Source of the DNA: Escherichia coli
Lineage (GTDB): Bacteria > Pseudomonadota > Gammaproteobacteria > Enterobacterales > Enterobacteriaceae
Length of the DNA stretch: 64,000 nucleotides
Strand: one strand, 5' to 3'
NCBI RefSeq assembly: GCF_003334385.1
Contig: NZ_QOWN01000026.1
This document shows positions 1 through 64,000 of this stretch, one piece after another. How positions within the stretch are numbered: position 1 is the first letter of the stretch; each line of letters opens with the position of its first letter. The translations under genes were made by a program, and so were the position numbers. The notes below the pieces were generated by a model, which was not told the origin of the DNA, did not search any database, and saw only the letters and a program-made list of their open reading frames with translations.

Positions 1-36
1 CGCTGACCCGGCGGCGTGTTTGCCGTTGTTCCGTGT

Positions 37-110
37 CAGTGGTGGCGCATTATAGGGAGTTATTCCGGCCTGACAAGCGAAAAATATAAAAACTTTATCG
101 TTCGCTCACT
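37..110 (-). promoter_or_regulatory. rRNA operon P1 promoter (probably rrnG), reading leftward out of the window
   Basis: Reverse complement of 37-76 reads TTGTCA-N16-TATAAT-GCGCCACC-A(+1), the canonical rrn P1 core with GC-rich discriminator; AT-rich UP-like element at about 77-100. rrnG assignment is from synteny with clpB only. Confidence 0.75.
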
Positions 111-159
111 TTTCAGGCAAAACATCTTAAATATAGTCTTTTCCGTCTAACTTATAGAC

Positions 160-188
160 AAAAACGAGCCCCGAAGGGCTCGTTTTAT
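160..188 (-). terminator. Intrinsic terminator downstream of clpB
   Basis: GC hairpin (GAGCCC-TTCGGG-GCTC) followed by a T-run on the minus strand, immediately 3' of the clpB stop. Confidence 0.7.
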
Positions 189-191
189 CAT

Positions 192-2765
192 TTACTGGAC
201 GGCGACAATCCGGTCTTCATTAACTTCCAGGCGAATCACTTTACCCGGAACCAATTCACCAGACAGTATTTGCTGTGCCAGCGGGTTTTCGATCTGCTGC
301 TGAATTGCACGTTTCAGAGGACGTGCACCATAGACCGGATCGTAACCGTTCTCGCTCAGCAGTTTCAGCGCCTCGTCAGAAATGTGGATTTCATAACCAC
401 GTTCTTCCAGACGTTTGTACAGACGTTTCAACTGAATCTGCGCAATCGAGGCAATGTGCTGTTCACCCAGCGGATGGAAGACCACCACTTCATCGATACG
501 GTTAATGAATTCCGGACGGAAGTTATGGCTTACCACACCGAGCACCAGCTCTTTCATGTGCGCATAATCCAGTTCACCGAAGCGTTCCTGAATCAGATCG
601 GAACCGAGGTTAGAGGTCATAATGACGACCGTATTACGGAAGTCGACCGTTCTCCCTTGCCCGTCAGTCAGACGCCCATCATCCAGTACCTGCAACAGAA
701 TGTTGAAGACATCCGGATGCGCTTTTTCCACTTCATCCAGCAGGATGACGGAATACGGACGACGACGCACCGCTTCGGTCAGGTAGCCACCTTCTTCATA
801 ACCGACATATCCCGGAGGCGCACCAACCAAACGAGACACCGAGTGTTTCTCCATAAACTCGGACATATCGATACGGACCATCGCCTCGTCGCTATCAAAC
901 ATAAAGTTCGCCAGCGCCTTACAAAGCTCTGTTTTCCCCACACCAGTTGGGCCGAGGAACAGGAATGAACCAATCGGGCGATTTGGATCCGCCAGCCCCG
1001 CACGGCTACGACGAATAGCGTTAGATACCGCATCAACCGCTTCGTTCTGACCAATTACGCGATGGTGCAGTTCTTGCTCCATACGCAGCAGTTTTTCGCG
1101 CTCGCTTTCCATCATGCGAGAAACCGGAATCCCCGTCCAACGCGCCAGCACTTCAGCAATTTCGGCGTCGGTCACTTTATTACGCAACAGACGCATAGTT
1201 TTGCCTTCGAGCTGCGTTGCGGCTTCCAGTTGCTTTTCCAGTTCCGGGATTTTGCCGTATTGCAGTTCAGACATCCGCGCCAGGTCCCCCACACGGCGAG
1301 CCTGTTCAATAGCGATTTTCGCCTGTTCCAGTTCCGCTTTAATGGTCTGCGTACCAGAAAGCGATGCCTTCTCTGCTTTCCACTCTTCTTCTAACTCGGA
1401 GTACTGACGTTCTTTGTCGCTCAGTTCTTCGTTGAGCATATCCAGACGTTTTTTACTGGCTTCATCAGACTCTTTCATTAACGCCTGTTGTTCCAGTTTG
1501 AGCTGGATGATACGACGATCGAGTCGGTCGAGTTCTTCTGGTTTTGAGTCAATCTGCATACGAATGCTGGATGCTGCTTCATCGATCAGGTCGATGGCTT
1601 TATCCGGCAGCTGACGGTCAGCAATGTAGCGATGAGACAACGTCGCCGCTGCAACAATTGCCGGGTCAGTAATTTGCACATGGTGGTGCAATTCGTAACG
1701 TTCTTTCAGGCCACGCAGAATCGCAATGGTATCTTCAACAGAAGGCTCGGCAACAAACACTTTCTGGAAACGACGTTCCAGCGCAGCATCTTTTTCAATG
1801 TACTGGCGATATTCGTCAAGCGTCGTGGCACCTACGCAGTGCAATTCACCACGCGCCAGCGCCGGTTTCAGCATGTTTCCGGCGTCCATTGCGCCATCGG
1901 CTTTACCCGCGCCGACCATGGTATGTAATTCGTCGATAAATAGGATGACGTTGCCTTCCTGTTTGGCAAGATCGTTAAGCACGCCTTTTAAACGTTCTTC
2001 AAACTCACCGCGATATTTCGCCCCAGCCACCAGCGCGCCCATATCCAGCGCCAGTACCCGGCGGCCTTTCAACCCTTCCGGCACTTCGCCGTTGATAATA
2101 CGCTGCGCCAGACCTTCAACGATGGCAGTTTTACCGACGCCGGGTTCACCAATCAGTACCGGGTTATTTTTAGTACGACGTTGCAGCACCTGAATGGTAC
2201 GGCGAATTTCTTCATCACGACCAATCACCGGATCGAGTTTGCCCTGTTCGGCTCGTTCGGTAAGGTCGATGGTATATTTTTTCAAAGCCTGACGTTGGTC
2301 TTCAGCACCTTGATCGTTCACGCTTTCACCTCCACGCATTTGTTCAATCGCTTGAGTAATGTTGGCGGTGGTCGCCCCTGCTGCTTTCAGGATGTCGGCC
2401 AGCGTGCCGCGAGACTCAAGTGCCGCCAGAACGAACAGTTCTGACGAGATAAAGTTATCACCACGTTTTTGCGCCAGCTTGTCGCAAAGATTAAGAACGC
2501 GCACCAGATCCTGTGATGGCTGGACATCACCACCAGTACCTTCAACCTGCGGTAAACGATTTAATGCCTGATTGATATCTGTGCGCAACTGGCCAGCATT
2601 TATGCCAGCGGATGTTAATAAAGGACTAACCGAACCCCCTTCCTGATTCAGCAGGGCGCTCATTAAATGAAGTGGTTCGATAAATTGGTTGTCGTGCCCG
2701 AGTGCAAGTGATTGGGCATCGGCAAGAGCAAGCTGGAATTTATTAGTAAGACGATCCAGACGCAT
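192..2765 (-). CDS. clpB: ClpB disaggregase (AAA+ chaperone, Hsp100)
   Basis: 861-aa ORF with two Walker A motifs ([16 protein letters not shown]); I place the start at the internal [10 protein letters not shown] methionine, giving 857 aa. Confidence 0.97.
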
Positions 2766-2799
2766 AACTCCTCCCATAACGGATCAAAGTTGCTACTGG

Positions 2800-2835
2800 A
2801 GATTAAATGAGGTCATCCCTCAATTATTCAAGGTT
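2800..2835 (-). promoter_or_regulatory. sigma32 heat-shock promoter of clpB
   Basis: Minus strand reads CTTGAAT (-35) ... CCTCATTTA (-10), matching sigma32 consensus CTTGAA / CCCCATnT, upstream of the clpB start. Confidence 0.7.
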
Positions 2836-2894
2836 ATTGACCAGATTAATGTGAAAAGAAAATCACGCGTACCGGATCGTCTTGATTCTTTAGG

Positions 2895-3626
2895 TTATAT
2901 CAGCCAAATGAAACTTGCCATACGACCGGTGGTCTTGTCGCGACGATAAGAGAAGAAAGTCTCATTTTCCGTATATGTACAACGGTCGCCGCCGAAAATT
3001 TGCTCAACACCCACGTTCGCCAGACGCTGCCGGGCAAGCTGATAAATATCCGCCAGATACTTATCACCATGCTGAATGAAAGCTGCACTTGCTTTAGCGT
3101 CTACTGCCATAAACGCCTCGCGAACCTCCCCCCCCACTTCGAACGCGCGTGGACCAATTGCCGGCCCTAACCAGGCGAGAATATTTTCCGGATTATCAGC
3201 AAAACAGGAAACCGTCTCTTCCAGCACGCCTGCGCACAGTCCACGCCAGCCAGCATGAGCGGCGGCGACTTCCGTTCCCGCTCGATTGCAAAACAGCACA
3301 GGGAGGCAGTCGGCAGTCATCACTGCGCAAACCGTGCCGGGCGTATTGCTATAAGAGGCATCCGCCCGTTTTGAGGCATAAGGTTCGCCAGTGAGCTTAA
3401 GCACATCTTTGCCGTGTACCTGCTCAAGCCAGACCGGTTTAGAAGGCAAATTGCCCGCAGCAAAAAGTCGCTTGCGATTCTCCTCAACGTGATCCGGGTT
3501 ATCGCCACAATGGGCACCGAGGTTGAGTGAGTCATACGGGGGCAAGCTCACGCCGCCGATACGAGTGGAGCTACAGGCCGCAACACCTTTTGGCTGCGGC
3601 CACTGCGGGACAATCAGCTTACTCAT
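2895..3626 (-). CDS. yfiH: YfiH/PgeF family protein (purine nucleoside phosphorylase / laccase-like)
   Basis: 243-aa ORF recognised as YfiH; 4-nt overlap with the start of rluD (operon). Confidence 0.9.
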   Translation of the reverse strand: MSKLIVPQWPQPKGVAACSSTRIGGVSLPPYDSLNLGAHCGDNPDHVEENRKRLFAAGNLPSKPVWLEQVHGKDVLKLTGEPYASKRADASYSNTPGTVCAVMTADCLPVLFCNRAGTEVAAAHAGWRGLCAGVLEETVSCFADNPENILAWLGPAIGPRAFEVGGEVREAFMAVDAKASAAFIQHGDKYLADIYQLARQRLANVGVEQIFGGDRCTYTENETFFSYRRDKTTGRMASFIWLI

Positions 3627-4603
3627 AACCAGTCCACTTCATCCTTATGTTCTTCGAAATCGGCGCGCATCACCTCAATCAGCTCCACCATATCTTGTGG
3701 AATAGGCGCATGCCATTCCATTTCGATGCCGGAGATCGGGTGATAAAGACGCAGCATGGTTGCATGTAGCGCCTGGCGGTCAAACTTACGCAGCGTGGAG
3801 ATAAATGCTTCCGAAGCACCTTTTGGCGGACGCGGACGGCCACCATAAACCGGATCGCCCACCAGCGGATGAGTGATATGGGCCATATGCACGCGGATCT
3901 GGTGCGTACGTCCAGTTTCCAGACGCAACCGCAGACGCGTGTGCACACGGAAGTGTTCCATGATGCGATAGTGAGTCACCGCTGGTTTGCCCATCGGATG
4001 CACCGCCATATGGGTACGTTTGGTCGGGTGGCGACTGATTGGCTCGTCCACCGTGCCACCTGCGGTCATATGACCAATCGCCACCGCTTCATACTCACGA
4101 GTAATTTCACGCCGTTGCAAAGATTCGACTAAACGCGTCTGAGCCGGAACGGTTTTTGCCACAACCATCAGGCCAGTGGTGTCTTTATCCAGACGATGGA
4201 CGATGCCCGCACGCGGTACATCGGCAATGGGTGGATAGTAATGAAGCAACGCATTCAGTACCGTGCCATCCGGGTTACCCGCGCCAGGATGTACCACCAG
4301 GTCGCGCGGTTTATTAATGATAATAATGTCTTCATCTTCATAGACGATATCCAGCGGGATATCCTGCGGTTCAAAACGCGCTTCTTCTTCAATCTCAGCG
4401 TTGATGGCAACCTGCTCGCCACCCAATACTTTTTCTTTCGGCTTATCACAAACTTTGCCGTTAACCAGCACTCGCTGGTCGAGGATCCATTCTTTTATTC
4501 GCGAACGTGAATAATCCGGGAACATTTCGGCCAAAGCCTGATCTAAGCGTTGACCGAGTTGGTTTTCGGACACCGTTGCAGTGAGCTGTACTCGTTGTGC
4601 CAT
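3623..4603 (-). CDS. rluD: 23S rRNA pseudouridine synthase RluD
   Basis: 326-aa ORF with an S4-like N-terminus and RluA-family catalytic motif (HRLDKDTTG). Confidence 0.95.
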   Translation of the reverse strand: MAQRVQLTATVSENQLGQRLDQALAEMFPDYSRSRIKEWILDQRVLVNGKVCDKPKEKVLGGEQVAINAEIEEEARFEPQDIPLDIVYEDEDIIIINKPRDLVVHPGAGNPDGTVLNALLHYYPPIADVPRAGIVHRLDKDTTGLMVVAKTVPAQTRLVESLQRREITREYEAVAIGHMTAGGTVDEPISRHPTKRTHMAVHPMGKPAVTHYRIMEHFRVHTRLRLRLETGRTHQIRVHMAHITHPLVGDPVYGGRPRPPKGASEAFISTLRKFDRQALHATMLRLYHPISGIEMEWHAPIPQDMVELIEVMRADFEEHKDEVDWL

Positions 4604-4737
4604 ATATACTGCTTCTTCGTTTATCGTTGGGGTTTTACGGCTTTGCCGTTTAATATAGTGTGCTATTGTAGCTGGTCTTAACCGGGAGCAGGAACAGAGA
4701 ATCTCCCGTATTACATTTTGAGGAAAGTCAAAACGTC

Positions 4738-5475
4738 ATGACGCGCATGAAATATCTGGTGGCAGCCGCCACACTAAGCCTGTTTTTGGCGGGTTGCTCG
4801 GGGTCAAAGGAAGAAGTACCTGATAATCCGCCAAATGAAATTTACGCGACTGCACAACAAAAGCTGCAGGACGGTAACTGGAGACAGGCAATAACGCAAC
4901 TGGAAGCGTTAGATAATCGCTATCCGTTTGGTCCGTATTCGCAGCAGGTGCAGCTGGATCTCATCTACGCCTACTATAAAAACGCCGATTTGCCGTTAGC
5001 ACAGGCTGCCATCGATCGTTTTATTCGCCTTAACCCGACCCATCCGAATATCGATTATGTCATGTACATGCGTGGCCTGACCAATATGGCGCTGGATGAC
5101 AGTGCGCTGCAAGGGTTCTTTGGCGTCGATCGTAGCGATCGCGATCCTCAACATGCACGAGCTGCGTTTAGTGACTTTTCCAAACTGGTGCGCGGCTATC
5201 CGAACAGTCAGTACACCACCGATGCCACCAAACGTCTGGTATTCCTGAAAGATCGTCTGGCGAAATATGAATACTCCGTGGCCGAGTACTATACAGAACG
5301 TGGCGCATGGGTTGCCGTCGTTAACCGCGTAGAAGGCATGTTGCGCGACTACCCGGATACCCAGGCTACGCGTGATGCGCTGCCGCTGATGGAAAATGCA
5401 TACCGTCAGATGCAGATGAATGCGCAAGCTGAAAAAGTAGCGAAAATCATCGCCGCAAACAGCAGCAATACATAA
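4738..5475 (+). CDS. bamD: Outer-membrane protein assembly factor BamD (TPR lipoprotein)
   Basis: 245-aa ORF with lipoprotein signal peptide (LFLAGCSG), recognised as BamD/YfiO. Confidence 0.95.
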
Positions 5476-5492
5476 CAGAAACCTGAAACACA

Positions 5493-5522
5493 AAACGGCA
5501 GCCCTTGAGCTGCCGTTTTTTT
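5493..5522 (+). terminator. Intrinsic terminator after bamD
   Basis: Hairpin GGCAGCCC-TTGA-GCTGCC followed by TTTTTTT. Confidence 0.7.
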
Positions 5523-5691
5523 ATTCTGTCAGTTGTGAAACTGAAGCGATTTAGTCGCTATCGATCTCATCAAATATGGCTCGCTTTGAGATATTCCTCA
5601 AGTAAAAAAACATCTCTTCCTGCGATTTCTCACAAAAAAGATTCGTTGACAAAAAGTGACAAAATTATGAGATTTTCATCACACATTTTGA

Positions 5692-6087
<396 letters not shown>

Positions 6088-6099
6088 TCCTTTATATTG

Positions 6100-6128
6100 A
6101 GTGTATCGCCAACGCGCCTTCGGGCGCG
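6100..6128 (+). terminator. Intrinsic terminator after raiA
   Basis: Hairpin AACGCGCC-TTCG-GGCGCGTT followed by a T-run. Confidence 0.7.
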
Positions 6129-6160
6129 TTTTTTGTTGACAGCGTGAAAACAGTACGGGT
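6126..6160 (+). promoter_or_regulatory. Putative pheL-pheA promoter
   Basis: TTGACA hexamer at about 6126-6131 upstream of the leader peptide; -10 element not precisely assigned. Confidence 0.4.
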
Positions 6161-6190
6161 ACTGTACTAAAGTCACTTAAGGAAACAAAC

Positions 6191-6238
6191 ATGAAACACA
6201 TACCGTTTTTCTTCGCATTCTTTTTTACCTTCCCCTGA
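6191..6238 (+). CDS. pheL: pheA leader peptide (Phe-rich attenuation peptide)
   Basis: 15-codon [18 protein letters not shown] with 7 Phe codons; too short for the ORF track. Confidence 0.9.
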
Positions 6239-6284
6239 ATGGGAGGCGTTTCGTCGTGTGAAACAGAATGCGAAGACGAACAAT

Positions 6285-6316
6285 AAGGCCTCCCAAATCG
6301 GGGGGCCTTTTTTATT
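6285..6316 (+). terminator. pheA attenuator terminator
   Basis: Hairpin AAGGCCTCCC-AAATC-GGGGGGCCTT followed by a T-run between pheL and pheA. Confidence 0.8.
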
Positions 6317-6336
6317 GATAACAAAAAGGCAACACT

Positions 6337-7497
6337 ATGACATCGGAAAACCCGTTACTGGCGCTGCGAGAGAAAATCAGCGCGCTGGATGAAAAATTAT
6401 TAGCGTTACTGGCAGAACGGCGCGAACTGGCCGTCGAGGTGGGAAAAGCCAAACTGCTCTCGCATCGCCCGGTACGTGATATTGATCGTGAACGCGATTT
6501 GCTGGAAAGATTAATTACGCTCGGTAAAGCGCACCATCTGGACGCCCATTACATTACTCGCCTGTTCCAGCTCATCATTGAAGATTCCGTATTAACTCAG
6601 CAGGCTTTGCTCCAACAACATCTCAATAAAATTAATCCGCACTCAGCACGCATCGCTTTTCTCGGCCCCAAAGGTTCTTATTCCCATCTTGCGGCGCGCC
6701 AGTATGCTGCCCGTCACTTTGAGCAATTCATTGAAAGTGGCTGCGCCAAATTTGCCGATATTTTTAATCAGGTGGAAACCGGCCAGGCCGACTATGCCGT
6801 CGTACCGATTGAAAATACCAGCTCCGGTGCCATAAACGACGTTTACGATCTGCTGCAACATACCAGCTTGTCGATTGTTGGCGAGATGACGTTAACTATC
6901 GACCATTGTTTGTTGGTCTCCGGCACTACTGATTTATCCACCATCAATACGGTCTACAGCCATCCGCAGCCATTCCAGCAATGCAGCAAATTCCTTAATC
7001 GTTATCCGCACTGGAAGATTGAATATACCGAAAGTACGTCTGCGGCAATGGAAAAGGTTGCACAGGCAAAATCACCGCATGTTGCTGCGTTGGGAAGCGA
7101 AGCTGGCGGCACTTTGTACGGTTTGCAGGTACTGGAGCGTATTGAAGCAAATCAGCGACAAAACTTCACCCGATTTGTGGTGTTGGCGCGTAAAGCCATT
7201 AACGTGTCTGATCAGGTTCCGGCGAAAACCACGTTGTTAATGGCGACCGGGCAACAAGCCGGTGCGCTGGTTGAAGCGTTGCTGGTACTGCGCAACCACA
7301 ATCTGATTATGACCCGTCTGGAATCACGCCCGATTCACGGTAATCCATGGGAAGAGATGTTCTATCTGGATATTCAGGCCAATCTTGAATCAGCGGAAAT
7401 GCAAAAAGCATTGAAAGAGTTAGGGGAAATCACCCGTTCAATGAAGGTATTGGGCTGTTACCCAAGTGAGAACGTAGTGCCTGTTGATCCAACCTGA
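6337..7497 (+). CDS. pheA: Bifunctional chorismate mutase / prephenate dehydratase
   Basis: 386-aa ORF recognised as PheA. Confidence 0.97.
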
Positions 7498-7500
7498 TGA

Positions 7501-7532
7501 AAAGGTGCCGGATGATGTGAATCATCCGGCAC
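7501..7532. terminator. Bidirectional terminator between convergent pheA and tyrA
   Basis: Palindrome GCCGGATGATG-TGAAT-CATCCGGC between the two stop codons. Confidence 0.7.
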
Positions 7533-7539
7533 TGGATTA

Positions 7540-8661
7540 TTACTGGCGATTGTCATTCGCCTGACGCAATAACACGCGGCTTTCACTCTGAAAACGCTGT
7601 GCGTAATCGCCGAACCAGTGCTCCACCTTGCGGAAACTGTCAATAAACGCCTGCTTATCGCCCTGCTCCAGCAACTCAATCGCCTCGCCGAAACGCTTAT
7701 AGTAACGTTTGATTAACGCCAGATTACGCTCTGACGACATAATGATGTCGGCATAAAGCTGCGGATCCTGAGCAAACAGTCGCCCGACCATCGCCAGCTC
7801 AAGGCGGTAAATCGGCGAAGAGAGCGCCAGAAGTTGCTCAAGCTGAACATTTTCTTCTGCCAGGTGCAGCCCGTAAGCAAAAGTAGCAAAGTGGCGCAGT
7901 GCCTGAATAAACGCCATATTCTGATCGTGCTCGACGGCGCTAATACGATGCAGTCGAGCGCCCCAGACCTGAATTTGCTCCAGAAACCATTGGTATGCTT
8001 CCGGTTTACGTCCATCACACCAGACCACAACTTGCTTTGCCAGGCTACCGCTGTCCGGACCGAACATCGGGTGTAGCCCCAGCACCGGACCATCATGCGC
8101 CACCAGCATGGCCTGTAATGGCCCATTTTTCACTGATGCCAGATCGACCAGAATACAATCTTTCGGTAAAGGCGGTAATTTGCCAATAACTTGCTCAGTA
8201 ACGTGGATTGGCACACTAACAATCACCATTCCGGCATCGGCAACAATATCAGCCGCTCGATCCCAGTCATGTTGCTCCAGAATCCGCACCTGATAACCCG
8301 AGAGGGTCAGCATCTTCTCGAACAGGCGTCCCATCTGACCGCCACCGCCGACGATAACCACCGGACGCAGTGACGGACAAAGTGTTTTAAATCCTTTGTC
8401 GTTTTCACTGGAGTAAGATTCACGCATCACCCGACGCAAAACATCCTCAATCAGATCTGGCGGTACACCCAGAGCTTCCGCCTCTGCACGACGCGAGGCC
8501 AACATAGATGCCTCGCGCTCCGGAACATAAATAGGCAGTCCAAAGCGGCTTTTCACCTCGCCCACTTCAGCAACCAGTTCCAGACGCTTCGCTAATAAAT
8601 TCAGCAGCGCTTTATCGACTTCATCAATTTGATCGCGTAATGCGGTCAATTCAGCAACCAT
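7540..8661 (-). CDS. tyrA: Bifunctional chorismate mutase / prephenate dehydrogenase
   Basis: 373-aa ORF recognised as TyrA. Confidence 0.97.
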
Positions 8662-8671
8662 AATAAACCTC

Positions 8672-9742
8672 TTAAGCCACGCGAGCCGTCAGCTGCCCGT
8701 TCAGATCCTGATGAATTTCACGCAGCAAGGCATCGGTCATTTCCCAGCTAATGCAGGCATCGGTTACGGATACACCGTATTTCATTTCACTGCGCGGTTG
8801 CTCGGAAGACTGATTGCCCTCGTGGATATTACTTTCGATCATCAGACCAATAATTGAGCGATTGCCATCTTTGATTTGAGCAACCACGGATTCTGCCACC
8901 GCAGGCTGACGGCGATAATCTTTATTGGAATTACCGTGGCTGCAATCTACCATCAGAGACGGGCGCAGTCCCGCCTGTTCCATCTCTTTTTCACATTGCG
9001 CAACATCCGCAGGGCTATAGTTCGGCGCTTTACCACCGCGCAGGATCACATGGCCGTCCGGATTCCCCTGAGTTTGTAGCAACGCAACCTGCCCTGCCTG
9101 GTTAATGCCAACAAAACGGTGCGGCTGGGCGGCGGCGCGCATAGCGTTAATTGCTGTTGCCAGACTGCCGTCGGTGCCGTTTTTAAAACCAACCGGCATG
9201 GAAAGCCCGGAGGCCATTTCACGGTGAGTTTGCGATTCCGTTGTACGAGCACCAATTGCTGACCAGCTAAACAGATCGCCCAGGTATTGCGGGCTATTCG
9301 GATCTAACGCTTCCGTCGCCAGTGGCAGTCCCATATTCACCAGCTCAAGCAGCAATTTACGCGCGATCTGCAGCCCGGCTTCTACATCAAAAGAGCCATC
9401 CATATGGGGATCGTTAATTAACCCTTTCCAGCCGACAGTGGTACGGGGTTTTTCAAAATAGACGCGCATTACCAGATAGAGGCTATCGCTGACCTCTGCG
9501 GCAAGGGCTTTAAATCGACGAGCATATTCCAGAGCAGTTTCCGGATCATGAATGGAACAAGGACCACATACTACCAGCAGACGAGGATCGCGCCCGGCGA
9601 TAATATCTGAAATGCTTTTACGCGAGTCAGCAATCTGGGCTTCTTGTTGCAGGCTCAATGGAAAAGCGGCCTTCAGTTGTTCCGGAGTCATTAAAACCTG
9701 TTCGTCGGTAATATGTACGTTATTCAGCGCGTCTTTTTGCAT
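8672..9742 (-). CDS. aroF: Tyr-sensitive DAHP synthase
   Basis: ORF track gives 379 aa; start placed at internal [12 protein letters not shown] to give the expected 356 aa. Confidence 0.95.
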
Positions 9743-9837
9743 GATGGCGATCCTGTTTATGCTCGTTTGCGATAGTTGATCCTCAGCGAGGATGACGTAA
9801 CGATAACACATAAAGTAAAGTTTTCAATCCATATTTC

Positions 9838-9906
9838 GTACACTTTTATTTACACAGGCAATTTAGTCGCGCTTTCAACCCTTACCTCTGTATAGATAAA
9901 TTTACA
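9838..9906. promoter_or_regulatory. Putative TyrR boxes in the aroF-tyrA promoter region
   Basis: TGTATAGATAAATTTACA at 9889-9906 and TGTAAATAAAAGTGTAC (reverse) at about 9838-9855 match TGTAAA-N6-TTTACA. Confidence 0.6.
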
Positions 9907-9951
9907 CTCCCTTTGAAAACAATCCGCTATGCTTTGAAAAAGGAGAAAGAA

Positions 9952-10317
9952 ATGATGAAAAAGTTTATCGCCCCCTTGTTGGCTTTACTGGTTAGCGGAT
10001 GTCAGATTGATCCTTATACTCACGCGCCAACCTTGACCAGCACCGACTGGTATGATGTCGGTATGGAAGATGCGATATCGGGCAGCGCCATAAAAGATGA
10101 CGATGCATTTAGCGATTCACAGGCGGATCGCGGTCTATACCTTAAAGGATATGCCGAAGGACAAAAGAAAACTTGCCAGACCGATTTTACTTATGCCCGA
10201 GGACTTTCCGGTAAAAGCTTTCCTGCCAGCTGCAACAATGTTGAAAATGCCAGCCAACTGCATGAAGTATGGCAAAAAGGGGCTGATGAAAATGCCAGCA
10301 CAATACGATTAAATTAA
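9952..10317 (+). CDS. yfiL: Lipoprotein YfiL (DUF2799)
   Basis: ORF 9913-10317; start chosen at MMKKFIAPLLALLVSGC, which gives a lipoprotein signal peptide. Confidence 0.85.
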   Translation: MMKKFIAPLLALLVSGCQIDPYTHAPTLTSTDWYDVGMEDAISGSAIKDDDAFSDSQADRGLYLKGYAEGQKKTCQTDFTYARGLSGKSFPASCNNVENASQLHEVWQKGADENASTIRLN

Positions 10318-10466
10318 TTAAAACCCCACAAATAAATTAAACATAAGATTTTACTCATTGTGTTTTATTTCTCACATTGATGACGGTCGCATGAAAAAAT
10401 GATATTTTAATGAGCATTCTGAAAAAATATCGATGCATTTCGAGCGAAGATGGTGGGGATCCCTGA

Positions 10467-10985
10467 ATGCGTTTTTCTCACCGACTGTTCTTACTTCTGA
10501 TTCTCCTGCTGACGGGAGCACCAATACTCGCTCAGGAGCCTTCTGACGTTGCGAAAAACGTGCGTATGATGGTTTCCGGTATTGTCAGTTACACCCGCTG
10601 GCCTGCGCTATCAGGGCCACCAAAGTTATGTATCTTTTCATCTTCACGTTTTAGTACCGCCCTACAAGAGAATGCCGCGACATCTTTGCCTTATCTGCCT
10701 GTCATCATTCACACTCAACAAGAGGCGATGATTTCAGGCTGCAATGGTTTTTATTTTGGCAACGAGTCACCGACATTCCAGATGGAATTAACCGAACAAT
10801 ATCCGTCAAAGGCGTTATTATTAATTGCCGAACAAAATACCGAGTGCATTATTGGTAGCGCCTTTTGTCTGATCATCCACAATAATGACGTCAGATTTGC
10901 CGTAAACCTGGATGCCTTATCGCGTAGCGGTGTAAAGGTCAACCCGGATGTCTTAATGCTCGCACGGAAGAAAAATGATGGATAA
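10467..10985 (+). CDS. yfiR: Periplasmic repressor of DgcN (YfiR)
   Basis: 172-aa ORF with signal peptide, recognised as YfiR; first gene of yfiR-dgcN-yfiB. Confidence 0.9.
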
Positions 10986-12201
10986 CGATAATTCTCTTAA
11001 TAAGCGCCCCACGTTTAAAAGAGCATTACGCAACATCAGTATGACCAGCATATTTATCACTATGATGCTGATCTGGTTGCTGCTTTCCGTGACCTCGGTG
11101 CTGACCCTGAAACAGTACGCGCAAAAAAACCTGGCACTGACAGCAGCAACAATGACTTACAGTCTGGAAGCAGCTGTCGTTTTTGCCGATGGCCCTGCAG
11201 CAACTGAAACACTGGCAGCGCTGGGCCAGCAAGGGCAATTTTCAACTGCAGAAGTACGTGATAAGCAGCAAAATATTCTGGCATCCTGGCATTACACCCG
11301 TAAGGATCCAGGCGATACTTTCAGTAATTTCATAAGCCACTGGCTCTTCCCTGCCCCCATCATTCAGCCGATTCGTCACAATGGTGAAACCATTGGCGAA
11401 GTACGCTTAACCGCTCGCGACAGTTCAATCAGCCATTTTATCTGGTTTTCGCTCGCCGTACTGACCGGTTGTATTCTGCTGGCATCAGGCATCGCAATTA
11501 CCCTCACCCGCCATTTGCACAATGGCCTGGTAGAAGCGCTGAAAAATATCACCGATGTCGTACATGATGTGCGTTCCAACCGCAATTTTTCCCGACGAGT
11601 TTCGGAAGAACGTATCGCTGAGTTTCACCGCTTCGCTCTCGACTTCAACAGTCTGCTGGATGAAATGGAAGAGTGGCAACTTCGTTTACAGGCTAAAAAT
11701 GCGCAGCTTCTACGTACCGCGCTACATGACCCATTAACCGGGCTGGCTAACCGCGCAGCGTTTCGTAGCGGCATCAACACGTTGATGAACAATTCCGATG
11801 CCCGAAAAACGTCGGCGTTACTATTTCTTGATGGCGATAATTTCAAATACATCAATGATACCTGGGGTCATGCGACGGGCGATAGAGTCTTGATTGAAAT
11901 CGCAAAACGGTTAGCTGAATTTGGCGGGCTGCGACATAAAGCATACCGCCTGGGCGGCGATGAATTCGCTATGGTGCTCTATGATGTACAGTCGGAATCT
12001 GAAGTGCAGCAGATATGTTCAGCACTGACACAAATCTTTAATCTCCCGTTTGATCTTCATAATGGCCATCAGACCACCATGACATTAAGCATTGGTTACG
12101 CGATGACCATTGAGCACGCCTCTGCGGAAAAATTACAAGAGCTTGCCGATCACAATATGTATCAGGCCAAACACCAGCGTGCCGAAAAGCTGGTGAGATA
12201 A
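10975..12201 (+). CDS. dgcN: Membrane diguanylate cyclase DgcN (YfiN)
   Basis: 408-aa ORF with two TM segments and a GGDEF domain (RLGGDEF); overlaps the yfiR stop. Confidence 0.93.
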
Positions 12202-12216
12202 CAAGGATATATCGAT

Positions 12217-12699
12217 ATGATAAAGCACCTGGTAGCACCCCTGGTTTTCACCTCACTAATACTGACTGGCTGCCAGTCCCCTCAGGGAAAGTTTACTCCT
12301 GAGCAAGTCGCCGCTATGCAATCTTATGGATTTACTGAATCCGCCGGCGACTGGTCGCTGGGCTTATCAGATGCCATTCTGTTCGCAAAAAATGACTACA
12401 AATTGCTCCCGGAAAGCCAGCAACAGATCCAAACCATGGCAGCTAAATTGGCCTCGACAGGGCTAACACATGCCCGTATGGATGGACACACCGATAACTA
12501 TGGTGAAGACAGTTACAACGAAGGCTTATCATTGAAACGGGCGAATGTCGTGGCCGATGCATGGGCTATGGGTGGACAAATTCCACGCAGCAATCTCACC
12601 ACACAGGGTTTAGGAAAAAAATATCCCATAGCCAGTAACAAGACCGCCCAGGGCCGCGCCGAGAACCGCCGCGTCGCAGTGGTGATTACTACCCCTTAA
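12217..12699 (+). CDS. yfiB: OmpA-family outer-membrane lipoprotein YfiB
   Basis: 160-aa ORF with lipobox (LTGCQS) and OmpA-like C-terminus. Confidence 0.9.
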   Translation: MIKHLVAPLVFTSLILTGCQSPQGKFTPEQVAAMQSYGFTESAGDWSLGLSDAILFAKNDYKLLPESQQQIQTMAAKLASTGLTHARMDGHTDNYGEDSYNEGLSLKRANVVADAWAMGGQIPRSNLTTQGLGKKYPIASNKTAQGRAENRRVAVVITTP

Positions 12700-12716
12700 A
12701 ACACCAGCAAACAGAT

Positions 12717-12752
12717 AAAAAAGGGCCAGCCAATTGGCCAGCCCTTCTTAAC
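12717..12752. terminator. Bidirectional terminator between yfiB and rplS
   Basis: Palindrome AAGGGCCAGCC-AATT-GGCCAGCCCTT. Confidence 0.7.
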
Positions 12753-12774
12753 AGGATGTCGCTTAAGCGAAATC

Positions 12775-13125
<351 letters not shown>

Positions 13126-13163
13126 TTAATCTCTTATCCTGGGTAAACTGATATCTCGGGGGC

Positions 13164-13931
13164 TTACGCCATCCCATCATGTTTATGTTGCTGTTGTGCG
13201 TGTTCCGTTTTGAACTCCGCCAGCAACCTTGCTTGCTCTTCAGTCAGAGCCAGGTTTTCCAGAAGTTCAGGTCTTCTAAGCCAGGTACGGCCCAGCGACT
13301 GTTTCAAACGCCAGCGACGTATCTCGGCATGGTTGCCCGACAGTAACACTGGCGGAACTTCCATCCCTTCTAACACCTCAGGCCGCGTATAGTGCGGGCA
13401 ATCCAGCAATCCTTCAGCAAAGGAATCTTCCGTTGCCGAGGCTTCATGTCCCAGTACTCCCGGAATAAACCGGGAAACGGAGTCAATCAGCGTCATTGCT
13501 GGTAACTCACCACCACTGAGAACGTAATCGCCGATTGACCATTCTTCGTCAATTTCGGTTTGGATCACGCGCTCATCTATACCTTCGTAGCGACCGCACA
13601 CCAGAATCAATTTTTGATTCGTTGCCAGTTCGCTGACGCCCGCTTGATCAAGCTTGCGTCCCTGTGGTGACAGATAAATCACCTTTGCGCCTTCACCCGC
13701 CGCGGCTTTTGCTGCATGAATGGCGTCCCGCAAGGGTTGCACCATCATTAACATCCCCGGTCCGCCGCCGTAAGGACGATCGTCCACGGTACGGTGCCGG
13801 TCATGCGTGAAGTCGCGAGGACTCCAGCTCTGGATGCTCAGCAGGCCATTTTTAACTGCCCGGCCAGTTACCCCGTAATCGGTAATTGCGCGGAACATTT
13901 CAGGAAACAGGCTAATTATGCCAATCCACAT
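13164..13931 (-). CDS. trmD: tRNA (m1G37) methyltransferase
   Basis: 255-aa ORF recognised as TrmD. Confidence 0.97.
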
Positions 13932-13961
13932 AGCGCCGTCTTTTACCGTTTATCCGGTGGT

Positions 13962-14510
13962 TTAAAAACCAGGATCCCAATCTACTTCGATTGAACGAGT
14001 AGTGAGATCGACTTTCTTGATAACCTGCCCATCGAGGAACGGTACGAGACGTTCCTTGATACCAAACGCATCTTTCAGGTTTGCCTTAATGACGAGAACG
14101 TCATTAGATCCGGTTTCCATCATATCGACGACTTTACCGAGATCGTAGCCTTCAGTGGTTACTACCTGGCAGCCCATCAGGTCTTTCCAGTAGTAGTCCC
14201 CCTCTTCAAGCTGAGGCAGCTGCGATGAATCCACGACAATTTCACAATTCGTCAGCAGGTTCGCCGCATCACGATCGTCAACGCCTTTCAGCTTGATGAT
14301 CATGTCCTGATTGTGGTGCTTCCAGCTTTCCAGCTGGACTTGCTGCCACTGACCCGCCTTCTGGATAAACCAGGGCTGATAGTCAAAAATGCTTTCGGCG
14401 TCTTCGGTGGAAGAAAACACTCTGAGCCACCCACGAATACCGTAAGACGAACCCATTTTTCCCAAAACGATGGGATCAACAGGTGCTTGCGCGGTGAGTT
14501 GTTTGCTCAT
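13962..14510 (-). CDS. rimM: Ribosome maturation factor RimM
   Basis: ORF 13962-14519; start placed at MSKQLTAQ to give 182 aa. Confidence 0.93.
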
Positions 14511-14528
14511 CATGACCACCGTGACAGA

Positions 14529-14855
<327 letters not shown>

Positions 14856-15025
14856 TTACTCATTTTTGCGGGAATTGCAATCAACAGTTGCTAACTCTGC
14901 TGTAAAAGGCCGTCGGCGGTGCAGCCAGTTTGGTGCCGGAGTGCGCGCAGTCACCGGAGCGTACACGCAGTACGTGAGGATGACGAGCACATCCCGGTGC
15001 CAAAATGGCAAACAAGCCAGGCCGA

Positions 15026-16387
15026 TTAGCGACCAGGGAAGCCTGGGGGCATCATACCCTTCATGCTTCTCATCATCTTCGCCATTCCGCCCTTCTTCAT
15101 TTTCTTCATCATGCGCTGCATGTCGTCGAACTGTTTCAGAAGACGGTTAACGTCCTGCACCTGCATACCGCAACCGGCAGCAATACGGCGTTTACGCGAA
15201 CCTTTGATGATTTCTGGCTTAGCGCGCTCTTTCATCGTCATCGAGTTGATGATGGCTTCCATACGCACCAGCACTTTATCGTCCATCTGTGACTTGACGT
15301 TATCCGGGATCTGCCCCATGCCCGGCAGCTTGCCCATCAGACTAGCCATGCCGCCCATATTTTTCATCTGGCGCAGCTGCTCAAGAAAGTCGTTGAGATC
15401 GAAGCCGTCACCTTTTTTCAGCTTGCTGGCTAATTTCTCTGCCTGCGCGCGGTCAACTTTGCTTTCGATATCTTCGATCAGCGACAGTACGTCGCCCATG
15501 CCGAGAATACGCGACGCGATGCGGTCCGGATGGAACGGCTCCAGCGCCTCAGTTTTCTCGCCAACACCGAGGAACTTGATCGGTTTGCCAGTGATGTGAC
15601 GAATAGAGAGCGCCGCACCGCCGCGGGCATCGCCGTCCACTTTGGTCAACACTACGCCGGTAAGCGGTAACGCTTCATTGAATGCTTTTGCCGTATTGGC
15701 CGCATCCTGACCGGTCATGGCGTCAACCACAAACAGGGTTTCAACCGGGTTAATCGACGCATGGACTTGTTTGATCTCGTCCATCATCGCTTCGTCAACG
15801 TGCAGACGACCAGCGGTATCCACCAGCAGCACGTCGTAGAATTTCAGTTTGGCTTCTTTCAGCGCCGCGTTAACGATATCTACCGGCTTCTGACCAACAT
15901 CAGAAGGGAAGAAATCAACGCCCACCTGCTCTGCCAGCGTCTCAAGCTGTTTGATTGCCGCCGGGCGATAAACGTCGGCAGAAACCACCAGCACTTTCTT
16001 CTTGTGCTTCTCGCGCAGGAACTTACCGAGTTTACCAACGCTGGTTGTTTTACCGGCACCTTGCAGGCCCGCCATCAGTACGACCGCAGGCGGTTGCGCA
16101 GCCAGGTTCAGGGTCTGGTTCTCTTCGCCCATCGCCGCAACCAGTTCGTTACGGACTATTTTGACGAACTCCTGCCCCGGCGTCAGGCTCTTATTAACTT
16201 CATGACCAACCGCTTTCTCTTTTACGCGATTGATAAACTCACGCACTACCGGCAGAGCTACGTCCGCCTCCAGCAGCGCCATGCGCACTTCGCGCAGCGT
16301 ATCTTTTACGTTGTCTTCAGTGAGGCGTCCACGGCCACTGATATTGCGCAGCGTGCGCGACAAACGATCGGTTAAATTATCAAACAT
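15026..16387 (-). CDS. ffh: Signal recognition particle protein Ffh
   Basis: 453-aa ORF with SRP54-type GTPase motifs (GLQGAGKTT) and Met-rich C-terminal M domain. Confidence 0.97.
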   Translation of the reverse strand: MFDNLTDRLSRTLRNISGRGRLTEDNVKDTLREVRMALLEADVALPVVREFINRVKEKAVGHEVNKSLTPGQEFVKIVRNELVAAMGEENQTLNLAAQPPAVVLMAGLQGAGKTTSVGKLGKFLREKHKKKVLVVSADVYRPAAIKQLETLAEQVGVDFFPSDVGQKPVDIVNAALKEAKLKFYDVLLVDTAGRLHVDEAMMDEIKQVHASINPVETLFVVDAMTGQDAANTAKAFNEALPLTGVVLTKVDGDARGGAALSIRHITGKPIKFLGVGEKTEALEPFHPDRIASRILGMGDVLSLIEDIESKVDRAQAEKLASKLKKGDGFDLNDFLEQLRQMKNMGGMASLMGKLPGMGQIPDNVKSQMDDKVLVRMEAIINSMTMKERAKPEIIKGSRKRRIAAGCGMQVQDVNRLLKQFDDMQRMMKKMKKGGMAKMMRSMKGMMPPGFPGR

Positions 16388-16553
16388 TGTCTCTCGCCTG
16401 GGGTGGAAACGGTTGGCCGCAATCGCGACACATCATCAGTATTTTGCCGCAGTATAACATGAAGGCGTCTTTGTTGTTATGCAACGGTTGGAGCAGCGTT
16501 CACCTGACGCTATACTGCTTCTCTTTCTTATTGCTCAAACTGTCGACATCACT

Positions 16554-17345
16554 ATGCCCGTTTTTGCTCTGCTCGCGCTTGTCGCCTACTCCGTCAGTCT
16601 TGCGCTGATTGTTCCCGGTCTGCTGCAAAAAAACGGCGGCTGGCGGCGCATGGCTATTATTTCTGCGGTCATTGCGCTGGTCTGCCACGCAATCGCTCTG
16701 GAAGCCCGCATCCTGCCCGACGGTGATAGCGGACAAAACCTCAGCCTGCTGAACGTTGGTTCATTGGTCAGTTTGATGATCTGTACGGTAATGACCATTG
16801 TGGCTTCTCGCAATCGTGGCTGGCTGCTGCTACCCATTGTCTATGCCTTTGCGCTTATCAACCTGGCGCTGGCAACCTTCATGCCCAATGAATACATCAC
16901 CCATCTGGAAGCTACGCCTGGGATGCTGGTGCACATTGGCTTATCGCTCTTTTCCTATGCCACGCTAATTATCGCCGCCCTGTACGCGCTGCAACTGGCG
17001 TGGATTGATTACCAACTGAAGAACAAGAAGCTGGCGTTTAACCAGGAAATGCCGCCATTGATGAGTATCGAGCGTAAAATGTTCCACATCACGCAGATTG
17101 GCGTGGTGCTGCTAACGCTCACGCTTTGCACTGGCCTGTTCTACATGCACAACTTATTTAGCATGGAAAATATCGACAAGGCTGTGCTCTCTATCGTGGC
17201 GTGGTTTGTCTATATTGTGCTGCTGTGGGGACATTATCATGAAGGATGGCGTGGACGCCGCGTCGTCTGGTTTAACGTTGCGGGCGCGGTAATTCTGACA
17301 CTGGCCTACTTCGGCAGCCGAATTGTCCAGCAGTTAATCAGCTAA
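16554..17345 (+). CDS. ypjD: Inner-membrane protein YpjD (CcsA-like)
   Basis: ORF 16479-17345; start placed at internal MPVFALLALVAY; multiple TM helices. Confidence 0.85.
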   Translation: MPVFALLALVAYSVSLALIVPGLLQKNGGWRRMAIISAVIALVCHAIALEARILPDGDSGQNLSLLNVGSLVSLMICTVMTIVASRNRGWLLLPIVYAFALINLALATFMPNEYITHLEATPGMLVHIGLSLFSYATLIIAALYALQLAWIDYQLKNKKLAFNQEMPPLMSIERKMFHITQIGVVLLTLTLCTGLFYMHNLFSMENIDKAVLSIVAWFVYIVLLWGHYHEGWRGRRVVWFNVAGAVILTLAYFGSRIVQQLIS

Positions 17346-17365
17346 ACCCAGAAAAGGAGTTTCCC

Positions 17366-18652
17366 CTGGAACACATTTCTACTACTACGTTGATCATTAT
17401 TCTGATCATCATGGTGGTCATTTCAGCCTATTTTTCCGGGTCCGAAACCGGAATGATGACCCTCAACCGCTATCGTCTGCGACATATGGCGAAACAGGGT
17501 AATCGCTCGGCCAAACGCGTCGAAAAATTGCTGCGTAAGCCAGACCGCCTGATAAGCCTGGTGTTAATCGGCAATAACCTGGTCAATATTCTTGCCTCCG
17601 CGCTCGGCACTATTGTTGGGATGCGTTTGTACGGCAATGCGGGCGTGGCAATTGCGACTGGTGTGCTGACTTTTGTCGTACTGGTATTTGCTGAGGTATT
17701 GCCGAAAACCATTGCCGCGCTGTACCCGGAAAAAGTCGCTTATCCGAGTAGTTTTCTGCTGGCTCCGCTGCAAATTTTGATGATGCCGCTGGTCTGGTTG
17801 CTGAATGCTATCACCCGTATGCTGATGCGCATGATGGGTATCAAAACCGATATCGTGGTTAGCGGCTCTTTGAGCAAAGAAGAGTTGCGCACTATCGTGC
17901 ACGAATCACGCTCACAAATTTCCCGTCGCAATCAGGATATGCTGCTGTCGGTGCTCGATCTGGAAAAAATGACCGTTGATGACATCATGGTGCCGCGCAG
18001 TGAAATTATCGGTATTGATATCAACGATGACTGGAAATCGATTCTGCGCCAACTCTCCCACTCACCTCACGGGCGCATCGTGCTCTACCGTGATTCGCTG
18101 GACGACGCCATCAGTATGCTGCGAGTACGTGAAGCCTGGCGGTTGATGTCGGAGAAAAAAGAGTTCACCAAAGAAACCATGCTGCGCGCCGCGGACGAGA
18201 TCTATTTTGTGCCGGAAGGTACGCCGCTCAGCACGCAGTTGGTAAAGTTTCAGCGCAACAAAAAGAAAGTCGGCCTGGTCGTCAACGAGTATGGAGACAT
18301 TCAGGGGCTGGTGACGGTTGAAGATATTCTGGAAGAGATTGTCGGCGATTTCACTACGTCGATGTCGCCAACACTTGCCGAAGAGGTCACGCCGCAAAAC
18401 GACGGTTCGGTGATTATCGATGGCACCGCCAACGTGCGGGAAATCAACAAAGCCTTTAACTGGCATCTACCGGAAGATGATGCCCGCACGGTTAATGGCG
18501 TCATTCTTGAGGCACTGGAAGAGATCCCTGTCGCAGGCACCCGCGTGCGTATTGGCGAGTACGATATCGATATTCTCGACGTACAGGACAATATGATTAA
18601 GCAGGTAAAAGTTTTTCCTGTGAAACCGCTGCGCGAGAGTGTGGCGGAGTAA
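17366..18652 (+). CDS. yfjD: CorC/HlyC-family membrane protein with CBS domains (YfjD)
   Basis: ORF track starts at TTG 17390 (420 aa). AAGGAG at 17353-17358 sits 7 nt upstream of an in-frame CTG at 17366, which would give 428 aa. Confidence 0.85.
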   Translation: MEHISTTTLIIILIIMVVISAYFSGSETGMMTLNRYRLRHMAKQGNRSAKRVEKLLRKPDRLISLVLIGNNLVNILASALGTIVGMRLYGNAGVAIATGVLTFVVLVFAEVLPKTIAALYPEKVAYPSSFLLAPLQILMMPLVWLLNAITRMLMRMMGIKTDIVVSGSLSKEELRTIVHESRSQISRRNQDMLLSVLDLEKMTVDDIMVPRSEIIGIDINDDWKSILRQLSHSPHGRIVLYRDSLDDAISMLRVREAWRLMSEKKEFTKETMLRAADEIYFVPEGTPLSTQLVKFQRNKKKVGLVVNEYGDIQGLVTVEDILEEIVGDFTTSMSPTLAEEVTPQNDGSVIIDGTANVREINKAFNWHLPEDDARTVNGVILEALEEIPVAGTRVRIGEYDIDILDVQDNMIKQVKVFPVKPLRESVAE

Positions 18653-18654
18653 CG

Positions 18655-18700
18655 AAAACGGCCCGGCATTCGCATGCAGGGCCGTGAATTATTACGAAAG
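18655..18700. terminator. Terminator between convergent yfjD and grpE
   Basis: Hairpin ACGGCCC...GGGCCGT between the two stop codons. Confidence 0.55.
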
Positions 18701-18706
18701 CAGAAA

Positions 18707-19333
<627 letters not shown>

Positions 19334-19345
19334 CTAACTTCGCTT

Positions 19346-19377
19346 ATTATGGGGATCAGTTTCAGGGTTTCAAGGGA
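19346..19377 (-). promoter_or_regulatory. sigma32 heat-shock promoter of grpE
   Basis: Minus strand reads CCCTTGAAA (-35) ... CCCCATAAT (-10), a close match to sigma32 consensus. Confidence 0.75.
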
Positions 19378-19422
19378 AGCACTCACATTGTCATCAATCT
19401 TCGCAACAAGGACCTCGGAAAA

Positions 19423-20301
19423 ATGAATAATCATTTCAAGTGTATTGGCATTGTGGGACACCCACGGCACCCCACTGCACTGACAACACATGAAATGCTC
19501 TACCGCTGGCTGTGCACAAAAGGTTACGAGGTCATCGTTGAGCAACAAATCGCTCACGAACTGCAACTGAAGAATGTGAAAACTGGCACGCTCGCGGAGA
19601 TTGGGCAACTAGCTGATCTCGCGGTAGTCGTTGGTGGCGACGGTAATATGCTGGGCGCGGCACGCACACTCGCCCGTTACGATATTAAAGTTATTGGAAT
19701 CAACCGTGGCAACCTGGGTTTCCTGACTGACCTTGACCCCGATAACGCCCAGCAACAGTTAGCCGATGTGCTGGAAGGCCACTACATCAGCGAGAAACGT
19801 TTTTTGCTGGAAGCGCAAGTCTGTCAGCAAGATTGCCAGAAACGCATCAGCACCGCGATAAATGAAGTGGTGCTTCATCCAGGCAAAGTGGCGCATATGA
19901 TTGAGTTCGAAGTGTATATCGACGAGATCTTTGCGTTTTCTCAGCGATCTGATGGACTAATTATTTCGACGCCAACAGGCTCCACCGCCTATTCCCTCTC
20001 TGCAGGCGGTCCTATTCTGACCCCCTCTCTGGATGCGATTACCCTGGTGCCCATGTTCCCGCATACGTTGTCAGCACGACCACTGGTCATAAACAGCAGC
20101 AGCACGATCCGTCTGCGTTTTTCGCATCGCCGTAACGACCTGGAAATCAGTTGCGACAGCCAGATAGCACTGCCGATTCAGGAAGGTGAAGATGTCCTGA
20201 TTCGTCGCTGTGATTACCATCTGAATCTGATTCATCCGAAAGATTACAGTTATTTCAACACATTAAGCACCAAGCTCGGCTGGTCAAAAAAATTATTCTA
20301 A
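19423..20301 (+). CDS. nadK: NAD kinase
   Basis: 292-aa ORF with GGDGN motif. Confidence 0.95.
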
Positions 20302-20318
20302 TTTTACGCCAGCCTCTT

Positions 20319-20360
20319 TACTGTATATAAAACCAGTTTATACTGTACACAATAACAGTA
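20319..20360 (+). promoter_or_regulatory. LexA (SOS) boxes in the recN promoter
   Basis: TACTGTATATAAAACCAGT at 20319-20337 and TACTGTACACAATAACAGTA at 20341-20360 (CTGT-N8-ACAG). Confidence 0.8.
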
Positions 20361-20386
20361 ATGGTTTTTCATACAGGAAAACGACT

Positions 20387-22048
20387 ATGTTGGCACAACT
20401 GACCATCAGCAACTTTGCTATCGTTCGTGAGCTTGAGATTGATTTTCATAGCGGCATGACCGTAATAACTGGCGAGACCGGCGCGGGTAAATCTATTGCA
20501 ATAGATGCCCTCGGTCTTTGTCTCGGTGGTCGCGCTGAAGCCGACATGGTGCGTACCGGCGCTGCTCGCGCTGACCTGTGCGCCCGTTTTTCTCTGAAAG
20601 ATACGCCAGCGGCTCTGCGCTGGCTGGAAGAAAACCAGCTTGAAGACGGGCATGAATGTTTGCTTCGTCGCGTGATCAGCAGCGATGGTCGCTCCCGTGG
20701 TTTCATCAACGGTACAGCTGTTCCTCTGTCACAACTGCGCGAACTGGGTCAGTTGCTGATTCAGATCCATGGTCAGCACGCTCATCAATTACTCACCAAA
20801 CCTGAGCACCAAAAATTCCTGCTTGATGGCTATGCCAATGAAACCTCTCTACTGCAGGAAATGACCGCACGTTATCAGTTGTGGCATCAAAGCTGCCGTG
20901 ACCTCGCGCATCATCAACAGTTAAGTCAGGAACGCGCCGCCCGTGCGGAACTGCTGCAATACCAATTAAAAGAACTTAACGAATTTAATCCGCAGCCCGG
21001 AGAGTTTGAACAAATCGACGAAGAGTACAAACGTCTGGCGAACAGCGGTCAATTGCTGACCACCAGCCAGAATGCATTGGCATTAATGGCCGACGGTGAA
21101 GACGCAAACCTGCAAAGTCAGCTTTACACGGCTAAACAACTGGTGAGCGAATTGATTGGCATGGACAGCAAACTGTCCGGCGTACTTGATATGCTGGAAG
21201 AAGCTACCATCCAGATTGCTGAAGCCAGCGATGAACTGCGCCACTACTGCGATCGTCTGGATCTCGATCCCAACCGACTATTTGAACTTGAACAGCGCAT
21301 CTCAAAACAGATTTCGCTGGCACGTAAACATCACGTCAGCCCTGAGGCATTGCCACAGTATTACCAGTCGCTACTGGAAGAACAGCAGCAACTGGACGAT
21401 CAGGCCGACTCACAAGAAACGCTTGCGCTGGCGGTAACGAAACATCATCAGCAGGCACTGGAAATCGCGCGCGCATTACACCAACAACGCCAGCAATATG
21501 CAGAAGAACTTGCACAGCTGATCACCGACAGTATGCATGCGCTCTCAATGCCGCATGGGCAGTTTACGATCGATGTTAAATTTGACGAGCATCACCTGGG
21601 CGCTGACGGTGCCGATCGTATTGAGTTTCGGGTAACCACCAACCCAGGTCAGCCAATGCAGCCTATTGCCAAAGTCGCATCCGGTGGTGAATTGTCCCGC
21701 ATCGCACTGGCAATCCAGGTCATCACGGCGCGTAAAATGGAAACCCCGGCACTGATTTTTGATGAAGTGGATGTAGGGATTAGCGGTCCAACAGCGGCAG
21801 TTGTCGGCAAACTGCTGCGTCAACTCGGCGAATCAACTCAGGTGATGTGTGTTACCCACCTGCCACAAGTCGCGGGATGTGGTCATCAACACTATTTTGT
21901 CAGCAAAGAAACCGATGGTGCGATGACAGAAACGCATATGCAATCCCTGAATAAAAAAGCGCGGTTACAAGAGCTGGCGCGCCTGCTTGGTGGCAGTGAA
22001 GTCACACGTAATACACTGGCGAATGCGAAAGAACTGCTTGCAGCGTAA
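20387..22048 (+). CDS. recN: DNA repair protein RecN (SMC-like ATPase)
   Basis: 553-aa ORF with Walker A (GETGAGKS), recognised as RecN. Confidence 0.97.
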
Positions 22049-22196
22049 ACTTTTTTCCTGCTTCACGGTCAGAGTAAACAGCAAAACGCCGTAAGACCGG
22101 AAAGCAAAAGGTTTTAAAGTGATGAAAGGTCTATTATCATCGGCATATTACAGATGAGCCACGTACTGCTCGGGCCCGAAAAGGAATCAAATCACT

Positions 22197-22538
22197 ATGC
22201 GCTGTAAAACGCTGACTGCTGCAGCAGCAGTACTATTGATGTTGACCGCAGGCTGTTCCACTCTGGAGCGAGTGGTTTACCGTCCTGACATCAACCAGGG
22301 GAACTATCTGACCGCTAACGACGTATCCAAAATACGTGTTGGCATGACGCAACAACAAGTTGCGTACGCATTGGGTACACCGCTGATGTCCGATCCATTT
22401 GGTACGAATACCTGGTTCTATGTCTTCCGCCAGCAACCAGGTCATGAAGGTGTAACTCAGCAAACGCTGACGCTGACCTTTAACAGTAGCGGTGTGTTGA
22501 CCAATATTGATAACAAACCTGCGCTGAGTGGTAACTAA
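22197..22538 (+). CDS. bamE: Outer-membrane protein assembly factor BamE
   Basis: 113-aa ORF with lipobox (LTAGCS), recognised as BamE/SmpA. Confidence 0.93.
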
Positions 22539-22562
22539 TAATAAAGTTGCTCTCAAAGACGT

Positions 22563-22595
22563 TAAAAAAGGTGCTCAATGAGCACCTTTTTTCTG
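22563..22595. terminator. Bidirectional terminator between bamE and ratB
   Basis: Palindrome AAAAAAGGTGCTC-AATGA-GCACCTTTTTT. Confidence 0.75.
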
Positions 22596-22599
22596 TCTG

Positions 22600-22890
22600 T
22601 TATTTATTCGCTGATTTTTCTGCTCGTTGCCTGCGAAGCTCTTTCGGATCGGCAATGAGAGGGCGATAAATCTCCACCCGATCGCCATCATGCACACTAT
22701 CGCTTAGTTTTGCCGGACGGCTGTAAATGCCGACTTTGTTTTTAGTTAAATCGATATCGGTACGCAATTCCAGCAAGCCACTGGCGCGAATAGCTTCTTC
22801 AACCGTCGCGCCCTCCTGCAGCGTCACTCGCTGCAGGTACTGCTTCTCAGGTAGCGCATAAGCCACCTCAACGGCAATTTTACCTGGCAC
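22600..22890 (-). CDS. ratB: RatB (YfjF, UPF0125 RnfH-like protein)
   Basis: ORF track gives 124 aa; start placed at in-frame GTG 22890 (VPGKIAVEV...) to give 96 aa. Confidence 0.8.
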
Positions 22891-23356
22891 TGTAAACCTC
22901 TTTCGCACGAACCGTAAAAGCCTGGACCATATTAGCCGCCAGCTCTTTAAACACGCGACCAAAGGCGAGTTCAATCAACTTATTGGTAAACTCAAAGTCG
23001 AGATGAAACTCGATACGACACGCCTCCTGGCTCAGCGGCGTAAACTTCCATCCACCAATCAATTTCTTGAACGGCCCATCCACCAGATTCATAAGAATAC
23101 TTTGGTTACTGGTCAACTGGTTGCGGGTAGTAAACGTTTTGCTGATCCCAGCCTTAGAGACATCTACCGCCGCAGTCATCTGCCCAGGAGTGGACTCCAG
23201 AATCCGACTTCCGGTACAACCCGGCAAAAACTGAGGATAAGACTGAACGTCATTCACTAACTGATACATTTGCTCCGCGCTGTAGGGTACCAGTGCGGTC
23301 CGGCTAATCTGAGGCATAACAATTTCCATCAACAAAAATCCAACAAATAATATCAT
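22880..23356 (-). CDS. ratA: Ribosome-association toxin RatA (SRPBCC fold)
   Basis: 158-aa ORF recognised as RatA/YfjG; its stop overlaps the proposed ratB start by 11 nt. Confidence 0.9.
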
Positions 23357-23487
23357 TTATCCTGCTGTAAAAAAAACGCTATCCCGGCGCTGGGTAACAT
23401 CGGGTTCATGCTAAGATAGAGCCTTGTCCCCCGCAGGATTGATATGGGGTGTTTTCGATTTCAGATTACCGATGATTCACGACGCTT

Positions 23488-23970
23488 ATGACGAAGAAAA
23501 AAGCACATAAACCTGGTTCAGCGACCATCGCGCTTAACAAGCGCGCCCGTCACGAATACTTTATCGAAGAAGAGTTCGAAGCGGGACTTGCCCTGCAAGG
23601 CTGGGAAGTTAAATCCCTGCGCGCAGGAAAAGCCAATATCAGCGACAGCTACGTCCTTCTGCGTGACGGAGAGGCATTTCTGTTTGGCGCTAACATCACG
23701 CCAATGGCCGTGGCCTCCACGCATGTGGTGTGCGATCCTACCCGTACCCGCAAGTTACTTCTCAACCAGCGCGAACTGGACTCATTGTACGGTCGCGTCA
23801 ATCGAGAAGGCTATACCGTAGTGGCGCTCTCCCTGTACTGGAAAAATGCCTGGTGCAAAGTGAAAATCGGCGTCGCCAAAGGTAAGAAACAGCACGATAA
23901 ACGTTCAGATATCAAAGAGCGCGAATGGCAGGTGGATAAAGCACGTATCATGAAAAACGCCCACCGTTAA
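23488..23970 (+). CDS. smpB: SsrA-binding protein SmpB
   Basis: 160-aa ORF recognised as SmpB. Confidence 0.97.
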
Positions 23971-24184
23971 ACCTGCACTCCAATTATTGACCAGTTCCTC
24001 ACCGCGCCTCCCTCTCCGGCGGCGCGAATGAACATCTTATTGGCTATCACATCCGACACAAATGTTGCCATCCCATTGCTTAATCGAATAAAAATCAGGC
24101 TACATGGGTGCTAAATCTTTAACGATAACGCCATTGAGGCTGGTCATGGCGCTCATAAATCTGGTATACTTACCTTTACACATT

Positions 24185-24547
24185 GGGGCTGATTCTGGAT
24201 TCGACGGGATTTGCGAAACCCAAGGTGCATGCCGAGGGGCGGTTGGCCTCGTAAAAAGCCGCAAAAAATAGTCGCAAACGACGAAAACTACGCTTTAGCA
24301 GCTTAATAACCTGCTTAGAGCCCTCTCTCCCTAGCCTCCGCTCTTAGGACGGGGATCAAGAGAGGTCAAACCCAAAAGAGATCGCGTGGAAGCCCTGCCT
24401 GGGGTTGAAGCGTTAAAACTTAATCAGGCTAGTTTGTTAGTGGCGTGTCCGTCCGCAGCTGGCAAGCGAATGTAAAGACTGACTAAGCATGTAGTACCGA
24501 GGATGTAGGAATTTCGGACGCGGGTTCAACTCCCGCCAGCTCCACCA
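24185..24547 (+). ncRNA. ssrA: tmRNA (transfer-messenger RNA)
   Basis: Starts GGGGCTGATTCTGGATTCGACGGG, ends GGGTTCAACTCCCGCCAGCTCCACCA; tag ORF GCA AAC GAC GAA AAC TAC GCT TTA GCA GCT TAA (ANDENYALAA) at 24274-24306. Confidence 0.97.
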
Positions 24548-24671
24548 ATCATGATTGGACGGTGTAAGGACAACACCAACAAAAACAGGAAGTTAGAAGT
24601 CTCAGCAAAACACCGACCAGACGGTGAGGAGACATAAAAGGATACGCAAAGGAGCCGCGGCTCCTGGTAAC

Positions 24672-24702
24672 ATGAAAGCCCACAGATGTGGGCTTTTTCG
24701 TT
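24672..24702. terminator. Terminator hairpin between ssrA and the 3' end of ypjA
   Basis: Palindrome AAAGCCCACA-GA-TGTGGGCTTTTT just before the ypjA stop at 24708. Confidence 0.7.
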
Positions 24703-24707
24703 GATGG

Positions 24708-36543: not shown

Positions 36544-37812
36544 ATGTATGATTTTGTGATTATTGGCGGCGGCATCATCGGCATGTCGACCGCCATGCAA
36601 CTGATTGATGTCTATCCGGACGCCCGCATTGCGTTGCTGGAAAAAGAGTCCGGCCCGGCCTGTCACCAGACGGGCCACAACAGCGGCGTGATCCATGCCG
36701 GGGTCTATTACACGCCCGGCAGCCTGAAGGCGCAGTTTTGCCTGGCGGGAAACCGCGCCACCAAAGCCTTTTGCGATCAAAACGGCATTCGCTACGACAA
36801 CTGCGGCAAGATGCTGGTTGCCACGTCCGATCTCGAAATGGAACGGATGCGCGCCTTATGGGAACGCACAGCGGCGAACGGTATCGAGCGCGAATGGCTT
36901 AACGCCGACGAACTGCGCGAGCGCGAACCGAATATCACCGGGCTCGGCGGCATTTTTGTGCCGTCCAGCGGCATTGTCAGCTACCGCGACGTGACGGCGG
37001 CGATGGCAAAAATCTTCCAGTCCAGAGGCGGTGAAATTATCTATAACGCCGAAGTCAGCGGGCTTAATGAGCATAAAAACGGCGTGGTGATACGTACCCG
37101 TCAGGGCGGCGAATATGAAGCATCAACGCTGATTAGCTGTTCCGGGCTGATGGCTGACCGGCTGGTGAAAATGCTCGGACTCGAACCGGGCTTTATCATC
37201 TGCCCGTTCCGTGGCGAGTATTTCCGCCTTGCGCCGGAGCATAACCAGATTGTTAACCACCTGATTTACCCCATTCCCGACCCGGCAATGCCGTTTTTGG
37301 GCGTTCATCTCACCCGCATGATCGACGGCAGCGTGACCGTCGGGCCAAACGCGGTGCTGGCTTTCAAACGCGAAGGCTATCGCAAGCGCGACTTCTCATT
37401 TAGCGACACGCTGGAGATTTTGGGCTCGTCGGGGATTCGCCGGGTGCTGCAAAACCATCTACGCTCAGGACTGGGCGAGATGAAAAACTCGCTGTGCAAA
37501 AGCGGCTATCTGCGGCTGGTGCAAAAGTATTGTCCCCGGCTTTCGTTAAGCGATCTCCAGCCCTGGCCCGCCGGTGTGCGGGCGCAGGCGGTATCGCCGG
37601 ACGGCAAGCTGATTGACGATTTTCTGTTTGTCACCACCCCGCGCACGATCCACACCTGCAATGCGCCCTCCCCGGCAGCGACATCAGCAATTCCTATTGG
37701 TGCGCATATTGTCAGCAAGGTACAAACGCTGTTGGCAAGCCAGAGTAACCCCGGACGCACGCTGCGAGCGGCACGTAGTGTGGATGCCTTACACGCCGCA
37801 TTTAATCAATAA
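36544..37812 (+). CDS. lhgO: L-2-hydroxyglutarate dehydrogenase/oxidase (FAD)
   Basis: ORF 36478-37812; start placed at MYDFVIIGGGIIG (FAD-binding GxGxxG) to give 422 aa. Confidence 0.93.
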   Translation: MYDFVIIGGGIIGMSTAMQLIDVYPDARIALLEKESGPACHQTGHNSGVIHAGVYYTPGSLKAQFCLAGNRATKAFCDQNGIRYDNCGKMLVATSDLEMERMRALWERTAANGIEREWLNADELREREPNITGLGGIFVPSSGIVSYRDVTAAMAKIFQSRGGEIIYNAEVSGLNEHKNGVVIRTRQGGEYEASTLISCSGLMADRLVKMLGLEPGFIICPFRGEYFRLAPEHNQIVNHLIYPIPDPAMPFLGVHLTRMIDGSVTVGPNAVLAFKREGYRKRDFSFSDTLEILGSSGIRRVLQNHLRSGLGEMKNSLCKSGYLRLVQKYCPRLSLSDLQPWPAGVRAQAVSPDGKLIDDFLFVTTPRTIHTCNAPSPAATSAIPIGAHIVSKVQTLLASQSNPGRTLRAARSVDALHAAFNQ

Positions 37813-37834
37813 CCTTTGAAAACAGGATGTAGCG

Positions 37835-39283
37835 ATGAAACTTAACGACAGTAACTTATTCCGCCAGCAGGCGTTGATTAACGGGGAATGGCTGGACGCC
37901 AACAATGGTGAAGCCATCGACGTCACCAATCCGGCGAACGGCGACAAGCTGGGTAGCGTGCCGAAAATGGGCGCGGATGAAACCCGCGCCGCTATCGACG
38001 CCGCCAACCGCGCCCTGCCCGCCTGGCGCGCGCTCACCGCCAAAGAACGCGCCACCATTCTGCGCAACTGGTTCAATTTGATGATGGAGCATCAGGACGA
38101 TTTAGCGCGCCTGATGACCCTCGAACAGGGTAAACCACTGGCCGAAGCGAAAGGCGAAATCAGCTACGCCGCCTCCTTTATTGAGTGGTTTGCCGAAGAA
38201 GGCAAACGCATTTATGGCGACACCATTCCTGGTCATCAGGCCGATAAACGCCTGATTGTTATCAAGCAGCCGATTGGCGTCACCGCGGCTATCACGCCGT
38301 GGAACTTCCCGGCGGCGATGATTACCCGCAAAGCCGGTCCGGCGCTGGCAGCAGGCTGCACCATGGTGCTGAAGCCCGCCAGTCAGACGCCGTTCTCTGC
38401 GCTGGCGCTGGCGGAGCTGGCGATCCGCGCGGGCGTTCCGGCTGGGGTATTTAACGTGGTCACCGGTTCGGCGGGCGCGGTCGGTAACGAACTGACCAGT
38501 AACCCGCTGGTGCGCAAACTGTCGTTTACCGGTTCGACCGAAATTGGCCGCCAGTTAATGGAACAGTGCGCGAAAGACATCAAGAAAGTGTCGCTGGAGC
38601 TGGGCGGTAACGCGCCGTTTATCGTCTTTGACGATGCCGACCTCGACAAAGCCGTGGAAGGCGCGCTGGCCTCGAAATTCCGCAACGCCGGGCAAACCTG
38701 CGTCTGCGCCAACCGCCTGTATGTGCAGGACGGCGTGTATGACCGTTTTGCCGAAAAATTGCAGCAGGCAGTGAGCAAACTGCACATCGGCGACGGGCTG
38801 GATAACGGCGTCACCATCGGGCCGCTGATCGATGAAAAAGCGGTAGCAAAAGTGGAAGAGCATATTGCCGATGCGCTGGAGAAAGGCGCGCGCGTGGTTT
38901 GCGGCGGTAAAGCGCACGAACGCGGCGGCAACTTCTTCCAGCCGACCATTCTGGTGGACGTTCCGGCCAACGCCAAAGTGTCGAAAGAAGAGACGTTCGG
39001 CCCCCTCGCCCCGCTGTTCCGCTTTAAAGATGAAGCTGATGTGATTGCGCAAGCCAATGACACCGAGTTTGGCCTTGCCGCCTATTTCTACGCCCGTGAT
39101 TTAAGCCGCGTCTTCCGCGTGGGCGAAGCGCTGGAGTACGGCATCGTCGGCATCAATACCGGCATTATTTCCAATGAAGTGGCCCCGTTCGGCGGCATCA
39201 AAGCCTCGGGTCTGGGTCGTGAAGGTTCGAAGTATGGCATCGAAGATTACTTAGAAATCAAATATATGTGCATCGGTCTTTAA
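37835..39283 (+). CDS. gabD: Succinate-semialdehyde dehydrogenase (NADP+)
   Basis: 482-aa ORF, aldehyde dehydrogenase family. Confidence 0.95.
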   Translation: MKLNDSNLFRQQALINGEWLDANNGEAIDVTNPANGDKLGSVPKMGADETRAAIDAANRALPAWRALTAKERATILRNWFNLMMEHQDDLARLMTLEQGKPLAEAKGEISYAASFIEWFAEEGKRIYGDTIPGHQADKRLIVIKQPIGVTAAITPWNFPAAMITRKAGPALAAGCTMVLKPASQTPFSALALAELAIRAGVPAGVFNVVTGSAGAVGNELTSNPLVRKLSFTGSTEIGRQLMEQCAKDIKKVSLELGGNAPFIVFDDADLDKAVEGALASKFRNAGQTCVCANRLYVQDGVYDRFAEKLQQAVSKLHIGDGLDNGVTIGPLIDEKAVAKVEEHIADALEKGARVVCGGKAHERGGNFFQPTILVDVPANAKVSKEETFGPLAPLFRFKDEADVIAQANDTEFGLAAYFYARDLSRVFRVGEALEYGIVGINTGIISNEVAPFGGIKASGLGREGSKYGIEDYLEIKYMCIGL

Positions 39284-39296
39284 CTGGAGAATGCGA

Positions 39297-40577
39297 ATGA
39301 ACAGCAATAAAGAGTTAATGCAGCGCCGCAGTCAGGCGATTCCCCGTGGCGTTGGGCAAATTCACCCGATTTTCGCTGACCGCGCGGAAAACTGCCGGGT
39401 GTGGGACGTTGAAGGCCGTGAGTATCTTGATTTCGCGGGCGGGATTGCGGTGCTCAATACCGGGCACCTGCATCCGAAGGTGGTGGCCGCGGTGGAAGCG
39501 CAGTTGAAAAAACTGTCGCACACCTGCTTCCAGGTGCTGGCTTACGAGCCGTATCTGGAGCTGTGCGAGATTATGAATCAGAAGGTGCCGGGCGATTTCG
39601 CCAAGAAAACGCTGCTGGTTACGACCGGTTCCGAAGCGGTGGAAAACGCGGTAAAAATCGCCCGCGCCGCCACCAAACGTAGCGGCACCATCGCTTTTAG
39701 CGGCGCGTATCACGGGCGCACGCATTACACGCTGGCGCTGACCGGCAAGGTGAATCCGTACTCTGCGGGCATGGGGCTGATGCCGGGTCATGTTTATCGC
39801 GCGCTTTATCCTTGCCCGCTGCACGGCATAAGCGAGGATGACGCTATCGCCAGCATCCACCGGATCTTCAAAAATGATGCCGCGCCGGAAGATATCGCCG
39901 CCATCGTGATTGAGCCGGTTCAGGGCGAAGGCGGTTTCTACGCCTCGTCGCCAGCCTTTATGCAGCGTTTACGCGCTCTGTGTGACGAGCACGGGATCAT
40001 GCTGATTGCCGATGAAGTGCAGAGCGGCGCGGGGCGTACCGGCACGCTGTTTGCGATGGAGCAGATGGGCGTTGCGCCGGATCTTACCACCTTTGCGAAA
40101 TCGATCGCGGGCGGCTTCCCGCTGGCGGGCGTCACCGGGCGCGCGGAAGTAATGGATGCCGTCGCTCCAGGCGGTCTGGGCGGCACCTATGCGGGTAACC
40201 CGATTGCCTGCGTGGCTGCGCTGGAAGTGTTGAAGGTGTTTGAGCAGGAAAATCTGCTGCAAAAAGCCAACGATCTGGGGCAGAAGTTGAAAGACGGATT
40301 GCTGGCGATAGCCGAAAAACACCCGGAGATCGGCGACGTACGCGGGCTGGGGGCGATGATCGCCATTGAGCTGTTTGAAGACGGCGATCACAACAAGCCG
40401 GACGCCAAACTCACCGCCGAGATCGTGGCTCGCGCCCGCGATAAAGGCCTGATTCTTCTCTCCTGCGGCCCGTATTACAACGTGCTGCGCATCCTTGTAC
40501 CGCTCACCATTGAAGACGCTCAGATCCGTCAGGGTCTGGAGATCATCAGCCAGTGTTTTGATGAGGCGAAGCAGTAG
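39297..40577 (+). CDS. gabT: 4-aminobutyrate aminotransferase
   Basis: ORF 39291-40577; start placed at MNSNKELMQRR to give 426 aa. Confidence 0.95.
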   Translation: MNSNKELMQRRSQAIPRGVGQIHPIFADRAENCRVWDVEGREYLDFAGGIAVLNTGHLHPKVVAAVEAQLKKLSHTCFQVLAYEPYLELCEIMNQKVPGDFAKKTLLVTTGSEAVENAVKIARAATKRSGTIAFSGAYHGRTHYTLALTGKVNPYSAGMGLMPGHVYRALYPCPLHGISEDDAIASIHRIFKNDAAPEDIAAIVIEPVQGEGGFYASSPAFMQRLRALCDEHGIMLIADEVQSGAGRTGTLFAMEQMGVAPDLTTFAKSIAGGFPLAGVTGRAEVMDAVAPGGLGGTYAGNPIACVAALEVLKVFEQENLLQKANDLGQKLKDGLLAIAEKHPEIGDVRGLGAMIAIELFEDGDHNKPDAKLTAEIVARARDKGLILLSCGPYYNVLRILVPLTIEDAQIRQGLEIISQCFDEAKQ

Positions 40578-40584
40578 CGCCGCT

Positions 40585-40690
40585 CCTATGCCGGAGGCGA
40601 CGCTGCGCGTCTTGTCCGGCCTACGGGGATCCAGGTCGGATAAGGCGTTTACGCCGCATCCGACAATCTGTACGTGAACAGGAAGAAATC
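40585..40690. repeat. REP/BIME elements between gabT and gabP
   Basis: GCCGGAGGCGACGCTGCGCGTCTTGTCCGGCCTAC and CGGATAAGGCGTTTACGCCGCATCCGACA are typical REP palindromic units. Confidence 0.8.
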
Positions 40691-40814
40691 TATGTTGGCC
40701 GGGTAAGGCGGAGCCGCTCTCCGGCAAAAAGAATCAATAACAATTATACGCGTGACCCGGCGCGGGAAATGTCGGGGCGCTCTCCCAAGTGACACACTTT
40801 CGAGAGGATTCAGG

Positions 40815-42215
40815 ATGGGGCAATCATCGCAACCACATGAGTTAGGCGGCGGGCTGAAGTCACGCCACGTCACCATGTTGTCTATTGCCGGTGTTATCGG
40901 CGCAAGTCTGTTTGTCGGTTCCAGCGTCGCCATCGCCGAAGCGGGCCCGGCGGTATTACTGGCCTATCTGTTCGCCGGGCTACTGGTGGTTATGATTATG
41001 CGGATGTTGGCGGAAATGGCGGTTGCCACGCCCGATACCGGTTCGTTTTCCACCTATGCCGATAAAGCCATTGGTCGCTGGGCGGGCTATACCATCGGCT
41101 GGTTGTACTGGTGGTTTTGGGTACTGGTTATCCCGCTGGAAGCCAACATCGCCGCCATGATCCTGCACTCATGGGTTCCAGGCATTCCCATCTGGTTATT
41201 TTCCCTCGTCATTACCCTCGCCTTAACTGGCAGTAACTTATTAAGCGTTAAAAACTACGGCGAATTTGAGTTCTGGCTGGCGCTGTGCAAAGTCATCGCT
41301 ATCCTGGCCTTTATTTTCCTTGGTGCAGTCGCAATTAGCGGTTTTTACCCGTATGCCGAAGTGAGCGGGATCTCAAGATTGTGGGATAGCGGCGGCTTTA
41401 TGCCCAACGGTTTCGGTGCGGTATTAAGCGCGATGTTGATCACCATGTTCTCGTTTATGGGCGCAGAAATTGTCACCATTGCCGCCGCGGAATCCGACAC
41501 GCCGGAAAAACATATTGTCCGCGCCACCAACTCGGTTATCTGGCGTATTTCTATCTTCTATTTATGTTCTATTTTTGTCGTCGTGGCATTAATTCCGTGG
41601 AATATGCCCGGACTAAAAGCCGTCGGTTCTTATCGCTCGGTACTGGAATTGCTCAATATTCCCCATGCGAAATTAATCATGGACTGCGTGATATTACTTT
41701 CCGTAACCAGTTGCCTGAACTCGGCGCTGTATACCGCGTCAAGGATGCTCTACTCCTTAAGTCGTCGCGGTGATGCTCCCGCGGTAATGGGTAAAATCAA
41801 CCGCAGTAAAACCCCGTACGTGGCGGTGTTACTCTCCACCGGCGCGGCATTCTTAACGGTGGTGGTGAACTATTACGCGCCTGCGAAGGTATTTAAATTT
41901 CTGATCGACAGCTCCGGCGCTATCGCCCTGCTGGTTTATTTAGTCATCGCCGTTTCACAGTTGCGGATGCGCAAAATTCTGCGAGCAGAAGGAAGCGAAA
42001 TTCGCTTGCGAATGTGGCTTTATCCGTGGCTCACCTGGCTAGTCATCGGCTTTATTACCTTTGTGTTGGTAGTGATGCTATTCCGTCCGGCGCAACAGTT
42101 AGAAGTGATCTCCACCGGCTTATTAGCGATAGGGATTATCTGTACCGTGCCAATTATGGCTCGCTGGAAAAAGCTGGTATTGTGGCAAAAAACACCCGTT
42201 CATAATACGCGCTGA
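40815..42215 (+). CDS. gabP: GABA permease (APC family)
   Basis: ORF 40752-42215; start placed at MGQSSQPHELGGG to give 466 aa. Confidence 0.95.
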   Translation: MGQSSQPHELGGGLKSRHVTMLSIAGVIGASLFVGSSVAIAEAGPAVLLAYLFAGLLVVMIMRMLAEMAVATPDTGSFSTYADKAIGRWAGYTIGWLYWWFWVLVIPLEANIAAMILHSWVPGIPIWLFSLVITLALTGSNLLSVKNYGEFEFWLALCKVIAILAFIFLGAVAISGFYPYAEVSGISRLWDSGGFMPNGFGAVLSAMLITMFSFMGAEIVTIAAAESDTPEKHIVRATNSVIWRISIFYLCSIFVVVALIPWNMPGLKAVGSYRSVLELLNIPHAKLIMDCVILLSVTSCLNSALYTASRMLYSLSRRGDAPAVMGKINRSKTPYVAVLLSTGAAFLTVVVNYYAPAKVFKFLIDSSGAIALLVYLVIAVSQLRMRKILRAEGSEIRLRMWLYPWLTWLVIGFITFVLVVMLFRPAQQLEVISTGLLAIGIICTVPIMARWKKLVLWQKTPVHNTR

Positions 42216-42235
42216 TCATGATCAGGAGTCACACC

Positions 42236-42898
42236 ATGACCATTACGTCTCTGGATGGCTATCGCTGGCTGAAGAACGATATTATTCGCGGTAATTTTCA
42301 ACCGGATGAAAAATTACGAATGAGTTTGCTGACATCGCGTTATGCACTTGGCGTTGGGCCGTTACGGGAAGCTCTTTCGCAACTGGTGGCGGAACGGCTG
42401 GTCACGGTGGTGAATCAAAAAGGGTATCGGGTGGCGTCTATGTCAGAGCAGGAGCTGCTCGATATTTTCGACGCCCGCGCCAATATGGAAGCGATGTTAG
42501 TGAGTCTGGCGATTGCCCGCGGTGGCGATGAGTGGGAGGCAGACGTTCTCGCAAAAGCGCATCTGCTGAGTAAGCTTGAGGCCTGTGACGCCAGCGAGAA
42601 AATGCTTGATGAGTGGGATCTGCGTCATCAGGCGTTTCATACGGCAATTGTGGCGGGCTGTGGTTCTCACTATTTGCTGCAAATGCGTGAACGGTTGTTT
42701 GATCTGGCGGCGCGTTATCGATTTATCTGGCTGCGGCGAACGGTGCTTTCGGTGGAAATGCTGGAGGATAAACACGATCAGCACCAGACCCTGACTGCGG
42801 CGGTACTGGCGCGAGATACCGCGCGCGCCAGTGAGTTAATGCGCCAGCATTTACTGACGCCAATTCCCATTATCCAGCAGGCGATGGCTGGCAATTAA
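42236..42898 (+). CDS. csiR: GntR-family repressor CsiR
   Basis: ORF 42218-42898; start placed at MTITSLDGYRW to give 220 aa. Confidence 0.9.
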   Translation: MTITSLDGYRWLKNDIIRGNFQPDEKLRMSLLTSRYALGVGPLREALSQLVAERLVTVVNQKGYRVASMSEQELLDIFDARANMEAMLVSLAIARGGDEWEADVLAKAHLLSKLEACDASEKMLDEWDLRHQAFHTAIVAGCGSHYLLQMRERLFDLAARYRFIWLRRTVLSVEMLEDKHDQHQTLTAAVLARDTARASELMRQHLLTPIPIIQQAMAGN

Positions 42899-43348
42899 CT
42901 ACTCTTCCGGAATACGCAACACTTGCCCCGGATAAATTTTATCCGGGCTTTTTAGCATCGGTTTATTCGCTTCGAAGATTTTATTGTACAGATTAGCGTT
43001 ACCGTAGACCTGTTTGGAAATGGCACTCAGAGTGTCGCCAGACTTAACGGTATAAAACTGGCTGGCAGTGGCTGGTGTCGCCGTTTTCACCTGATCATCG
43101 ACACTGGCAATACCGGAAATATTCCCCACCGCAACAAGGATTTTCTCCTTCGCCTCCTGACTCAGGCCGTCACCAGTGACCGTCGCTTTGCCGTCGGCAA
43201 TTTGAATATTCACTTTATCGGCATCCGGTATACCGGTTTTGTTCAGATGCTCCTGCACCTTCTTCGCCTGATCGTCTTTATCGTGCTGACCTGTAACCGC
43301 GTCCCAGAGTTTTTCTCCGGCATCTTTCACAAAATTGAACAGACCCAT
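42899..43348 (-). CDS. kbp: Potassium-binding protein Kbp (BON + LysM domains)
   Basis: ORF 42899-43375; start placed at [13 protein letters not shown] to give 149 aa; its stop abuts the csiR stop. Confidence 0.9.
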
Positions 43349-43431
43349 AGCTACCTCATTCGTTAACGGAAACACTCAGAAAGTGTAGCAGAGGAACGCG
43401 GCGCGTTAACGCCGCGGGGATGAGCACAGGT

Positions 43432-43590
43432 TTAATCGCGGGTTTGCACCCAGAACGCGTGAATCAAACCGGGGATATACCCAAGCAGTGTCAACAGAAT
43501 ATTAATAATGAACGCCCAACCGAACCCTTTACCGAGCAGCACGCCGAGCGGCGGCAGAATGATGGTGATGACGATTCTCCAGAAACCCAT
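43432..43590 (-). CDS. yqaE: Small membrane protein YqaE (Pmp3/UPF0057 family)
   Basis: 52-codon ORF MGFWRIVITIILPPLGVLLGKGFGWAFIINILLTLLGYIPGLIHAFWVQTRD, read by hand; too short for the ORF track. Confidence 0.85.
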   Translation of the reverse strand: MGFWRIVITIILPPLGVLLGKGFGWAFIINILLTLLGYIPGLIHAFWVQTRD

Positions 43591-43772
43591 ATGTACTCCC
43601 TATAAGAAAATTACTCATTGTTTAAAAAGAGATTTTATCTCTTAAGCGTAGTAATTTTAGCGGAGCCTGCCAGTTTCAGCTTACGCTTTTACTCTCATTT
43701 ACGCTGCTGAGGCTGGTATATGTTGCATTTTTAGTTTAGAGTTTACTTAATTTAGAAAATACTTAAATAAAT

Positions 43773-44072
43773 ATGACTGAACTCGCGCAATTACAGGCCA
43801 GTGCCGAACAGGCAGCGGCCTTATTGAAAGCAATGAGCCACCCTAAACGATTGCTGATTCTGTGCATGCTTAGCGGTTCCCCCGGCACCAGCGCGGGAGA
43901 GCTGACGCGCATTACCGGACTGAGTGCCTCTGCGACATCACAGCATCTCGCTCGTATGCGGGACGAAGGGCTTATCGACAGCCAACGGGATGCCCAACGC
44001 ATTCTATATTCCATTAAAAATGAGGCGGTAAATGCCATTATCGCCACCCTGAAAAATGTCTATTGTCCGTAA
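43773..44072 (+). CDS. ygaV: ArsR-family transcriptional regulator YgaV
   Basis: 99-aa ORF with ArsR-type HTH. Confidence 0.9.
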   Translation: MTELAQLQASAEQAAALLKAMSHPKRLLILCMLSGSPGTSAGELTRITGLSASATSQHLARMRDEGLIDSQRDAQRILYSIKNEAVNAIIATLKNVYCP

Positions 44073-44081
44073 GGAGTCACT

Positions 44082-44606
44082 ATGGCTTTGACAACCATTT
44101 CGCCGCATGATGCACAAGAATTAATCGCACGCGGCGCAAAGTTAATCGATATTCGTGATGCTGATGAATATCTTCGTGAACATATTCCTGAAGCAGATCT
44201 GGCTCCATTATCCGTGCTGGAACAGTCAGGTCTTCCGGCTAAATTACGTCACGAGCAAATTATATTCCACTGCCAGGCAGGTAAACGCACCAGTAATAAT
44301 GCCGATAAATTAGCAGCGATTGCCGCCCCCGCAGAAATCTTTTTACTCGAAGATGGGATTGATGGCTGGAAAAAAGCAGGATTGCCAGTAGCGGTAAATA
44401 AATCTCAACCCTTGCCGTTAATGCGCCAGGTGCAGATCGCTGCGGGTGGTTTAATATTAATCGGCGTTGTACTGGGTTATACCGTAAATAGCGGTTTCTT
44501 CTTATTAAGTGGCTTTGTTGGTGCCGGGTTACTGTTTGCAGGAATCAGCGGTTTTTGTGGAATGGCAAGGTTGTTAGATAAGATGCCGTGGAACCAACGA
44601 GCTTGA
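44082..44606 (+). CDS. ygaP: Rhodanese-domain inner-membrane protein YgaP
   Basis: 174-aa ORF with rhodanese catalytic Cys loop (CQAGKRT) and C-terminal TM helices. Confidence 0.9.
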
Positions 44607-44652
44607 GAAGCGACGCCGGACGCGCCCTAGCAGCGACATCCGGCCTCAGTAA

Positions 44653-45057
44653 TTAGATCAGGAAATCGTCGAGAGATTTACCTTCTGCCAGCGCCTGAGC
44701 AATTGGCTTCGGTGTACGGCCCTGACCGGTCCAGGTTTTAGTTTCACCGTTAACATCGGTGAATTTATATTTCGCCGGACGCGGCTGGCGTTTTTTACCA
44801 GCGCGTGGTGCAGCAGCAGAGCTATTACCCAATAACTCTTCCGGGTTAATTCCGTCAGCTTTCATCAGCTCCAGCCAGGTGCTAATTTTTTCCTGGCGCT
44901 CTGCCAGTTCACGCTGCTGCTGTTCTTCTTCTTCACGTCTTTCTTTAGTGACAACCCTGAATTTTTCGAGCATTTCTTCAAGAACGTCAATGGAGAATTC
45001 GCGAGCCATCGCACGGAGGGTGCGAATGTTATTTAAACTTTGTAACATTACGGACAT
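44653..45057 (-). CDS. stpA: H-NS paralogue StpA
   Basis: 134-aa ORF recognised as StpA. Confidence 0.95.
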
Positions 45058-45725
45058 AATAAAGAAAACCTTTTAACGCCAAAACAAAAAAAGTATTTCG
45101 TCGCGTAGTGTAAGCGATCACTTATTATATTTCCACAAAATTTAATCTATTTACAGTCCTGCGCGAGATTATTTCAGCTGTTATTTTCTGAAACTCTCAG
45201 AATAATTTCAAGATTATATATTAGCCATTTTGATGAGTAATTTAGATTATTGGTGAACAGAGCGGCGCTCTCTGCTCGCTAATTCCGCAAGCCTGACAAA
45301 ATCAAAGTGAATAAAAATGCAATATAACAGAATAAAAGAAAACATCCATCACTGGTGCTTTCTGCTGTTAATGTACATTGTCTGGCATAAAAAATGCTGA
45401 AAATGACCCAGCTACTACATACACCGAATTCTCTACGCTTATAGCGTTACCTCACCCCCAAACTTTCATTAGTGATATTAAAGGTAAGGCCATATCTAAT
45501 TGATTTAATTAAAAATAAATCATATCGGCATGTAAAAATCCACAATGTACAAAAAACGAGCCGTTACGGAATATTTTATCTACAAAAACTGACTAAATAA
45601 AAATTTTTCACTAATTGATTAGTCATAGCCAGCGATATACGCTATGCGAAAATGCAGATGGCAATGAGATCCACTGCTTTCATCTCCATTAACATCCCAT
45701 TACGCTTTTATTAAGGAGCATTAGC

Positions 45726-46175
45726 ATGTTCTCACCGCAGTCACGCTTGCGTCATGCAGTTGCAGATACGTTCGCGATGGTTGTTTACTGTTCTGTCGTG
45801 AACATGTGTATTGAAGTTTTCCTCTCCGGAATGAGCTTCGAACAGTCTTTTTATTCCAGATTGGTAGCGATTCCGGTGAACATCTTAATTGCATGGCCAT
45901 ACGGTATGTACCGTGATCTGTTTATGCGCGCGGCACGCAAAGTTAACCCGTCGGGCTGGATAAAAAATCTGGCGGATATCCTGGCTTATGTGACGTTCCA
46001 GTCACCGGTGTATGTGGCGATCTTGTTAGTGGTGGGCGCAGACTGGCATCAGATTATGGCGGCGGTCAGTTCAAACATCGTTGTTTCGATGTTGATGGGG
46101 GCGGTTTATGGCTACTTCCTCGATTATTGCCGCCGACTGTTTAAAGTCAGCCGTTACCAGCAGGTAAAAGCCTGA
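45726..46175 (+). CDS. alaE: L-alanine exporter AlaE
   Basis: 149-aa ORF, membrane protein recognised as AlaE/YgaW. Confidence 0.9.
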
Positions 46176-46211
46176 CTCTTCTTTTCGCGACTGGCATCGC
46201 CAGTCGCGTCT

Positions 46212-46556
46212 TTAACTGGCTTCGCCAAATAAACCATTCAAATAACGTTCAAGCGCAACACGCGAACTAAAGCCATGCGGGATACCGTAATGCTCGTGTC
46301 GCTCGCCTGCTAAATAGAGCGGAAATTGCTGGTAATGATCGCAAGTTTTAATATCGGAAGCGGGTTCAGCCAGTGTCGAACTGCGTTCTTTTAATGTTGG
46401 ATGAATTACCAGAGCGGTACGTCCCATTCGCGCTTCGCGATTAACATAGACATAATTTTCCCCACGGCGGTAACCATACGCTTTCTGGGTTACCACATCG
46501 ACAGTAAAACCGACTTTTTCAAGTACGCGCGCCACCTCGTCTGGTCGTAAATACAT
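46212..46556 (-). CDS. ygaC: Uncharacterised protein YgaC (DUF2002)
   Basis: 114-aa ORF recognised as YgaC. Confidence 0.85.
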
Positions 46557-46707
46557 ATTTGATCCTCGTTATTATCAACCGCGGGCCTACCTTACCTGAT
46601 TGCGCATTCACAACGCTTTCAGAAAAGTCCATAAAGCCGCGATGAACCTCAGTTAAGAAAATTATGGTCTACACTGAAAATTACATCGAATTCTAATGGG
46701 GGATCAT

Positions 46708-47037
46708 ATGTTTAACCGACCGAACCGCAACGACGTTGATGATGGCGTGCAGGATATCCAGAATGATGTCAATCAATTAGCTGACAGCCTCGAATCTGTA
46801 TTGAAGTCCTGGGGCAGCGACGCCAAAGGGGAAGCTGAAGCCGCACGCAGTAAAGCTCAGGCATTGCTGAAAGAAACCAGGGCGCGAATGCATGGTCGTA
46901 CTCGCGTCCAGCAAGCCGCGCGCGATGCCGTTGGCTGCGCGGATTCTTTTGTTCGTGAAAGACCCTGGTGTAGCGTGGGTACAGCAGCTGCGGTAGGTAT
47001 TTTTATCGGCGCACTGTTAAGCATGCGCAAATCGTAG
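46708..47037 (+). CDS. ygaM: ElaB/YqjD-family membrane-anchored protein YgaM
   Basis: ORF 46696-47037; start placed at MFNRPNRNDVDDG to give 109 aa; C-terminal TM anchor. Confidence 0.85.
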   Translation: MFNRPNRNDVDDGVQDIQNDVNQLADSLESVLKSWGSDAKGEAEAARSKAQALLKETRARMHGRTRVQQAARDAVGCADSFVRERPWCSVGTAAAVGIFIGALLSMRKS

Positions 47038-47164
47038 TGCAAAAATGATAATAAATACGCGTCTTTGACCCCGAAGCCTGTCTTCGGGGTTTCTTTTTGC
47101 CTGGTGAATCACAAAAATCCCCCTACCCCGTCACGCTCATATCCAGGGTAATTTCGACCACTAT

Positions 47165-47215
47165 TTGCTATATATTGTGTGGTTGAATCTTTTTTCAACT
47201 ACATCTAGTATCTCT
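47165..47215 (+). promoter_or_regulatory. Putative NrdR/Fur operator region of the nrdHIEF promoter
   Basis: TTGCTATATATTGTGTGG contains an NrdR-box-like palindrome (ACAATATATAT); second box not confidently placed. Confidence 0.35.
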
Positions 47216-47284
47216 GTATCAACAGAGAGACAACCCGACGCGTATCATCGCGCCGTATCTTCATTTTAAACGGAAATACGAATC

Positions 47285-47530
47285 ATGCGCATTACTATTT
47301 ACACTCGTAACGATTGCGTTCAGTGCCACGCCACCAAACGGGCGATGGAAAACCGGGGCTTTGATTTTGAAATGATTAATGTCGATCGCGTTCCTGAAGC
47401 GGCAGAAGCGTTGCGTGCTCAGGGCTTTCGTCAGTTGCCGGTAGTGATTGCTGGCGATCTTAGCTGGTCTGGTTTCCGTCCGGACATGATTAACCGTCTG
47501 CATCCAGCGCCACACGCGGCCAGTGCATGA
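47285..47530 (+). CDS. nrdH: Glutaredoxin-like protein NrdH
   Basis: 81-aa ORF with CVQC redox motif. Confidence 0.95.
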
Positions 47531-47937
47531 GCCAGCTCGTCTACTTCTCCAGCAGCTCCGAAAACACGCAGCGTTTTATCGAACGTTTAGGTCTGCCCGC
47601 GGTGCGCATCCCGCTCAATGAGCGGGAACGGATTCAGGTAGACGAGCCTTACATCCTGATCGTGCCCTCTTACGGCGGCGGCGGTACGGCTGGCGCGGTG
47701 CCACGACAGGTAATTCGCTTTTTAAACGACGAGCACAACCGGGCGTTGCTTCGCGGCGTTATTGCTTCTGGTAATCGCAACTTTGGTGAGGCGTATGGCC
47801 GCGCCGGAGATGTGATTGCCCGGAAATGCGGCGTGCCGTGGCTGTACCGTTTTGAACTCATGGGTACGCAAAGCGATATCGAAAACGTTCGTAAAGGAGT
47901 AACCGAATTTTGGCAACGACAACCGCAGAATGCCTGA
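47527..47937 (+). CDS. nrdI: Flavodoxin-like protein NrdI
   Basis: 136-aa ORF; 4-nt overlap with nrdH. Confidence 0.95.
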
Positions 47938-50054
47938 CGCAGGAAACGATGGATTACCACGCGCTGAATGCGATGCTTAACCTCTACGATAGCGCAGGTC
48001 GCATTCAGTTCGATAAAGACCGCCAGGCCGTTGACGCCTTTATTGCGACGCATGTGCGTCCGAACAGTGTGACCTTCAGTAGCCAGCAGCAGCGCCTGAA
48101 CTGGCTGGTCAACGAAGGTTACTATGATGAAAGCGTTCTTAATCGCTACTCTCGCGACTTTGTCATTACGCTGTTTGCCCACGCACACACCAGCGGTTTT
48201 CGTTTCCAGACATTCCTCGGGGCATGGAAGTTTTACACCAGCTATACGTTGAAGACATTCGACGGTAAACGTTATCTGGAAGATTTTGCCGATCGAGTAA
48301 CGATGGTGGCGCTGACGCTGGCACAAGGCGATGAGACGCTGGCGTTGCAACTGACCGATGAAATGCTGTCAGGACGCTTTCAGCCAGCCACGCCAACATT
48401 CCTCAACTGCGGTAAGCAGCAGCGCGGCGAACTGGTTTCCTGTTTTTTGCTGCGTATTGAAGACAATATGGAGTCGATTGGTCGGGCGGTAAATTCCGCA
48501 CTGCAGCTGTCGAAACGCGGCGGCGGCGTAGCATTTTTGCTGTCGAATCTGCGAGAAGCGGGCGCGCCAATTAAACGTATTGAAAATCAATCTTCTGGCG
48601 TAATTCCGGTGATGAAAATGCTGGAAGACGCATTTTCCTATGCCAACCAACTCGGCGCTCGTCAGGGGGCTGGTGCAGTCTATTTACATGCTCATCATCC
48701 CGATATTCTGCGTTTTCTCGACACGAAACGGGAAAATGCCGACGAAAAAATCCGCATTAAAACACTGTCGCTTGGCGTGGTGATCCCGGATATCACTTTC
48801 CATCTGGCAAAAGAGAATGCGCAGATGGCGCTGTTTTCGCCTTATGACGTAGAGCGAGTTTATGGCAAGCCGTTTGCCGATGTGGCCATCAGCCAACACT
48901 ATGACGAACTGGTTGCCGATGAACGCATTCGCAAAAAATACCTCAACGCCCGTGATTTCTTCCAGCGACTGGCAGAAATCCAGTTTGAGTCCGGCTATCC
49001 CTACATCATGTATGAAGACACGGTAAACCGTGCTAACCCTATCGCCGGGCGCATAAATATGAGTAATCTCTGCTCAGAAATTTTGCAGGTTAACAGCGCC
49101 TCAGAGTATGACGAGAATCTCGACTATACCCGCACAGGCCATGATATTTCCTGCAATTTAGGTTCGTTGAATATTGCGCACACCATGGATTCCCCCGATT
49201 TTGCCCGCACGGTAGAGACTGCCGTGCGCGGTTTAACGGCAGTATCAGATATGAGTCATATCCGCAGCGTGCCGTCCATCGAAGCCGGAAATGCCGCCTC
49301 GCACGCCATCGGACTGGGGCAGATGAATTTACACGGCTATCTGGCGCGAGAAGGCATCGCTTATGGTTCGCCGGAAGCACTGGATTTCACCAATCTCTAT
49401 TTCTATGCCATCACCTGGCATGCACTGCGTACCTCGATGTTGCTGGCACGCGAACGCGGTGAAACCTTCGCCGGGTTCAAACAGTCACGCTATGCCAGTG
49501 GTGAATATTTTAGCCAATATCTGCAAGGGAACTGGCAGCCGAAAACGGCGAAAGTTGGCGAACTGTTTACCCGTAGCGGTATTACGTTACCTACCCGTGA
49601 GATGTGGGCGCAGCTGCGCGACGACGTGATGCGCTACGGCATATACAACCAGAATCTTCAGGCGGTGCCGCCAACCGGTTCTATCTCTTATATCAACCAT
49701 GCTACGTCGAGTATTCATCCGATTGTGGCGAAAGTAGAGATACGCAAAGAGGGCAAAACAGGACGCGTTTACTACCCTGCCCCGTTTATGACTAACGAGA
49801 ATCTGGCGCTGTATCAGGACGCTTACGAAATTGGCGCAGAAAAGATCATCGACACCTACGCGGAAGCGACTCGCCATGTCGATCAGGGGCTGTCGCTGAC
49901 GCTTTTTTTCCCCGATACCGCCACCACTCGCGATATCAACAAAGCGCAGATTTACGCCTGGCGCAAGGGTATCAAAACGCTCTATTACATCCGCCTGCGT
50001 CAGATGGCGCTGGAAGGCACTGAAATTGAAGGCTGCGTCTCCTGTGCACTTTAA
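47910..50054 (+). CDS. nrdE: Class Ib ribonucleotide reductase alpha subunit
   Basis: 714-aa ORF; 28-nt overlap with nrdI. Confidence 0.97.
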
Positions 50055-51023
<969 letters not shown>

Positions 51024-51281
51024 GGGTGTTATTTTCAAAAATATCACTACCCGCAGCAGGGAAATAATTCCCGCCAAATAGCTTTTTATCACGCAAATAA
51101 TTTGTGGTGATCTACACTGATACTCTGTTGCATTATTCGCCTGAAACCACAATATTCAGGCGTTTTTTCGCTATCTTTGACAAAAAATATCAACTTTCTC
51201 GATTTGCTCTCAGCCCTTATATCACGGGAAATTCCGGCGATTTGCTCGCATCAATATTCATGCCACATTTGCCATCAGGGG

Positions 51282-51309
51282 TTGCCTCAGATTCTCAGTA
51301 TGTTAGGGT
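51282..51309 (+). promoter_or_regulatory. proU osmoregulated sigma70 promoter (P2)
   Basis: TTGCCT (51282-51287), 16-bp spacer, TAGGGT (51304-51309), about 70 nt upstream of the proV ATG. Confidence 0.65.
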
Positions 51310-51376
51310 AGAAAAAAGTGACTATTTCCATTGGGTAATATATCGACATAGACAAATAAAGGAATCTTTCTATTGC

Positions 51377-52579
51377 ATGGCAATTAAATTAGAAATTAAA
51401 AATCTTTATAAAATATTTGGCGAGCATCCACAGCGAGCGTTCAAATATATCGAACAAGGACTTTCAAAAGAACAAATTCTGGAAAAAACTGGGCTATCGC
51501 TTGGCGTAAAAGACGCCAGTCTGGCCATTGAAGAAGGCGAGATATTTGTCATCATGGGATTATCCGGCTCGGGTAAATCCACAATGGTACGCCTTCTCAA
51601 TCGCCTGATTGAACCCACCCGCGGGCAAGTGCTGATTGATGGTGTGGATATTGCCAAAATATCCGACGCCGAACTCCGTGAGGTGCGCAGAAAAAAGATT
51701 GCAATGGTCTTCCAGTCCTTTGCCTTAATGCCGCATATGACCGTGCTGGACAATACTGCGTTCGGTATGGAATTGGCCGGAATTAATGCCGAAGAACGCC
51801 GGGAAAAAGCCCTTGATGCACTGCGTCAGGTCGGGCTGGAAAATTATGCCCACAGCTACCCGGATGAACTCTCTGGCGGGATGCGTCAACGTGTGGGATT
51901 AGCCCGCGCGTTAGCGATTAATCCGGATATATTATTAATGGACGAAGCCTTCTCGGCGCTCGATCCATTAATTCGCACCGAGATGCAGGATGAGCTGGTA
52001 AAATTACAGGCGAAACATCAGCGCACCATTGTCTTTATTTCCCACGATCTTGATGAAGCCATGCGTATTGGCGACCGAATTGCCATTATGCAAAATGGTG
52101 AAGTGGTACAGGTCGGCACACCGGATGAAATTCTCAATAATCCGGCGAATGATTATGTCCGTACCTTCTTCCGTGGCGTTGATATTAGTCAGGTATTCAG
52201 TGCGAAAGATATTGCCCGCCGGACACCGAATGGCTTAATTCGTAAAACCCCTGGCTTCGGCCCACGTTCGGCACTGAAATTATTGCAGGATGAAGATCGC
52301 GAATATGGCTACGTTATCGAACGCGGTAATAAGTTTGTCGGCGCAGTCTCCATCGATTCGCTTAAAACCGCGTTAACGCAGCAGCAAGGTCTTGATGCGG
52401 CGCTGATTGATGCGCCGTTAGCAGTCGATGCACAAACGCCTCTTAGCGAGTTGCTCTCTCATGTCGGACAGGCACCCTGTGCGGTGCCCGTGGTCGACGA
52501 GGACCAACAGTATGTCGGCATCATTTCGAAAGGAATGCTGCTGCGCGCTTTAGATCGTGAGGGGGTAAATAATGGCTGA
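51377..52579 (+). CDS. proV: Glycine betaine/proline ABC transporter ATPase
   Basis: ORF 51104-52579; start placed at [15 protein letters not shown] (ATG 51377) to give 400 aa; Walker [10 protein letters not shown], tandem CBS domains. Confidence 0.95.
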
Positions 52580-53636
52580 TCAAAATAATCCGTGGGATAC
52601 CACGCCAGCGGCGGACAGTGCCGCGCAATCCGCAGACGCCTGGGGTACACCGACGACTGCACCGACTGACGGCGGTGGTGCTGACTGGCTGACCAGTACG
52701 CCTGCGCCAAACGTCGAGCATTTTAATATTCTCGATCCGTTCCATAAAACGCTGATCCCGCTCGACAGTTGGGTCACTGAAGGGATCGACTGGGTCGTTA
52801 CCCATTTCCGTCCCGTCTTCCAGGGCGTGCGCGTTCCGGTTGATTATATCCTCAACGGTTTCCAGCAATTGCTGCTGGGTATGCCCGCACCGGTGGCGAT
52901 TATCGTTTTCGCTCTCATCGCCTGGCAGATTTCCGGGATCGGAATGGGTGTGGCGACGCTGGTTTCGCTGATTGCCATCGGCGCAATCGGTGCCTGGTCG
53001 CAGGCAATGGTGACTCTGGCGCTGGTGTTAACCGCCCTGCTGTTCTGTATCGTCATCGGTTTGCCGTTGGGGATATGGCTGGCGAGAAGTCCGCGAGCGG
53101 CGAAAATTATTCGTCCACTGCTTGATGCCATGCAGACCACGCCAGCGTTTGTTTATCTGGTGCCAATCGTCATGCTATTTGGTATCGGTAACGTGCCGGG
53201 CGTGGTGGTGACGATCATCTTTGCTCTGCCGCCGATTATCCGTCTGACCATTCTGGGGATTAACCAGGTTCCGGCGGATCTGATTGAAGCCTCGCGCTCA
53301 TTCGGTGCCAGCCCGCGCCAGATGCTGTTCAAAGTTCAGTTACCGCTGGCGATGCCGACCATTATGGCGGGCGTTAACCAGACGCTGATGCTGGCCCTTT
53401 CTATGGTGGTCATCGCCTCGATGATTGCCGTCGGCGGGTTGGGTCAGATGGTACTTCGCGGTATCGGTCGTCTGGATATGGGGCTTGCCACCGTTGGCGG
53501 CGTCGGGATTGTGATCCTCGCCATTATCCTCGATCGTCTGACGCAGGCCGTTGGGCGCGACTCACGCAGTCGCGGCAACCGTCGCTGGTACACCACTGGC
53601 CCTGTTGGTCTGCTGACCCGCCCATTCATTAAGTAA
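52572..53636 (+). CDS. proW: Glycine betaine/proline ABC transporter permease
   Basis: 354-aa ORF; 8-nt overlap with proV. Confidence 0.95.
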
Positions 53637-53693
53637 CTCTGCACTTGCCCGGTGACGCCGGGCATTATCACCCTGCCAAAAAAAGGAATAACA

Positions 53694-54686
53694 ATGCGAC
53701 ATAGCGTACTTTTTGCGACAGCGTTTGCCACGCTTATCTCTACACAAACTTTTGCTGCCGATCTGCCGGGCAAAGGCATTACTGTTAATCCAGTTCAGAG
53801 CACCATCACTGAAGAAACCTTCCAGACGCTGCTGGTCAGTCGTGCGCTGGAGAAATTAGGTTATACCGTCAACAAACCCAGCGAAGTAGATTACAACGTT
53901 GGCTACACCTCGCTTGCTTCCGGCGATGCAACCTTCACCGCCGTGAACTGGACGCCACTGCATGACAACATGTACGAAGCTGCCGGTGGCGATAAGAAAT
54001 TTTATCGTGAAGGGGTATTTGTTAACGGCGCGGCACAGGGTTACCTGATCGATAAGAAAACCGCCGACCAGTACAAAATCACCAACATCGCACAACTGAA
54101 AGATCCGAAGATCGCCAAACTGTTCGATACCAACGGCGACGGAAAAGCGGATTTAACCGGTTGTAACCCTGGCTGGGGCTGCGAAGGTGCGATCAACCAC
54201 CAGCTTGCCGCGTATGAACTGACCAACACCGTGACGCATAATCAGGGGAACTACGCAGCGATGATGGCCGACACCATCAGTCGCTACAAAGAGGGCAAAC
54301 CGGTGTTTTATTACACCTGGACGCCGTACTGGGTGAGTAACGAACTGAAGCCGGGCAAAGATGTCGTCTGGTTGCAGGTGCCGTTCTCCGCACTGCCGGG
54401 CGATAAAAACGCCGATACCAAACTGCCGAATGGTGCGAATTATGGCTTCCCGGTCAGCACCATGCATATCGTTGCCAACAAAGCCTGGGCCGAGAAAAAC
54501 CCGGCAGCAGCGAAACTGTTTGCCATTATGCAGTTGCCAGTGGCAGATATTAACGCCCAGAACGCCATTATGCATGACGGCAAAGCCTCAGAAGGCGATA
54601 TTCAGGGACACGTTGATGGTTGGATCAAAGCCCACCAGCAGCAGTTCGATGGCTGGGTGAATGAGGCGCTGGCAGCGCAGAAGTAA
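53694..54686 (+). CDS. proX: Glycine betaine/proline periplasmic binding protein
   Basis: ORF 53652-54686; start placed at [21 protein letters not shown] (signal peptide) to give 330 aa. Confidence 0.95.
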
Positions 54687-54694
54687 TTTTTATT

Positions 54695-54775
54695 CGGGCG
54701 GATAAGGCGTTTTTGCCGCATCCGCCGTTCTGTGCACAATGCCTGATGCGACGCTGGCGCGTCTTATCATGCCTA
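54695..54775. repeat. REP elements downstream of proX
   Basis: CGGGCGGATAAGGCGTTTTTGCCGCATCCGCC and GCCTGATGCGACGCTGGCGCGTCTTATCATGCCTAC are REP-type palindromes. Confidence 0.75.
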
Positions 54776-54877
54776 CAAACCACATCGCACATTTCAACAA
54801 TCTATCTTTCATCCCATATTCATCAACATCCGCTATTATTGATTTCCAGCTTAATCATCACCTGATGAACAAAAATA

Positions 54878-56062
54878 ATGACTAAACCTAATCATGAGCT
54901 TAGCCCGGCGCTGATCGTGCTGATGTCTATCGCCACCGGTCTGGCGGTAGCCAGTAACTATTACGCCCAGCCATTGCTCGACACCATCGCGCGTAACTTT
55001 TCCCTTTCCGCCAGTTCGGCAGGCTTTATTGTTACCGCCGCGCAGTTGGGCTATGCCGCAGGTCTACTGTTTCTTGTTCCCCTCGGTGATATGTTTGAAC
55101 GCCGCCGCCTGATTGTCTCGATGACCTTACTGGCGGCATGCGGCATGTTGATTACCGCCAGCAGTCAGTCGCTGGCGATGATGATCCTCGGTACGGCATT
55201 AACCGGTTTATTCTCAGTCGTGGCACAAATTCTGGTTCCGCTGGCAGCGACGCTGGCTTCACCGGATAAACGCGGCAAAGTGGTTGGCACTATTATGAGC
55301 GGTCTGCTGTTGGGGATCTTGCTGGCACGGACAGTTGCCGGATTGCTGGCGAATCTCGGCGGCTGGCGCACCGTCTTTTGGGTTGCTTCGGTGTTAATGG
55401 CACTGATGGCGCTGGCATTATGGCGTGGTCTGCCACAAATGAAATCAGAAACCCACCTCAACTACCCACAGTTGTTGGGTTCCGTTTTCAGTATGTTTAT
55501 CAGCGATAAAATTCTGCGTACCCGCGCGTTGCTGGGCTGCCTGACCTTTGCCAATTTCAGCATTCTCTGGACCTCAATGGCCTTTTTGCTTGCCGCTCCA
55601 CCTTTTAACTACAGCGATGGTGTCATTGGTCTGTTTGGACTTGCGGGAGCTGCCGGAGCGTTGGGCGCTCGTCCGGCGGGCGGTTTTGCCGATAAGGGCA
55701 AATCGCACCACACCACAACTTTCGGTCTGCTGCTGCTATTACTTTCATGGCTGGCGATCTGGTTTGGTCACACTTCCGTACTGGCGTTGATTATCGGAAT
55801 CCTGGTGCTGGATCTCACCGTGCAGGGCGTGCATATCACTAACCAGACGGTAATTTATCGGATACATCCTGATGCGCGCAATCGCCTGACCGCAGGTTAC
55901 ATGACTAGCTACTTTATTGGCGGTGCCGCCGGTTCGCTAATTTCAGCCTCAGCCTGGCAACATGGCGGTTGGGCTGGCGTTTGTCTGGCTGGCGCGACGA
56001 TTGCCCTGGTTAACTTACTGGTCTGGTGGCGAGGTTTTCATCGTCAGGAAGCCGCAAATTAA
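54878..56062 (+). CDS. ygaY: MFS transporter YgaY (intact)
   Basis: Uninterrupted 394-aa ORF with about 12 predicted TM helices. Confidence 0.85.
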   Translation: MTKPNHELSPALIVLMSIATGLAVASNYYAQPLLDTIARNFSLSASSAGFIVTAAQLGYAAGLLFLVPLGDMFERRRLIVSMTLLAACGMLITASSQSLAMMILGTALTGLFSVVAQILVPLAATLASPDKRGKVVGTIMSGLLLGILLARTVAGLLANLGGWRTVFWVASVLMALMALALWRGLPQMKSETHLNYPQLLGSVFSMFISDKILRTRALLGCLTFANFSILWTSMAFLLAAPPFNYSDGVIGLFGLAGAAGALGARPAGGFADKGKSHHTTTFGLLLLLLSWLAIWFGHTSVLALIIGILVLDLTVQGVHITNQTVIYRIHPDARNRLTAGYMTSYFIGGAAGSLISASAWQHGGWAGVCLAGATIALVNLLVWWRGFHRQEAAN

Positions 56063-56185
56063 GCAATCAGCAACCGTTTTCGTGGCTTTACACTTATAAG
56101 GGTGTTAAGAAGCCCATCAGTCTGATAAGGTTAAGATATTCATTCAGTCTATTTATAATATTAACAATCGTTAAGCGTACACTCT

Positions 56186-56923
56186 ATGGAAAGCCCTACT
56201 CCACAGCCTGCTCCTGGTTCGGCGACCTTCATGGAAGGATGCAAAGACAGTTTACCGATTGTTATTAGTTATATTCCGGTGGCCTTTGCGTTCGGTCTGA
56301 ATGCGACCCGTCTGGGATTCTCTCCTCTCGAAAGCGTTTTTTTCTCCTGCATCATTTATGCAGGCGCGAGCCAGTTCGTCATTACCGCGATGCTGGCAGC
56401 CGGGAGTAGTTTGTGGATTGCTGCACTGACCGTCATGGCAATGGATGTTCGCCATGTGTTGTATGGCCCGTCACTGCGTAGCCGTATTATTCAGCGTCTG
56501 CAAAAATCGAAAACCGCCCTGTGGGCGTTTGGCCTGACGGATGAGGTTTTTGCCGCCGCAACCGCAAAACTGGTACGCAATAATCGCCGCTGGAGCGAGA
56601 ACTGGATGATCGGCATTGCCTTCAGTTCATGGTCATCGTGGGTATTTGGTACGGTAATAGGGGCATTCTCCGGCAGCGGCTTGCTGCAAGGTTATCCCGC
56701 CGTTGAAGCTGCATTAGGTTTTATGCTTCCGGCACTCTTTATGAGTTTCCTGCTCGCCTCTTTCCAGCGCAAACAATCTCTTTGCGTTACCGCAGCGTTA
56801 GTTGGTGCCCTTGCAGGCGTAACGCTATTTTCTATTCCCGTCGCCATTCTGGCAGGCATTGTCTGTGGCTGCCTCACTGCGTTAATCCAGGCATTCTGGC
56901 AAGGAGCGCCCGATGAGCTATGA
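56186..56923 (+). CDS. ygaZ: AzlC-family branched-chain amino-acid (valine) exporter subunit
   Basis: 245-aa membrane ORF recognised as YgaZ. Confidence 0.9.
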
Positions 56924-57248
56924 GGTTCTGCTGCTTGGGTTACTAGTTGGCGTGGCGAATTATTGCTTCCGCTATTTGCCGCTGCGCCTGCGTGTGGGTA
57001 ATGCCCGCCCAACCAAACGTGGCGCGGTAGGTATTTTGCTCGACACCATTGGCATCGCCTCGATATGCGCTCTGCTGGTTGTCTCTACCGCACCAGAAGT
57101 GATGCACGATACACGCCGTTTCGTGCCCACGCTGGTCGGCTTCGCGGTACTGGGTGCCAGTTTCTATAAAACACGCAGCATTATCATCCCAACACTGCTT
57201 AGTGCGCTGGCCTATGGGCTCGCCTGGAAAGTGATGGCGATTATATAA
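56913..57248 (+). CDS. ygaH: AzlD-family exporter subunit
   Basis: 111-aa membrane ORF; 11-nt overlap with ygaZ. Confidence 0.9.
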
Positions 57249-57338
57249 CCCACAAGAATCATTTTTCTAAAACAATACATTTACTTTATTTGTCACTGTC
57301 GTTACTATATCGGCTGAAATTAATGAGGTCATACCCAA

Positions 57339-57869
57339 ATGGATAGTTCGTTTACGCCCATTGAACAAATGCTAAAATTTCGCGCCAGCCGCCACGAAGA
57401 TTTTCCTTATCAGGAGATCCTTCTGACTCGTCTTTGCATGCACATGCAAAGCAAGCTGCTGGAGAACCGCAATAAAATGCTGAAGGCTCAGGGGATTAAC
57501 GAGACGTTGTTTATGGCGTTGATTACGCTGGAGTCTCAGGAAAACCACAGTATTCAGCCTTCTGAATTAAGTTGTGCTCTTGGATCATCCCGTACCAACG
57601 CGACGCGTATTGCCGATGAACTGGAAAAACGCGGTTGGATCGAACGTCGTGAAAGCGATAACGATCGCCGCTGCCTGCATCTGCAATTAACGGAAAAAGG
57701 TCACGAGTTTTTGCGCGAGGTTTTACCACCGCAGCATAACTGCCTGCATCAACTCTGGTCCGCGCTCAGCACAACAGAAAAAGATCAGCTCGAGCAAATC
57801 ACCCGCAAATTGCTCTCCCGTCTCGACCAGATGGAACAAGACGGTGTGGTTCTCGAAGCGATGAGCTAA
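57339..57869 (+). CDS. mprA: MarR-family repressor MprA (EmrR)
   Basis: 176-aa ORF recognised as MprA/EmrR. Confidence 0.95.
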
Positions 57870-57916
57870 CGCGTCATCTCGCTCAAAAATCCAGATTTAT
57901 AAAAGAAAAAATGACT

Positions 57917-57945
57917 GGCCAGCATCGCAACATGCTGGCCTTTTT
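57917..57945 (+). terminator. Intrinsic-terminator-like hairpin between mprA and emrA
   Basis: Perfect 9-bp stem GGCCAGCAT / ATGCTGGCC with a 6-nt loop, followed by TTTTT. Confidence 0.55.
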
Positions 57946-57995
57946 GGCAAGCAGGTCGGCTCAGCCGATGAGTTAAGAAGATCGTGGAGAACAAT

Positions 57996-59168
57996 ATGAG
58001 CGCAAATGCGGAGACTCAAACCCCGCAGCAACCGGTAAAGAAGAGCGGCAAACGTAAGCGTCTGCTCCTCCTTCTCACCTTGCTCTTTATAATTATTGCC
58101 GTAGCGATAGGGATTTATTGGTTTTTGGTACTGCGTCACTTCGAAGAAACCGATGACGCATACGTGGCAGGGAATCAAATTCAAATTATGTCTCAGGTGT
58201 CTGGCAGCGTGACGAAAGTCTGGGCCGATAACACCGATTTTGTAAAAGAAGGCGACGTGCTGGTCACTCTCGACCCGACAGATGCTCGCCAGGCGTTTGA
58301 AAAAGCCAAAACTGCACTGGCTTCCAGCGTTCGCCAAACCCACCAGCTGATGATTAACAGCAAGCAGTTGCAGGCGAATATTGAGGTGCAGAAAATCGCC
58401 CTCGCGAAAGCACAAAGCGACTACAACCGCCGTGTGCCGCTGGGCAATGCCAACCTGATTGGTCGCGAAGAGCTGCAACACGCCCGCGACGCCGTCACCA
58501 GTGCCCAGGCGCAACTGGACGTCGCGATTCAACAATACAATGCCAATCAGGCGATGATTCTGGGGACTAAACTGGAAGATCAGCCAGCCGTGCAACAGGC
58601 TGCCACCGAAGTACGTAACGCCTGGCTGGCGCTGGAGCGTACTCGTATTATCAGTCCGATGACCGGTTATGTCTCCCGCCGCGCGGTACAGCCTGGGGCG
58701 CAAATTAGCCCAACGACGCCGCTGATGGCGGTCGTTCCAGCCACCAATATGTGGGTGGATGCCAACTTTAAAGAGACGCAGATTGCCAATATGCGTATCG
58801 GTCAGCCGGTCACTATCACCACGGATATTTACGGCGATGATGTGAAATACACCGGTAAAGTGGTTGGTCTGGATATGGGCACAGGTAGCGCGTTCTCACT
58901 GCTTCCAGCGCAAAATGCGACCGGTAACTGGATCAAAGTCGTTCAGCGTCTGCCTGTGCGTATCGAACTGGACCAGAAACAGCTGGAGCAATATCCGCTG
59001 CGTATCGGTTTGTCCACGCTGGTGAGCGTCAATACCACTAACCGTGACGGTCAGGTACTGGCAAATAAAGTACGTTCCACTCCGGTAGCGGTAAGCACCG
59101 CGCGTGAAATCAGCCTGGCACCTGTCAATAAACTGATCGACGATATCGTAAAAGCTAACGCTGGCTAA
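57996..59168 (+). CDS. emrA: Multidrug efflux membrane fusion protein EmrA
   Basis: ORF 57984-59168; start placed at MSANAETQTPQQ (ATG 57996) to give 390 aa. Confidence 0.95.
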   Translation: MSANAETQTPQQPVKKSGKRKRLLLLLTLLFIIIAVAIGIYWFLVLRHFEETDDAYVAGNQIQIMSQVSGSVTKVWADNTDFVKEGDVLVTLDPTDARQAFEKAKTALASSVRQTHQLMINSKQLQANIEVQKIALAKAQSDYNRRVPLGNANLIGREELQHARDAVTSAQAQLDVAIQQYNANQAMILGTKLEDQPAVQQAATEVRNAWLALERTRIISPMTGYVSRRAVQPGAQISPTTPLMAVVPATNMWVDANFKETQIANMRIGQPVTITTDIYGDDVKYTGKVVGLDMGTGSAFSLLPAQNATGNWIKVVQRLPVRIELDQKQLEQYPLRIGLSTLVSVNTTNRDGQVLANKVRSTPVAVSTAREISLAPVNKLIDDIVKANAG

Positions 59169-59184
59169 TCCAGAGGTGCGTGTG

Positions 59185-60723
59185 ATGCAACAGCAAAAAC
59201 CGCTGGAAGGCGCGCAACTGGTCATTATGACGATTGCGCTGTCACTGGCGACATTCATGCAGGTGCTGGACTCCACCATTGCTAACGTGGCGATCCCCAC
59301 TATCGCCGGGAATCTGGGCTCATCGCTCAGCCAGGGAACGTGGGTAATCACTTCTTTCGGGGTGGCGAATGCCATCTCGATCCCGCTTACCGGCTGGCTG
59401 GCAAAGCGCGTCGGGGAAGTGAAACTGTTCCTTTGGTCCACCATCGCCTTTGCTATTGCGTCGTGGGCGTGTGGTGTCTCCAGCAGCCTGAATATGCTGA
59501 TCTTCTTCCGCGTGATTCAGGGGATTGTCGCCGGGCCGTTGATCCCGCTTTCGCAAAGTCTATTGCTGAATAACTACCCGCCAGCCAAACGCTCGATCGC
59601 GCTGGCGTTGTGGTCGATGACGGTGATTGTCGCGCCAATTTGCGGCCCGATCCTCGGCGGTTATATCAGCGATAATTACCACTGGGGCTGGATATTCTTC
59701 ATCAACGTGCCGATTGGCGTGGCGGTGGTGTTGATGACACTGCAAACTCTGCGCGGACGTGAAACCCGCACCGAACGGCGGCGGATTGATGCCGTGGGGC
59801 TGGCACTGCTGGTTATTGGTATCGGCAGCCTGCAGATTATGCTCGACCGCGGTAAAGAGCTGGACTGGTTTTCATCACAGGAAATTATCATCCTTACCGT
59901 GGTGGCGGTGGTGGCTATCTGCTTCCTGATTGTCTGGGAGCTGACCGACGATAACCCGATAGTCGATCTGTCGTTGTTTAAGTCGCGCAACTTCACCATC
60001 GGCTGCTTGTGTATCAGCCTCGCGTATATGCTCTACTTCGGCGCTATTGTTCTGCTGCCGCAGTTGTTGCAGGAGGTCTACGGTTACACGGCGACCTGGG
60101 CAGGTTTGGCCTCTGCGCCGGTAGGGATTATTCCGGTGATCCTGTCGCCGATTATCGGCCGCTTCGCGCATAAACTGGATATGCGGCGGCTGGTAACCTT
60201 CAGCTTTATTATGTATGCCGTCTGCTTCTACTGGCGTGCCTATACCTTTGAACCAGGTATGGATTTTGGCGCGTCGGCCTGGCCGCAGTTTATCCAGGGG
60301 TTTGCGGTGGCCTGCTTCTTTATGCCGCTGACCACCATTACGCTGTCTGGTTTGCCACCGGAACGACTGGCGGCGGCATCGAGCCTCTCTAACTTTACGC
60401 GAACGCTGGCGGGGTCTATCGGCACGTCGATAACCACGACCATGTGGACCAACCGCGAGTCAATGCACCATGCGCAGTTGACTGAGTCGGTAAACCCGTT
60501 CAACCCGAATGCCCAGGCGATGTACAGTCAACTGGAAGGGCTTGGGATGACGCAACAGCAGGCATCAGGCTGGATTGCCCAGCAGATCACCAATCAGGGG
60601 CTGATTATTTCCGCCAATGAGATCTTCTGGATGTCAGCCGGGATATTCCTCATCCTGCTGGGGCTGGTGTGGTTTGCTAAACCGCCATTTGGCGCAGGTG
60701 GCGGCGGAGGCGGTGCGCACTAA
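59185..60723 (+). CDS. emrB: Multidrug efflux MFS pump EmrB
   Basis: ORF 59176-60723 (GTG); start placed at ATG 59185 (MQQQKPLEGAQ) to give 512 aa. Confidence 0.95.
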   Translation: MQQQKPLEGAQLVIMTIALSLATFMQVLDSTIANVAIPTIAGNLGSSLSQGTWVITSFGVANAISIPLTGWLAKRVGEVKLFLWSTIAFAIASWACGVSSSLNMLIFFRVIQGIVAGPLIPLSQSLLLNNYPPAKRSIALALWSMTVIVAPICGPILGGYISDNYHWGWIFFINVPIGVAVVLMTLQTLRGRETRTERRRIDAVGLALLVIGIGSLQIMLDRGKELDWFSSQEIIILTVVAVVAICFLIVWELTDDNPIVDLSLFKSRNFTIGCLCISLAYMLYFGAIVLLPQLLQEVYGYTATWAGLASAPVGIIPVILSPIIGRFAHKLDMRRLVTFSFIMYAVCFYWRAYTFEPGMDFGASAWPQFIQGFAVACFFMPLTTITLSGLPPERLAAASSLSNFTRTLAGSIGTSITTTMWTNRESMHHAQLTESVNPFNPNAQAMYSQLEGLGMTQQQASGWIAQQITNQGLIISANEIFWMSAGIFLILLGLVWFAKPPFGAGGGGGGAH

Positions 60724-60726
60724 GTA

Positions 60727-60762
60727 CAACTAAGCCAGTTCATTTGAACTGGCTTTTTTCAA
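60727..60762. terminator. Bidirectional terminator between emrB and luxS
   Basis: Palindrome AAGCCAGTTCA-TT-TGAACTGGCTT followed by a T-run. Confidence 0.75.
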
Positions 60763-60786
60763 TTAATTGTGAAGATAGTTTACTGA

Positions 60787-64000: not shown

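What the first reader, a model, noticed from the sequence alone, without database searches (positions are those of the whole stretch)
1..110. Window begins inside an rRNA operon P1 promoter
A textbook rrn P1 core (TTGTCA-N16-TATAAT-GCGCCACC) on the minus strand drives transcription leftward out of the window, so an rRNA operon (rrnG by synteny) lies just beyond position 1. The clpB terminator and the UP/Fis region are within about 100 bp of each other.
Basis: partly seen in the sequence, partly recalled or inferred. Interest (0 to 1): 0.15.

Follow-up and report, generated by a model that had tools for sequence, protein, structure and literature searches.

The report
E. coli rrnG P1 ribosomal promoter
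The left edge of the window holds the well-known main promoter (P1) of the E. coli rrnG ribosomal RNA operon, pointing leftward out of the window just after the end of the clpB gene; it is real, correctly identified, and entirely ordinary.

Summary
Confirmed, and already known. The motif TTGTCA-N16-TATAAT-GCGCCACC lies on the minus strand at 76..41. It occurs once in 64 kb and in none of 100 shuffles. The core from -36 to +39 is base-for-base identical to K-12 rrnA, rrnB, rrnC and rrnG P1. Everything upstream of -37 is identical to K-12 rrnG only. That upstream part holds the UP element (99..78) and Fis-type sites at -71, -91 and -112.

In E. coli genomes identical to the window's first 1.5 kb, the DNA left of position 1 carries P2 (43-70 bp out), boxA and the 16S gene (starting 252 bp out). 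tRNA-Glu, 23S, 5S and kgtP follow. This is the rrnG operon. The clpB-P1-16S junction is intact in 5373 of 5426 complete E. coli genomes.

One correction: the window starts at +40 of the P1 transcript, between P1 and P2. The whole of P1 is inside the window and P2 is outside.

Published reporter assays show the rrnG promoter fragment is strong and less active in a fis mutant. Nothing here is new.

The parts
1..40 (-). Initial transcribed region of rrnG P1 (+1 to +40). The inferred start is the A at window 40. Transcription leaves the window leftward.
   Evidence: Identical to K-12 rrnA/B/C/G from -36 to +39, apart from one SNP against K-12 rrnG at +36. The start nine bases after the -10 hexamer is taken from rrnB P1 (PMC7822876). 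It is inferred here, not measured.
41..48 (-). G+C-rich discriminator GCGCCACC (-8 to -1).
   Evidence: AT content is 0.12 against 0.50 for the window. Invariant in 8 divergent E. coli strains.
49..54 (-). -10 hexamer TATAAT.
   Evidence: TATAATGCGCC is shared by all seven K-12 rrn P1 promoters.
71..76 (-). -35 hexamer TTGTCA, 16-nt spacer to the -10 hexamer.
78..99 (-). UP element (-59 to -38), GATAAAGTTTTTATATTTTTCG, specific to rrnG.
   Evidence: 82% A+T. Identical to K-12 rrnG and different from the rrnA/B/C UP sequence. rrnG P1 is listed among the rrn P1 promoters with UP elements. Function is inferred from position and composition.
104..118 (-). Fis site I candidate, centred at -71, GCCTGAAAAGTGAGC.
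   Evidence: Scores 12/13 on a degenerate Fis consensus that also recovers the rrnB sites at -71, -102 and -143. The same register scores in 6 of 7 operons. Binding was not tested here.
124..138 (-). Weaker Fis-type candidate centred at -91, GACTATATTTAAGAT.
   Evidence: Scores 10/13. Weak on its own. It is listed because three Fis sites are reported for rrnG (PMC4696680) and because of the roughly 20.5-bp spacing with the other two.
145..159 (-). Fis-type candidate centred at -112, the palindromic GTCTATAAGTTAGAC, directly abutting the clpB terminator.
   Evidence: Scores 12/13. Scores of 12 or more occur at 0.0015 per position across the window.
160..186 (-). clpB intrinsic terminator: 11-bp stem AAAACGAGCCC/GGGCTCGTTTT, TTCG loop, T-tract.
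   Evidence: Perfect inverted repeat. RNA fold -20.3 kcal/mol, z = -5.3, 0 of 200 shuffles as stable. Invariant in 8 strains. The simple terminator scan missed it.
192..2765 (-). clpB coding sequence (857 aa), the gene upstream of rrnG P1.
   Evidence: RefSeq annotation of identical DNA and translation.

Best explanation
Window 40..159 (minus strand) is the complete P1 promoter of the E. coli rrnG ribosomal RNA operon. Sigma-70 RNA polymerase recognises a near-consensus -35/-10 pair with a suboptimal 16-bp spacer. The alpha C-terminal domains bind the A+T-rich UP element at -59 to -38. Fis bound at -71, and probably at -91 and -112, adds activation. Transcription starts at the A nine bases after the -10 hexamer (window 40) and runs leftward out of the window through P2, the boxB-boxA antitermination leader, 16S, tRNA-Glu, 23S and 5S. 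[quoted passage not shown] The clpB terminator immediately upstream separates the heat-shock clpB transcript from the rRNA operon. Shown here: the sequence anatomy, identity to K-12 rrnG P1, and the operon to the left in matching genomes. Taken from the literature: promoter activity, the drop in a fis mutant and Fis binding to the fragment, the UP element, and the mechanism. Inferred: the exact start site and which Fis sites are occupied.
For: The motif is unique in the window and absent from 100 shuffles. The core from -36 to +39 is identical to K-12 rrnA/B/C/G P1, and the upstream DNA is identical to rrnG only. P2, boxA and the 16S 5' end lie at the expected distances in the extension. Rfam and ARAGORN confirm 16S, tRNA-Glu(UUC), 23S and 5S. 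Annotation gives rrsG-gltW-rrlG-rrfG flanked by clpB and kgtP. The junction is intact in 5373 of 5426 complete E. coli genomes. P1 from -36 to about +21 is invariant in 8 divergent strains, while the P1-P2 spacer varies. The UP region is 82% A+T and the discriminator 12%. The Fis-consensus scan, validated on the rrnB sites, calls -71 and -112, with a weaker -91. In published reporter assays the rrnG promoter fragment (P1+P2) was second strongest of the seven. Fis bound it in gel shifts, deleting fis lowered expression from the rrn promoters to varying extents, and three Fis sites had been reported for rrnG (PMC4696680). The defining features of rrn P1 and their mechanism come from PMC7822876.
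Against: Nothing contradicts it. The caveats are these. The actual DNA left of position 1 is not in the window. The start site and Fis occupancy were not measured here. The primary rrnG Fis/UP paper (Hirvonen et al. 2001, PMC100122) was not available, so my Fis site positions are consensus calls, not footprints. 53 of 5426 genomes lacked a single-piece junction and were not examined.
Confidence: 0.97

Rival explanations
1. An orphan or relocated rrn P1 copy. The promoter sits after clpB, but in this particular strain the rRNA operon has been deleted, inverted away or interrupted, so P1 drives something else or nothing.
For: The left flank is not in the window. 53 of 5426 complete genomes did not show the junction as one piece covering at least 80% of the query.
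Against: 99% of complete E. coli genomes have clpB-P1-16S contiguous. These include the strains identical to the window over the first 1.5 kb. One of them, 720632, matches at 99.96% over the stretch of the window compared, apart from one IS600. Recombination between rrn operons would still leave a 16S gene downstream of P1.
Confidence: 0.02
2. A chance sigma-70-like match with no special function.
For: Simple consensus scans find promoter-like sites at about chance frequency in this region: 2 found against 2.9 expected.
Against: The full 36-nt core has zero chance expectation. It is identical over 75 nt to four characterised K-12 rrn P1 promoters, is invariant across divergent strains, and sits at the canonical distance from P2, boxA and 16S.
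Confidence: 0.005

Closest known systems
E. coli K-12 rrnG P1 (rrsG-gltW-rrlG-rrfG operon, downstream of clpB)
   Same: From -175 to +40 the sequence is identical except for one base at +36. The flanking genes clpB and kgtP are the same, and so is the operon content of 16S, tRNA-Glu(UUC), 23S and 5S.
   Different: One SNP at +36 (A here, G in K-12). Otherwise nothing.
E. coli rrnB P1, the model rRNA promoter
   Same: Identical from -36 to +39: TTGTCA, 16-bp spacer, TATAAT, GCGCCACC and an A start. The overall architecture of UP element, Fis site at -71, tandem P2 and boxA leader is the same.
   Different: The UP element sequence differs: GATAAAGTTTTTATATTTTTCG against AGAAAATTATTTTAAATTTCCT. 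The upstream Fis-type sites are at about -91 and -112 rather than -102 and -143. The upstream neighbour is the clpB terminator rather than murI.

Membership tests
E. coli-type rrn P1 promoter | Sigma-70 -35 and -10 hexamers with a 16-bp spacer | tested here: met
   TTGTCA-N16-TATAAT at 76..49, 11 of 12 consensus positions.
E. coli-type rrn P1 promoter | G+C-rich discriminator from -8 to -1 (PMC7822876) | tested here: met
   GCGCCACC at 48..41, 12% A+T. Identical to rrnB P1.
E. coli-type rrn P1 promoter | A+T-rich UP element at about -60 to -40 (PMC7822876) | tested here: met
   The stretch -59 to -38 is 82% A+T. This tests composition and position only. Alpha-CTD binding was not tested.
E. coli-type rrn P1 promoter | Transcription start nine bases downstream of the -10 hexamer | not testable with these tools
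   An A lies at that position (window 40), as in rrnB P1. No 5'-end data are available here.
E. coli-type rrn P1 promoter | Fis sites upstream of the UP element, with site I at about -71 | tested here: inconclusive
   Consensus-type sites at -71 and -112 (12/13) and at -91 (10/13). The same scan recovers the rrnB sites at -71, -102 and -143. The literature reports Fis binding to the rrnG fragment and 3 sites. A consensus match is not a footprint.
E. coli-type rrn P1 promoter | Followed about 120 bp downstream by P2, then a boxA leader and a 16S rRNA gene | tested here: met
   Tested in matching genomes, not in the window itself. P2 is at L001 6958..6931, boxA is TGCTCTTTAACAA, and the 16S gene starts 291 nt after the P1 +1. 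The junction is present in 5373 of 5426 genomes.
rrnG operon specifically | clpB upstream, kgtP downstream, a single tRNA-Glu in the spacer, and an rrnG-specific sequence upstream of -37 | tested here: met
Rho-independent terminator (clpB) | Stable G+C-rich hairpin followed by a T-tract just after the stop codon | tested here: met
   11-bp perfect stem, TTCG loop, TTTTT tail, -20.3 kcal/mol, z = -5.3. It begins 5 nt after the stop codon.

The most novel reading that the evidence does not exclude
The outermost Fis-type site (159..145) lies 1 bp from the clpB terminator T-tract (160). This tight packing could mean functional coupling and not only compaction. For example, Fis bound there might act as a roadblock that reinforces clpB termination during fast growth. 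Alternatively, terminator read-through from the sigma-32-driven clpB promoter might feed transcripts into rrnG during heat shock, when Fis is low. Nothing here tests this. The arrangement is invariant in 8 strains, but that is equally expected from plain conservation.
Probability: 0.05. Interest if true: 0.25.

Novelty: already known. Interest (0 to 1): 0.03.

Why it matters
It matters only as annotation. It fixes the window's identity (E. coli chromosome, clpB to gshA region) and orientation. It explains why the window, like many assembly contigs, ends at a repeated rRNA operon. It also marks positions 1..159 as regulatory DNA, not unexplained intergenic sequence. rrn P1 promoters are among the best-studied bacterial promoters, and no open question is touched.

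Tried and rejected
1. A scan of 100,044 species genomes for the exact 36-nt core returned only four loci. All are rrnB-type with murI upstream, and one is a contaminant contig.

2. Hirvonen et al. 2001, the primary source for rrnG Fis sites and UP element, could not be read by DOI or PMC id. Fis positions therefore rest on my consensus scan plus Maeda et al. 2015.

3. A text search for the K-12 coordinate of the start site and for promoter names found no 5'-end mapping data.

4. A clpB plus rrnG literature search found nothing on read-through or coupling.

5. The simple terminator scan did not report the clpB terminator. Folding and the repeat search did.

6. The plus-strand promoter-like site at 110..137 (9 of 12) was rejected as chance, with 2 sites found against 2.9 expected.

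7. An inverted repeat bracketing the UP element was considered as a possible regulator site. It was set aside because it is absent from rrnA/B/C and broken in one natural strain.

8. The 53 genomes without a one-piece junction could not be listed with the tool's row options and were not examined.

Full report
**Observation.** Reading the minus strand of window 1..300 shows ...TTTTTCGC TTGTCA GGCCGGAATAACTCCC TATAAT GCGCCACC ACTGACACGG... A pattern search for TTGTCA-N16-TATAAT-GCGCCACC finds exactly one match in 64 kb, at 76..41 on the minus strand. None of 100 dinucleotide-preserving shuffles contained a match. The generic sigma-70 scan scores it 11 of 12 with a 16-nt spacer.

**Identity of the window.** Window 1..1500 matches E. 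coli chromosomes at 100% and is present in all 5426 complete genomes of the collection. The annotated feature under the match is clpB. The whole window is 99.96% identical to strain 720632 (NZ_CP025842), except for an IS600 that this strain carries at about window 10,140.

In the strain identical over window 1..1500 (locus L001, where window position n equals L001 7000+n), the DNA left of position 1 reads as follows in transcript orientation. The rest of the P1-P2 spacer comes first. P2 (TTGACT-N16-TATTAT) is at L001 6958..6931, which is 43-70 bp beyond the window edge. A boxB-type hairpin follows, then boxA (TGCTCTTTAACAA), then AAATTGAAGAGTTTGATCATGGCTCAG, the 16S 5' end, at L001 6749. The 16S gene therefore starts 252 bp left of position 1, after a 291-nt leader from the inferred P1 start.
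- Rfam confirms full-length 16S (1579 bits), 23S (2875 bits) and 5S.
- ARAGORN finds a single tRNA-Glu(UUC) in the spacer.
- RefSeq annotation gives 16S, tRNA-Glu, 23S, 5S and then kgtP. In K-12 MG1655 the same genes are rrsG, gltW, rrlG and rrfG, between clpB and kgtP.
- A 751-nt query spanning 16S, leader, P1 and the end of clpB is found as one piece in 5373 of 5426 complete E. coli genomes.

**Which rrn operon.** I fetched all seven K-12 P1 regions and anchored them on the shared TATAATGCGCC. From -36 to +39 the window is identical to rrnA, rrnB, rrnC and rrnG. rrnD, rrnE and rrnH differ in the -35 hexamer, the spacer and the transcribed region. Upstream of -37 the window is identical to K-12 rrnG all the way into clpB and resembles no other operon. 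The only difference from K-12 rrnG between -175 and +40 is A for G at +36. The rrnG assignment therefore rests on both sequence and synteny.

**Anatomy in window coordinates (minus strand).**
- +1 is the A at 40.
- Discriminator GCGCCACC is at 48..41, with 12% A+T.
- The -10 hexamer TATAAT is at 54..49.
- The 16-nt spacer is at 70..55.
- The -35 hexamer TTGTCA is at 76..71.
- The UP element GATAAAGTTTTTATATTTTTCG is at 99..78, with 82% A+T against 50% for the window.

These are the features that Shin et al. 2021 list as defining rrn P1 promoters: a UP element at -60 to -40, a G+C-rich discriminator at -8 to -1, and a start nine bases after the -10 hexamer (PMC7822876). The start site itself is inferred from identity with rrnB P1. 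It was not measured.

**Fis sites.** A degenerate 15-bp Fis consensus recovers the three classical rrnB sites at -71, -102 and -143, so it is a fair yardstick. In the window it calls -71 (118..104, 12/13). That register scores in six of the seven operons. It also calls -112 (159..145, the palindromic GTCTATAAGTTAGAC, 12/13) and a weaker -91 (138..124, 10/13). Scores of 12 or more occur at 0.0015 per position across the window. The three candidates are about 20.5 bp apart and exactly fill the gap between the UP element and the clpB terminator.

Maeda et al. 2015 report that three Fis sites had been described for rrnG and that gel shifts suggest more through cooperative binding. They found the roughly 500-bp rrnG promoter fragment second strongest of the seven in a reporter assay. 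Deleting fis lowered expression from the rrn promoters to varying extents (PMC4696680). The primary paper (Hirvonen et al. 2001) is cited but could not be read. My site positions are therefore predictions, not footprints.

**clpB end.** clpB occupies 192..2765 on the minus strand and encodes 857 aa. Five nucleotides after its TAA stop lies a perfect 11-bp inverted repeat with a TTCG loop and a T-tract, at 186..160. As RNA it folds at -20.3 kcal/mol, z = -5.3, and none of 200 shuffles was as stable. The simple terminator scan missed it, probably because A:T pairs extend the stem into the T-tract. The T-tract ends at -120 relative to P1, 1 bp from the -112 Fis-type site.

**Conservation.** In eight E. 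coli strains chosen across the identity range, four parts are invariant: the terminator hairpin, P1 from -36 to about +21, boxA and the leader downstream of it, and the 16S 5' end. Differences cluster at +34 to +80 in the P1-P2 spacer, where there are two haplotypes, one of them rrnB-like. Single changes occur at the centre of Fis site I (G or A, and A fits the consensus better) and at two UP positions. This pattern fits a constrained core promoter, but eight closely related sequences are weak evidence on their own.

**Other species.** The exact 36-nt core was found in only four representative genomes. All four loci are rrnB-type with murI upstream: E. coli, an Escherichia sp., Intestinirhabdus alba and a contaminant contig. 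Nothing was learned about clpB-rrn synteny outside E. coli. A low-threshold Rfam scan unexpectedly aligned the family Ysr197 ("Yersinia sRNA 197") to the P1 -10 region, P2 and boxA, at 81 bits (below its gathering score of 167) and E = 1.6e-19. This shows that these blocks are conserved in Yersinia. It also suggests that the family is an rrn promoter/leader fragment.

**Mechanism.** This follows established knowledge of rrn P1, cited, and is applied here by sequence identity. Sigma-70 holoenzyme binds the near-consensus hexamers. The alpha C-terminal domains bind the UP element. Fis adds activation in fast growth. [quoted passage not shown] P2 provides basal expression, and boxA loads the antitermination complex. 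The clpB terminator keeps the heat-shock transcript out of the rRNA operon.

**Verdict.** There are two small corrections. The window begins at +40, between P1 and P2, not inside P1. The promoter's upstream activating region extends to 159, not 110. This is the already-known rrnG P1 promoter, and interest is very low.

Noticed in passing
L001 6871..7121 (window 1..121 plus 129 bp beyond the left edge): The Rfam family RF02849 Ysr197 ('Yersinia sRNA 197') aligns to the rrn P1 -10 region, P2 and boxA at 81 bits (below its gathering score of 167), E = 1.6e-19. The family looks like an rrn promoter/leader fragment and not an independent sRNA.
   Followed up: partly
window 160..186: The consensus terminator scan did not report the clpB terminator, although it folds at -20.3 kcal/mol with z = -5.3. 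The likely reason is that A:T pairs extend the stem into the T-tract.
   Followed up: yes
window 76..106: The inverted repeat AGCGAA-N19-TTCGCT brackets the rrnG UP element. rrnH has AGCGG-N21-CCGCT at the same place, rrnA/B/C have none, and the repeat is broken in strain GPEC673. It is probably shared ancestry or chance.
   Followed up: partly
L001 6960..7006 (P1-P2 spacer, +34 to +80, mostly outside the window): Two haplotypes occur among E. coli strains, one resembling the rrnB spacer. This suggests gene conversion between rrn operons.
   Followed up: no
L016 (NZ_JAHZMP010000136.1, 504 bp): A 0.66x-coverage contig in a Terrisporobacter mayombei assembly is E. coli rrnB P1 DNA, almost certainly contamination.
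   Followed up: partly
window 24708..29288 (-), stop at 28595..28593: The ypjA (EhaD-type autotransporter adhesin) gene carries a premature stop. The window reads TIEGGT*SLN where strain 720632 reads TIEGGTQSLN. This splits the gene into ORFs of 1258 and 274 aa.
   Followed up: yes
window 24185..24708: ssrA (tmRNA, 24185..24547) is followed directly by ypjA. I expected K-12's CP4-57 prophage here from memory, and it is not present in this strain.
   Followed up: partly
window ~10140 (ORF 9913..10317, +): The closest reference strain (720632) has an IS600 inserted in the DUF2799 gene (yfiL). The window has the uninterrupted ORF.
   Followed up: yes
window 32324..32399 (-): ARAGORN and the anticodon CAT call this tRNA-Met, but RefSeq annotates the same gene as tRNA-Ile. 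From memory, this is the lysidine-modified ileY type.
   Followed up: no
window 2746..2884 (-), 6190..6315 (+), 54696..54773 (+), 61371..61442 (+): Other Rfam hits above the gathering score: RyfD overlapping the clpB 5' end, the Phe leader, naRNA4 and MicA. All are expected for this K-12-like backbone.
   Followed up: no
window 110..137 (+): A divergent promoter-like site, TTTTCA-N16-TATAGT (9 of 12), overlaps the Fis region and faces the clpB terminator. It is not above chance, with 2 sites found against 2.9 expected.
   Followed up: no
alignment A1 column 208 (window ~192, clpB stop): O157:H7 and GPEC673 have a 1-bp deletion, TAAATGA to TAATGA, at the clpB stop. The TAA stop is retained.
   Followed up: no

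What the first reader, a model, noticed from the sequence alone, without database searches (positions are those of the whole stretch)
17351..17392. yfjD probably initiates at a non-canonical CTG codon
A strong Shine-Dalgarno sequence (AAGGAG, 17353-17358) lies 7 nt upstream of an in-frame CTG at 17366. The first canonical start in frame (TTG 17390) is 31 nt from that SD and already inside the first TM helix. Starting at CTG adds MEHISTTT and gives 428 aa.
Basis: partly seen in the sequence, partly recalled or inferred. Interest (0 to 1): 0.35.

Follow-up and report, generated by a model that had tools for sequence, protein, structure and literature searches.

The report
Known CTG start codon of yfjD
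The E. coli membrane transporter gene yfjD does begin at a rare CTG start codon behind a strong ribosome-binding site, but this was predicted, tested by mutagenesis and put into the reference genome annotation more than ten years ago.

Summary

**What is there**
- The window is the E. coli ffh–ypjD–yfjD–grpE region.
- CTG lies at 17366-17368 and TTG (codon 9) at 17390, as stated.
The spacer is 6 nt, not 7.

**Already known**
- NC_000913.3 annotates yfjD (b4461, 428 aa) starting at exactly this CTG.
- The EcoGene 3.0 paper (PMC3531124) reports start-codon mutagenesis with protein fusions. These confirmed CTG, and mutating the TTG had no effect.

**Independent support from 78 Enterobacteriaceae species**
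- Codon 1 is always NTG: CTG 39, TTG 26, GTG 13.
- Codon 9 is TTG in only 8 species.
- Codons 2-8 vary almost only at third positions (0.004 versus 0.231). Upstream, only the ribosome-binding site (Shine-Dalgarno, SD) is conserved.
- 4700 of 5426 complete E. coli genomes carry the identical 90 nt.

**Mechanism**
A consensus SD at good spacing places fMet-tRNA on the weak CUG. This probably keeps expression of this CNNM/CorB-type transporter low.

**The only possibly new point**
CTG pairs with AAGGAG in 34 of 39 species. TTG and GTG never do (0 of 39), which suggests compensation between start codon and SD strength.

Interest is low.

The parts
16554..17345 (+). ypjD coding sequence, the upstream gene of the likely ypjD-yfjD operon. 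Its stop TAA is at 17343-17345, 20 nt before the yfjD start.
   Evidence: The NC_000913.3 annotation maps onto the window with an offset of 15591. The ORF is listed. No promoter-like or terminator-like site lies in the 20-nt gap.
17354..17359 (+). Shine-Dalgarno sequence AAGGAG
   Evidence: Read directly from the sequence. Duplex with the 16S 3' end is -8.2 kcal/mol, against no stable pairing (+2.4) ahead of codon 9. The AAGGA core sits at a fixed distance from codon 1 in 75 of 78 species.
17360..17365 (+). 6-nt spacer TTTCCC between the SD and the start codon
   Evidence: A 1-nt C insertion here is tolerated in strain SRCC 1675, where the CDS is still called from the CTG.
17366..17368 (+). 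CTG initiation codon of yfjD
   Evidence: It is the annotated start in NC_000913.3. Published mutagenesis supports it. The homologous codon is CTG 39, TTG 26, GTG 13 in 78 species.
17369..17389 (+). Codons 2-8 (EHISTTT), the translated N-terminal tail ahead of TM1
   Evidence: Variability at codon positions 1+2 is 0.004 and at position 3 is 0.231. Codons 16-30 show the same pattern, 0.012 and 0.270.
17390..17392 (+). TTG, codon 9 (Leu). This is the formerly annotated start and is not the start.
   Evidence: Only 8 of 78 species have TTG here; 69 have CTN and 1 has TTA. There is no SD pairing upstream. Published mutation of it had no effect.
17411..17413 (+). ATG, codon 16 (Met, invariant). Automated gene callers wrongly choose it as the start.
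   Evidence: Logan and ENA protein calls begin MVVISAYF. It is invariant in all 78 species and lies in the middle of the TM1 hydrophobic run.
17366..18652 (+). yfjD coding sequence, 428 aa plus stop: a CNNM/CorB-type (HlyC/CorC family) inner-membrane transporter
   Evidence: Pfam finds CNNM at 11-184, CBS, and CorC_HlyC at 344-418. The NCBIfam NF008604 equivalog matches residues 1-427 to model positions 1-427 of 428. CorB structures 7M1T/7M1U align from residue 10 to chain residue 11.

Best explanation
yfjD is translated from the CUG at 17366.

**Proposed steps**
1. The 30S subunit is positioned by the consensus Shine-Dalgarno AAGGAG, 6 nt upstream.
2. Initiator fMet-tRNA reads CUG with a mismatch at the first codon position, so the protein begins Met-Glu-His-Ile-Ser-Thr-Thr-Thr and is 428 aa long.
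3. CUG is a poor start codon: about 1-2% of AUG in reporter assays, and IF3 discriminates against it.
4. The site therefore sets a low output for this CNNM/CorB-type membrane transporter. The strong SD, and possibly ribosomes arriving from ypjD, which ends 20 nt upstream, partly offset this.

**Status of each part**
- Shown by others: CTG is the functional start and TTG is not.
- Shown here: conservation of an NTG start with an SD, coding constraint beginning at codon 2, and no usable alternative start in most species.
- Inferred: low expression as the purpose, and any contribution from coupling to ypjD.
For: - EcoGene 3.0 mutagenesis and fusions confirmed the CTG.
- The reference and PGAP annotations start at the CTG.
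- In 78 species, codon 1 is always CTG, TTG or GTG, with the AAGGA core at a fixed distance in 75 of them.
- The L/V alternation at codon 1 contrasts with near-invariant E2 H3 I4 S5 T6 T7 T8.
- Third-position-only variation starts at codon 2, and upstream positions vary freely apart from the SD.
- In 29 of 39 CTG species the next canonical in-frame start is ATG codon 16, inside TM1.
- In-frame stops lie 12-21 nt upstream in most species, which excludes a longer ORF.
- A 1-nt insertion directly before the CTG is tolerated in one strain.
- The 90 nt around the start are identical in 4700 of 5426 E. coli genomes.
- SD duplex is -8.2 kcal/mol before the CTG, against none before the TTG.
- The family profile NF008604 and solved CorB homologues cover the N-terminus at matching offsets.
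- CUG initiates at 1-2% of AUG (Hecht et al.).
Against: - The published experiment is cited only as unpublished results (Dague and Rudd) within a database paper, so the primary data cannot be inspected.
- I found no ribosome-profiling or N-terminal peptide evidence for this gene in the papers and supplements held.
- The motif itself is not statistically unusual in the window.
- Low expression as the purpose is an inference.
Confidence: 0.95

Rival explanations
1. Translation starts at the TTG at 17390 (codon 9), as in the older annotation, giving 420 aa.
For: It is the first canonical start codon in the frame. The MazF-regulon paper appears to have used this start: its 'ACA 17 nt from start' fits the ACA at 17371-17375 relative to 17390.
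Against: - Published mutation of the TTG had no effect.
- There is no SD pairing upstream of it (+2.4 kcal/mol).
- The codon is TTG in only 8 of 78 species and CTN in 69.
- Codons 2-8 are under protein-coding constraint.
Confidence: 0.02
2. Translation starts at the invariant ATG at 17411 (codon 16), as automated gene callers predict, giving 413 aa.
For: ATG16 is invariant in 78 species. Several Logan and ENA gene calls begin MVVISAYF.
Against: - It would remove the first half of the TM1 hydrophobic run L9-F23.
- It would remove residues aligned to solved CorB structures and to the Pfam and NCBIfam models.
- Codons 2-15 show coding-type constraint.
- In 39 species a canonical TTG or GTG with an SD sits at codon 1.
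Confidence: 0.02
3. Initiation at the CUG depends mainly on ribosomes that have just terminated at the ypjD stop 20 nt upstream (termination-reinitiation coupling), not on fresh 30S binding.
For: The gap between the ypjD stop and the yfjD start is only 12-30 nt in 71 of 78 species, with no promoter or terminator between them. Reinitiation in E. coli is documented and is sensitive to IF3 (PMC2268962).
Against: - Six species with 104-159 nt inserted between ypjD and yfjD all keep CTG with AAGGAG, so close coupling is not required to maintain a CTG start.
- The consensus SD at good spacing is what fresh initiation needs.
- The EcoGene fusions worked, but their construct design is not described.
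Confidence: 0.25
4. Two protein forms are made: CUG gives the main product, and a minor N-terminally truncated form starts at TTG9 or ATG16.
For: Internal in-frame starts are widespread in E. coli according to initiation-profiling papers. Nothing here excludes low-level internal initiation.
Against: Neither internal codon has an SD. Truncation would damage TM1. TTG9 is not conserved. The TTG mutation had no measurable effect.
Confidence: 0.05

Closest known systems
E. coli hda, the first chromosomal E. coli gene shown to start at CTG
   Same: A chromosomal gene whose translation starts at CUG, established experimentally. EcoGene 3.0 names yfjD as the second such case.
   Different: It is an unrelated gene (a regulator of DnaA) in a different sequence context. 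I did not examine hda here.
infC and pcnB AUU start codons in E. coli (from general knowledge and papers listed)
   Same: A weak, non-canonical start codon that IF3 discriminates against is used to hold expression low.
   Different: The codon is AUU rather than CUG. For infC the weak start is part of a demonstrated IF3 autoregulatory loop. No regulation has been shown for yfjD.
CNNM/CorB magnesium transporter family (Salmonella CorB; Methanoculleus CorB structures 7M1T/7M1U)
   Same: The protein has the CNNM transmembrane domain, a CBS pair and a CorC_HlyC domain. It aligns to CorB structures from residue 10. The CorB structure paper lists yfjD as an orthologue.
   Different: This concerns the protein product, not the start-codon feature. 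The transport function of E. coli YfjD itself was not tested here.
Translationally coupled gene pairs (for example M13 gene V-VII, PMC2268962)
   Same: A short distance (20 nt) separates the upstream stop from the downstream start in one operon.
   Different: yfjD has its own consensus SD. Species with 104-159 nt gaps keep the CTG, so coupling is at most a helper.

Membership tests
Genes with a genuine non-canonical CUG initiation codon | In-frame CTG preceded by a Shine-Dalgarno sequence at about 5-9 nt | tested here: met
   AAGGAG at 17354-17359, 6-nt spacer, CTG at 17366. Duplex energy is -8.2 kcal/mol.
Genes with a genuine non-canonical CUG initiation codon | No canonical start codon in frame between the upstream stop and the CTG | tested here: met
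   The in-frame TAA is at 17273-17275, and no ATG, GTG or TTG occurs until 17390.
Genes with a genuine non-canonical CUG initiation codon | Protein-coding constraint begins immediately after the CTG and is absent before it | tested here: met
   For codons 2-8, variability at positions 1+2 is 0.004 and at position 3 is 0.231. Upstream positions vary by 0.2-0.7 except in the SD.
Genes with a genuine non-canonical CUG initiation codon | Orthologues carry a canonical start codon at the homologous position | tested here: met
   Among 78 species, 26 have TTG and 13 have GTG at this codon. All keep an A/G-rich SD (AAGGA in 36 of these 39) at matching spacing.
Genes with a genuine non-canonical CUG initiation codon | Expression is lost when the CTG is mutated and kept when the alternative start is mutated | not testable with these tools
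   Reported as done, with that result, in EcoGene 3.0 (PMC3531124; the primary data are unpublished).
Genes with a genuine non-canonical CUG initiation codon | The N-terminal residue is (formyl-)Met, not Leu | not testable with these tools
   No N-terminal peptide for YfjD was found in the supplements searched. The first tryptic peptide would be 35 residues long and very hydrophobic (from the sequence).
CNNM / HlyC-CorC family transporters (NCBIfam NF008604 equivalog) | CNNM (DUF21) transmembrane domain, CBS pair and CorC_HlyC C-terminal domain, scoring above the curated cut-off | tested here: met
   Pfam PF01595 at 1.7e-53, PF00571, and PF03471 at 7.5e-19. NF008604 scores 866 bits against a cut-off of 475, matching residues 1-427 to model positions 1-427.
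Termination-reinitiation coupled gene pairs | Very short or overlapping intercistronic distance | tested here: inconclusive
   The gap is 20 nt in E. coli and 12-30 nt in 71 of 78 species. Six species with 104-159 nt gaps keep the CTG.
Termination-reinitiation coupled gene pairs | Downstream translation depends on upstream translation | not testable with these tools
   This needs a ypjD nonsense mutant with a yfjD reporter.

The most novel reading that the evidence does not exclude
The CTG may be a selected setting rather than an accident. Across Enterobacteriaceae the gene has switched repeatedly between a weak start with a full SD (CTG + AAGGAG) and a stronger start with a weaker SD (TTG or GTG + AAGGAA/C). 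This would hold output of the CorB-type transporter within a narrow low range. A CUG start would also make YfjD synthesis sensitive to initiation fidelity, that is, to IF3 level and free Mg2+. Synthesis of a putative Mg2+ exporter would then rise when Mg2+ is high. The covariation is observed here. The regulatory reading is speculation.
Probability: 0.12. Interest if true: 0.5.

Novelty: already known. Interest (0 to 1): 0.1.

Why it matters
For E. coli this changes nothing. The CTG start is in the reference annotation and has published experimental support.

Its practical value is as a well-supported example for annotation work:
- Gene callers that allow only ATG, GTG or TTG truncate this protein by 8 or 15 residues, cutting into its first transmembrane helix. 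Such truncated entries are present in public protein collections.
- The same applies to 39 of the 78 enterobacterial species sampled, including Salmonella, Enterobacter, Raoultella and Kosakonia.
- At least one transcriptome study seems to have measured distances from the obsolete TTG start.

The covariation between start codon and SD could serve as a small natural example of compensation between the two determinants of initiation strength.

Tried and rejected
- **Motif statistics.** AAGGAG-N5-8-CTG occurs once in the window against 1.12 expected, so the motif alone carries no weight.
- **RNA structure around the start.** The fold of 17326-17405 is -12.2 kcal/mol with a z-score of -0.64, so there is no special structure.
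- **Promoter and terminator scan of 16300-18800.** Nothing lies in the ypjD-yfjD gap, and the counts are at chance level.
- **Direct experimental evidence in the literature.**
  - The Ribo-RET preprint has no supplements held as text.
  - The TRAINSPOTTER N-terminomics supplements do not contain yfjD, and one file was cut when stored.
  - A full-text search for yfjD found only the EcoGene paper as relevant to the start codon.
- **Inserted DNA between ypjD and yfjD in four species.** One 16-nt inverted repeat was found in Raoultella. I did not pursue it.
- **A first tree-building attempt** timed out in MAFFT. I redid it without alignment, because the region has no indels.
- **A ypjD-yfjD fusion by frameshift** was rejected. 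The two frames differ, the gap length varies from 12 to 159 nt, and in-frame stops lie just upstream of codon 1 in most species.
- **Orthologues outside Enterobacteriaceae** were not fetched. The single genome scan returned only the 80 closest loci, so the ancestral state of the start codon is not resolved.

Full report
**1. Observation**

The window around 17100-17700 shows these features:
- the ypjD stop TAA at 17343-17345
- AAGGAG at 17354-17359
- the spacer TTTCCC at 17360-17365
- CTG at 17366-17368
- the codons GAA CAC ATT TCT ACT ACT ACG
- TTG at 17390-17392

The spacing is therefore 6 nt rather than 7, and TTG is 30 nt rather than 31 beyond the SD. Everything else is as described. TTG 17390 heads the mechanically listed ORF of 420 aa. 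The frame is open back to a TAA at 17273-17275, with no ATG, GTG or TTG in between. Starting at CTG adds eight residues, giving 428 aa. The bare motif AAGGAG-N5-8-CTG is not unusual: one occurrence in the window against 1.12 expected from shuffles. The case rests on context and conservation.

**2. What the locus is**

The neighbours are ffh, ypjD, yfjD, grpE and nadK. The 301 nt around the site match all 5426 complete E. coli genomes.

The product is a CNNM/CorB-type (HlyC/CorC family) inner-membrane transporter:
- Pfam finds CNNM at 11-184, a CBS domain, and CorC_HlyC at 344-418.
- The NCBIfam equivalog NF008604 scores 866 bits against a cut-off of 475. It matches residues 1-427 to model positions 1-427 of 428, so the curated family model includes the eight N-terminal residues.
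- The solved CorB structures 7M1T/7M1U align from query residue 10 to chain residue 11. The 428-aa form therefore has the same N-terminal offset as structurally characterised homologues.

**3. It is already known**

In NC_000913.3, yfjD (b4461, YP_026171.3) is annotated at 2748774-2750060. This is 1287 nt, and its first codon is exactly this CTG. NCBI's pipeline also places the start there in five other E. coli genomes, including the most divergent ones sampled.

The EcoGene 3.0 paper (PMC3531124, section 'CTG start codon verification') makes three relevant statements:
- A CTG start was then predicted for yfjD from sequence conservation and ribosome-binding-site inspection.

**4. Independent comparative test**

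One scan of species-representative genomes returned 80 orthologous loci from Enterobacteriaceae at 86-99% protein identity. I anchored them on the invariant SETGMMTLN motif. This gave 78 usable sequences: 77 of the 80 loci plus the window.

- **Codon 1.** It is CTG in 39 species, TTG in 26 and GTG in 13. It is never anything else. Read as a sense codon it would alternate between Leu and Val, whereas residues 2-8 are essentially invariant.
- **SD.** An AAGGA core precedes codon 1 at a fixed distance in 75 of 78 species.
- **Codon 9.** It is TTG in only 8 species, CTN in 69 and TTA in 1.
- **Next canonical start.** Among the 39 CTG species the next canonical in-frame start is codon 9 in 6, codon 11 in 4 and ATG codon 16 in 29. 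Codon 16 lies in the middle of the hydrophobic run L9-F23.
- **Upstream limit.** In most species an in-frame stop lies 12-21 nt upstream of codon 1, so no longer ORF is possible.
- **Coding constraint.** In codons 2-8, variability is 0.004 at positions 1+2 and 0.231 at position 3. Codons 16-30 show the same signature, 0.012 and 0.270. Upstream of codon 1 all positions vary by 0.2-0.7 except the SD.

Coding therefore begins at this codon in the whole family.

**5. Within E. coli**

The 90 nt from 17330 to 17419 are identical in 4700 of 5426 complete genomes and 95-99% identical in the rest. The variants I inspected change only positions outside the SD and the CTG. One strain, SRCC 1675, has an extra C in the spacer immediately before the CTG. 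This shifts the frame of anything upstream, and the CDS is still called from the CTG. It is further evidence that nothing upstream is translated in this frame.

**6. How it most likely works**

The steps that are shown and those that are inferred differ.

- The SD pairs with the 16S 3' end at -8.2 kcal/mol. The 20 nt before TTG codon 9 form no stable pairing, +2.4.
- The local RNA fold is unremarkable, with a z-score of -0.64.
- Initiator tRNA must read CUG with a first-position mismatch. Wild-type initiation complexes discriminate against this (PMC11497404).
- In reporter assays CUG gives about 1-2% of AUG, whereas GUG and UUG give 10-100% (Hecht et al.).

From this I infer that the site gives low output of the transporter, partly offset by the consensus SD. 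ypjD ends 20 nt upstream with no promoter-like or terminator-like site in between. Ribosomes finishing ypjD may therefore contribute. However, six species with 104-159 nt inserted between the genes all retain CTG with AAGGAG, so tight coupling is not needed.

**7. Rivals**

- **TTG codon 9.** Contradicted by the published mutagenesis, by the lack of an SD and by non-conservation.
- **ATG codon 16.** This is what non-NCBI automated calls use (proteins beginning MVVISAYF). It would delete half of TM1 and ignores the coding constraint on codons 2-15.
- **A minor internal protein form.** It cannot be excluded, but nothing supports it.
- **A ypjD-yfjD fusion.** Excluded by the variable gap and the in-frame stops.

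**8. The one possibly new observation**

Start codon and SD strength covary:
- CTG goes with AAGGAG in 34 of 39 species.
- TTG and GTG go with AAGGAA, AAGGAC or weaker motifs, and never with AAGGAG (0 of 39).
- Mean SD duplex energy is -8.1 kcal/mol for CTG species against about -6.0 for the others.

I built a rough neighbour-joining tree from 900 nt of the gene body. On it, CTG versus canonical start changes about 9 times and the SD state about 8 times. The combined state changes only 10 times, so most changes coincide. I also simulated an independent binary character on the same tree and kept the runs with 6-11 parsimony changes. None of about 1500 such runs reached the observed association: phi was 0.88 observed and at most 0.54 simulated.

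Three caveats apply. The tree comes from a single gene. The two sites are 7 nt apart and share any recombination history. No outgroup was included. The pattern fits the established idea that weak start codons need strong SDs. It is a modest refinement rather than a discovery.

**9. Verdict**

The feature is already known, experimentally tested and in the reference annotation. Interest is low.

Noticed in passing
window 17354-17368, and the homologous positions of L004-L083: Start codon and SD covary across 78 Enterobacteriaceae species. CTG pairs with AAGGAG in 34 of 39; TTG and GTG never do (0 of 39). Most changes coincide on a rough gene tree, and the association exceeds that in simulations of an independent character (phi 0.88 against a maximum of 0.54).
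   Followed up: partly
window 17371-17375 (ACACA in codons 2-4 of yfjD): Table 1 of the MazF-regulon paper (PMC5001579) lists yfjD with a cleaved ACA 17 nt from the start. This fits only the obsolete TTG start at 17390. The cleavage would therefore lie inside the real coding sequence, removing the SD and the CTG, rather than in a 5' UTR.
   Followed up: partly
L084:130-140 (E. coli SRCC 1675; also hits H66 and H67): A 1-nt C insertion lengthens the SD-to-CTG spacer from 6 to 7 nt (TTTCCCC before the CTG) in a subset of E. coli genomes. Its effect on expression is unknown.
   Followed up: partly
L002:1594-1611 (E. coli ChlosBP-23-1), corresponding to window 17343-17351: A 9-bp tandem duplication (TAACCCCAG) spans the ypjD stop codon and the start of the intergenic spacer. 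It lengthens the ypjD-yfjD gap without touching the SD or the CTG.
   Followed up: no
proteins P0002, P0006, P0007, P0020, P0027, P0075, P0076, P0081, P0098: Gene calls from Logan and ENA assemblies start this protein at ATG codon 16 (MVVISAYF...), 15 residues short. Public protein collections therefore carry systematically truncated YfjD/CorB entries for species with a CTG start.
   Followed up: partly
L019, L026 (159 nt), L009 (134 nt), L023, L024 (118 nt) and L036 (104 nt), all upstream of position 1501: Raoultella, one Citrobacter amalonaticus strain, an Enterobacter sp. and Intestinirhabdus carry 104-159 nt of extra DNA between ypjD and yfjD. L023 contains a 16-nt inverted repeat (1394-1409 and 1471-1486). 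All six keep CTG with AAGGAG. The nature of the inserts was not determined.
   Followed up: partly
window 16479-16553: The longest ypjD ORF starts at ATG 16479 (288 aa). The reference annotation starts 25 codons later, at 16554 (263 aa). I did not evaluate which is correct.
   Followed up: no

Follow-up and report, generated by a model that had tools for sequence, protein, structure and literature searches.

Comparative sequence analysis of the ratB start codon and of the ratA-ratB overlap in Escherichia coli

In the E. coli DNA analysed here, a stretch of 64,000 nucleotides referred to as the window, ratA (yfjG, pasT) and ratB (yfjF, pasI) both lie on the minus strand between bamE and smpB. 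An initial annotation of the window had placed the ratA stop codon 11 nt inside ratB, provided that ratB starts at the GTG at 22890 and encodes 96 amino acids. It had set this form against an upstream start that would give a protein of 124 amino acids, and had proposed from the arrangement that the two genes are translationally coupled. The locus raises the question at which codon synthesis of RatB begins and whether it is tied to the translation of ratA.

Over positions 22540-23500 the window matches E. coli K-12 MG1655 at 100% identity, and each of the 5,426 complete E. coli genomes searched contains this region. For the identical K-12 DNA, RefSeq (PGAP) lists yfjF as a 291-nt CDS encoding a 96-aa "RnfH family protein" with an 11-nt ratA overlap. 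As RefSeq currently lists both the 96-aa form with its GTG start and the overlap, the finding was already known and is of little consequence by itself. Read on the minus strand, ratA ends in GCG AAA GAG GTT TAC AGT GCC AGG TAA, and GTG CCA GGT AAA ATT GCC opens ratB in the +1 frame; translation from this GTG to the stop at 22600 yields 96 residues. The longest ORF in the ratB frame starts at TTG 22974, encodes 124 aa and overlaps ratA by 95 nt. All figures of the initial annotation were thereby confirmed, and the short form is backed by RefSeq as well as by the comparative evidence given below. The features of the locus are collected in Table 1.

Table 1. Coordinates of the ratA-ratB locus and its flanking genes in the window, with the evidence for each feature.
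Feature	Position	Strand	Basis or remark
bamE	22197-22538	+	
ratB / yfjF CDS, 96 aa, RnfH-family (ubiquitin-like beta-grasp) protein	22600..22890	-	RefSeq WP_001117838.1, NF002490, PDB 2HJ1
ratA stop TAA	22880..22882	-	read from sequence, ORF list, RefSeq
ratA/ratB overlap, 11 nt, GTGCCAGGTAA	22880..22890	-	ratB in +1 frame relative to ratA
ratB start GTG	22888..22890	-	SD-linked NTG at equivalent position in 74/74 ratA-preceded loci
28-codon upstream extension of ratB frame (TTG 22974..22972), judged not translated as RatB	22891..22974	-	stops, substitution pattern, no SD
Shine-Dalgarno AAGAGG, 6 nt 5' of GTG, within ratA codons Lys-Glu-Val	22897..22902	-	read from sequence
Alternative in-frame GTG (102 aa, 29-nt overlap), judged not used	22906..22908	-	conservation, SD duplex
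ratA (pasT / yfjG) CDS from Met14, 145 aa, Coq10-like START-domain protein	22880..23317	-	RefSeq 438 nt, NF007999
TGaTATTAT, extended -10-like promoter element of ratAB operon, overlapping the old "Met1" ATG (23356..23354)	23347..23355	-	hexamer assignment inferred
smpB	23488-23970	+	

Two further observations concern the surroundings of the operon. A GC-rich 13-bp hairpin flanked by A/T runs lies at 22564..22592, where ratB and bamE converge. It was called by the scan on the plus strand, the T run of the minus strand being read from the sequence, and it is probably a bidirectional terminator shared by bamE and ratB. On the other side, the window departs from K-12 beyond ssrA (tmRNA, 24185-24547, plus strand), where intA sits in K-12. 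Here a minus-strand ORF at 24708-28484 encodes a 1258-aa autotransporter of the AIDA-I/Ag43 type (beta-barrel domain, E 3e-96), which suggests that another island occupies the integration site at ssrA (window 24185-28484).

Four candidate start codons in the ratB frame were compared for the stability of their duplex with the anti-Shine-Dalgarno (SD) sequence. GTG 22890 had the strongest duplex (-6.5 kcal/mol), with -3.2 kcal/mol for GTG 22908, -2.2 kcal/mol for TTG 22974 and -0.9 kcal/mol for TTG 22962, on a regional background of -3.3 ± 2.7 kcal/mol.

The short form also agrees with the architecture of its protein family. RatB matched the NCBIfam model NF002490 with 154.1 bits (cut-off 75), residues 4-96 covering model positions 3-95 of 96, and PF03658 is precomputed for clusters of identical and near-identical RatB proteins. 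The alignment with PDB 2HJ1 (E 6e-28) likewise begins at residue 4. By these matches RatB is a bona fide member of the RnfH family (Pfam PF03658 / NCBIfam NF002490), and the ubiquitin-like beta-grasp fold is assigned by sequence similarity to the solved structures 2HJ1 and 8AHX_H (E 1.5e-13). The 28 additional residues of the 124-aa form matched neither NF002490 nor 2HJ1. Proteins of this family are about 90-110 aa long with few residues before the first beta-strand, as is the 96-aa form, which has 4 residues there versus 32 in the 124-aa form. Searching the 96-aa form against 1.84 billion representative proteins and taking the best 150 matches at the 50% identity level, we found at most 11 residues ahead of this strand (consensus I-x-V-E-V-x-Y-A) in 130 of the 150 representatives, with a mode of 4. 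As these N-termini were themselves derived from gene callers and are not fully independent, they support the short form but do not decide for it.

Stronger evidence came from the comparison of loci. Eighty loci from other species (Enterobacterales, Pasteurellaceae, Alteromonadales, Aeromonas, Photobacterium and some betaproteobacteria) were fetched via the family alignment and analysed together with the window, giving 81 loci. In 74 of them ratA lies directly upstream on the same strand, and in all 74 it overlaps ratB, by 4 nt (6 loci), 8 nt (41), 11 nt (23), 17 nt (2) or 20 nt (2); an intergenic gap between the two genes did not occur among these 74 loci. Overlaps of 4, 8 or 11 nt account for 70/74. 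The 17-nt overlaps are formed via an SD-linked GTG in two Citrobacter loci (L003, L004), and those of 20 nt belong to two Pectobacterium loci. Most Enterobacterales have the 8-nt overlap, and the Escherichia/Citrobacter/Enterobacter group has that of 11 nt. These two states differ by a 3-nt indel that adds or removes one residue in each protein (...SAR* / MPGK versus ...SA* / MPD). An NTG codon was present 3-5 codons before the first strand in 74/74 loci, or further upstream where RatB has an N-terminal insertion, and of the 71 loci tallied 55 start with GTG, 15 with ATG and one with TTG. This arrangement goes beyond chance. In two loci, Acerihabitans arboris (L048) and an Alteromonadaceae MAG (L072), the SD-linked GTG with its 11-nt overlap stands 56 and 34 codons, respectively, before the first beta-strand, which implies either an N-terminal insertion in RatB or the use of a later internal start.

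The remaining seven loci, all from Pasteurellaceae (L054, L055, L057, L058, L062, L063 and L074), contain a solitary ratB with no ratA within 1.5 kb. Each of these ratB genes carries an SD of its own, with the ATG placed 3-5 codons ahead of the strand; the frame upstream of this ATG is open for only 4-11 codons in five loci, for 20 in L054 and for 114 in L062. As no ratA overlap constrains these genes, their short N-terminus is evidence for the short form that is free of the overlap. In L055 the solitary ratB follows a gene for a ModC-like ABC ATPase after a gap of 62 nt.

The SD of ratB is conserved along with its start. A 4-nt SD core was found within -16..-4 of the ratB start in 61/71 loci, and Enterobacterales nearly always have GAGG there, separated from the start by 6 nt. 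The GAG of this core is the Glu codon of a conserved C-terminal RatA motif, K-E-V-Y, and its final G opens the Val codon. Wherever RatA has Glu at this position the codon is GAG (53/53 loci). Among the other Glu codons of ratA and ratB in the same loci, 47% are GAG (568 GAG, 635 GAA). The nominal binomial P for this bias is 5e-18; the common ancestry of the species inflates its significance, and we use it as no more than a nominal figure. The third position of the adjacent Val codon varies freely (T in 61%), so the invariance of GAG is not simply due to lack of divergence. Choice between synonymous codons maintains the SD core within ratA. A change from GAG to GAA at this codon would be silent in ratA and would destroy the ratB SD.

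The comparison also bears on the upstream starts. The 84 nt 5' of the proximal start were analysed in 48 Enterobacterales-like loci. Initiation at TTG 22974, with its 124-aa product and 95-nt overlap, is the reading that a longest-ORF rule would choose, and extended RatB forms do occur in a few database entries, such as a 120-aa protein from Klebsiella (P0024). However, the extension frame is closed by a stop within fewer than 28 codons in 19/48 loci, 13/48 have no in-frame upstream start at all, and a start codon at the E. coli TTG position with an open frame was present in only 16/48. When the same nucleotides are translated, the extension frame shares 47% of its amino acids with E. coli and the ratA frame 85%, and the column entropy at the three ratA codon positions (0.36/0.23/1.23) is the signature of a single frame, that of ratA. 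The extension thus evolves solely as part of ratA and does not code for RatB. In addition, TTG 22974 lacks an SD, and RefSeq does not use it. Judged by conservation, substitution pattern and SD strength together, a start at this codon is extremely improbable and is effectively excluded.

A start at GTG 22908, either as the sole start or for a minor second proteoform of 102 aa, is hardly more probable. It is in frame and has the same GTG codon as the proximal start. Nevertheless, it is present in only 13/48 Enterobacterales-like loci, where the ratA codons CGT-GCN incidentally create it and Arg must be encoded by CGT. Its SD is poor as well, the nearest AGG being 12 nt away. Conservation and SD strength led us to reject it.

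On a further reading of the junction, ribosomes reaching the end of ratA would undergo a programmed +1 frameshift and produce a RatA-RatB fusion protein. Its appeal lies in the +1 position of the ratB frame, in the rare AGG codon just before the ratA stop and in four fusion entries of 125-191 aa from metagenome and Logan assemblies (P0001, P0002, P0006 and P0009). Each of these entries, however, comes from a single contig and they carry indels at differing places of the junction, which makes errors of sequencing or assembly their most likely origin, rather than frameshifting. Moreover, no junction codon could re-pair after slipping by +1 (GCC to CCA, AGG to GGT), and the sequence of the junction is not conserved between the 8-nt and the 11-nt groups. 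With indel artefacts in place of genuine fusions and without a slippery site, the probability of frameshifting is negligible and it was rejected.

Taken together, comparative evidence and the match with RefSeq strongly support GTG 22890 as the start of ratB. The supplements of TRAINSPOTTER, TetRP, the ribosome-signature study and the Salmonella riboproteogenomics study contained no data on the N-terminus or initiation of yfjF/ratB.

Over-extension affects ratA as well. NCBIfam NF007999 matched RatA with 305 bits (cut-off 258), its 144 positions corresponding to residues 14-157 of the 158-aa form and to residues 1-144 of the 145-aa form. An ATG aligned with Met14 (23317..23315) is present in 69/69 loci, and the frame upstream of it is open for at most 5 codons in 30 of these 69. 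TetRP reports a new yfjG start at +39 nt, i.e., at Met14. According to published work, only the Met14 form of RatA is made, and the longer form causes the reported "toxicity" (PMC11988751). The 158-aa ratA ORF (22880-23356) is therefore an old mis-annotation and the real start is Met14. This over-extended N-terminus stood behind a decade of misleading "toxin" literature, and the locus is one at which longest-ORF calls call for caution, the 124-aa RatB ORF and the 158-aa RatA ORF both being too long.

The ratAB genes form a bicistronic operon transcribed from a sigma-70 promoter, whose -10 box lies within the old ratA annotation and whose transcription start site is downstream of Met1 (PMC11988751). 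Upstream of ratA the pattern TGnTAnnAT was conserved by eye across the Enterobacterales loci. The TG of the "Met1" ATG resembles the TG of an extended -10 element, which would explain why this ATG persists in some species.

With both starts placed, translational coupling of ratB to ratA, as proposed in the initial annotation, is plausible. According to the literature, one ratA-ratB transcript is made from the sigma-70 promoter just 5' of ratA Met14. On this transcript the ratB ribosome-binding site (AAGAGG, 6-nt spacer) is set in the last ratA codons, Lys-Glu-Val-Tyr, and ribosomes that end translation of ratA halt 8 nt beyond the ratB start. Part of RatB synthesis would then come from coupling, either by termination-reinitiation or by a local supply of ribosomes, with ratB being read from GTG 22890..22888 into the 96-aa RnfH-family protein. 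Such coupling would tie the output of RatB to that of RatA. We somewhat favour the view that GTG 22890 yields the 96-aa RatB and that part of its synthesis occurs through coupling to ratA. Coupled pairs are co-directional genes whose stop and start codons lie within a few nucleotides of each other, and this is the arrangement found (11 nt here, 4-20 nt in the 74 loci). The length of the overlap is compatible with termination-reinitiation.

The same GTG could instead be used independently of ratA, with free 30S subunits initiating on the SD of ratB itself and co-transcription as the only link between the two genes. The overlap would then reflect no more than a compact packing of genes. This alternative is a real possibility, although we consider it rather doubtful. 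The ratB SD is good and stands at optimal spacing, and in the minimum free energy (MFE) and centroid structures it is largely unpaired. No RNA structure hiding the ratB start was detected in the 121-nt region examined, whose MFE of -33.9 kcal/mol is close to the shuffle mean of -34.9 kcal/mol (z = 0.29). Coupling by unfolding of RNA is not supported on this ground, the start region being free of occluding structure. With its own SD and without significant structure, ratB could be initiated by free 30S subunits independently. The solitary ratB genes of Pasteurellaceae, with their own ATG and SD, point the same way and indicate that RatB can be expressed without ratA. Overlap length matters too. 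The configurations enriched among coupled pairs have overlaps of -4, -1 and -8, the last of which is already less efficient than the other two (PMC10666635, PMC12548453), and distances of -8..+10 are held predictive of termination-reinitiation (Huber et al.; PMC10666635, PMC12548453). The ratA/ratB overlap of -11 falls just outside this predictive window. Furthermore, no functional or physical link between RatA and RatB was found in published studies (PMC7424257; bioRxiv 10.64898/2026.05.04.722385). Against independent initiation stands the short overlap, which is kept in 74/74 ratA-ratB loci across gamma- and some betaproteobacteria. In addition, coupling has been seen at gene pairs that lack structure and possess an SD (review PMC12548453).

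Some data on expression bear on the coupling of ratB to ratA. A consensus scan for a minus-strand promoter inside ratA, which is a weak test, found none. The Keio deletions are reportedly built on the annotated ORFs. A ratA deletion made on the annotated 158-aa ORF would probably also remove the -10 box of the operon promoter. The single experimental result that hints at coupling is that deletion of ratA cuts RatB strongly (log2FC -6.75; bioRxiv 10.64898/2026.05.04.722385), but because the -10 box lies inside the deleted ORF this drop is confounded, and effects on transcription and on translation are inseparable in it. As far as Schmidt et al. are quoted in PMC7424257, a cell contains about 30 copies of RatA and about 50 of RatB, and the similarity of these numbers would speak for coupling.

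What RatB does "remains elusive" in the recent literature, where physiological RatA (Met14) is described as non-toxic and as a bacterial homologue of Coq10, a ubiquinone shuttle (PMC11988751; PMC7424257; bioRxiv 10.64898/2026.05.04.722385). The overlap and the embedded SD might be kept by selection for co-synthesis at a fixed ratio, with RatB serving RatA/Coq10, the ubiquinone shuttle, as a physical partner or as an adaptor that possibly links it to the Rsx/Rnf complex. We regard this idea as unlikely; if true, it would provide RatB, an orphan protein, with a function. The homology of RatB to RnfH, together with a two-hybrid assay in which a Legionella RatB/RnfH-like protein bound a homologue of RnfB (PMC11445079), suggests RsxB, from the Rsx complex of E. 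coli, as a possible binding partner of RatB.

Among characterized systems, a homologue of RatB is the RnfH subunit in the Rnf1 complex from Azotobacter vinelandii (PDB 8AHX chain H), which aligns with residues 7-78 of RatB and is likewise a small, cofactor-free cytoplasmic protein. The RnfH gene, however, belongs to an rnf operon and its product binds RnfB and RnfC, whereas the RatB gene follows ratA. Type II toxin-antitoxin modules, from which the names ratA and ratB historically derive, are also made up of two small overlapping genes in one operon, but the order of ratA and ratB is reversed compared to most of these systems. A role of RatB as a type II antitoxin has been rejected by the recent literature, since physiological RatA is non-toxic, ratB can be deleted without loss of viability, and a RatA-RatB complex was not found (PMC7424257; PMC11988751; bioRxiv 10.64898/2026.05.04.722385).

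In gene organization the locus resembles the overlapping pairs that are coupled by termination-reinitiation (-4 ATGA, -1 TGATG and -8, e.g., in the trp operon). These are also co-directional with a short overlap, and as in ratA-ratB the downstream SD lies inside the upstream coding sequence and the overlap is kept across taxa; the E. coli ratA-ratB overlap differs in being -11 instead of -4, -1 or -8. In E. coli K-12 the yfjF/ratB and ratA/yfjG genes share the 96-aa CDS, the GTG start and the 11-nt overlap with the window, which diverges from K-12 only further downstream, past ssrA. The pasT-pasI operon of uropathogenic E. coli CFT073 is orthologous, and pasI was cloned from it with its "original GTG" (PMC7424257). 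It differs by a few synonymous changes, such as GTC for GTT in the spacer, and the primers used for pasI (GAGGTCTACAGTGCCAGGTAA) show that SD, GTG and overlap are kept (PMC7424257).

What the first reader, a model, noticed from the sequence alone, without database searches (positions are those of the whole stretch)
45058..45725. Unusually long AT-rich intergenic region between divergent stpA and alaE
About 670 bp with no ORF of 60 aa or more, very AT-rich with A/T tracts, typical of H-NS/StpA-bound regulatory DNA. It is large enough to hold an unannotated small RNA, a small protein or a long 5' leader.
Basis: seen in the sequence. Interest (0 to 1): 0.25.

Follow-up and report, generated by a model that had tools for sequence, protein, structure and literature searches.

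The report
Known stpA–alaE shared regulatory spacer
The long AT-rich gap between stpA and alaE is real, but it is the already-studied shared control region of these two E. coli genes (bound by Lrp, H-NS and ArgR), and nothing found here points to a hidden RNA or small-protein gene.

Summary
Window 45058-45725 is a 668-bp gap between divergent stpA and alaE. It has 33.8% GC, is enriched in A/T runs, and its longest internal ORF is 42 aa. It is identical to E. coli K-12 MG1655 2798496-2799163 and present in 5420 of 5426 complete E. coli genomes.

It is ordinary, already-known regulatory DNA. Published work places a strong Lrp peak here that bridges to a second peak in ygaP. It also reports Lrp control of both genes, H-NS and sigma70 holoenzyme binding in the spacer, a sigmaS-RNAP peak at the alaE promoter and ArgR binding upstream of alaE.

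Comparison of 58 enterobacterial species shows three parts:
- a conserved stpA-proximal module of about 80 bp;
- a conserved alaE-proximal module of about 155 bp plus a leader of about 75 nt;
- a central stretch of about 350 bp that keeps its length and AT-richness but not its sequence (55-59% identity even within Escherichia).

The hidden-gene idea finds no support. There is no annotation, no Rfam match and no Term-seq 3' end. Small ORFs are broken between strains, and no leader structure is conserved. One K-12 minus-strand hairpin is not maintained in other strains. TSS data could not be reached, so low-level or H-NS-silenced transcription is not excluded.

The parts
45058..45725 (.). Whole stpA-alaE divergent intergenic region (668 bp, 33.8% GC); identical to MG1655 2798496-2799163
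   Evidence: present once per genome in 5420/5426 complete E. coli genomes
45058..45140 (-). stpA-proximal conserved module. It holds the stpA leader with an SD-like AAGG (reverse complement of 45069-72), a perfect TATAAT on the minus strand (45129->45124) and the invariant TTTCCA block (45130-35). An alternative reading is -35 TGGAAA / 17 bp / -10 TACACT (45135->45107). Promoter positions are predicted, not mapped.
   Evidence: 93-96% identity across Escherichia species, and no variable site at 45087-45162 among 5 E. coli strains; conserved columns across 27 enterobacteria
45141..45494 (.). Fast-evolving AT-rich centre (35.9% GC). Length and composition are conserved but sequence is not. Inferred to be a scaffold for H-NS/StpA and Lrp, with short conserved islands.
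   Evidence: 55-59% identity between E. coli and E. albertii or cryptic clades, while neighbouring IGRs are 88-95% and the flanking genes 90-93%; most of the 52 sites that vary among five E. coli strains lie here; IGR length 475-789 bp and GC 0.31-0.43 in 58 species
45308..45321 (+). ARG-box-like palindrome TGAATAAAAATGCA on a conserved island; candidate ArgR site
   Evidence: Only 1-mismatch match to TGAATWWWWATTCA in the 64-kb window; conserved as TGnATAAAnATGCA in Escherichia; ArgR ChIP-exo and EMSA upstream of ygaW reported in PMC4381063, although the exact position in that paper was not available
45495..45650 (+). alaE upstream regulatory module (28.2% GC). It holds the conserved blocks TTGATTTA (45501-08) and AAAAATCC (45534-41), an Lrp-consensus-like CGGAATATTTTATCTACAAAAA (45566-45588), a UP-element-like AAATAAAAATTTTT (45596-45609), and a predicted -35 TTGATT (45615-20) and -10 TACGCT (45638-43).
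   Evidence: Strongest cross-genus conservation of the IGR; AAATAAAAAT lies about 130 nt upstream of alaE in 75 of 80 species, including 20 of 22 without stpA upstream; the sigmaS-RNAP ChIP peak converts to about 45640-45789; Lrp peak and Lrp-dependent PalaE-lacZ
45651..45725 (+). Predicted alaE 5' leader (about 75 nt) with SD AAGGAG (45713-18). It is poorly conserved apart from the SD and a short CACT motif.
   Evidence: only a 5-bp SD/start hairpin, 0 compensatory pairs, -2.8 kcal/mol; fold z-score -1.08
45652..45714 (+). 20-codon upstream [23 protein letters not shown] ending 11 nt before the alaE ATG. It is lineage-restricted and probably not functional.
   Evidence: Intact in E. coli, MOD1-EC7003 and, reading the alignment by eye, E. 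albertii; cut to 5 codons in three cryptic-clade genomes; no ATG in other genera; no SD upstream
45386..45536 (-). Candidate K-12 minus-strand transcript, considered and not supported. It combines a promoter-like TTTACA-17-TTTAAT (45536->45508), a 13-bp hairpin (45491->45446) and a weak hairpin plus U-run (45412->45386).
   Evidence: Fold z-score -3.86 in K-12; one stem arm varies without compensation and the terminator-like stem is lost in other E. coli; the promoter hexamers are not kept in other Escherichia; no Term-seq 3' end

Best explanation
The 668 bp are the shared, divergently read control region of stpA and alaE. They are not a gene-bearing gap. The region has three parts. (1) A conserved stpA-proximal module of about 80 bp carries the stpA core promoter and a short leader. 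(2) A conserved alaE-proximal module of about 155 bp carries Lrp-type sites, an A/T-rich UP-like element and a weak -35/-10. That promoder needs activation: Lrp activates alaE in the presence of alanine or leucine. A leader of about 75 nt follows. (3) A central stretch of about 350 bp is AT-rich and rich in A-tracts. Its length and composition are kept but its sequence is free to drift. It serves as a platform on which H-NS/StpA filaments silence the region and Lrp oligomers bind and bridge to a second site in ygaP. Short islands such as an ARG box add further inputs. Shown directly or by cited experiments: the anatomy, the conservation pattern, Lrp/H-NS/sigma70/sigmaS/ArgR occupancy, and Lrp-dependent expression of both genes. 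Inferred: the exact promoter hexamers and start sites, the assignment of individual conserved blocks to Lrp or ArgR, and the scaffold role of the centre.
For: Identity to MG1655 and the absence of annotated features. The divergent stpA<>alaE arrangement, with an IGR of 475-789 bp at GC 0.31-0.43, is kept in 58 of 80 species sampled. Conservation is confined to the two ends and small islands. The alaE-side element AAATAAAAAT is present in 75 of 80 species, whether or not stpA is upstream. Literature: PMC10127797 reports two Lrp peaks (one at the Lrp-occupied stpA/alaE promoter region, one in ygaP). Lrp activates alaE in LIV medium and slightly represses it in minimal medium. Removing the ygaP peak cuts Lrp activation of stpA more than 5-fold, and AFM shows leucine-sensitive Lrp bridging on this fragment. 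PMC3946193 lists the spacer as bound by sigma70 holoenzyme and marks it as containing H-NS sites. PMC4668568 summarises H-NS silencing and Lrp dependence of stpA. PMC4447067 has a sigmaS-RNAP peak over the predicted alaE promoter. PMC4381063 reports ArgR binding upstream of ygaW, confirmed by EMSA, and the best ARG-box match of the window lies on a conserved island. A/T runs are enriched beyond composition.
Against: Simple consensus scans do not single the region out. The Lrp consensus gives 3 three-mismatch matches in the IGR, and 110 in the window against 92 expected. The H-NS high-affinity motif gives a single two-mismatch match. Promoter positions are predictions. The generic scan did not report either of my proposed core promoters, and PMC3946193 predicts different hexamers (alaE 45472-45500; 'stpA' 45536->45508). 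The primary papers that mapped the stpA and alaE start sites were not available. The near-neutral divergence of the centre is equally compatible with it having no function at all.
Confidence: 0.85

Rival explanations
1. The centre of the gap encodes an unannotated small RNA. The best candidate is a minus-strand transcript of about 115 nt, starting near 45501 from the TTTACA-17-TTTAAT promoter-like site and ending at the hairpin plus U-run at 45412->45386.
For: Sigma70 holoenzyme binds the spacer in vitro, and these hexamers were picked by PMC3946193. The K-12 minus strand 45433-45532 folds unusually well (z -3.86, 1 of 200 shuffles). A terminator-like site is listed on the minus strand.
Against: The held Term-seq tables list no 3' end anywhere in 2798400-2799199, although the stpA ends at 2798048/55, 2798243 and 2798385 are listed. 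There is no Rfam match. The -10 hexamer lacks the key A at position 2. One stem arm varies among E. coli strains with no compensating change, and the terminator-like stem is lost in 4 of 5 other genomes. The segment is only 34-44% identical in other Escherichia species. A z-score near -3.9 is the extreme of 54 windows tested.
Confidence: 0.06
2. The gap encodes a small protein or a regulatory upstream ORF. Candidates are the 20-codon ORF 45652-45714 just before alaE, and the 32-codon minus-strand ORFs 45247-45345 and 45447-45545.
For: The 20-codon ORF would lie inside the predicted alaE leader. Its stop is 11 nt from the alaE ATG, so translational coupling or SD occlusion is conceivable. It is intact in E. 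coli, MOD1-EC7003 and E. albertii. The two 32-codon ORFs stay open in five E. coli strains.
Against: The upstream ORF has no SD, is cut to 5 codons in three cryptic-clade Escherichia genomes and has no start codon in other genera. All observed differences in the 32-codon ORFs change the amino acid, the start codon alternates ATG/GTG or is TTG, and both fail in the nearest outgroup. The other small ORFs carry stops, frameshifts or lost starts in some strain. Nothing is annotated in the curated K-12 record. No paper in the library links alaE with uORF, leader peptide, small protein or ribosome profiling.
Confidence: 0.05
3. One or both genes are also transcribed from distal promoters, giving long 5' leaders. 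For alaE this would be GTGATA-17-TCTAAT at 45472-45500 (leader about 220 nt). For stpA it would be TTGAAA-17-GAAAAT at 45211->45183 (leader about 120 nt).
For: Promoter-like hexamers were found by PMC3946193 and by the scan. Multiple promoters are common in long divergent spacers of stress genes (PMC3946193). This reading is compatible with the main explanation.
Against: These hexamers fall in poorly conserved sequence, whereas the conserved -35/-10-like blocks sit close to each gene. The leaders have no conserved structure or attenuator, and no premature 3' ends are listed. Promoter-like matches number 5 in the scanned region against 3.4 +/- 1.7 expected by chance.
Confidence: 0.15
4. The central 350 bp have no function. 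They are unconstrained spacer whose AT-richness simply reflects AT-biased mutation, and only the two proximal modules matter.
For: Divergence in the centre is at or beyond what the flanking genes suggest for neutral sites (55-59% identity against 90-93% for the flanking genes). Diversity within E. coli is 7.8% variable sites, against 1.6-3.2% in the genes. IS1 insertions are tolerated in natural isolates.
Against: A long (475 bp or more), AT-rich gap is kept in all 58 species that have the divergent arrangement, although deletions should shrink useless DNA. A/T runs exceed the composition-matched expectation. Conserved islands persist inside it, including an ARG box. Lrp, H-NS and RNAP occupancy are reported for the spacer.
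Confidence: 0.2

Closest known systems
Long divergent ('type-A') regulatory spacers of E. coli stress and nucleoid genes, e.g. csgD-csgB (755 bp), lrhA-alaA (920 bp) and nanC-fimB (1.46 kb), as described in PMC3946193
   Same: Divergent genes; a gap several times the median length; AT-rich; bound by sigma70 holoenzyme and H-NS; several transcription-factor inputs (here Lrp, ArgR, sigmaS-RNAP). The stpA-alaE spacer is itself listed in that paper's Table 1 with the HNS mark.
   Different: Fewer regulators are documented here than for csgD, and no sRNA or invertible element is involved.
Lrp-bridged promoter regions with double or secondary Lrp peaks, e.g. fadR-ycgB-dadAX (PMC10127797)
   Same: Two Lrp peaks about 1 kb apart, leucine-sensitive bridging and long-range effects on transcription. 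The stpA-alaE locus is that paper's own worked example.
   Different: None. This is the same locus, not an analogue.
H-NS-silenced AT-rich DNA (xenogeneic-silencing type targets)
   Same: Low GC, excess A-tracts, reported H-NS binding, and stpA repression by H-NS.
   Different: This is a core-genome locus, present once in 5420 of 5426 E. coli genomes and syntenic across Enterobacteriaceae. It is not horizontally acquired. There are no true plasmid or phage homologues: the hits are mislabelled chromosomes and one 1.7-kb unannotated record. No strong match to the TCGATAAATT nucleation motif was found.
Intergenic Hfq-type sRNA genes such as micA (luxS-gshA gap in the same window)
   Same: Both lie in an intergenic gap between divergent or convergent genes.
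   Different: micA is annotated, short and conserved, and has its own terminator. Here there is no annotation, no Rfam hit, no conserved promoter-terminator pair and no Term-seq 3' end.

Membership tests
Divergent-promoter regulatory intergenic region | Flanking genes transcribed away from each other, start codons facing the gap | tested here: met
   stpA on the minus strand ending at 45057, alaE on the plus strand from 45726; the arrangement is kept in 58 of 80 species
Divergent-promoter regulatory intergenic region | Gene-proximal sequence blocks under purifying selection (promoter, operator, leader) | tested here: met
   45058-45140 and 45495-45650 plus the SD are conserved across genera, and the centre is not
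Divergent-promoter regulatory intergenic region | Mapped transcription start sites for both genes inside the gap | not testable with these tools
   Only predictions and a sigmaS-RNAP ChIP peak. The primary mapping papers and TSS tables were not held, or were cut before this coordinate
Lrp-regulated promoter | Lrp occupancy and Lrp-dependent expression | not testable with these tools
   Taken from PMC10127797: ChIP peaks, lacZ and qRT-PCR in lrp mutants, AFM bridging
Lrp-regulated promoter | Matches to the Lrp consensus YAGHAWATTWTDCTR above chance | tested here: inconclusive
   3 three-mismatch matches in the IGR (about 1.1 expected from window density); window total 110 against 92 +/- 11 in shuffles. 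The most conserved block, CAGAGnATTTTATCG, matches 12 of 15 positions in other genera by eye
H-NS/StpA-bound DNA | AT-rich relative to the genome, with A-tracts in excess | tested here: met
   33.8% GC against 49.6%; runs of 4 or more: 22 against 10.9 +/- 2.9
H-NS/StpA-bound DNA | High-affinity nucleation motif TCGATAAATT | tested here: not met
   Only one two-mismatch match (45573-82) in the IGR
H-NS/StpA-bound DNA | Measured H-NS occupancy | not testable with these tools
   Genomic SELEX mark 'HNS' for this spacer in PMC3946193; no in vivo ChIP table was consulted
Independent small regulatory RNA gene | Own promoter and intrinsic terminator, both conserved among close relatives | tested here: not met
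   The only candidate pair (45536->45386, minus strand) is not maintained within E. coli or Escherichia
Independent small regulatory RNA gene | Conserved sequence or structure, or a match to a described family | tested here: not met
   No Rfam match at E of 10 or less with meaning (best 18 bits against a gathering score of 53) and none at gathering score in 9 orthologous loci; the centre is 55-59% identical within the genus
Independent small regulatory RNA gene | Detectable RNA 3' end | not testable with these tools
   Literature tables only: no Term-seq 3' end listed in 2798400-2799199 in the held supplements of PMC7815308
Small-protein gene or regulatory upstream ORF | Reading frame and start codon preserved among relatives, with mostly silent changes | tested here: not met
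   All eight ORFs of 20-42 codons are broken, lose their start or change only by amino-acid replacements; the alaE upstream ORF is cut in cryptic clades and absent outside Escherichia
Riboswitch or attenuator leader | Conserved leader secondary structure with covariation, or a terminator between the start site and the start codon | tested here: not met
   RNAalifold on 24 species gave 5 invariant pairs, 0 compensatory changes and -2.8 kcal/mol; no plus-strand terminator-like site at 45650-45725; fold z-score -1.08
Repetitive or mobile element remnant (REP, ERIC, IS) | Multiple copies per genome or homology to mobile DNA | tested here: not met
   The GC-rich island 45248-45300 occurs once per genome in 5419 genomes. 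The centre has no real plasmid or phage homologue

The most novel reading that the evidence does not exclude
The central 350 bp may be more than passive spacer. It could be a rapidly turning-over nucleoid-protein platform whose composition and length are selected while its sequence is not. Lineage-specific changes, including the E. coli-specific minus-strand hairpin and promoter-like segment at 45386-45536, would then retune stpA and alaE control, or give rise to an H-NS-silenced, species-specific transcript seen only when silencing is relieved.
Probability: 0.1. Interest if true: 0.3.

Novelty: already known. Interest (0 to 1): 0.1.

Why it matters
It matters little as a discovery. The locus is a published model for Lrp double peaks and DNA bridging, and for H-NS and Lrp control of stpA. 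The modest added value is a map. It shows which 80 bp and 155 bp are under selection across Enterobacteriaceae and where a likely ArgR box sits. It also shows that the central 350 bp keeps its length and AT content while its sequence drifts about as fast as neutral sites, or faster. That map is useful for anyone designing promoter fusions or deletions at this locus. It is also a clean example of constraint on composition rather than on sequence in nucleoid-protein-bound DNA.

Tried and rejected
1. Consensus scans for Lrp and for the H-NS nucleation motif did not discriminate the region. Both proteins bind degenerate AT-rich DNA, so I relied on published occupancy instead.

2. The generic promoter and terminator scan gave 5 promoter-like sites against 3.4 expected. 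None coincides with the conserved blocks, so they are treated as chance.

3. A sliding-window fold screen flagged the minus strand at 45433-45532 (z -3.9) and 45308-45432 (z -2.7). Comparison across E. coli strains showed no compensatory change, so these were rejected as K-12 chance features.

4. Small ORFs are not preserved and were rejected.

5. A conserved alaE leader structure was tested and rejected.

6. A mobile-element or repeat origin was tested and rejected.

7. Literature that could not be reached: the stpA promoter papers (PubMed 9006049, 8890170), the alaE-Lrp paper (28057466), Hori 2011, Thomason 2015 and Weaver 2019. The Kim 2012 TSS table and the Ettwiller 2016 GTF were cut before this coordinate. 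No ArgR supplement is held.

8. My first IGR ranking assumed collinearity with MG1655. Searches showed the window lacks CP4-57, and the ranking was redone.

9. The low identities from ygaM-nrdH onward probably reflect different gene content or misalignment in the outgroups, and were not used.

Full report
WHAT IS THERE. Window 45058-45725 is the gap between the start codon of stpA (minus strand, ORF 44653-45057) and the start codon of alaE (plus strand, ORF 45726-46175). RefSeq annotation of a 100%-identical strain and of K-12 MG1655 names the two genes and lists no feature between them. The 668 bp are base-for-base identical to MG1655 2798496-2799163. The stretch occurs exactly once, on the chromosome, in 5420 of 5426 complete E. 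coli genomes, mostly at 95-100% identity.

The window as a whole is K-12-like but lacks the CP4-57 prophage. Window 1-24548 equals MG1655 2731409-2755956, and 24525-64000 equals 2777964-2817431. For the region of interest, window position equals MG1655 position minus 2753438.

CHECK OF THE OBSERVATION. All parts hold.
- The longest ORF wholly inside the gap is 42 codons.
- GC is 33.8%, against 49.6% for the window and 40.3% for all inter-feature gaps of the window.
- A/T runs of 4 or more number 22, against 10.9 +/- 2.9 in composition-matched shuffles. Runs of 5 or more number 9, against 3.8 +/- 1.8.
- The gap is the second longest of 56 in the window (median 87.5 bp) and the longest of 10 divergent ones.

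ANATOMY FROM COMPARISON. A scan of one genome per species with AlaE returned 80 enterobacterial loci. In 58 of them stpA lies divergently upstream, and the gap is always long (475-789 bp, median 557) and AT-rich (GC 0.31-0.43, median 0.354, against 0.51 for the loci). Aligning 27 representatives shows conservation only at the two ends.

The stpA side (45058 to about 45140) contains:
- the SD-like AAGG;
- a perfect minus-strand TATAAT (45129->45124), shared with Salmonella and C. koseri;
- an almost invariant TTTCCA block;
- a conserved TAG-TGTA block. Together with TTTCCA this also fits a -35 TGGAAA / 17 bp / -10 TACACT promoter.

The alaE side (about 45495-45650) is the best conserved part. 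It contains:
- an Lrp-consensus-like CAGAGnATTTTATCgACAAAAA;
- an A/T-rich AAATAAAAATTTTT;
- CTAnTTGAT (a -35-like TTGATT at 45615-20);
- 17 bp later, ATATACgCTAT (a -10-like TACGCT at 45638-43).

AAATAAAAAT sits about 130 nt upstream of alaE in 75 of 80 species, including 20 of 22 that have no stpA upstream. It therefore belongs to alaE. These hexamers predict an alaE start near 45650 and a leader of about 75 nt. A published sigmaS-RNAP ChIP peak converts to about 45640-45789 and fits this.

THE CENTRE. Between about 45141 and 45494 conservation collapses, even within the genus. E. coli against E. albertii or the cryptic clades is 55-59% identical there. By contrast stpA is 90-92%, alaE 91-93%, and the neighbouring yqaE-ygaV and ygaC-ygaM gaps 88-95%.

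Among five E. coli strains, 52 of 668 IGR sites vary (7.8%), most of them between 45244 and 45593. The figures for stpA and alaE are 3.2% and 1.6%.

Short islands survive: GATATTATTTC, ATAAAnATGCA, CTTTnTGCTG, CATAAAAAATGCTGAA and ATTCTCTAC. One of them, TGAATAAAAATGCA at 45308-21, is the only 1-mismatch match to the ARG-box core in the whole 64-kb window.

The GC-richer patch at 45248-45300 is single-copy. The centre has no genuine plasmid or phage relatives.

WHAT IS ALREADY KNOWN.
- PMC10127797 uses the 'stpA-alaE region' as its example of double Lrp peaks. One peak is at the promoter region and one is inside ygaP. Lrp slightly represses alaE in minimal medium and strongly activates it with Leu/Ile/Val. 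Removing the ygaP peak lowers Lrp activation of stpA more than 5-fold. AFM shows leucine-sensitive Lrp bridging of this DNA.
- PMC6801825 summarises Lrp-dependent induction of alaE by L-alanine and L-leucine.
- PMC4668568 summarises H-NS silencing and Lrp dependence of stpA.
- PMC3946193 lists this spacer among type-A spacers bound by sigma70 holoenzyme and marks it as containing H-NS sites. It notes that long spacers are typical of multiply regulated stress genes.
- PMC4381063 reports ArgR binding upstream of ygaW (now alaE) by ChIP-exo and EMSA.

TESTS OF THE HIDDEN-GENE IDEA.
- RNA families: no meaningful Rfam match in 44000-47000 (best 18 bits against a gathering score of 53), and none at gathering score in nine orthologous loci.
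- RNA 3' ends: in the held Term-seq tables of PMC7815308 the listed ends jump from stpA (2798048/55, 2798243, 2798385) to 2800533. No number beginning 27984 to 27991 occurs in any of the four files.
- Structure: a sliding fold screen gave one notable window, the minus strand of 45433-45532 (z -3.86). With a promoter-like TTTACA-17-TTTAAT upstream and a weak hairpin plus U-run downstream, it could be read as an sRNA of about 115 nt. However, one stem arm varies among E. coli strains without compensation. The terminator-like stem is lost in other strains, and the promoter hexamers are not kept in other Escherichia.
- Small ORFs: all eight ORFs of 20-42 codons show frameshifts, stops, lost starts or only amino-acid-changing differences. 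The 20-codon ORF just upstream of alaE has no SD, is cut to five codons in three cryptic-clade genomes and has no ATG outside Escherichia.
- Leader: RNAalifold on 24 species finds only an invariant 5-bp SD/start hairpin with no covariation.
- Literature: no paper in the library joins alaE with uORF, leader peptide, small protein or ribosome profiling. None joins stpA with alaE or ygaW in an sRNA context.

MECHANISM, AND WHAT IS SHOWN AGAINST INFERRED.
- Shown here: the three-part anatomy, the conservation pattern, the composition and the lack of coding or structural signal.
- Shown by others: Lrp, H-NS, sigma70, sigmaS-RNAP and ArgR occupancy; Lrp-dependent regulation of both genes; Lrp bridging.
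- Inferred: the exact promoters and start sites; the assignment of conserved blocks to Lrp, ArgR or a UP element; and the view that the centre is kept long and AT-rich as a platform for H-NS/StpA filaments and Lrp oligomers rather than being inert.

The main alternative for the centre is unconstrained spacer at mutational AT equilibrium. Near-neutral divergence and tolerated IS1 insertions fit this. Retention of length in 58 species, the A-tract excess and the conserved islands argue against it.

LIMITS. I could not reach any TSS map, ribosome-profiling table or in vivo H-NS ChIP table covering this coordinate, nor the primary promoter-mapping papers. Weak, condition-specific or H-NS-silenced transcription inside the gap therefore remains possible.

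VERDICT. The feature is real and correctly located. It is an already characterised regulatory spacer, and there is no evidence for a hidden gene. Novelty: already known. Interest: low.

Noticed in passing
window 24525-24548 (junction); whole window: The window is K-12-like but not collinear with MG1655. The 22-kb cryptic prophage CP4-57 next to ssrA is absent: window 1-24548 equals MG1655 2731409-2755956, then 24525-64000 equals 2777964-2817431. About 25 mismatches are scattered over the 64 kb.
   Followed up: partly
L089 (NZ_AP027759.1), about window 45591; L090 (NZ_CP172108.1), about window 45399: Two natural E. coli isolates carry independent IS1 insertions inside this intergenic region. 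One sits within the conserved alaE upstream block. The other is accompanied by loss of the rest of the gap and of the alaE N-terminus (alaE annotated as a pseudogene).
   Followed up: partly
window 45141-45494: The centre of the gap is only 55-59% identical between E. coli and E. albertii or cryptic Escherichia clades, whereas the neighbouring intergenic regions are 88-95% identical. This is unusually fast turnover for a core-genome spacer.
   Followed up: yes
window 45308-45321: TGAATAAAAATGCA is the best ARG-box match in the whole window. It lies on a conserved island and is a likely site for the ArgR binding reported upstream of ygaW in PMC4381063.
   Followed up: partly
window 45739-45756 (inside alaE): AGTCACGCTTGCGTCATG, in codons 5-10 of alaE, is listed as an intragenic PhoB ChIP site (coordinate 2799166) without a transcriptional effect in PMC10294691.
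   Followed up: no
L016 about 2370-2495 (Citrobacter amalonaticus S646): A GC-rich insertion of about 130 bp lies immediately upstream of the alaE Shine-Dalgarno sequence in this species only. From memory its end (CCTGAAGTATAACGAGTATA) resembles an ERIC repeat. This was not tested.
   Followed up: no
window 47095 (+), MG1655 2800533: Term-seq (PMC7815308) lists an 'orphan' 3' end 190 nt upstream of nrdH, just after ygaM, and another on the opposite strand at 2800553. This points to a bidirectional terminator or an nrdH leader end.
   Followed up: no
window 44805 and 44947 (-), MG1655 2798243 and 2798385: Term-seq lists strong 3' ends inside the stpA coding sequence, 252 nt from the start codon and about 110 nt from it. 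These suggest stable 5' fragments or processing of stpA mRNA.
   Followed up: no
window 1900-2800 and 24185-24547: ARAGORN was run only on 1900-2800, which turned out to be the clpB/ryfD region; Rfam found RyfD at 2746-2800 (-). The true ssrA position in this window (about 24185-24547, from collinearity with K-12) was not rescanned.
   Followed up: partly
plasmid collection hits H29-H31: Three records in the plasmid collection that match this locus are 4.8-4.9 Mb long. They are E. coli chromosomes filed as plasmids.
   Followed up: no

What the first reader, a model, noticed from the sequence alone, without database searches (positions are those of the whole stretch)
54878..56062. ygaY is an intact 394-aa MFS transporter here
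The reading frame is uninterrupted with about 12 TM helices, whereas I recall ygaY as a pseudogene in MG1655. Together with the missing CP4-57 and the ypjA amber codon, this suggests a non-MG1655 background in which a cryptic transporter is functional.
Basis: partly seen in the sequence, partly recalled or inferred. Interest (0 to 1): 0.3.

Follow-up and report, generated by a model that had tools for sequence, protein, structure and literature searches.

The report
Intact wild-type ygaY transporter gene
This is the ordinary full-length version of the E. coli membrane-transporter gene ygaY, which only the K-12 laboratory lineage has broken by losing one copy of a 7-base tandem repeat, so the finding is correct but already known.

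Summary
Window 54878-56062 (+) is an uninterrupted 394-codon ORF. It encodes a 12-helix MFS transporter (Pfam MFS_1 on both halves; AlphaFold pLDDT 95).

MG1655 ygaY (b2681, annotated pseudogene) differs from it by one event only. K-12 has lost one unit of a perfect 7-bp tandem repeat (GCGGCAT GCGGCAT, window 55133-55146). That shifts the frame after codon 88 and runs straight into a TGA stop.

The deletion allele is in 353 of 5,426 complete E. coli genomes, and every sampled carrier whose name or source is recognisable is a K-12 derivative. All 13 non-K-12 genomes inspected carry an intact 1,185-bp gene. Divergent alleles give dN/dS of 0.01-0.11, so the gene is under purifying selection.

The exact window allele (Cys88) matches 679 natural isolates over a 94-base probe. 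It also occurs in backgrounds about 2-3% divergent, and K-12 nests among its carriers, so the window allele is the direct precursor of the K-12 lesion.

The background is otherwise 99.93-99.98% identical to K-12. It lacks CP4-57 and carries a ypjA amber codon.

The substrate is unknown (TCDB 2.A.1.36.3, YnfM family). The fold most resembles DHA1 exporters.

Verdict: the finding is real and correctly interpreted, but it is already in RefSeq (WP_000165680.1, "MFS transporter") and ygaY's crypticity in K-12 is in the literature. Interest is low.

The parts
54878..56062 (+). ygaY coding sequence, intact: 394 codons plus a TAA stop. It encodes a 12-TM MFS transporter. At the DNA level it is identical to the CDS of strain 720632, which RefSeq names WP_000165680.1 'MFS transporter'.
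   Evidence: ORF listing; Pfam MFS_1 matched twice; AF2 model pLDDT 95.1; 0 differences from the 720632 CDS; the same protein accession is annotated in ETEC1718, TB4328, BDSF8-3 and SCU-104.
55133..55147 (+). Perfect 7-bp tandem repeat GCGGCAT GCGGCAT (+G), giving 15 bases of period-7 identity. K-12 retains only one unit. The loss shifts the frame after codon 88 and creates an immediate TGA stop, leaving an 88-aa product.
   Evidence: Alignment with MG1655 places the only gap at window 55133-55139; sequence read directly; K-12 product computed as 88 aa ending ...LLAAC*.
55139..55141 (+). Codon 88 is TGC (Cys) here, in TM3. Six of eight divergent E. coli alleles examined have GGC (Gly). The T at 55139 sets the register of the repeat (GCGGCAT x2 here, versus GGCGGCA x2 in Gly88 alleles).
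   Evidence: Allele comparison. Position 88 is variable and hydrophobic across the family (L16/V16/A15/I7/C3/T2 of 64), so Cys is plausibly tolerated.
54696..54773 (+). REP-type palindromic element in the proX-ygaY intergenic region. It matches Rfam naRNA4 (RF02564) above the gathering score and lies between the proX stop and the ygaY start.
   Evidence: Rfam hit at 72.2 bits against a gathering score of 59.5; inverted repeat at 54697-54726; the 1.5-kb query hit a median of 8 places per genome, consistent with a dispersed repeat.

Best explanation
The ORF is the wild-type, full-length allele of E. coli ygaY.

Shown here:
- It encodes a 12-transmembrane-helix Major Facilitator Superfamily protein. 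It has the cytoplasmic motif-A-like loop between TM2 and TM3 (P68-L-G70-D71-x3-R75-R76-R77) and a second such loop after TM8 (G268...D272).
- It retains a family-conserved set of polar or charged residues: R151 (TM5 helix), D312/Q316/H319/N322/Q323 (TM10 helix) and R336.
- The K-12 pseudogene arose from exactly this allele by loss of one unit of the 7-bp tandem repeat GCGGCAT GCGGCAT. The most likely cause is replication slippage. The product is truncated at residue 88.
- That lesion is confined to the K-12 lineage. Elsewhere in the species the gene is intact and under strong purifying selection.

Inferred:
- The protein is a proton-motive-force-coupled secondary transporter working by the MFS rocker-switch mechanism.
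- It is most likely an exporter of a small organic solute, either a metabolite or a xenobiotic. This rests on its fold being closest to DHA1 exporters and on its membership of the YnfM family, whose one studied E. coli member exports glutarate.
- The substrate is unknown.
- In this strain the gene should yield full-length protein whenever the locus is transcribed. Transcription is probably low under standard conditions, because the upstream DNA is identical to K-12's and the locus there is weakly expressed and associated with H-NS/StpA.

Confidence by part: about 0.97 for identity and the nature of the K-12 lesion; about 0.8 for being functional in this strain; about 0.55 for exporter direction.
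For: - ORF and coordinates.
- Single 7-bp difference from MG1655 b2681.
- Junction-specific 34-mer probe: found in 353 of 5,426 genomes, and every one of the 60 sampled records with a recognisable name or source is a K-12 derivative (MG1655, BW25113, C600, J53, JM109, TG1, MC4100, O16:H48). The 80-mer probe gives 354.
- Exact window 94-mer: found in 679 genomes from humans, baboon, pig, chicken, kangaroo and wastewater.
- Local 29-kb SNP matrix: MG1655 lies 5-9 SNPs from the Cys88-intact strains window, ETEC1718, TB4328 and BDSF8-3. The Cys88-intact strains A30 and APEC E956 are 605-880 SNPs away from that cluster. The intact TGC allele therefore predates the K-12 deletion.
- Thirteen non-K-12 genomes are all annotated with an unflagged 1,185-bp CDS.
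- dN/dS is 0.009-0.112 across 27 informative allele pairs.
- Pfam MFS_1. AF2 model. Foldseek matches SotB, MdfA and NorA at E 3e-12 to 6e-10 and TMq 0.79-0.85.
- Full-length 26% identity to E. coli YnfM, pairwise E 6e-21.
- TCDB lists YgaY (P76628) as 2.A.1.36.3, as cited in PMC5417439.
- YnfM is reported as a CCCP-sensitive glutarate exporter (PMC12622518).
- Conserved residues retained.
Against: - No transport or expression data exist for this allele.
- No sigma-70-like promoter was found between proX and ygaY at the scan's threshold.
- In K-12 the locus is weakly transcribed and some ChIP data show H-NS there (PMC10656529), so the gene may be largely silent.
- No NCBIfam model reaches its curated cut-off. 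The best is 78.5 bits against a cut-off of 418.6.
- The classical DHA antiporter motif C (with its GP) is not recognisable in TM5.
- Direction of transport therefore rests only on fold resemblance and on a paralog with 26% identity.
- The ynfM knockout alone abolished glutarate export in BL21(DE3). That argues against YgaY being a redundant glutarate exporter there, assuming BL21 has an intact, expressed ygaY, which was not checked.
Confidence: 0.9

Rival explanations
1. The frame is intact but the gene is effectively silent. It would have no promoter of its own and be repressed by H-NS/StpA, so this strain is phenotypically no different from K-12 under ordinary conditions.
For: No consensus promoter lies upstream of ygaY. 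The only strong promoter-like site (10 of 12 matches) is at 56131-56159, ahead of ygaZ. K-12 transcript levels are low and rise only modestly after osmotic shock. StpA insulates the locus from proVWX read-through, and an H-NS-mediated bridge is reported between the proVWX downstream regulatory element and ygaY. The window's DNA from 52939 to 60461 is identical to K-12 apart from the 7 bp.
Against: dN/dS of 0.01-0.11 across E. coli and 93-98% protein identity in Citrobacter, Salmonella, E. fergusonii and E. albertii show that the protein is used in nature under some condition. The promoter scan is a crude consensus matcher.
Confidence: 0.25
2. YgaY is an importer (solute:H+ symporter) rather than an exporter.
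For: MFS folds do not dictate direction. The top NCBIfam partial hit is an aromatic acid/H+ symporter subfamily. The top PDB sequence hit is the GlcP glucose symporter, matching the N-terminal half only. The classical antiporter motif C is not evident.
Against: The whole-chain structural best matches are exporters (SotB, MdfA, NorA). The only characterised E. coli member of the same TCDB family, YnfM, acts as an exporter. The neighbouring genes ygaZH and emrAB are exporters, but that is weak evidence because co-regulation has not been shown.
Confidence: 0.25
3. The Cys88 allele is itself a hypomorph. Under this view the Gly-to-Cys change in TM3 relaxed selection in this sub-lineage, and the K-12 frameshift is the second step of ongoing decay.
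For: Six of eight divergent E. coli alleles have Gly88.
Against: Position 88 is variable and hydrophobic across the family, with Cys in 3 of 64 sequences. The exact allele persists in 679 natural genomes and in two backgrounds 2-3% divergent from K-12, without further lesions in any genome inspected.
Confidence: 0.08
4. The window allele is a revertant. Under this view a K-12-type frameshift was repaired by a 7-bp tandem duplication (GCGGCAT) in a different register, which would explain Cys88.
For: Formally, the window sequence equals the K-12 sequence plus a tandem duplication. The K-12 sequence can also be derived directly from a Gly88 allele, which contains GGCGGCA twice.
Against: The deletion allele was seen only in K-12-lineage genomes. 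The Cys88-intact allele occurs in backgrounds 605-880 SNPs per 29 kb away from the K-12 cluster, while K-12 sits 5-9 SNPs from several Cys88-intact strains. Reversion would therefore need repeated identical duplications or recombination.
Confidence: 0.03

Closest known systems
E. coli YgaY (UniProt P76628; TCDB 2.A.1.36.3; RefSeq WP_000165680.1 'MFS transporter')
   Same: It is the same gene at the same locus (proVWX - ygaY - ygaZH - mprA/emrR - emrAB). The coding DNA is identical to the CDS annotated WP_000165680.1 in strain 720632. The same accession is annotated in ETEC1718, TB4328, BDSF8-3 and SCU-104.
   Different: Nothing differs from the natural allele. Relative to the K-12 reference copy it has 7 extra bases, which keep the frame open.
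E. coli YnfM (b1596), type member of TCDB family 2.A.1.36. It is reported as a glutarate exporter, and its overexpression increased extracellular anthocyanin (C3G) production.
   Same: Same TCDB family. The two align end to end at 26% identity (E 6e-21) with the same 12-TM layout. YnfM export is CCCP-sensitive, implying proton coupling.
   Different: It is only a distant paralog. Nothing shows that they share a substrate. ynfM has a divergent LysR-type neighbour (ynfL), whereas ygaY has no adjacent dedicated regulator.
DHA1 drug:H+ antiporters SotB, MdfA and NorA (solved structures 6kkk/6kkl, 4zow/6euq, 8tte)
   Same: These are the best structural matches to the model (Foldseek E 3e-12 to 6e-10, query-normalised TM-score 0.79-0.85, RMSD 2.4-4.4 A). 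All are 12-TM MFS proteins with an inward-open rocker-switch architecture.
   Different: Sequence identity is 15-18%. Curated NCBIfam models for DHA1-type families are far below their cut-offs (Bcr/CflA 52 against 200.9; EmrD 39 against 479). The canonical motif C with GP in TM5 is not present.

Membership tests
Major Facilitator Superfamily (Pfam clan MFS, PF07690) | Significant match to the MFS_1 profile covering both six-helix halves | tested here: met
   PF07690 matches residues 17-273 (E 8.5e-32) and 218-385 (E 3.2e-11).
Major Facilitator Superfamily (Pfam clan MFS, PF07690) | Twelve transmembrane helices arranged as two pseudo-symmetric 6-helix bundles | tested here: met
   The AF2 model (pLDDT 95.1, pTM 0.93) has helices 10-25, 45-65, 75-94, 99-126, 132-161, 163-184 | 211-239, 247-272, 276-298, 301-329 and 331-393 (two TMs). 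Query-normalised TM-scores are 0.79-0.85 to the solved 12-TM MFS structures SotB, MdfA and NorA.
Major Facilitator Superfamily (Pfam clan MFS, PF07690) | Motif A (G-x-x-x-D-R/K-x-G-R-R/K) in the TM2-TM3 loop | tested here: met
   The window has P68-L-G70-D71-M-F-E-R75-R76-R77. In 64 family representatives P68 is in 64, G70 in 59, D71 in 62, R75 in 52 and R76 in 45. A second copy follows TM8 (G268 in 64 of 64, D272 in 61 of 64).
TCDB 2.A.1.36 YnfM (acriflavin-sensitivity) family | Significant full-length sequence similarity to the type member YnfM | tested here: met
   BLASTP of YgaY against MG1655 YnfM gives 26% identity over 409 columns, E 6e-21. TCDB lists P76628 as 2.A.1.36.3, as cited in PMC5417439.
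TCDB 2.A.1.36 YnfM (acriflavin-sensitivity) family | Shared transport activity (dicarboxylate or drug efflux) | not testable with these tools
   It needs transport or resistance assays. TCDB gives YgaY's function as 'Unknown'.
DHA1 drug:H+ antiporter family (TCDB 2.A.1.2; NCBIfam Bcr/CflA, EmrD, etc.) | Score above the curated family cut-off | tested here: not met
   Bcr/CflA TIGR00710 scores 52.0 bits against a cut-off of 200.9. EmrD NF008654 scores 39.2 against 479. Cmx/CmrA scores 53.9 against 400.
DHA1 drug:H+ antiporter family (TCDB 2.A.1.2; NCBIfam Bcr/CflA, EmrD, etc.) | Antiporter motif C, G(x)8G(x)3GP(x)2GG, in TM5 (motif recalled from established knowledge) | tested here: inconclusive
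   TM5 is glycine-rich and conserved (G137, G142, G146, R151, G155, each in at least 59 of 64 sequences). It lacks the Gly-Pro pair (sequence).
K-12 ygaY pseudogene allele (b2681) | A single GCGGCAT unit, with a frameshift after codon 88 | tested here: not met
   The window has two units (55133-55146) and an open frame. A junction-specific probe finds the deletion only in 353 genomes; all sampled carriers with a recognisable name or source are K-12 lineage.

The most novel reading that the evidence does not exclude
YgaY might have a specific physiological substrate whose export matters in the gut or the environment. Candidates would be a dicarboxylate or a compatible-solute-related metabolite, given the YnfM-family relationship and the position next to proVWX and ygaZH. 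If so, K-12, the standard model strain, would be a natural null mutant for that efflux route, and some K-12-specific metabolite-excretion or tolerance phenotypes would trace to this 7-bp loss.
Probability: 0.12. Interest if true: 0.35.

Novelty: already known. Interest (0 to 1): 0.08.

Why it matters
It matters little as a discovery. Public annotation already calls this gene an intact MFS transporter in every non-K-12 genome inspected, and calls it a pseudogene or 'frameshifted' in K-12. K-12 workers routinely use ygaY as a neutral pseudogene control, and several metabolic-engineering and imaging papers mention the locus.

The practical points are modest:
- ygaY is not a neutral locus in non-K-12 strains, where it is under purifying selection.
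- The K-12 lesion is a clean example of slippage at a 7-bp tandem repeat, and the window preserves its direct precursor allele.
- Restoring 7 bp in K-12 would give an isogenic pair for de-orphaning a YnfM-family transporter.

Tried and rejected
- **NCBIfam scan.** It gave 27 partial MFS hits, none near a curated cut-off, so no specific functional name can be assigned.
- **PDB sequence search.** It found only distant MFS matches (best GlcP, E 6e-9, N-terminal half only).
- **Gene neighbourhood of distant homologs.** One sits beside an AraC-type regulator and an FMN_bind_2 protein. Another is embedded among flagellar genes. Nothing is conserved, so context gives no substrate clue.
- **Promoter and terminator scan.** It found no consensus promoter upstream of ygaY. 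The terminator-like hits are at the level expected from shuffles, so it is uninformative on operon structure.
- **Reversion hypothesis.** I considered that the window allele is a 7-bp duplication repairing the K-12 frameshift. I rejected it on allele distribution and local haplotype distances.
- **Direct origin of the K-12 deletion from a Gly88 allele.** This is formally possible, because Gly88 alleles contain GGCGGCA twice. It is disfavoured because K-12 is identical to the Cys88 haplotype at all 1,178 other gene positions. In the 94-mer search, no sampled row fell between 100% and 96.8% identity.
- **KR2009.** This 'chicken' isolate carries the deletion, but it is only 2 SNPs from MG1655 over 29 kb. 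I treated it as K-12-derived, not as a natural carrier.
- **SNP row at window position 4.** It is unreliable because the flank is too short, and I ignored it.

Full report
**1. The observation**

Its product matches Pfam MFS_1 over both halves: residues 17-273 (E 8.5e-32) and 218-385 (E 3.2e-11). An AlphaFold2 model built on 64 family representatives is very confident (mean pLDDT 95.1, pTM 0.93). It is all-helical with the 6+6 transmembrane layout. Foldseek against the PDB puts 12-TM MFS exporters at the top: SotB, MdfA and NorA, with E 3e-12 to 6e-10 and query-normalised TM-scores of 0.79-0.85.

The gene sits in the canonical E. coli context nrdHIEF - proVWX - ygaY - ygaZH - mprA(emrR) - emrAB - luxS.

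**2. Comparison with K-12**

MG1655 annotates ygaY (b2681, 2808316..2809493, 1178 bp) as a pseudogene. A global alignment of the two genes shows a single difference: 7 bases present in the window (55133-55139) and absent in MG1655, with no substitutions at all.

The window reads ...CTG GCGGCAT GCGGCAT G..., a perfect tandem duplication of a 7-mer with 15 bases of period-7 identity (55133-55147). K-12 has one unit. The loss shifts the frame after codon 88 and the next codon is TGA, so the K-12 product is an 88-residue stub ending inside TM3.

**3. Distribution of the lesion**

- The 1.5-kb locus is present at 80% coverage or better in 5,414 of 5,426 complete E. coli genomes.
- An 80-mer spanning the K-12 junction matches at 99% or better in 354 genomes. 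All other genomes fall in identity bands consistent with a 7-bp-longer allele.
- A 34-mer junction probe that cannot seed on the intact allele hits 353 genomes. All 60 records sampled evenly down that list that have a recognisable name or source are K-12 derivatives: MG1655, BW25113, C600, J53, S17-1, JM109, TG1, MC4100, EPI300 and O16:H48 mouse-colonisation isolates.
- One carrier labelled 'chicken' (KR2009) is 2 SNPs from MG1655 over 29 kb. RefSeq flags its gene as 'frameshifted'. I regard it as K-12-derived.
- Thirteen non-K-12 genomes inspected individually all carry an unflagged 1,185-bp CDS named 'MFS transporter'. They are SMS-3-5, UPEC 536, O157 ATCC 43889, LY180, O121 RM8352, CX12, 720632, A30, ETEC1718, TB4328, BDSF8-3, APEC E956 and SCU-104.

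**4. Is the intact gene under selection?**

Nei-Gojobori estimates on eight alleles give dS up to 0.18 and dN/dS of 0.009-0.112 in all 27 informative pairs. That is strong purifying selection.

Orthologs at 93-98% protein identity exist in E. fergusonii, E. albertii, E. marmotae, Shigella, Citrobacter and Salmonella. The wider family has 1,152 50%-identity clusters at E<=1e-30.

The window's protein retains every position that is at least 90% conserved in a 64-sequence family alignment. These include Y28, Q31, Q56, G62, P68, G70, D71, R151, G268, D272, N322, R336 and S353. It also retains D312 and Q316.

**5. Order of events at codon 88**

Codon 88 is TGC (Cys) in the window but GGC (Gly) in six of eight divergent alleles. 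Gly88 alleles read CT GGCGGCA GGCGGCA TG, which is also a perfect 7-bp tandem in a register shifted by one base. The K-12 sequence could therefore formally come from either allele. The window allele could also formally be a K-12 frameshift repaired by duplication.

Three observations settle this in favour of 'Cys88-intact, then K-12 deletion':
- K-12 is identical to the window at all other 1,178 positions of the gene.
- The exact window 94-mer is in 679 genomes from many hosts and countries.
- Over 29 kb of shared flanking sequence, MG1655 lies 5-9 SNPs from the Cys88-intact strains window, ETEC1718, TB4328 and BDSF8-3. Two other Cys88-intact strains, A30 and APEC E956, are 605-880 SNPs from that cluster.

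The intact TGC allele is therefore older and more widespread than the K-12 lineage, and K-12 nests among its carriers.

Position 88 is a variable hydrophobic site in the family (L/V/A/I/C/T). I therefore do not expect Cys to disable the protein.

**6. The strain background**

The window is collinear with MG1655 2731409-2755956 and 2777964-2817431 at 99.976% and 99.927% identity. The 22-kb CP4-57 prophage is precisely absent next to ssrA.

ypjA carries an amber codon at residue 232 (TAG, window 28595-28593 on the minus strand). Both features are shared with natural isolates such as SCU-104, where RefSeq flags ypjA as 'internal stop' and ssrA is followed directly by ypjA.

**7. How the protein most likely works**

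Shown here:
- The MFS fold.
- Motif-A-like loops after TM2 and TM8.
- A conserved arginine in the TM5 helix (R151, 63 of 64 sequences).
- A conserved polar and acidic cluster in the TM10 helix: D312 (57 of 64), Q316, H319, N322 and Q323.

Inferred:
- An alternating-access secondary transporter coupled to the proton gradient.

Evidence for export:
- The fold is closest to DHA1 exporters.
- TCDB places YgaY in the YnfM family as 2.A.1.36.3, function 'Unknown' (PMC5417439).
- I confirmed a full-length 26% identity alignment to E. coli YnfM.
- YnfM is reported as a CCCP-sensitive glutarate exporter in BL21(DE3), and its overexpression increased extracellular anthocyanin production (PMC12622518, PMC12014714).

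Evidence against over-interpreting this:
- No NCBIfam model comes near its cut-off.
- The classical antiporter motif C is not evident.
- The neighbourhoods of distant homologs are not conserved.
- The ynfM knockout alone abolished glutarate export in BL21.

I put exporter direction at about 0.55. The substrate remains unknown.

**8. Expression**

Between window 52939 and 60461 the only difference from K-12 is the 7 bp, so regulation should be as in K-12. There, ygaY transcripts are low and rise modestly after hyperosmotic shock, and more so without StpA. An H-NS-mediated bridge links the proVWX downstream regulatory element to ygaY (PMC10656529). That paper explicitly refers to the 'crypticity of ygaY'.

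A consensus scan finds no strong sigma-70 site upstream of ygaY. It does find a 10-of-12 match at 56131-56159, ahead of ygaZ. The proX-ygaY spacer holds a REP-type element that matches Rfam naRNA4.

The rival that the gene is intact but usually silent therefore cannot be dismissed (about 0.25). The selection data, however, show it is used somewhere in nature.

**9. Novelty and verdict**

The protein is identical to an existing RefSeq entry (WP_000165680.1). The K-12 pseudogene status is in the reference annotation and in the literature. K-12 workers use ygaY deletions as neutral pseudogene controls.

The finding is real and correctly interpreted, but already known. The only added value here is the exact description of the lesion (slippage at a 7-bp tandem repeat), evidence that the window preserves its direct precursor allele, and the population counts. 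Interest is low.

Noticed in passing
window 9843, 17636, 27546, 29216, 30793, 31184, 34630, 35402, 45946, 51703, 52938, 60462, 60652, 62524: Of the 25 SNPs against MG1655, 14 are private to the window relative to the close natural relatives available at each site. Twelve of the 14 are G:C>A:T transitions: nine G>A on the + strand, and three C>T clustered at 30793-34630. In intact genes they split 7 nonsynonymous (yfjD D91N, ypjA P25S, ypjB A67T, alaE S74N, proW V123I, emrB V490I, gshA A162E) to 4 synonymous, which looks unselected. Even the best of 5,426 genomes is not identical over 25 kb (bit score below the maximum). This suggests a mutagenised, mutator or recently bottlenecked lineage. None of these SNPs lies in ygaY.
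   Followed up: partly
window about 24525-24548 (3' end of ssrA): The 22-kb cryptic prophage CP4-57 (MG1655 about 2755957-2777963) is precisely absent, and the ssrA 3' end runs directly into the ypjA region. SCU-104 and other natural isolates have the same empty site.
   Followed up: yes
window 24708-29288 (- strand), stop at 28593-28595: ypjA (adhesin-like autotransporter) has an amber codon at residue 232 (Q232*), plus P25S, N189D and R273S relative to MG1655. The amber is shared with SCU-104, where RefSeq marks ypjA as 'internal stop'. It is therefore a natural lineage polymorphism, not private to the window.
   Followed up: yes
window 32959-35211 (+): The ygaQ region has the same three internal stops as the MG1655 pseudogene. 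RefSeq flags it 'internal stop' in the K-12-like cluster (ETEC1718, TB4328, BDSF8-3, KR2009, SCU-104). In the divergent strain A30 it is annotated as an intact alpha-amylase-family glycosyl hydrolase. Unlike the ygaY lesion, this pseudogene is shared by the whole K-12-like cluster.
   Followed up: partly
window 54696-54773: A REP-type palindromic element between proX and ygaY matches Rfam naRNA4 (RF02564) at 72.2 bits against a gathering score of 59.5. It also explains why the 1.5-kb query hit a median of 8 places per genome.
   Followed up: partly
window 56131-56159 (+): The best sigma-70-like site in the region (TTAAGA-17-TATAAT, 10 of 12 matches) lies in the ygaY-ygaZ spacer. This suggests that ygaZH has its own promoter independent of ygaY.
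   Followed up: no
L015 (NZ_CP040664.1, strain KR2009): A genome labelled as a chicken-faeces isolate from China carries the K-12 ygaY deletion and differs from MG1655 by 2 SNPs over 29 kb. It is probably a K-12 derivative or laboratory contaminant rather than a wild isolate.
   Followed up: partly
protein P0001: A 596-aa ENA metagenome protein tops the homolog list (1089 bits, 73% identity over the full query). That is about 200 residues longer than any other YgaY. It may be a fusion, a partial duplication or a mis-assembly.
   Followed up: no

What the first reader, a model, noticed from the sequence alone, without database searches (positions are those of the whole stretch)
57870..57995. 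Strong terminator-like hairpin inside the mprA-emrA intergenic region
A perfect 9-bp GC-rich stem plus T5 (57917-57945) sits between mprA and emrA, although the three genes are described as one operon. It could act as an attenuator setting the ratio of repressor to pump transcripts, or flank an internal emrA promoter.
Basis: seen in the sequence. Interest (0 to 1): 0.25.

Follow-up and report, generated by a model that had tools for sequence, protein, structure and literature searches.

The report
Known terminator after the mprA gene
The hairpin is a real, conserved transcription stop signal just after the E. coli repressor gene mprA, so most transcripts end before the emrAB drug-pump genes; published RNA 3'-end mapping (2021) and a 2025 paper already describe it.

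Summary
GGCCAGCAT-CGCAAC-ATGCTGGCC (57917-57940) plus TTTTT (57941-57945) lies 48 nt after the mprA stop and 50 nt before the emrA ATG. It folds at -16.7 kcal/mol, z = -4.9. No comparable site appeared in 100 shuffles of the window.

It is already documented. The Term-seq table of Adams et al. 2021 lists an RNA 3' end on the last T (57945), left unassigned as "orphan". Chen et al. 2025 (PNAS) call it a Rho-independent terminator. Their northern blots show that the main mprA RNA is about 900 nt (ygaH'-mprA, predicted 888 nt), not the 3.5-kb operon transcript. That length fits 57058-57945 exactly.

My additions:
- The hairpin is single-copy and present in 5418 of 5426 complete E. coli genomes.
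- It is conserved in 79 Enterobacteriaceae species and in Erwiniaceae, with some compensatory changes.
- Most other genera carry a weaker tail (UUUCUGA rather than UUUUUGG).
- No promoter-like site lies between mprA and emrA, so emrAB most likely depends on read-through.
- A second conserved hairpin and an invariant Shine-Dalgarno box follow.

Verdict: an ordinary, already published leaky intra-operon terminator. The read-through fraction has not been measured.

The parts
57058..57058 (+). Reported alternative transcription start inside ygaH (codon 49); 5' end of the 888-nt ygaH'-mprA RNA
   Evidence: [quoted passage not shown] My arithmetic: ygaH ATG 56913, codon 49 = 57057-57059, and 57945-888+1 = 57058. 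The exact base is inferred. No strong sigma-70 match was seen upstream.
57339..57869 (+). mprA (emrR) coding sequence, MarR-family repressor of the operon
   Evidence: 176-aa ORF. RefSeq annotation of identical DNA reads 'multidrug efflux transporter EmrAB transcriptional repressor EmrR'.
57870..57945 (+). mprA 3' UTR (76 nt), ending at the mapped RNA 3' end
   Evidence: Term-seq 3' end 2811376(+). The table's 61-nt sequence equals window 57895-57955, with the 51st base at 57945.
57917..57940 (+). Terminator hairpin: 9-bp stem (6 G-C pairs), 6-nt loop
   Evidence: It is conserved in 79 Enterobacteriaceae intergenic regions with 95.7% of cells paired and 3 pairs showing double changes. RNAalifold recovers it de novo.
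57941..57945 (+). U tract (T5) of the terminator; the RNA 3' end is on the last T
   Evidence: The tail is TTTTTGG in Escherichia but TTTCTGA in 62 of 79 species.
57955..57969 (+). Second conserved hairpin in the emrA leader (GUCGGC-UCA-GCCGAU, 6 bp); function unknown
   Evidence: dG -10.1 kcal/mol, z = -2.5. 98.3% of cells paired, with compensatory changes. Recovered by RNAalifold. Replaced by an unrelated hairpin, CCAGU-CUC-ACUGG, at the same place in Shimwellia.
57978..57991 (+). AAGATCGTGGAGAA box containing the emrA Shine-Dalgarno GGAG
   Evidence: Nearly invariant across 79 species, although EmrA proteins are only 78-99% identical.
57996..59168 (+). emrA coding sequence (membrane-fusion subunit of the pump)
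   Evidence: ORF. The ATG at 57996 aligns with residue 1 in all 79 homologues. RefSeq annotation.
59185..60723 (+). emrB coding sequence (MFS transporter subunit)
   Evidence: ORF 59176-60723. The start at the ATG giving MQQQKPLEG is inferred.
60732..60761 (+). Operon-distal hairpin plus T tract after emrB, shared with convergent luxS
   Evidence: 10-bp stem plus TTTTTT. The Term-seq table lists the minus-strand (luxS) 3' end 2814159, which is window 60728. No plus-strand end is listed there.

Best explanation
The element is a Rho-independent (intrinsic) transcription terminator at the end of the mprA 3' UTR. As RNA polymerase transcribes 57917-57945, the nascent RNA forms a 9-bp G+C-rich hairpin directly followed by five U. 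Most complexes release there, giving a monocistronic mprA RNA: about 888 nt from the start inside ygaH, shorter from the classical mprA promoter. A minority read through and produce the mprA-emrA-emrB message. The pump genes therefore stay under the MprA-repressed upstream promoter but at a lower transcript level than the repressor.

Shown by published experiments: the RNA 3' end at 57945 and the roughly 900-nt main isoform. Shown here: the anatomy, its improbability by chance, its single-copy status and its conservation. Inferred: that the 3' end arises by termination rather than trimming, that emrAB expression comes from read-through, and that this sets the repressor-to-pump ratio.
For: - **Anatomy:** a perfect 9-bp stem, 6-nt loop and T5, dG -16.7 kcal/mol, z = -4.88. 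The hairpin is present in both the MFE and the centroid fold of the whole spacer.
- **Chance:** 0 comparable sites in 100 shuffles of the 64-kb window.
- **3' end:** Term-seq 2811376(+), whose sequence places the end on window 57945, the last T (PMC7815308 Supplementary file 1). No Rho-termination region and no other 3' end is listed nearby.
- **Transcript size:** the northern main isoform is about 900 nt, not 3.5 kb. [quoted passage not shown] 57058 to 57945 is exactly 888 nt.
- **Conservation:** present in 5418 of 5426 complete E. coli genomes, once per genome. The stem, loop and T5 are unchanged in the sampled variant strains. It is kept in 79 Enterobacteriaceae species and in Pantoea/Erwinia-like genomes, with compensatory changes and a U4-U5 tail.
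- **Read-through:** no promoter-like site lies between mprA and emrA. emrA and emrB are derepressed 5.7- and 5.9-fold in a Salmonella emrR deletion (PMC6469979).
Against: - Term-seq cannot distinguish termination from 3'-to-5' trimming back to a stable hairpin.
- The Term-seq read count (861) is near the bottom of the listed range. The end is listed once, in what by position is the LB OD 0.4 sheet, not in all three conditions.
- I found no in vitro termination assay, no hairpin or U-tract mutant and no measured read-through value.
- Outside Escherichia the U tract is interrupted (UUUCUGA, and in 4 species UGUCUGA). The conserved role of the hairpin may therefore not be efficient termination.
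- I could not read 5'-end (TSS) data for emrA.
Confidence: 0.85

Rival explanations
1. The hairpin is mainly an RNA stability element. Polymerase does not stop there. The full operon RNA is cut downstream, and 3'-to-5' exonucleases trim back to the hairpin, leaving a stable mprA fragment that ends at 57945.
For: Term-seq maps ends, not termination events. In 66 of 79 species the tail is a weaker UUUCUGA or UGUCUGA while the stem is almost invariant. This suggests selection acts on the hairpin more than on the U tract.
Against: The E. coli element has every canonical terminator feature, and the 3' end falls on the last U of an uninterrupted U5. That is the usual release position, whereas trimming normally stops a few bases 3' of the stem. 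UUUCU tails are still compatible with intrinsic termination (established knowledge). The authors of PMC12704781 interpret it as a terminator.
Confidence: 0.07
2. emrAB has its own promoter in or next to the spacer. The terminator then cleanly separates two transcription units.
For: Chen et al. 2025 found the operon-length transcript was not the main isoform. A CCCP-evolution study speaks of the mprA-emrA spacer as including 'promoter control sequences' and found 6 mutations there (10.1101/392977).
Against: No sigma-70-like match of at least 8 of 12 exists on the + strand from 57700 to 57995. Only 50 nt separate the T tract from the ATG, and a conserved hairpin and the SD box fill them. emrA and emrB are derepressed when emrR is deleted, as expected for the upstream MprA-controlled promoter.
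Confidence: 0.05
3. It is a regulated attenuator. An alternative antiterminator fold, a ligand, a protein or a small RNA switches termination off under drug stress.
For: The spacer is unusually conserved, with two hairpins and the SD box. Six spacer mutations were selected under CCCP.
Against: No Rfam family matches; the best hit is isrD at 17 bits against a gathering score of 37. The terminator hairpin dominates both the MFE and the centroid fold, and no competing upstream helix is predicted. RNAalifold finds only the two simple hairpins. The stop codon is 48 nt upstream, too far for a terminating ribosome to melt the stem. Induction is already explained by ligand release of MprA from the promoter (summarised in PMC6469979).
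Confidence: 0.05
4. [quoted passage not shown] This does not exclude the terminator role.
For: A terminator hairpin plus U5 is the usual 3' module of Hfq- or ProQ-bound small RNAs. There is a weak, sub-threshold resemblance to the isrD model. The ATCCAGATT box in the UTR is conserved.
Against: No small RNA 5' end or chaperone-binding evidence was found, and the RIL-seq tables could not be read. The isrD hit is below threshold and probably reflects generic terminator shape.
Confidence: 0.05

Closest known systems
The mprA-emrA terminator itself, as published (Adams et al. 2021 eLife Term-seq; Chen et al. 2025 PNAS)
   Same: It is the same element. [quoted passage not shown]
   Different: Nothing differs in the element. 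The 2021 table left the end unassigned ('orphan'). Neither paper, as far as I could read, reports its conservation, the weaker U tract in other genera, the read-through fraction or the second hairpin.
Leaky intra-operon intrinsic terminators (attenuators) that lower distal gene expression, e.g. T1 between rpsU and dnaG, the rplL-rpoB attenuator and the rpsO terminator upstream of pnp (from general knowledge, not tested here)
   Same: A hairpin plus U tract sits between cistrons of one transcription unit. This gives an abundant short RNA for the proximal gene and a rarer read-through RNA for distal genes. As in rpsO-pnp, a second hairpin follows in the distal leader.
   Different: Here the proximal gene is the operon's own repressor. 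No processing site, distal promoter or read-through value has been shown.
MarR-family repressor-first efflux operons such as marRAB (from general knowledge)
   Same: An autoregulated MarR-type repressor is encoded first, with a ligand-released operator at the promoter.
   Different: I tested no other such operon for a terminator after the repressor gene. In Serratia and Gibbsiella the homologous mprA is followed after 21-28 nt by an outer-membrane-factor gene, with no hairpin. The terminator is therefore not a universal feature of mprA loci.

Membership tests
Rho-independent (intrinsic) terminator | Stable G+C-rich stem-loop in the nascent RNA | tested here: met
   9 perfect pairs, 6 of them G-C, 6-nt loop, dG -16.7 kcal/mol, z = -4.88.
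Rho-independent (intrinsic) terminator | U-rich tract immediately 3' of the stem | tested here: met
   TTTTT at 57941-57945 directly abuts the stem. The tail is weaker (TTTCTGA) in most other genera.
Rho-independent (intrinsic) terminator | RNA 3' end mapped within the U tract in vivo | tested here: met
   Literature data read here: Term-seq 3' end 2811376(+) falls on the last T, 57945 (PMC7815308 Supplementary file 1). The 888-nt RNA length fits.
Rho-independent (intrinsic) terminator | Independence from Rho (bicyclomycin-insensitive) | tested here: inconclusive
   No Rho-termination region is listed at 28110xx-28115xx in the supplementary tables of PMC7815308. Absence from a list for a weakly expressed locus is weak evidence.
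Rho-independent (intrinsic) terminator | Release by purified RNA polymerase in vitro; loss on stem or U-tract mutation | not testable with these tools
   No such experiment was found in the papers I could read.
Regulated attenuator / riboswitch-type leader | Mutually exclusive antiterminator structure or a known aptamer upstream of the terminator | tested here: not met
   No Rfam match above threshold. The terminator hairpin is in the MFE and centroid folds with no competing helix. The consensus fold shows only two independent hairpins.
Repeated extragenic palindrome (REP/BIME-type) element | Many copies per genome | tested here: not met
   The median is one place per genome; 5418 of 5426 genomes have a match, always between emrR and emrA.
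Bidirectional terminator | T tract directly after the stem on both strands and convergent transcription | tested here: not met
   On the minus strand the T run is separated from the stem by AGTCA. Both neighbouring genes are on the + strand. No minus-strand 3' end is listed there.
3'-UTR-derived small RNA | Discrete short RNA with its own 5' end and chaperone binding | not tested
   The relevant RIL-seq/CLIP tables were not available.

The most novel reading that the evidence does not exclude
The whole mprA-emrA spacer may be a tuned post-transcriptional module rather than a plain terminator. It would comprise the terminator hairpin, a second structurally conserved hairpin (57955-57969) and an invariant AAGATCGTGGAGAA box, with a possible anti-SD partner UCCAGAUU at 57890-57897. 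Terminator strength would be set lineage by lineage: U5 in Escherichia and Erwiniaceae, UUUCU in most Enterobacteriaceae. The second hairpin and anti-SD pairing would control stability or translation of the read-through emrAB message. The six spacer mutations selected under CCCP would then act by weakening this module.
Probability: 0.15. Interest if true: 0.35.

Novelty: already known. Interest (0 to 1): 0.12.

Why it matters
EmrAB-TolC is an intrinsic multidrug and uncoupler efflux pump, and MprA also controls capsule and virulence genes. A terminator between repressor and pump means databases that list mprA-emrAB as a single unit overstate co-expression, because the repressor message is made in excess. 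It also means mutations in a 29-nt element, or an IS insertion like the one seen in one blood isolate, could raise pump expression without touching mprA. This corrects the operon picture and gives a plausible resistance-mutation target. It is not a new principle, and the core fact has been in print since 2021 and 2025.

Tried and rejected
**Sequence tests that found nothing**
- Rfam scan of 57000-58400: only sub-threshold chance hits.
- Internal emrA promoter: no sigma-70-like site, by the scan tool and by my own relaxed scan.
- Antiterminator or alternative fold: none predicted.
- Repeat element: rejected, because the sequence is single-copy.
- Bidirectional terminator: rejected (see membership test).

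**Tests that were inconclusive**
- The long-range helix UCCAGAUUU:GAUCGUGGA from the MFE fold is 87.7% paired, with only one-sided changes and 17 sequences broken at one pair.
- I asked whether the strong U5 tail tracks the presence of ygaZH upstream. All 8 loci with U5 have ygaZH, but so do about 25 loci without it, so there is no clean link.

**Literature that could not be used**
- Not held: Lomovskaya 1995, Thomason 2015 TSS tables, Melamed 2020 RIL-seq, the SEnd-seq paper and the journal version of the CCCP evolution paper.
- The SMRT-Cappable-seq and TERMITe supplements contain no mprA or emrA entry.
- The Dar & Sorek and Chen et al. supplements are not held.
- The positions of the six CCCP-selected spacer mutations are in an image table and could not be read.

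Full report
**1. What is in the sequence**

The window is E. coli DNA. The 141 nt around the finding are 100% identical to many RefSeq E. coli chromosomes, where the flanking genes are annotated emrR (= mprA) and emrA.

The mprA ORF ends with TAA at 57867-57869, and the emrA ATG is at 57996. Within the 126-nt spacer the sequence reads GGCCAGCAT (57917-57925), CGCAAC, ATGCTGGCC (57932-57940), TTTTT (57941-57945).

**2. Is it more than chance?**

The hairpin alone folds at -16.7 kcal/mol, against -6.9 ± 2.0 for shuffles (z = -4.88, 0 of 200 as good). It is present in both the minimum-energy and centroid folds of the whole spacer.

Scanning both strands of the 64-kb window for a perfect G+C-rich stem of at least 9 bp, a 3-8 nt loop and a T-rich tail gives five distinct sites. 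It gives none in 100 dinucleotide-preserving shuffles. Another of the five sites is the hairpin after emrB (60733).

**3. It is already documented experimentally**

Supplementary file 1 of Adams et al. 2021 (eLife, PMC7815308) lists a curated Term-seq 3' end at MG1655 position 2811376 on the + strand. The average read count is 861 and the class is "orphan". The flanking sequence given is ATTTATAAAAGAAAAAATGACTGGCCAGCATCGCAACATGCTGGCCTTTTTGGCAAGCAGG.

That string equals window 57895-57955. The table format is 50 nt upstream, the 3' end, then 10 nt downstream. I checked this on the thrL and sgrS rows of the same table (the thrL check also uses the thrL stop coordinate, 255, from memory). The mapped end is therefore 57945, the last T of the T5.

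The entry occurs once in the file, in the part that by position belongs to the LB OD 0.4 sheet. That assignment is inferred. No other 3' end and no Rho-termination region is listed at 28110xx-28115xx.

Chen et al. 2025 (PNAS, PMC12704781) went further. [quoted passage not shown] Their 5' RACE found a start inside ygaH at codon 49. [quoted passage not shown]

My arithmetic agrees. ygaH starts at 56913, so codon 49 is 57057-57059, and 57945-888+1 = 57058.

**4. What I could add: conservation**

*Within E. coli.* The spacer is present in 5418 of 5426 complete genomes, once per genome and always between emrR and emrA. It is therefore not a repeated element. In three variant strains I sampled (ST131, O157 and one more), the only differences are at 57913 and 57916, just 5' of the stem. 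The stem, loop, T5 and everything downstream are unchanged.

*Across Enterobacteriaceae.* I extracted the spacer from 79 species and aligned it.
- The hairpin is present in all of them, with dG from -8.7 to -20.5 kcal/mol.
- The stem GGCCAGCA/UGCUGGCC is almost invariant while the loop varies freely.
- 95.7% of cells pair, and three pairs show double (compensatory) changes. Examples are GGCCUGCAU/AUGCAGGCC and AGCCGGU/ACUGGCU.
- RNAalifold recovers the hairpin without guidance.

Covariation is limited because the stem sequence itself is so conserved.

*Beyond the family.* Pantoea- and Erwinia-type genomes keep a GCCAGCG/CGCUGGC hairpin with a U4-U5 tail at the same place. In Serratia and Gibbsiella, mprA is followed after 21-28 nt by an outer-membrane-factor gene, with no hairpin.

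*Tail strength.* Escherichia (5 of 5 sequences) and three Kosakonia/Enterobacter-like species have UUUUUGG. Of the rest, 62 of 79 have UUUCUGA and 4 have UGUCUGA. The terminator is thus probably stronger in Escherichia than in most relatives. This is an inference from U-tract rules, not a measurement.

I tested whether this tracks the upstream ygaZH genes, which Chen et al. link to a new mprA start site. It does not do so cleanly.

**5. Where does emrAB transcription come from?**

Neither the scan tool nor my relaxed scan (at least 8 of 12, with A2 and T6) finds a sigma-70-like promoter on the + strand between 57700 and 57995. The 50 nt between the T tract and the ATG are filled by a conserved hairpin and the SD box.

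In Salmonella, deleting emrR raises emrA and emrB 5.7- and 5.9-fold (PMC6469979). The literature summarised there attributes control to MprA binding at the promoter upstream of mprA.

The simplest reading is that emrAB is expressed by read-through of a leaky terminator. This step is inferred. I found no measured read-through value and could not read any TSS table.

**6. Mechanism and rivals**

*Best explanation (0.85).* This is an intrinsic terminator ending the mprA 3' UTR. It gives an abundant monocistronic repressor message and a rarer mprA-emrAB read-through message.

*Rivals.*
- The end arises by exonuclease trimming to a protective hairpin (0.07). Term-seq cannot exclude this, and the weak tails in other genera hint that the hairpin itself is what selection keeps.
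- An internal emrA promoter exists (0.05). There is no sequence support.
- Termination is regulated (0.05). No antiterminator fold, no Rfam match, and the stop codon is 48 nt away.
- The 3' UTR also yields a small RNA (0.05). This is untested and not exclusive.

A bidirectional role is unlikely. On the minus strand the T run is 5 nt from the stem, there is no convergent gene and no minus-strand 3' end is listed.

**7. Other features in the same spacer**

- **Second hairpin.** GUCGGC-UCA-GCCGAU (57955-57969) is 98.3% paired across the 79 species, with compensatory changes. Shimwellia has an unrelated hairpin of the same shape at the same place. It has no U tract, so it is not a terminator, and its role is unknown. 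A 5' stabiliser or a processing site of the read-through RNA are guesses.
- **SD box.** AAGATCGTGGAGAA (57978-57991), which contains the SD, is nearly invariant.
- **Possible anti-SD pairing.** The MFE fold pairs UCCAGAUUU (57890-57898) with this box. The alignment neither supports nor refutes it.

**8. Possible genetic evidence**

A CCCP evolution study of E. coli W3110 reports six mutations in the mprA-emrA spacer among evolved strains (10.1101/392977). Their positions are in an image table that I could not read. If they hit 57917-57945, they would show that the terminator limits pump expression.

One blood isolate (AF57, NZ_OZ546943.1) carries an IS4 inserted in the 3' arm of the hairpin, with a 12-bp target duplication, CGCAACATGCTG.

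**9. Verdict**

The terminator/attenuator interpretation is supported by published 3'-end mapping and northern blots, and the internal-promoter alternative is not supported.

The element is an ordinary intrinsic terminator, and its existence and role at this locus have been in print since 2021 and 2025, so the novelty class is "already known". What remains open is quantitative: the read-through fraction, the effect of tail differences between genera, and the role of the second hairpin. Interest is low.

Noticed in passing
window 57955-57969: A second hairpin (GUCGGC-UCA-GCCGAU) lies between the terminator and the emrA SD. It is conserved in 79 Enterobacteriaceae species with compensatory changes and is replaced by a different hairpin at the same spot in Shimwellia (L092). 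It has no U tract, and its function is unknown.
   Followed up: partly
window 57978-57991: AAGATCGTGGAGAA, which includes the emrA Shine-Dalgarno, is nearly invariant in 79 species. The EmrA protein is only 78-99% identical, so constraint on the leader is stronger than a bare SD would need.
   Followed up: partly
window 57890-57898 with 57979-57988: The MFE fold pairs UCCAGAUUU in the mprA 3' UTR with GAUCGUGGA (the emrA SD), enclosing both hairpins. In the alignment 87.7% of cells pair, with wobble-compatible changes in Klebsiella-type sequences but a broken pair in 17 sequences. Inconclusive.
   Followed up: partly
window 57941-57947; alignment A1 columns 93-99: The terminator tail is UUUUUGG in Escherichia (and in L075, L078, L079 and Erwiniaceae) but UUUCUGA in 62 of 79 species and UGUCUGA in 4. 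Termination is probably stronger in Escherichia. There is no clean link with the presence of ygaZH upstream.
   Followed up: partly
L081 (NZ_OZ546943.1, isolate AF57) 2530-4000; equivalent to window 57926-57937: An IS4 element (transposase on the opposite strand) is inserted into the 3' arm of the terminator hairpin in one UK blood-culture isolate. The 12-bp target duplication is CGCAACATGCTG. It separates emrAB from mprA by about 1.4 kb.
   Followed up: partly
window 57870-57995 (literature: 10.1101/392977): Experimental evolution under CCCP yielded six mutations in the mprA-emrA intergenic region. Their positions are not readable here (image table). They may hit the terminator or the emrA leader.
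   Followed up: partly
L086 (Serratia) 2023-2043; L088 (Gibbsiella) 2020-2047: In these Yersiniaceae, mprA is followed after only 21-28 nt by an outer-membrane-factor (OEP) gene instead of a terminator and emrA. The operon layout differs (emrCAB-like).
   Followed up: no
window 60732-60761 and 60728: The hairpin after emrB is shared with convergent luxS. The Term-seq table lists a very strong minus-strand 3' end (2814159, which is window 60728) but no plus-strand end there. This fits very low emrAB transcription in LB.
   Followed up: no
window 57000-57060: The reported mprA start site inside ygaH (about 57058) has no obvious sigma-70 -10/-35 match upstream in the scans I ran.
   Followed up: no
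window 57240-57269, minus strand: The best sigma-70-like match of the region (TAGAAA-18-TATAAT, 10 of 12) lies on the minus strand in the ygaH-mprA spacer, pointing away from mprA. Significance unknown.
   Followed up: no
L019 3032-3223: One Enterobacteriaceae isolate (RIT714) has about 60 extra bases inserted in the mprA 3' UTR upstream of the terminator hairpin. The hairpin and everything downstream are intact.
   Followed up: no
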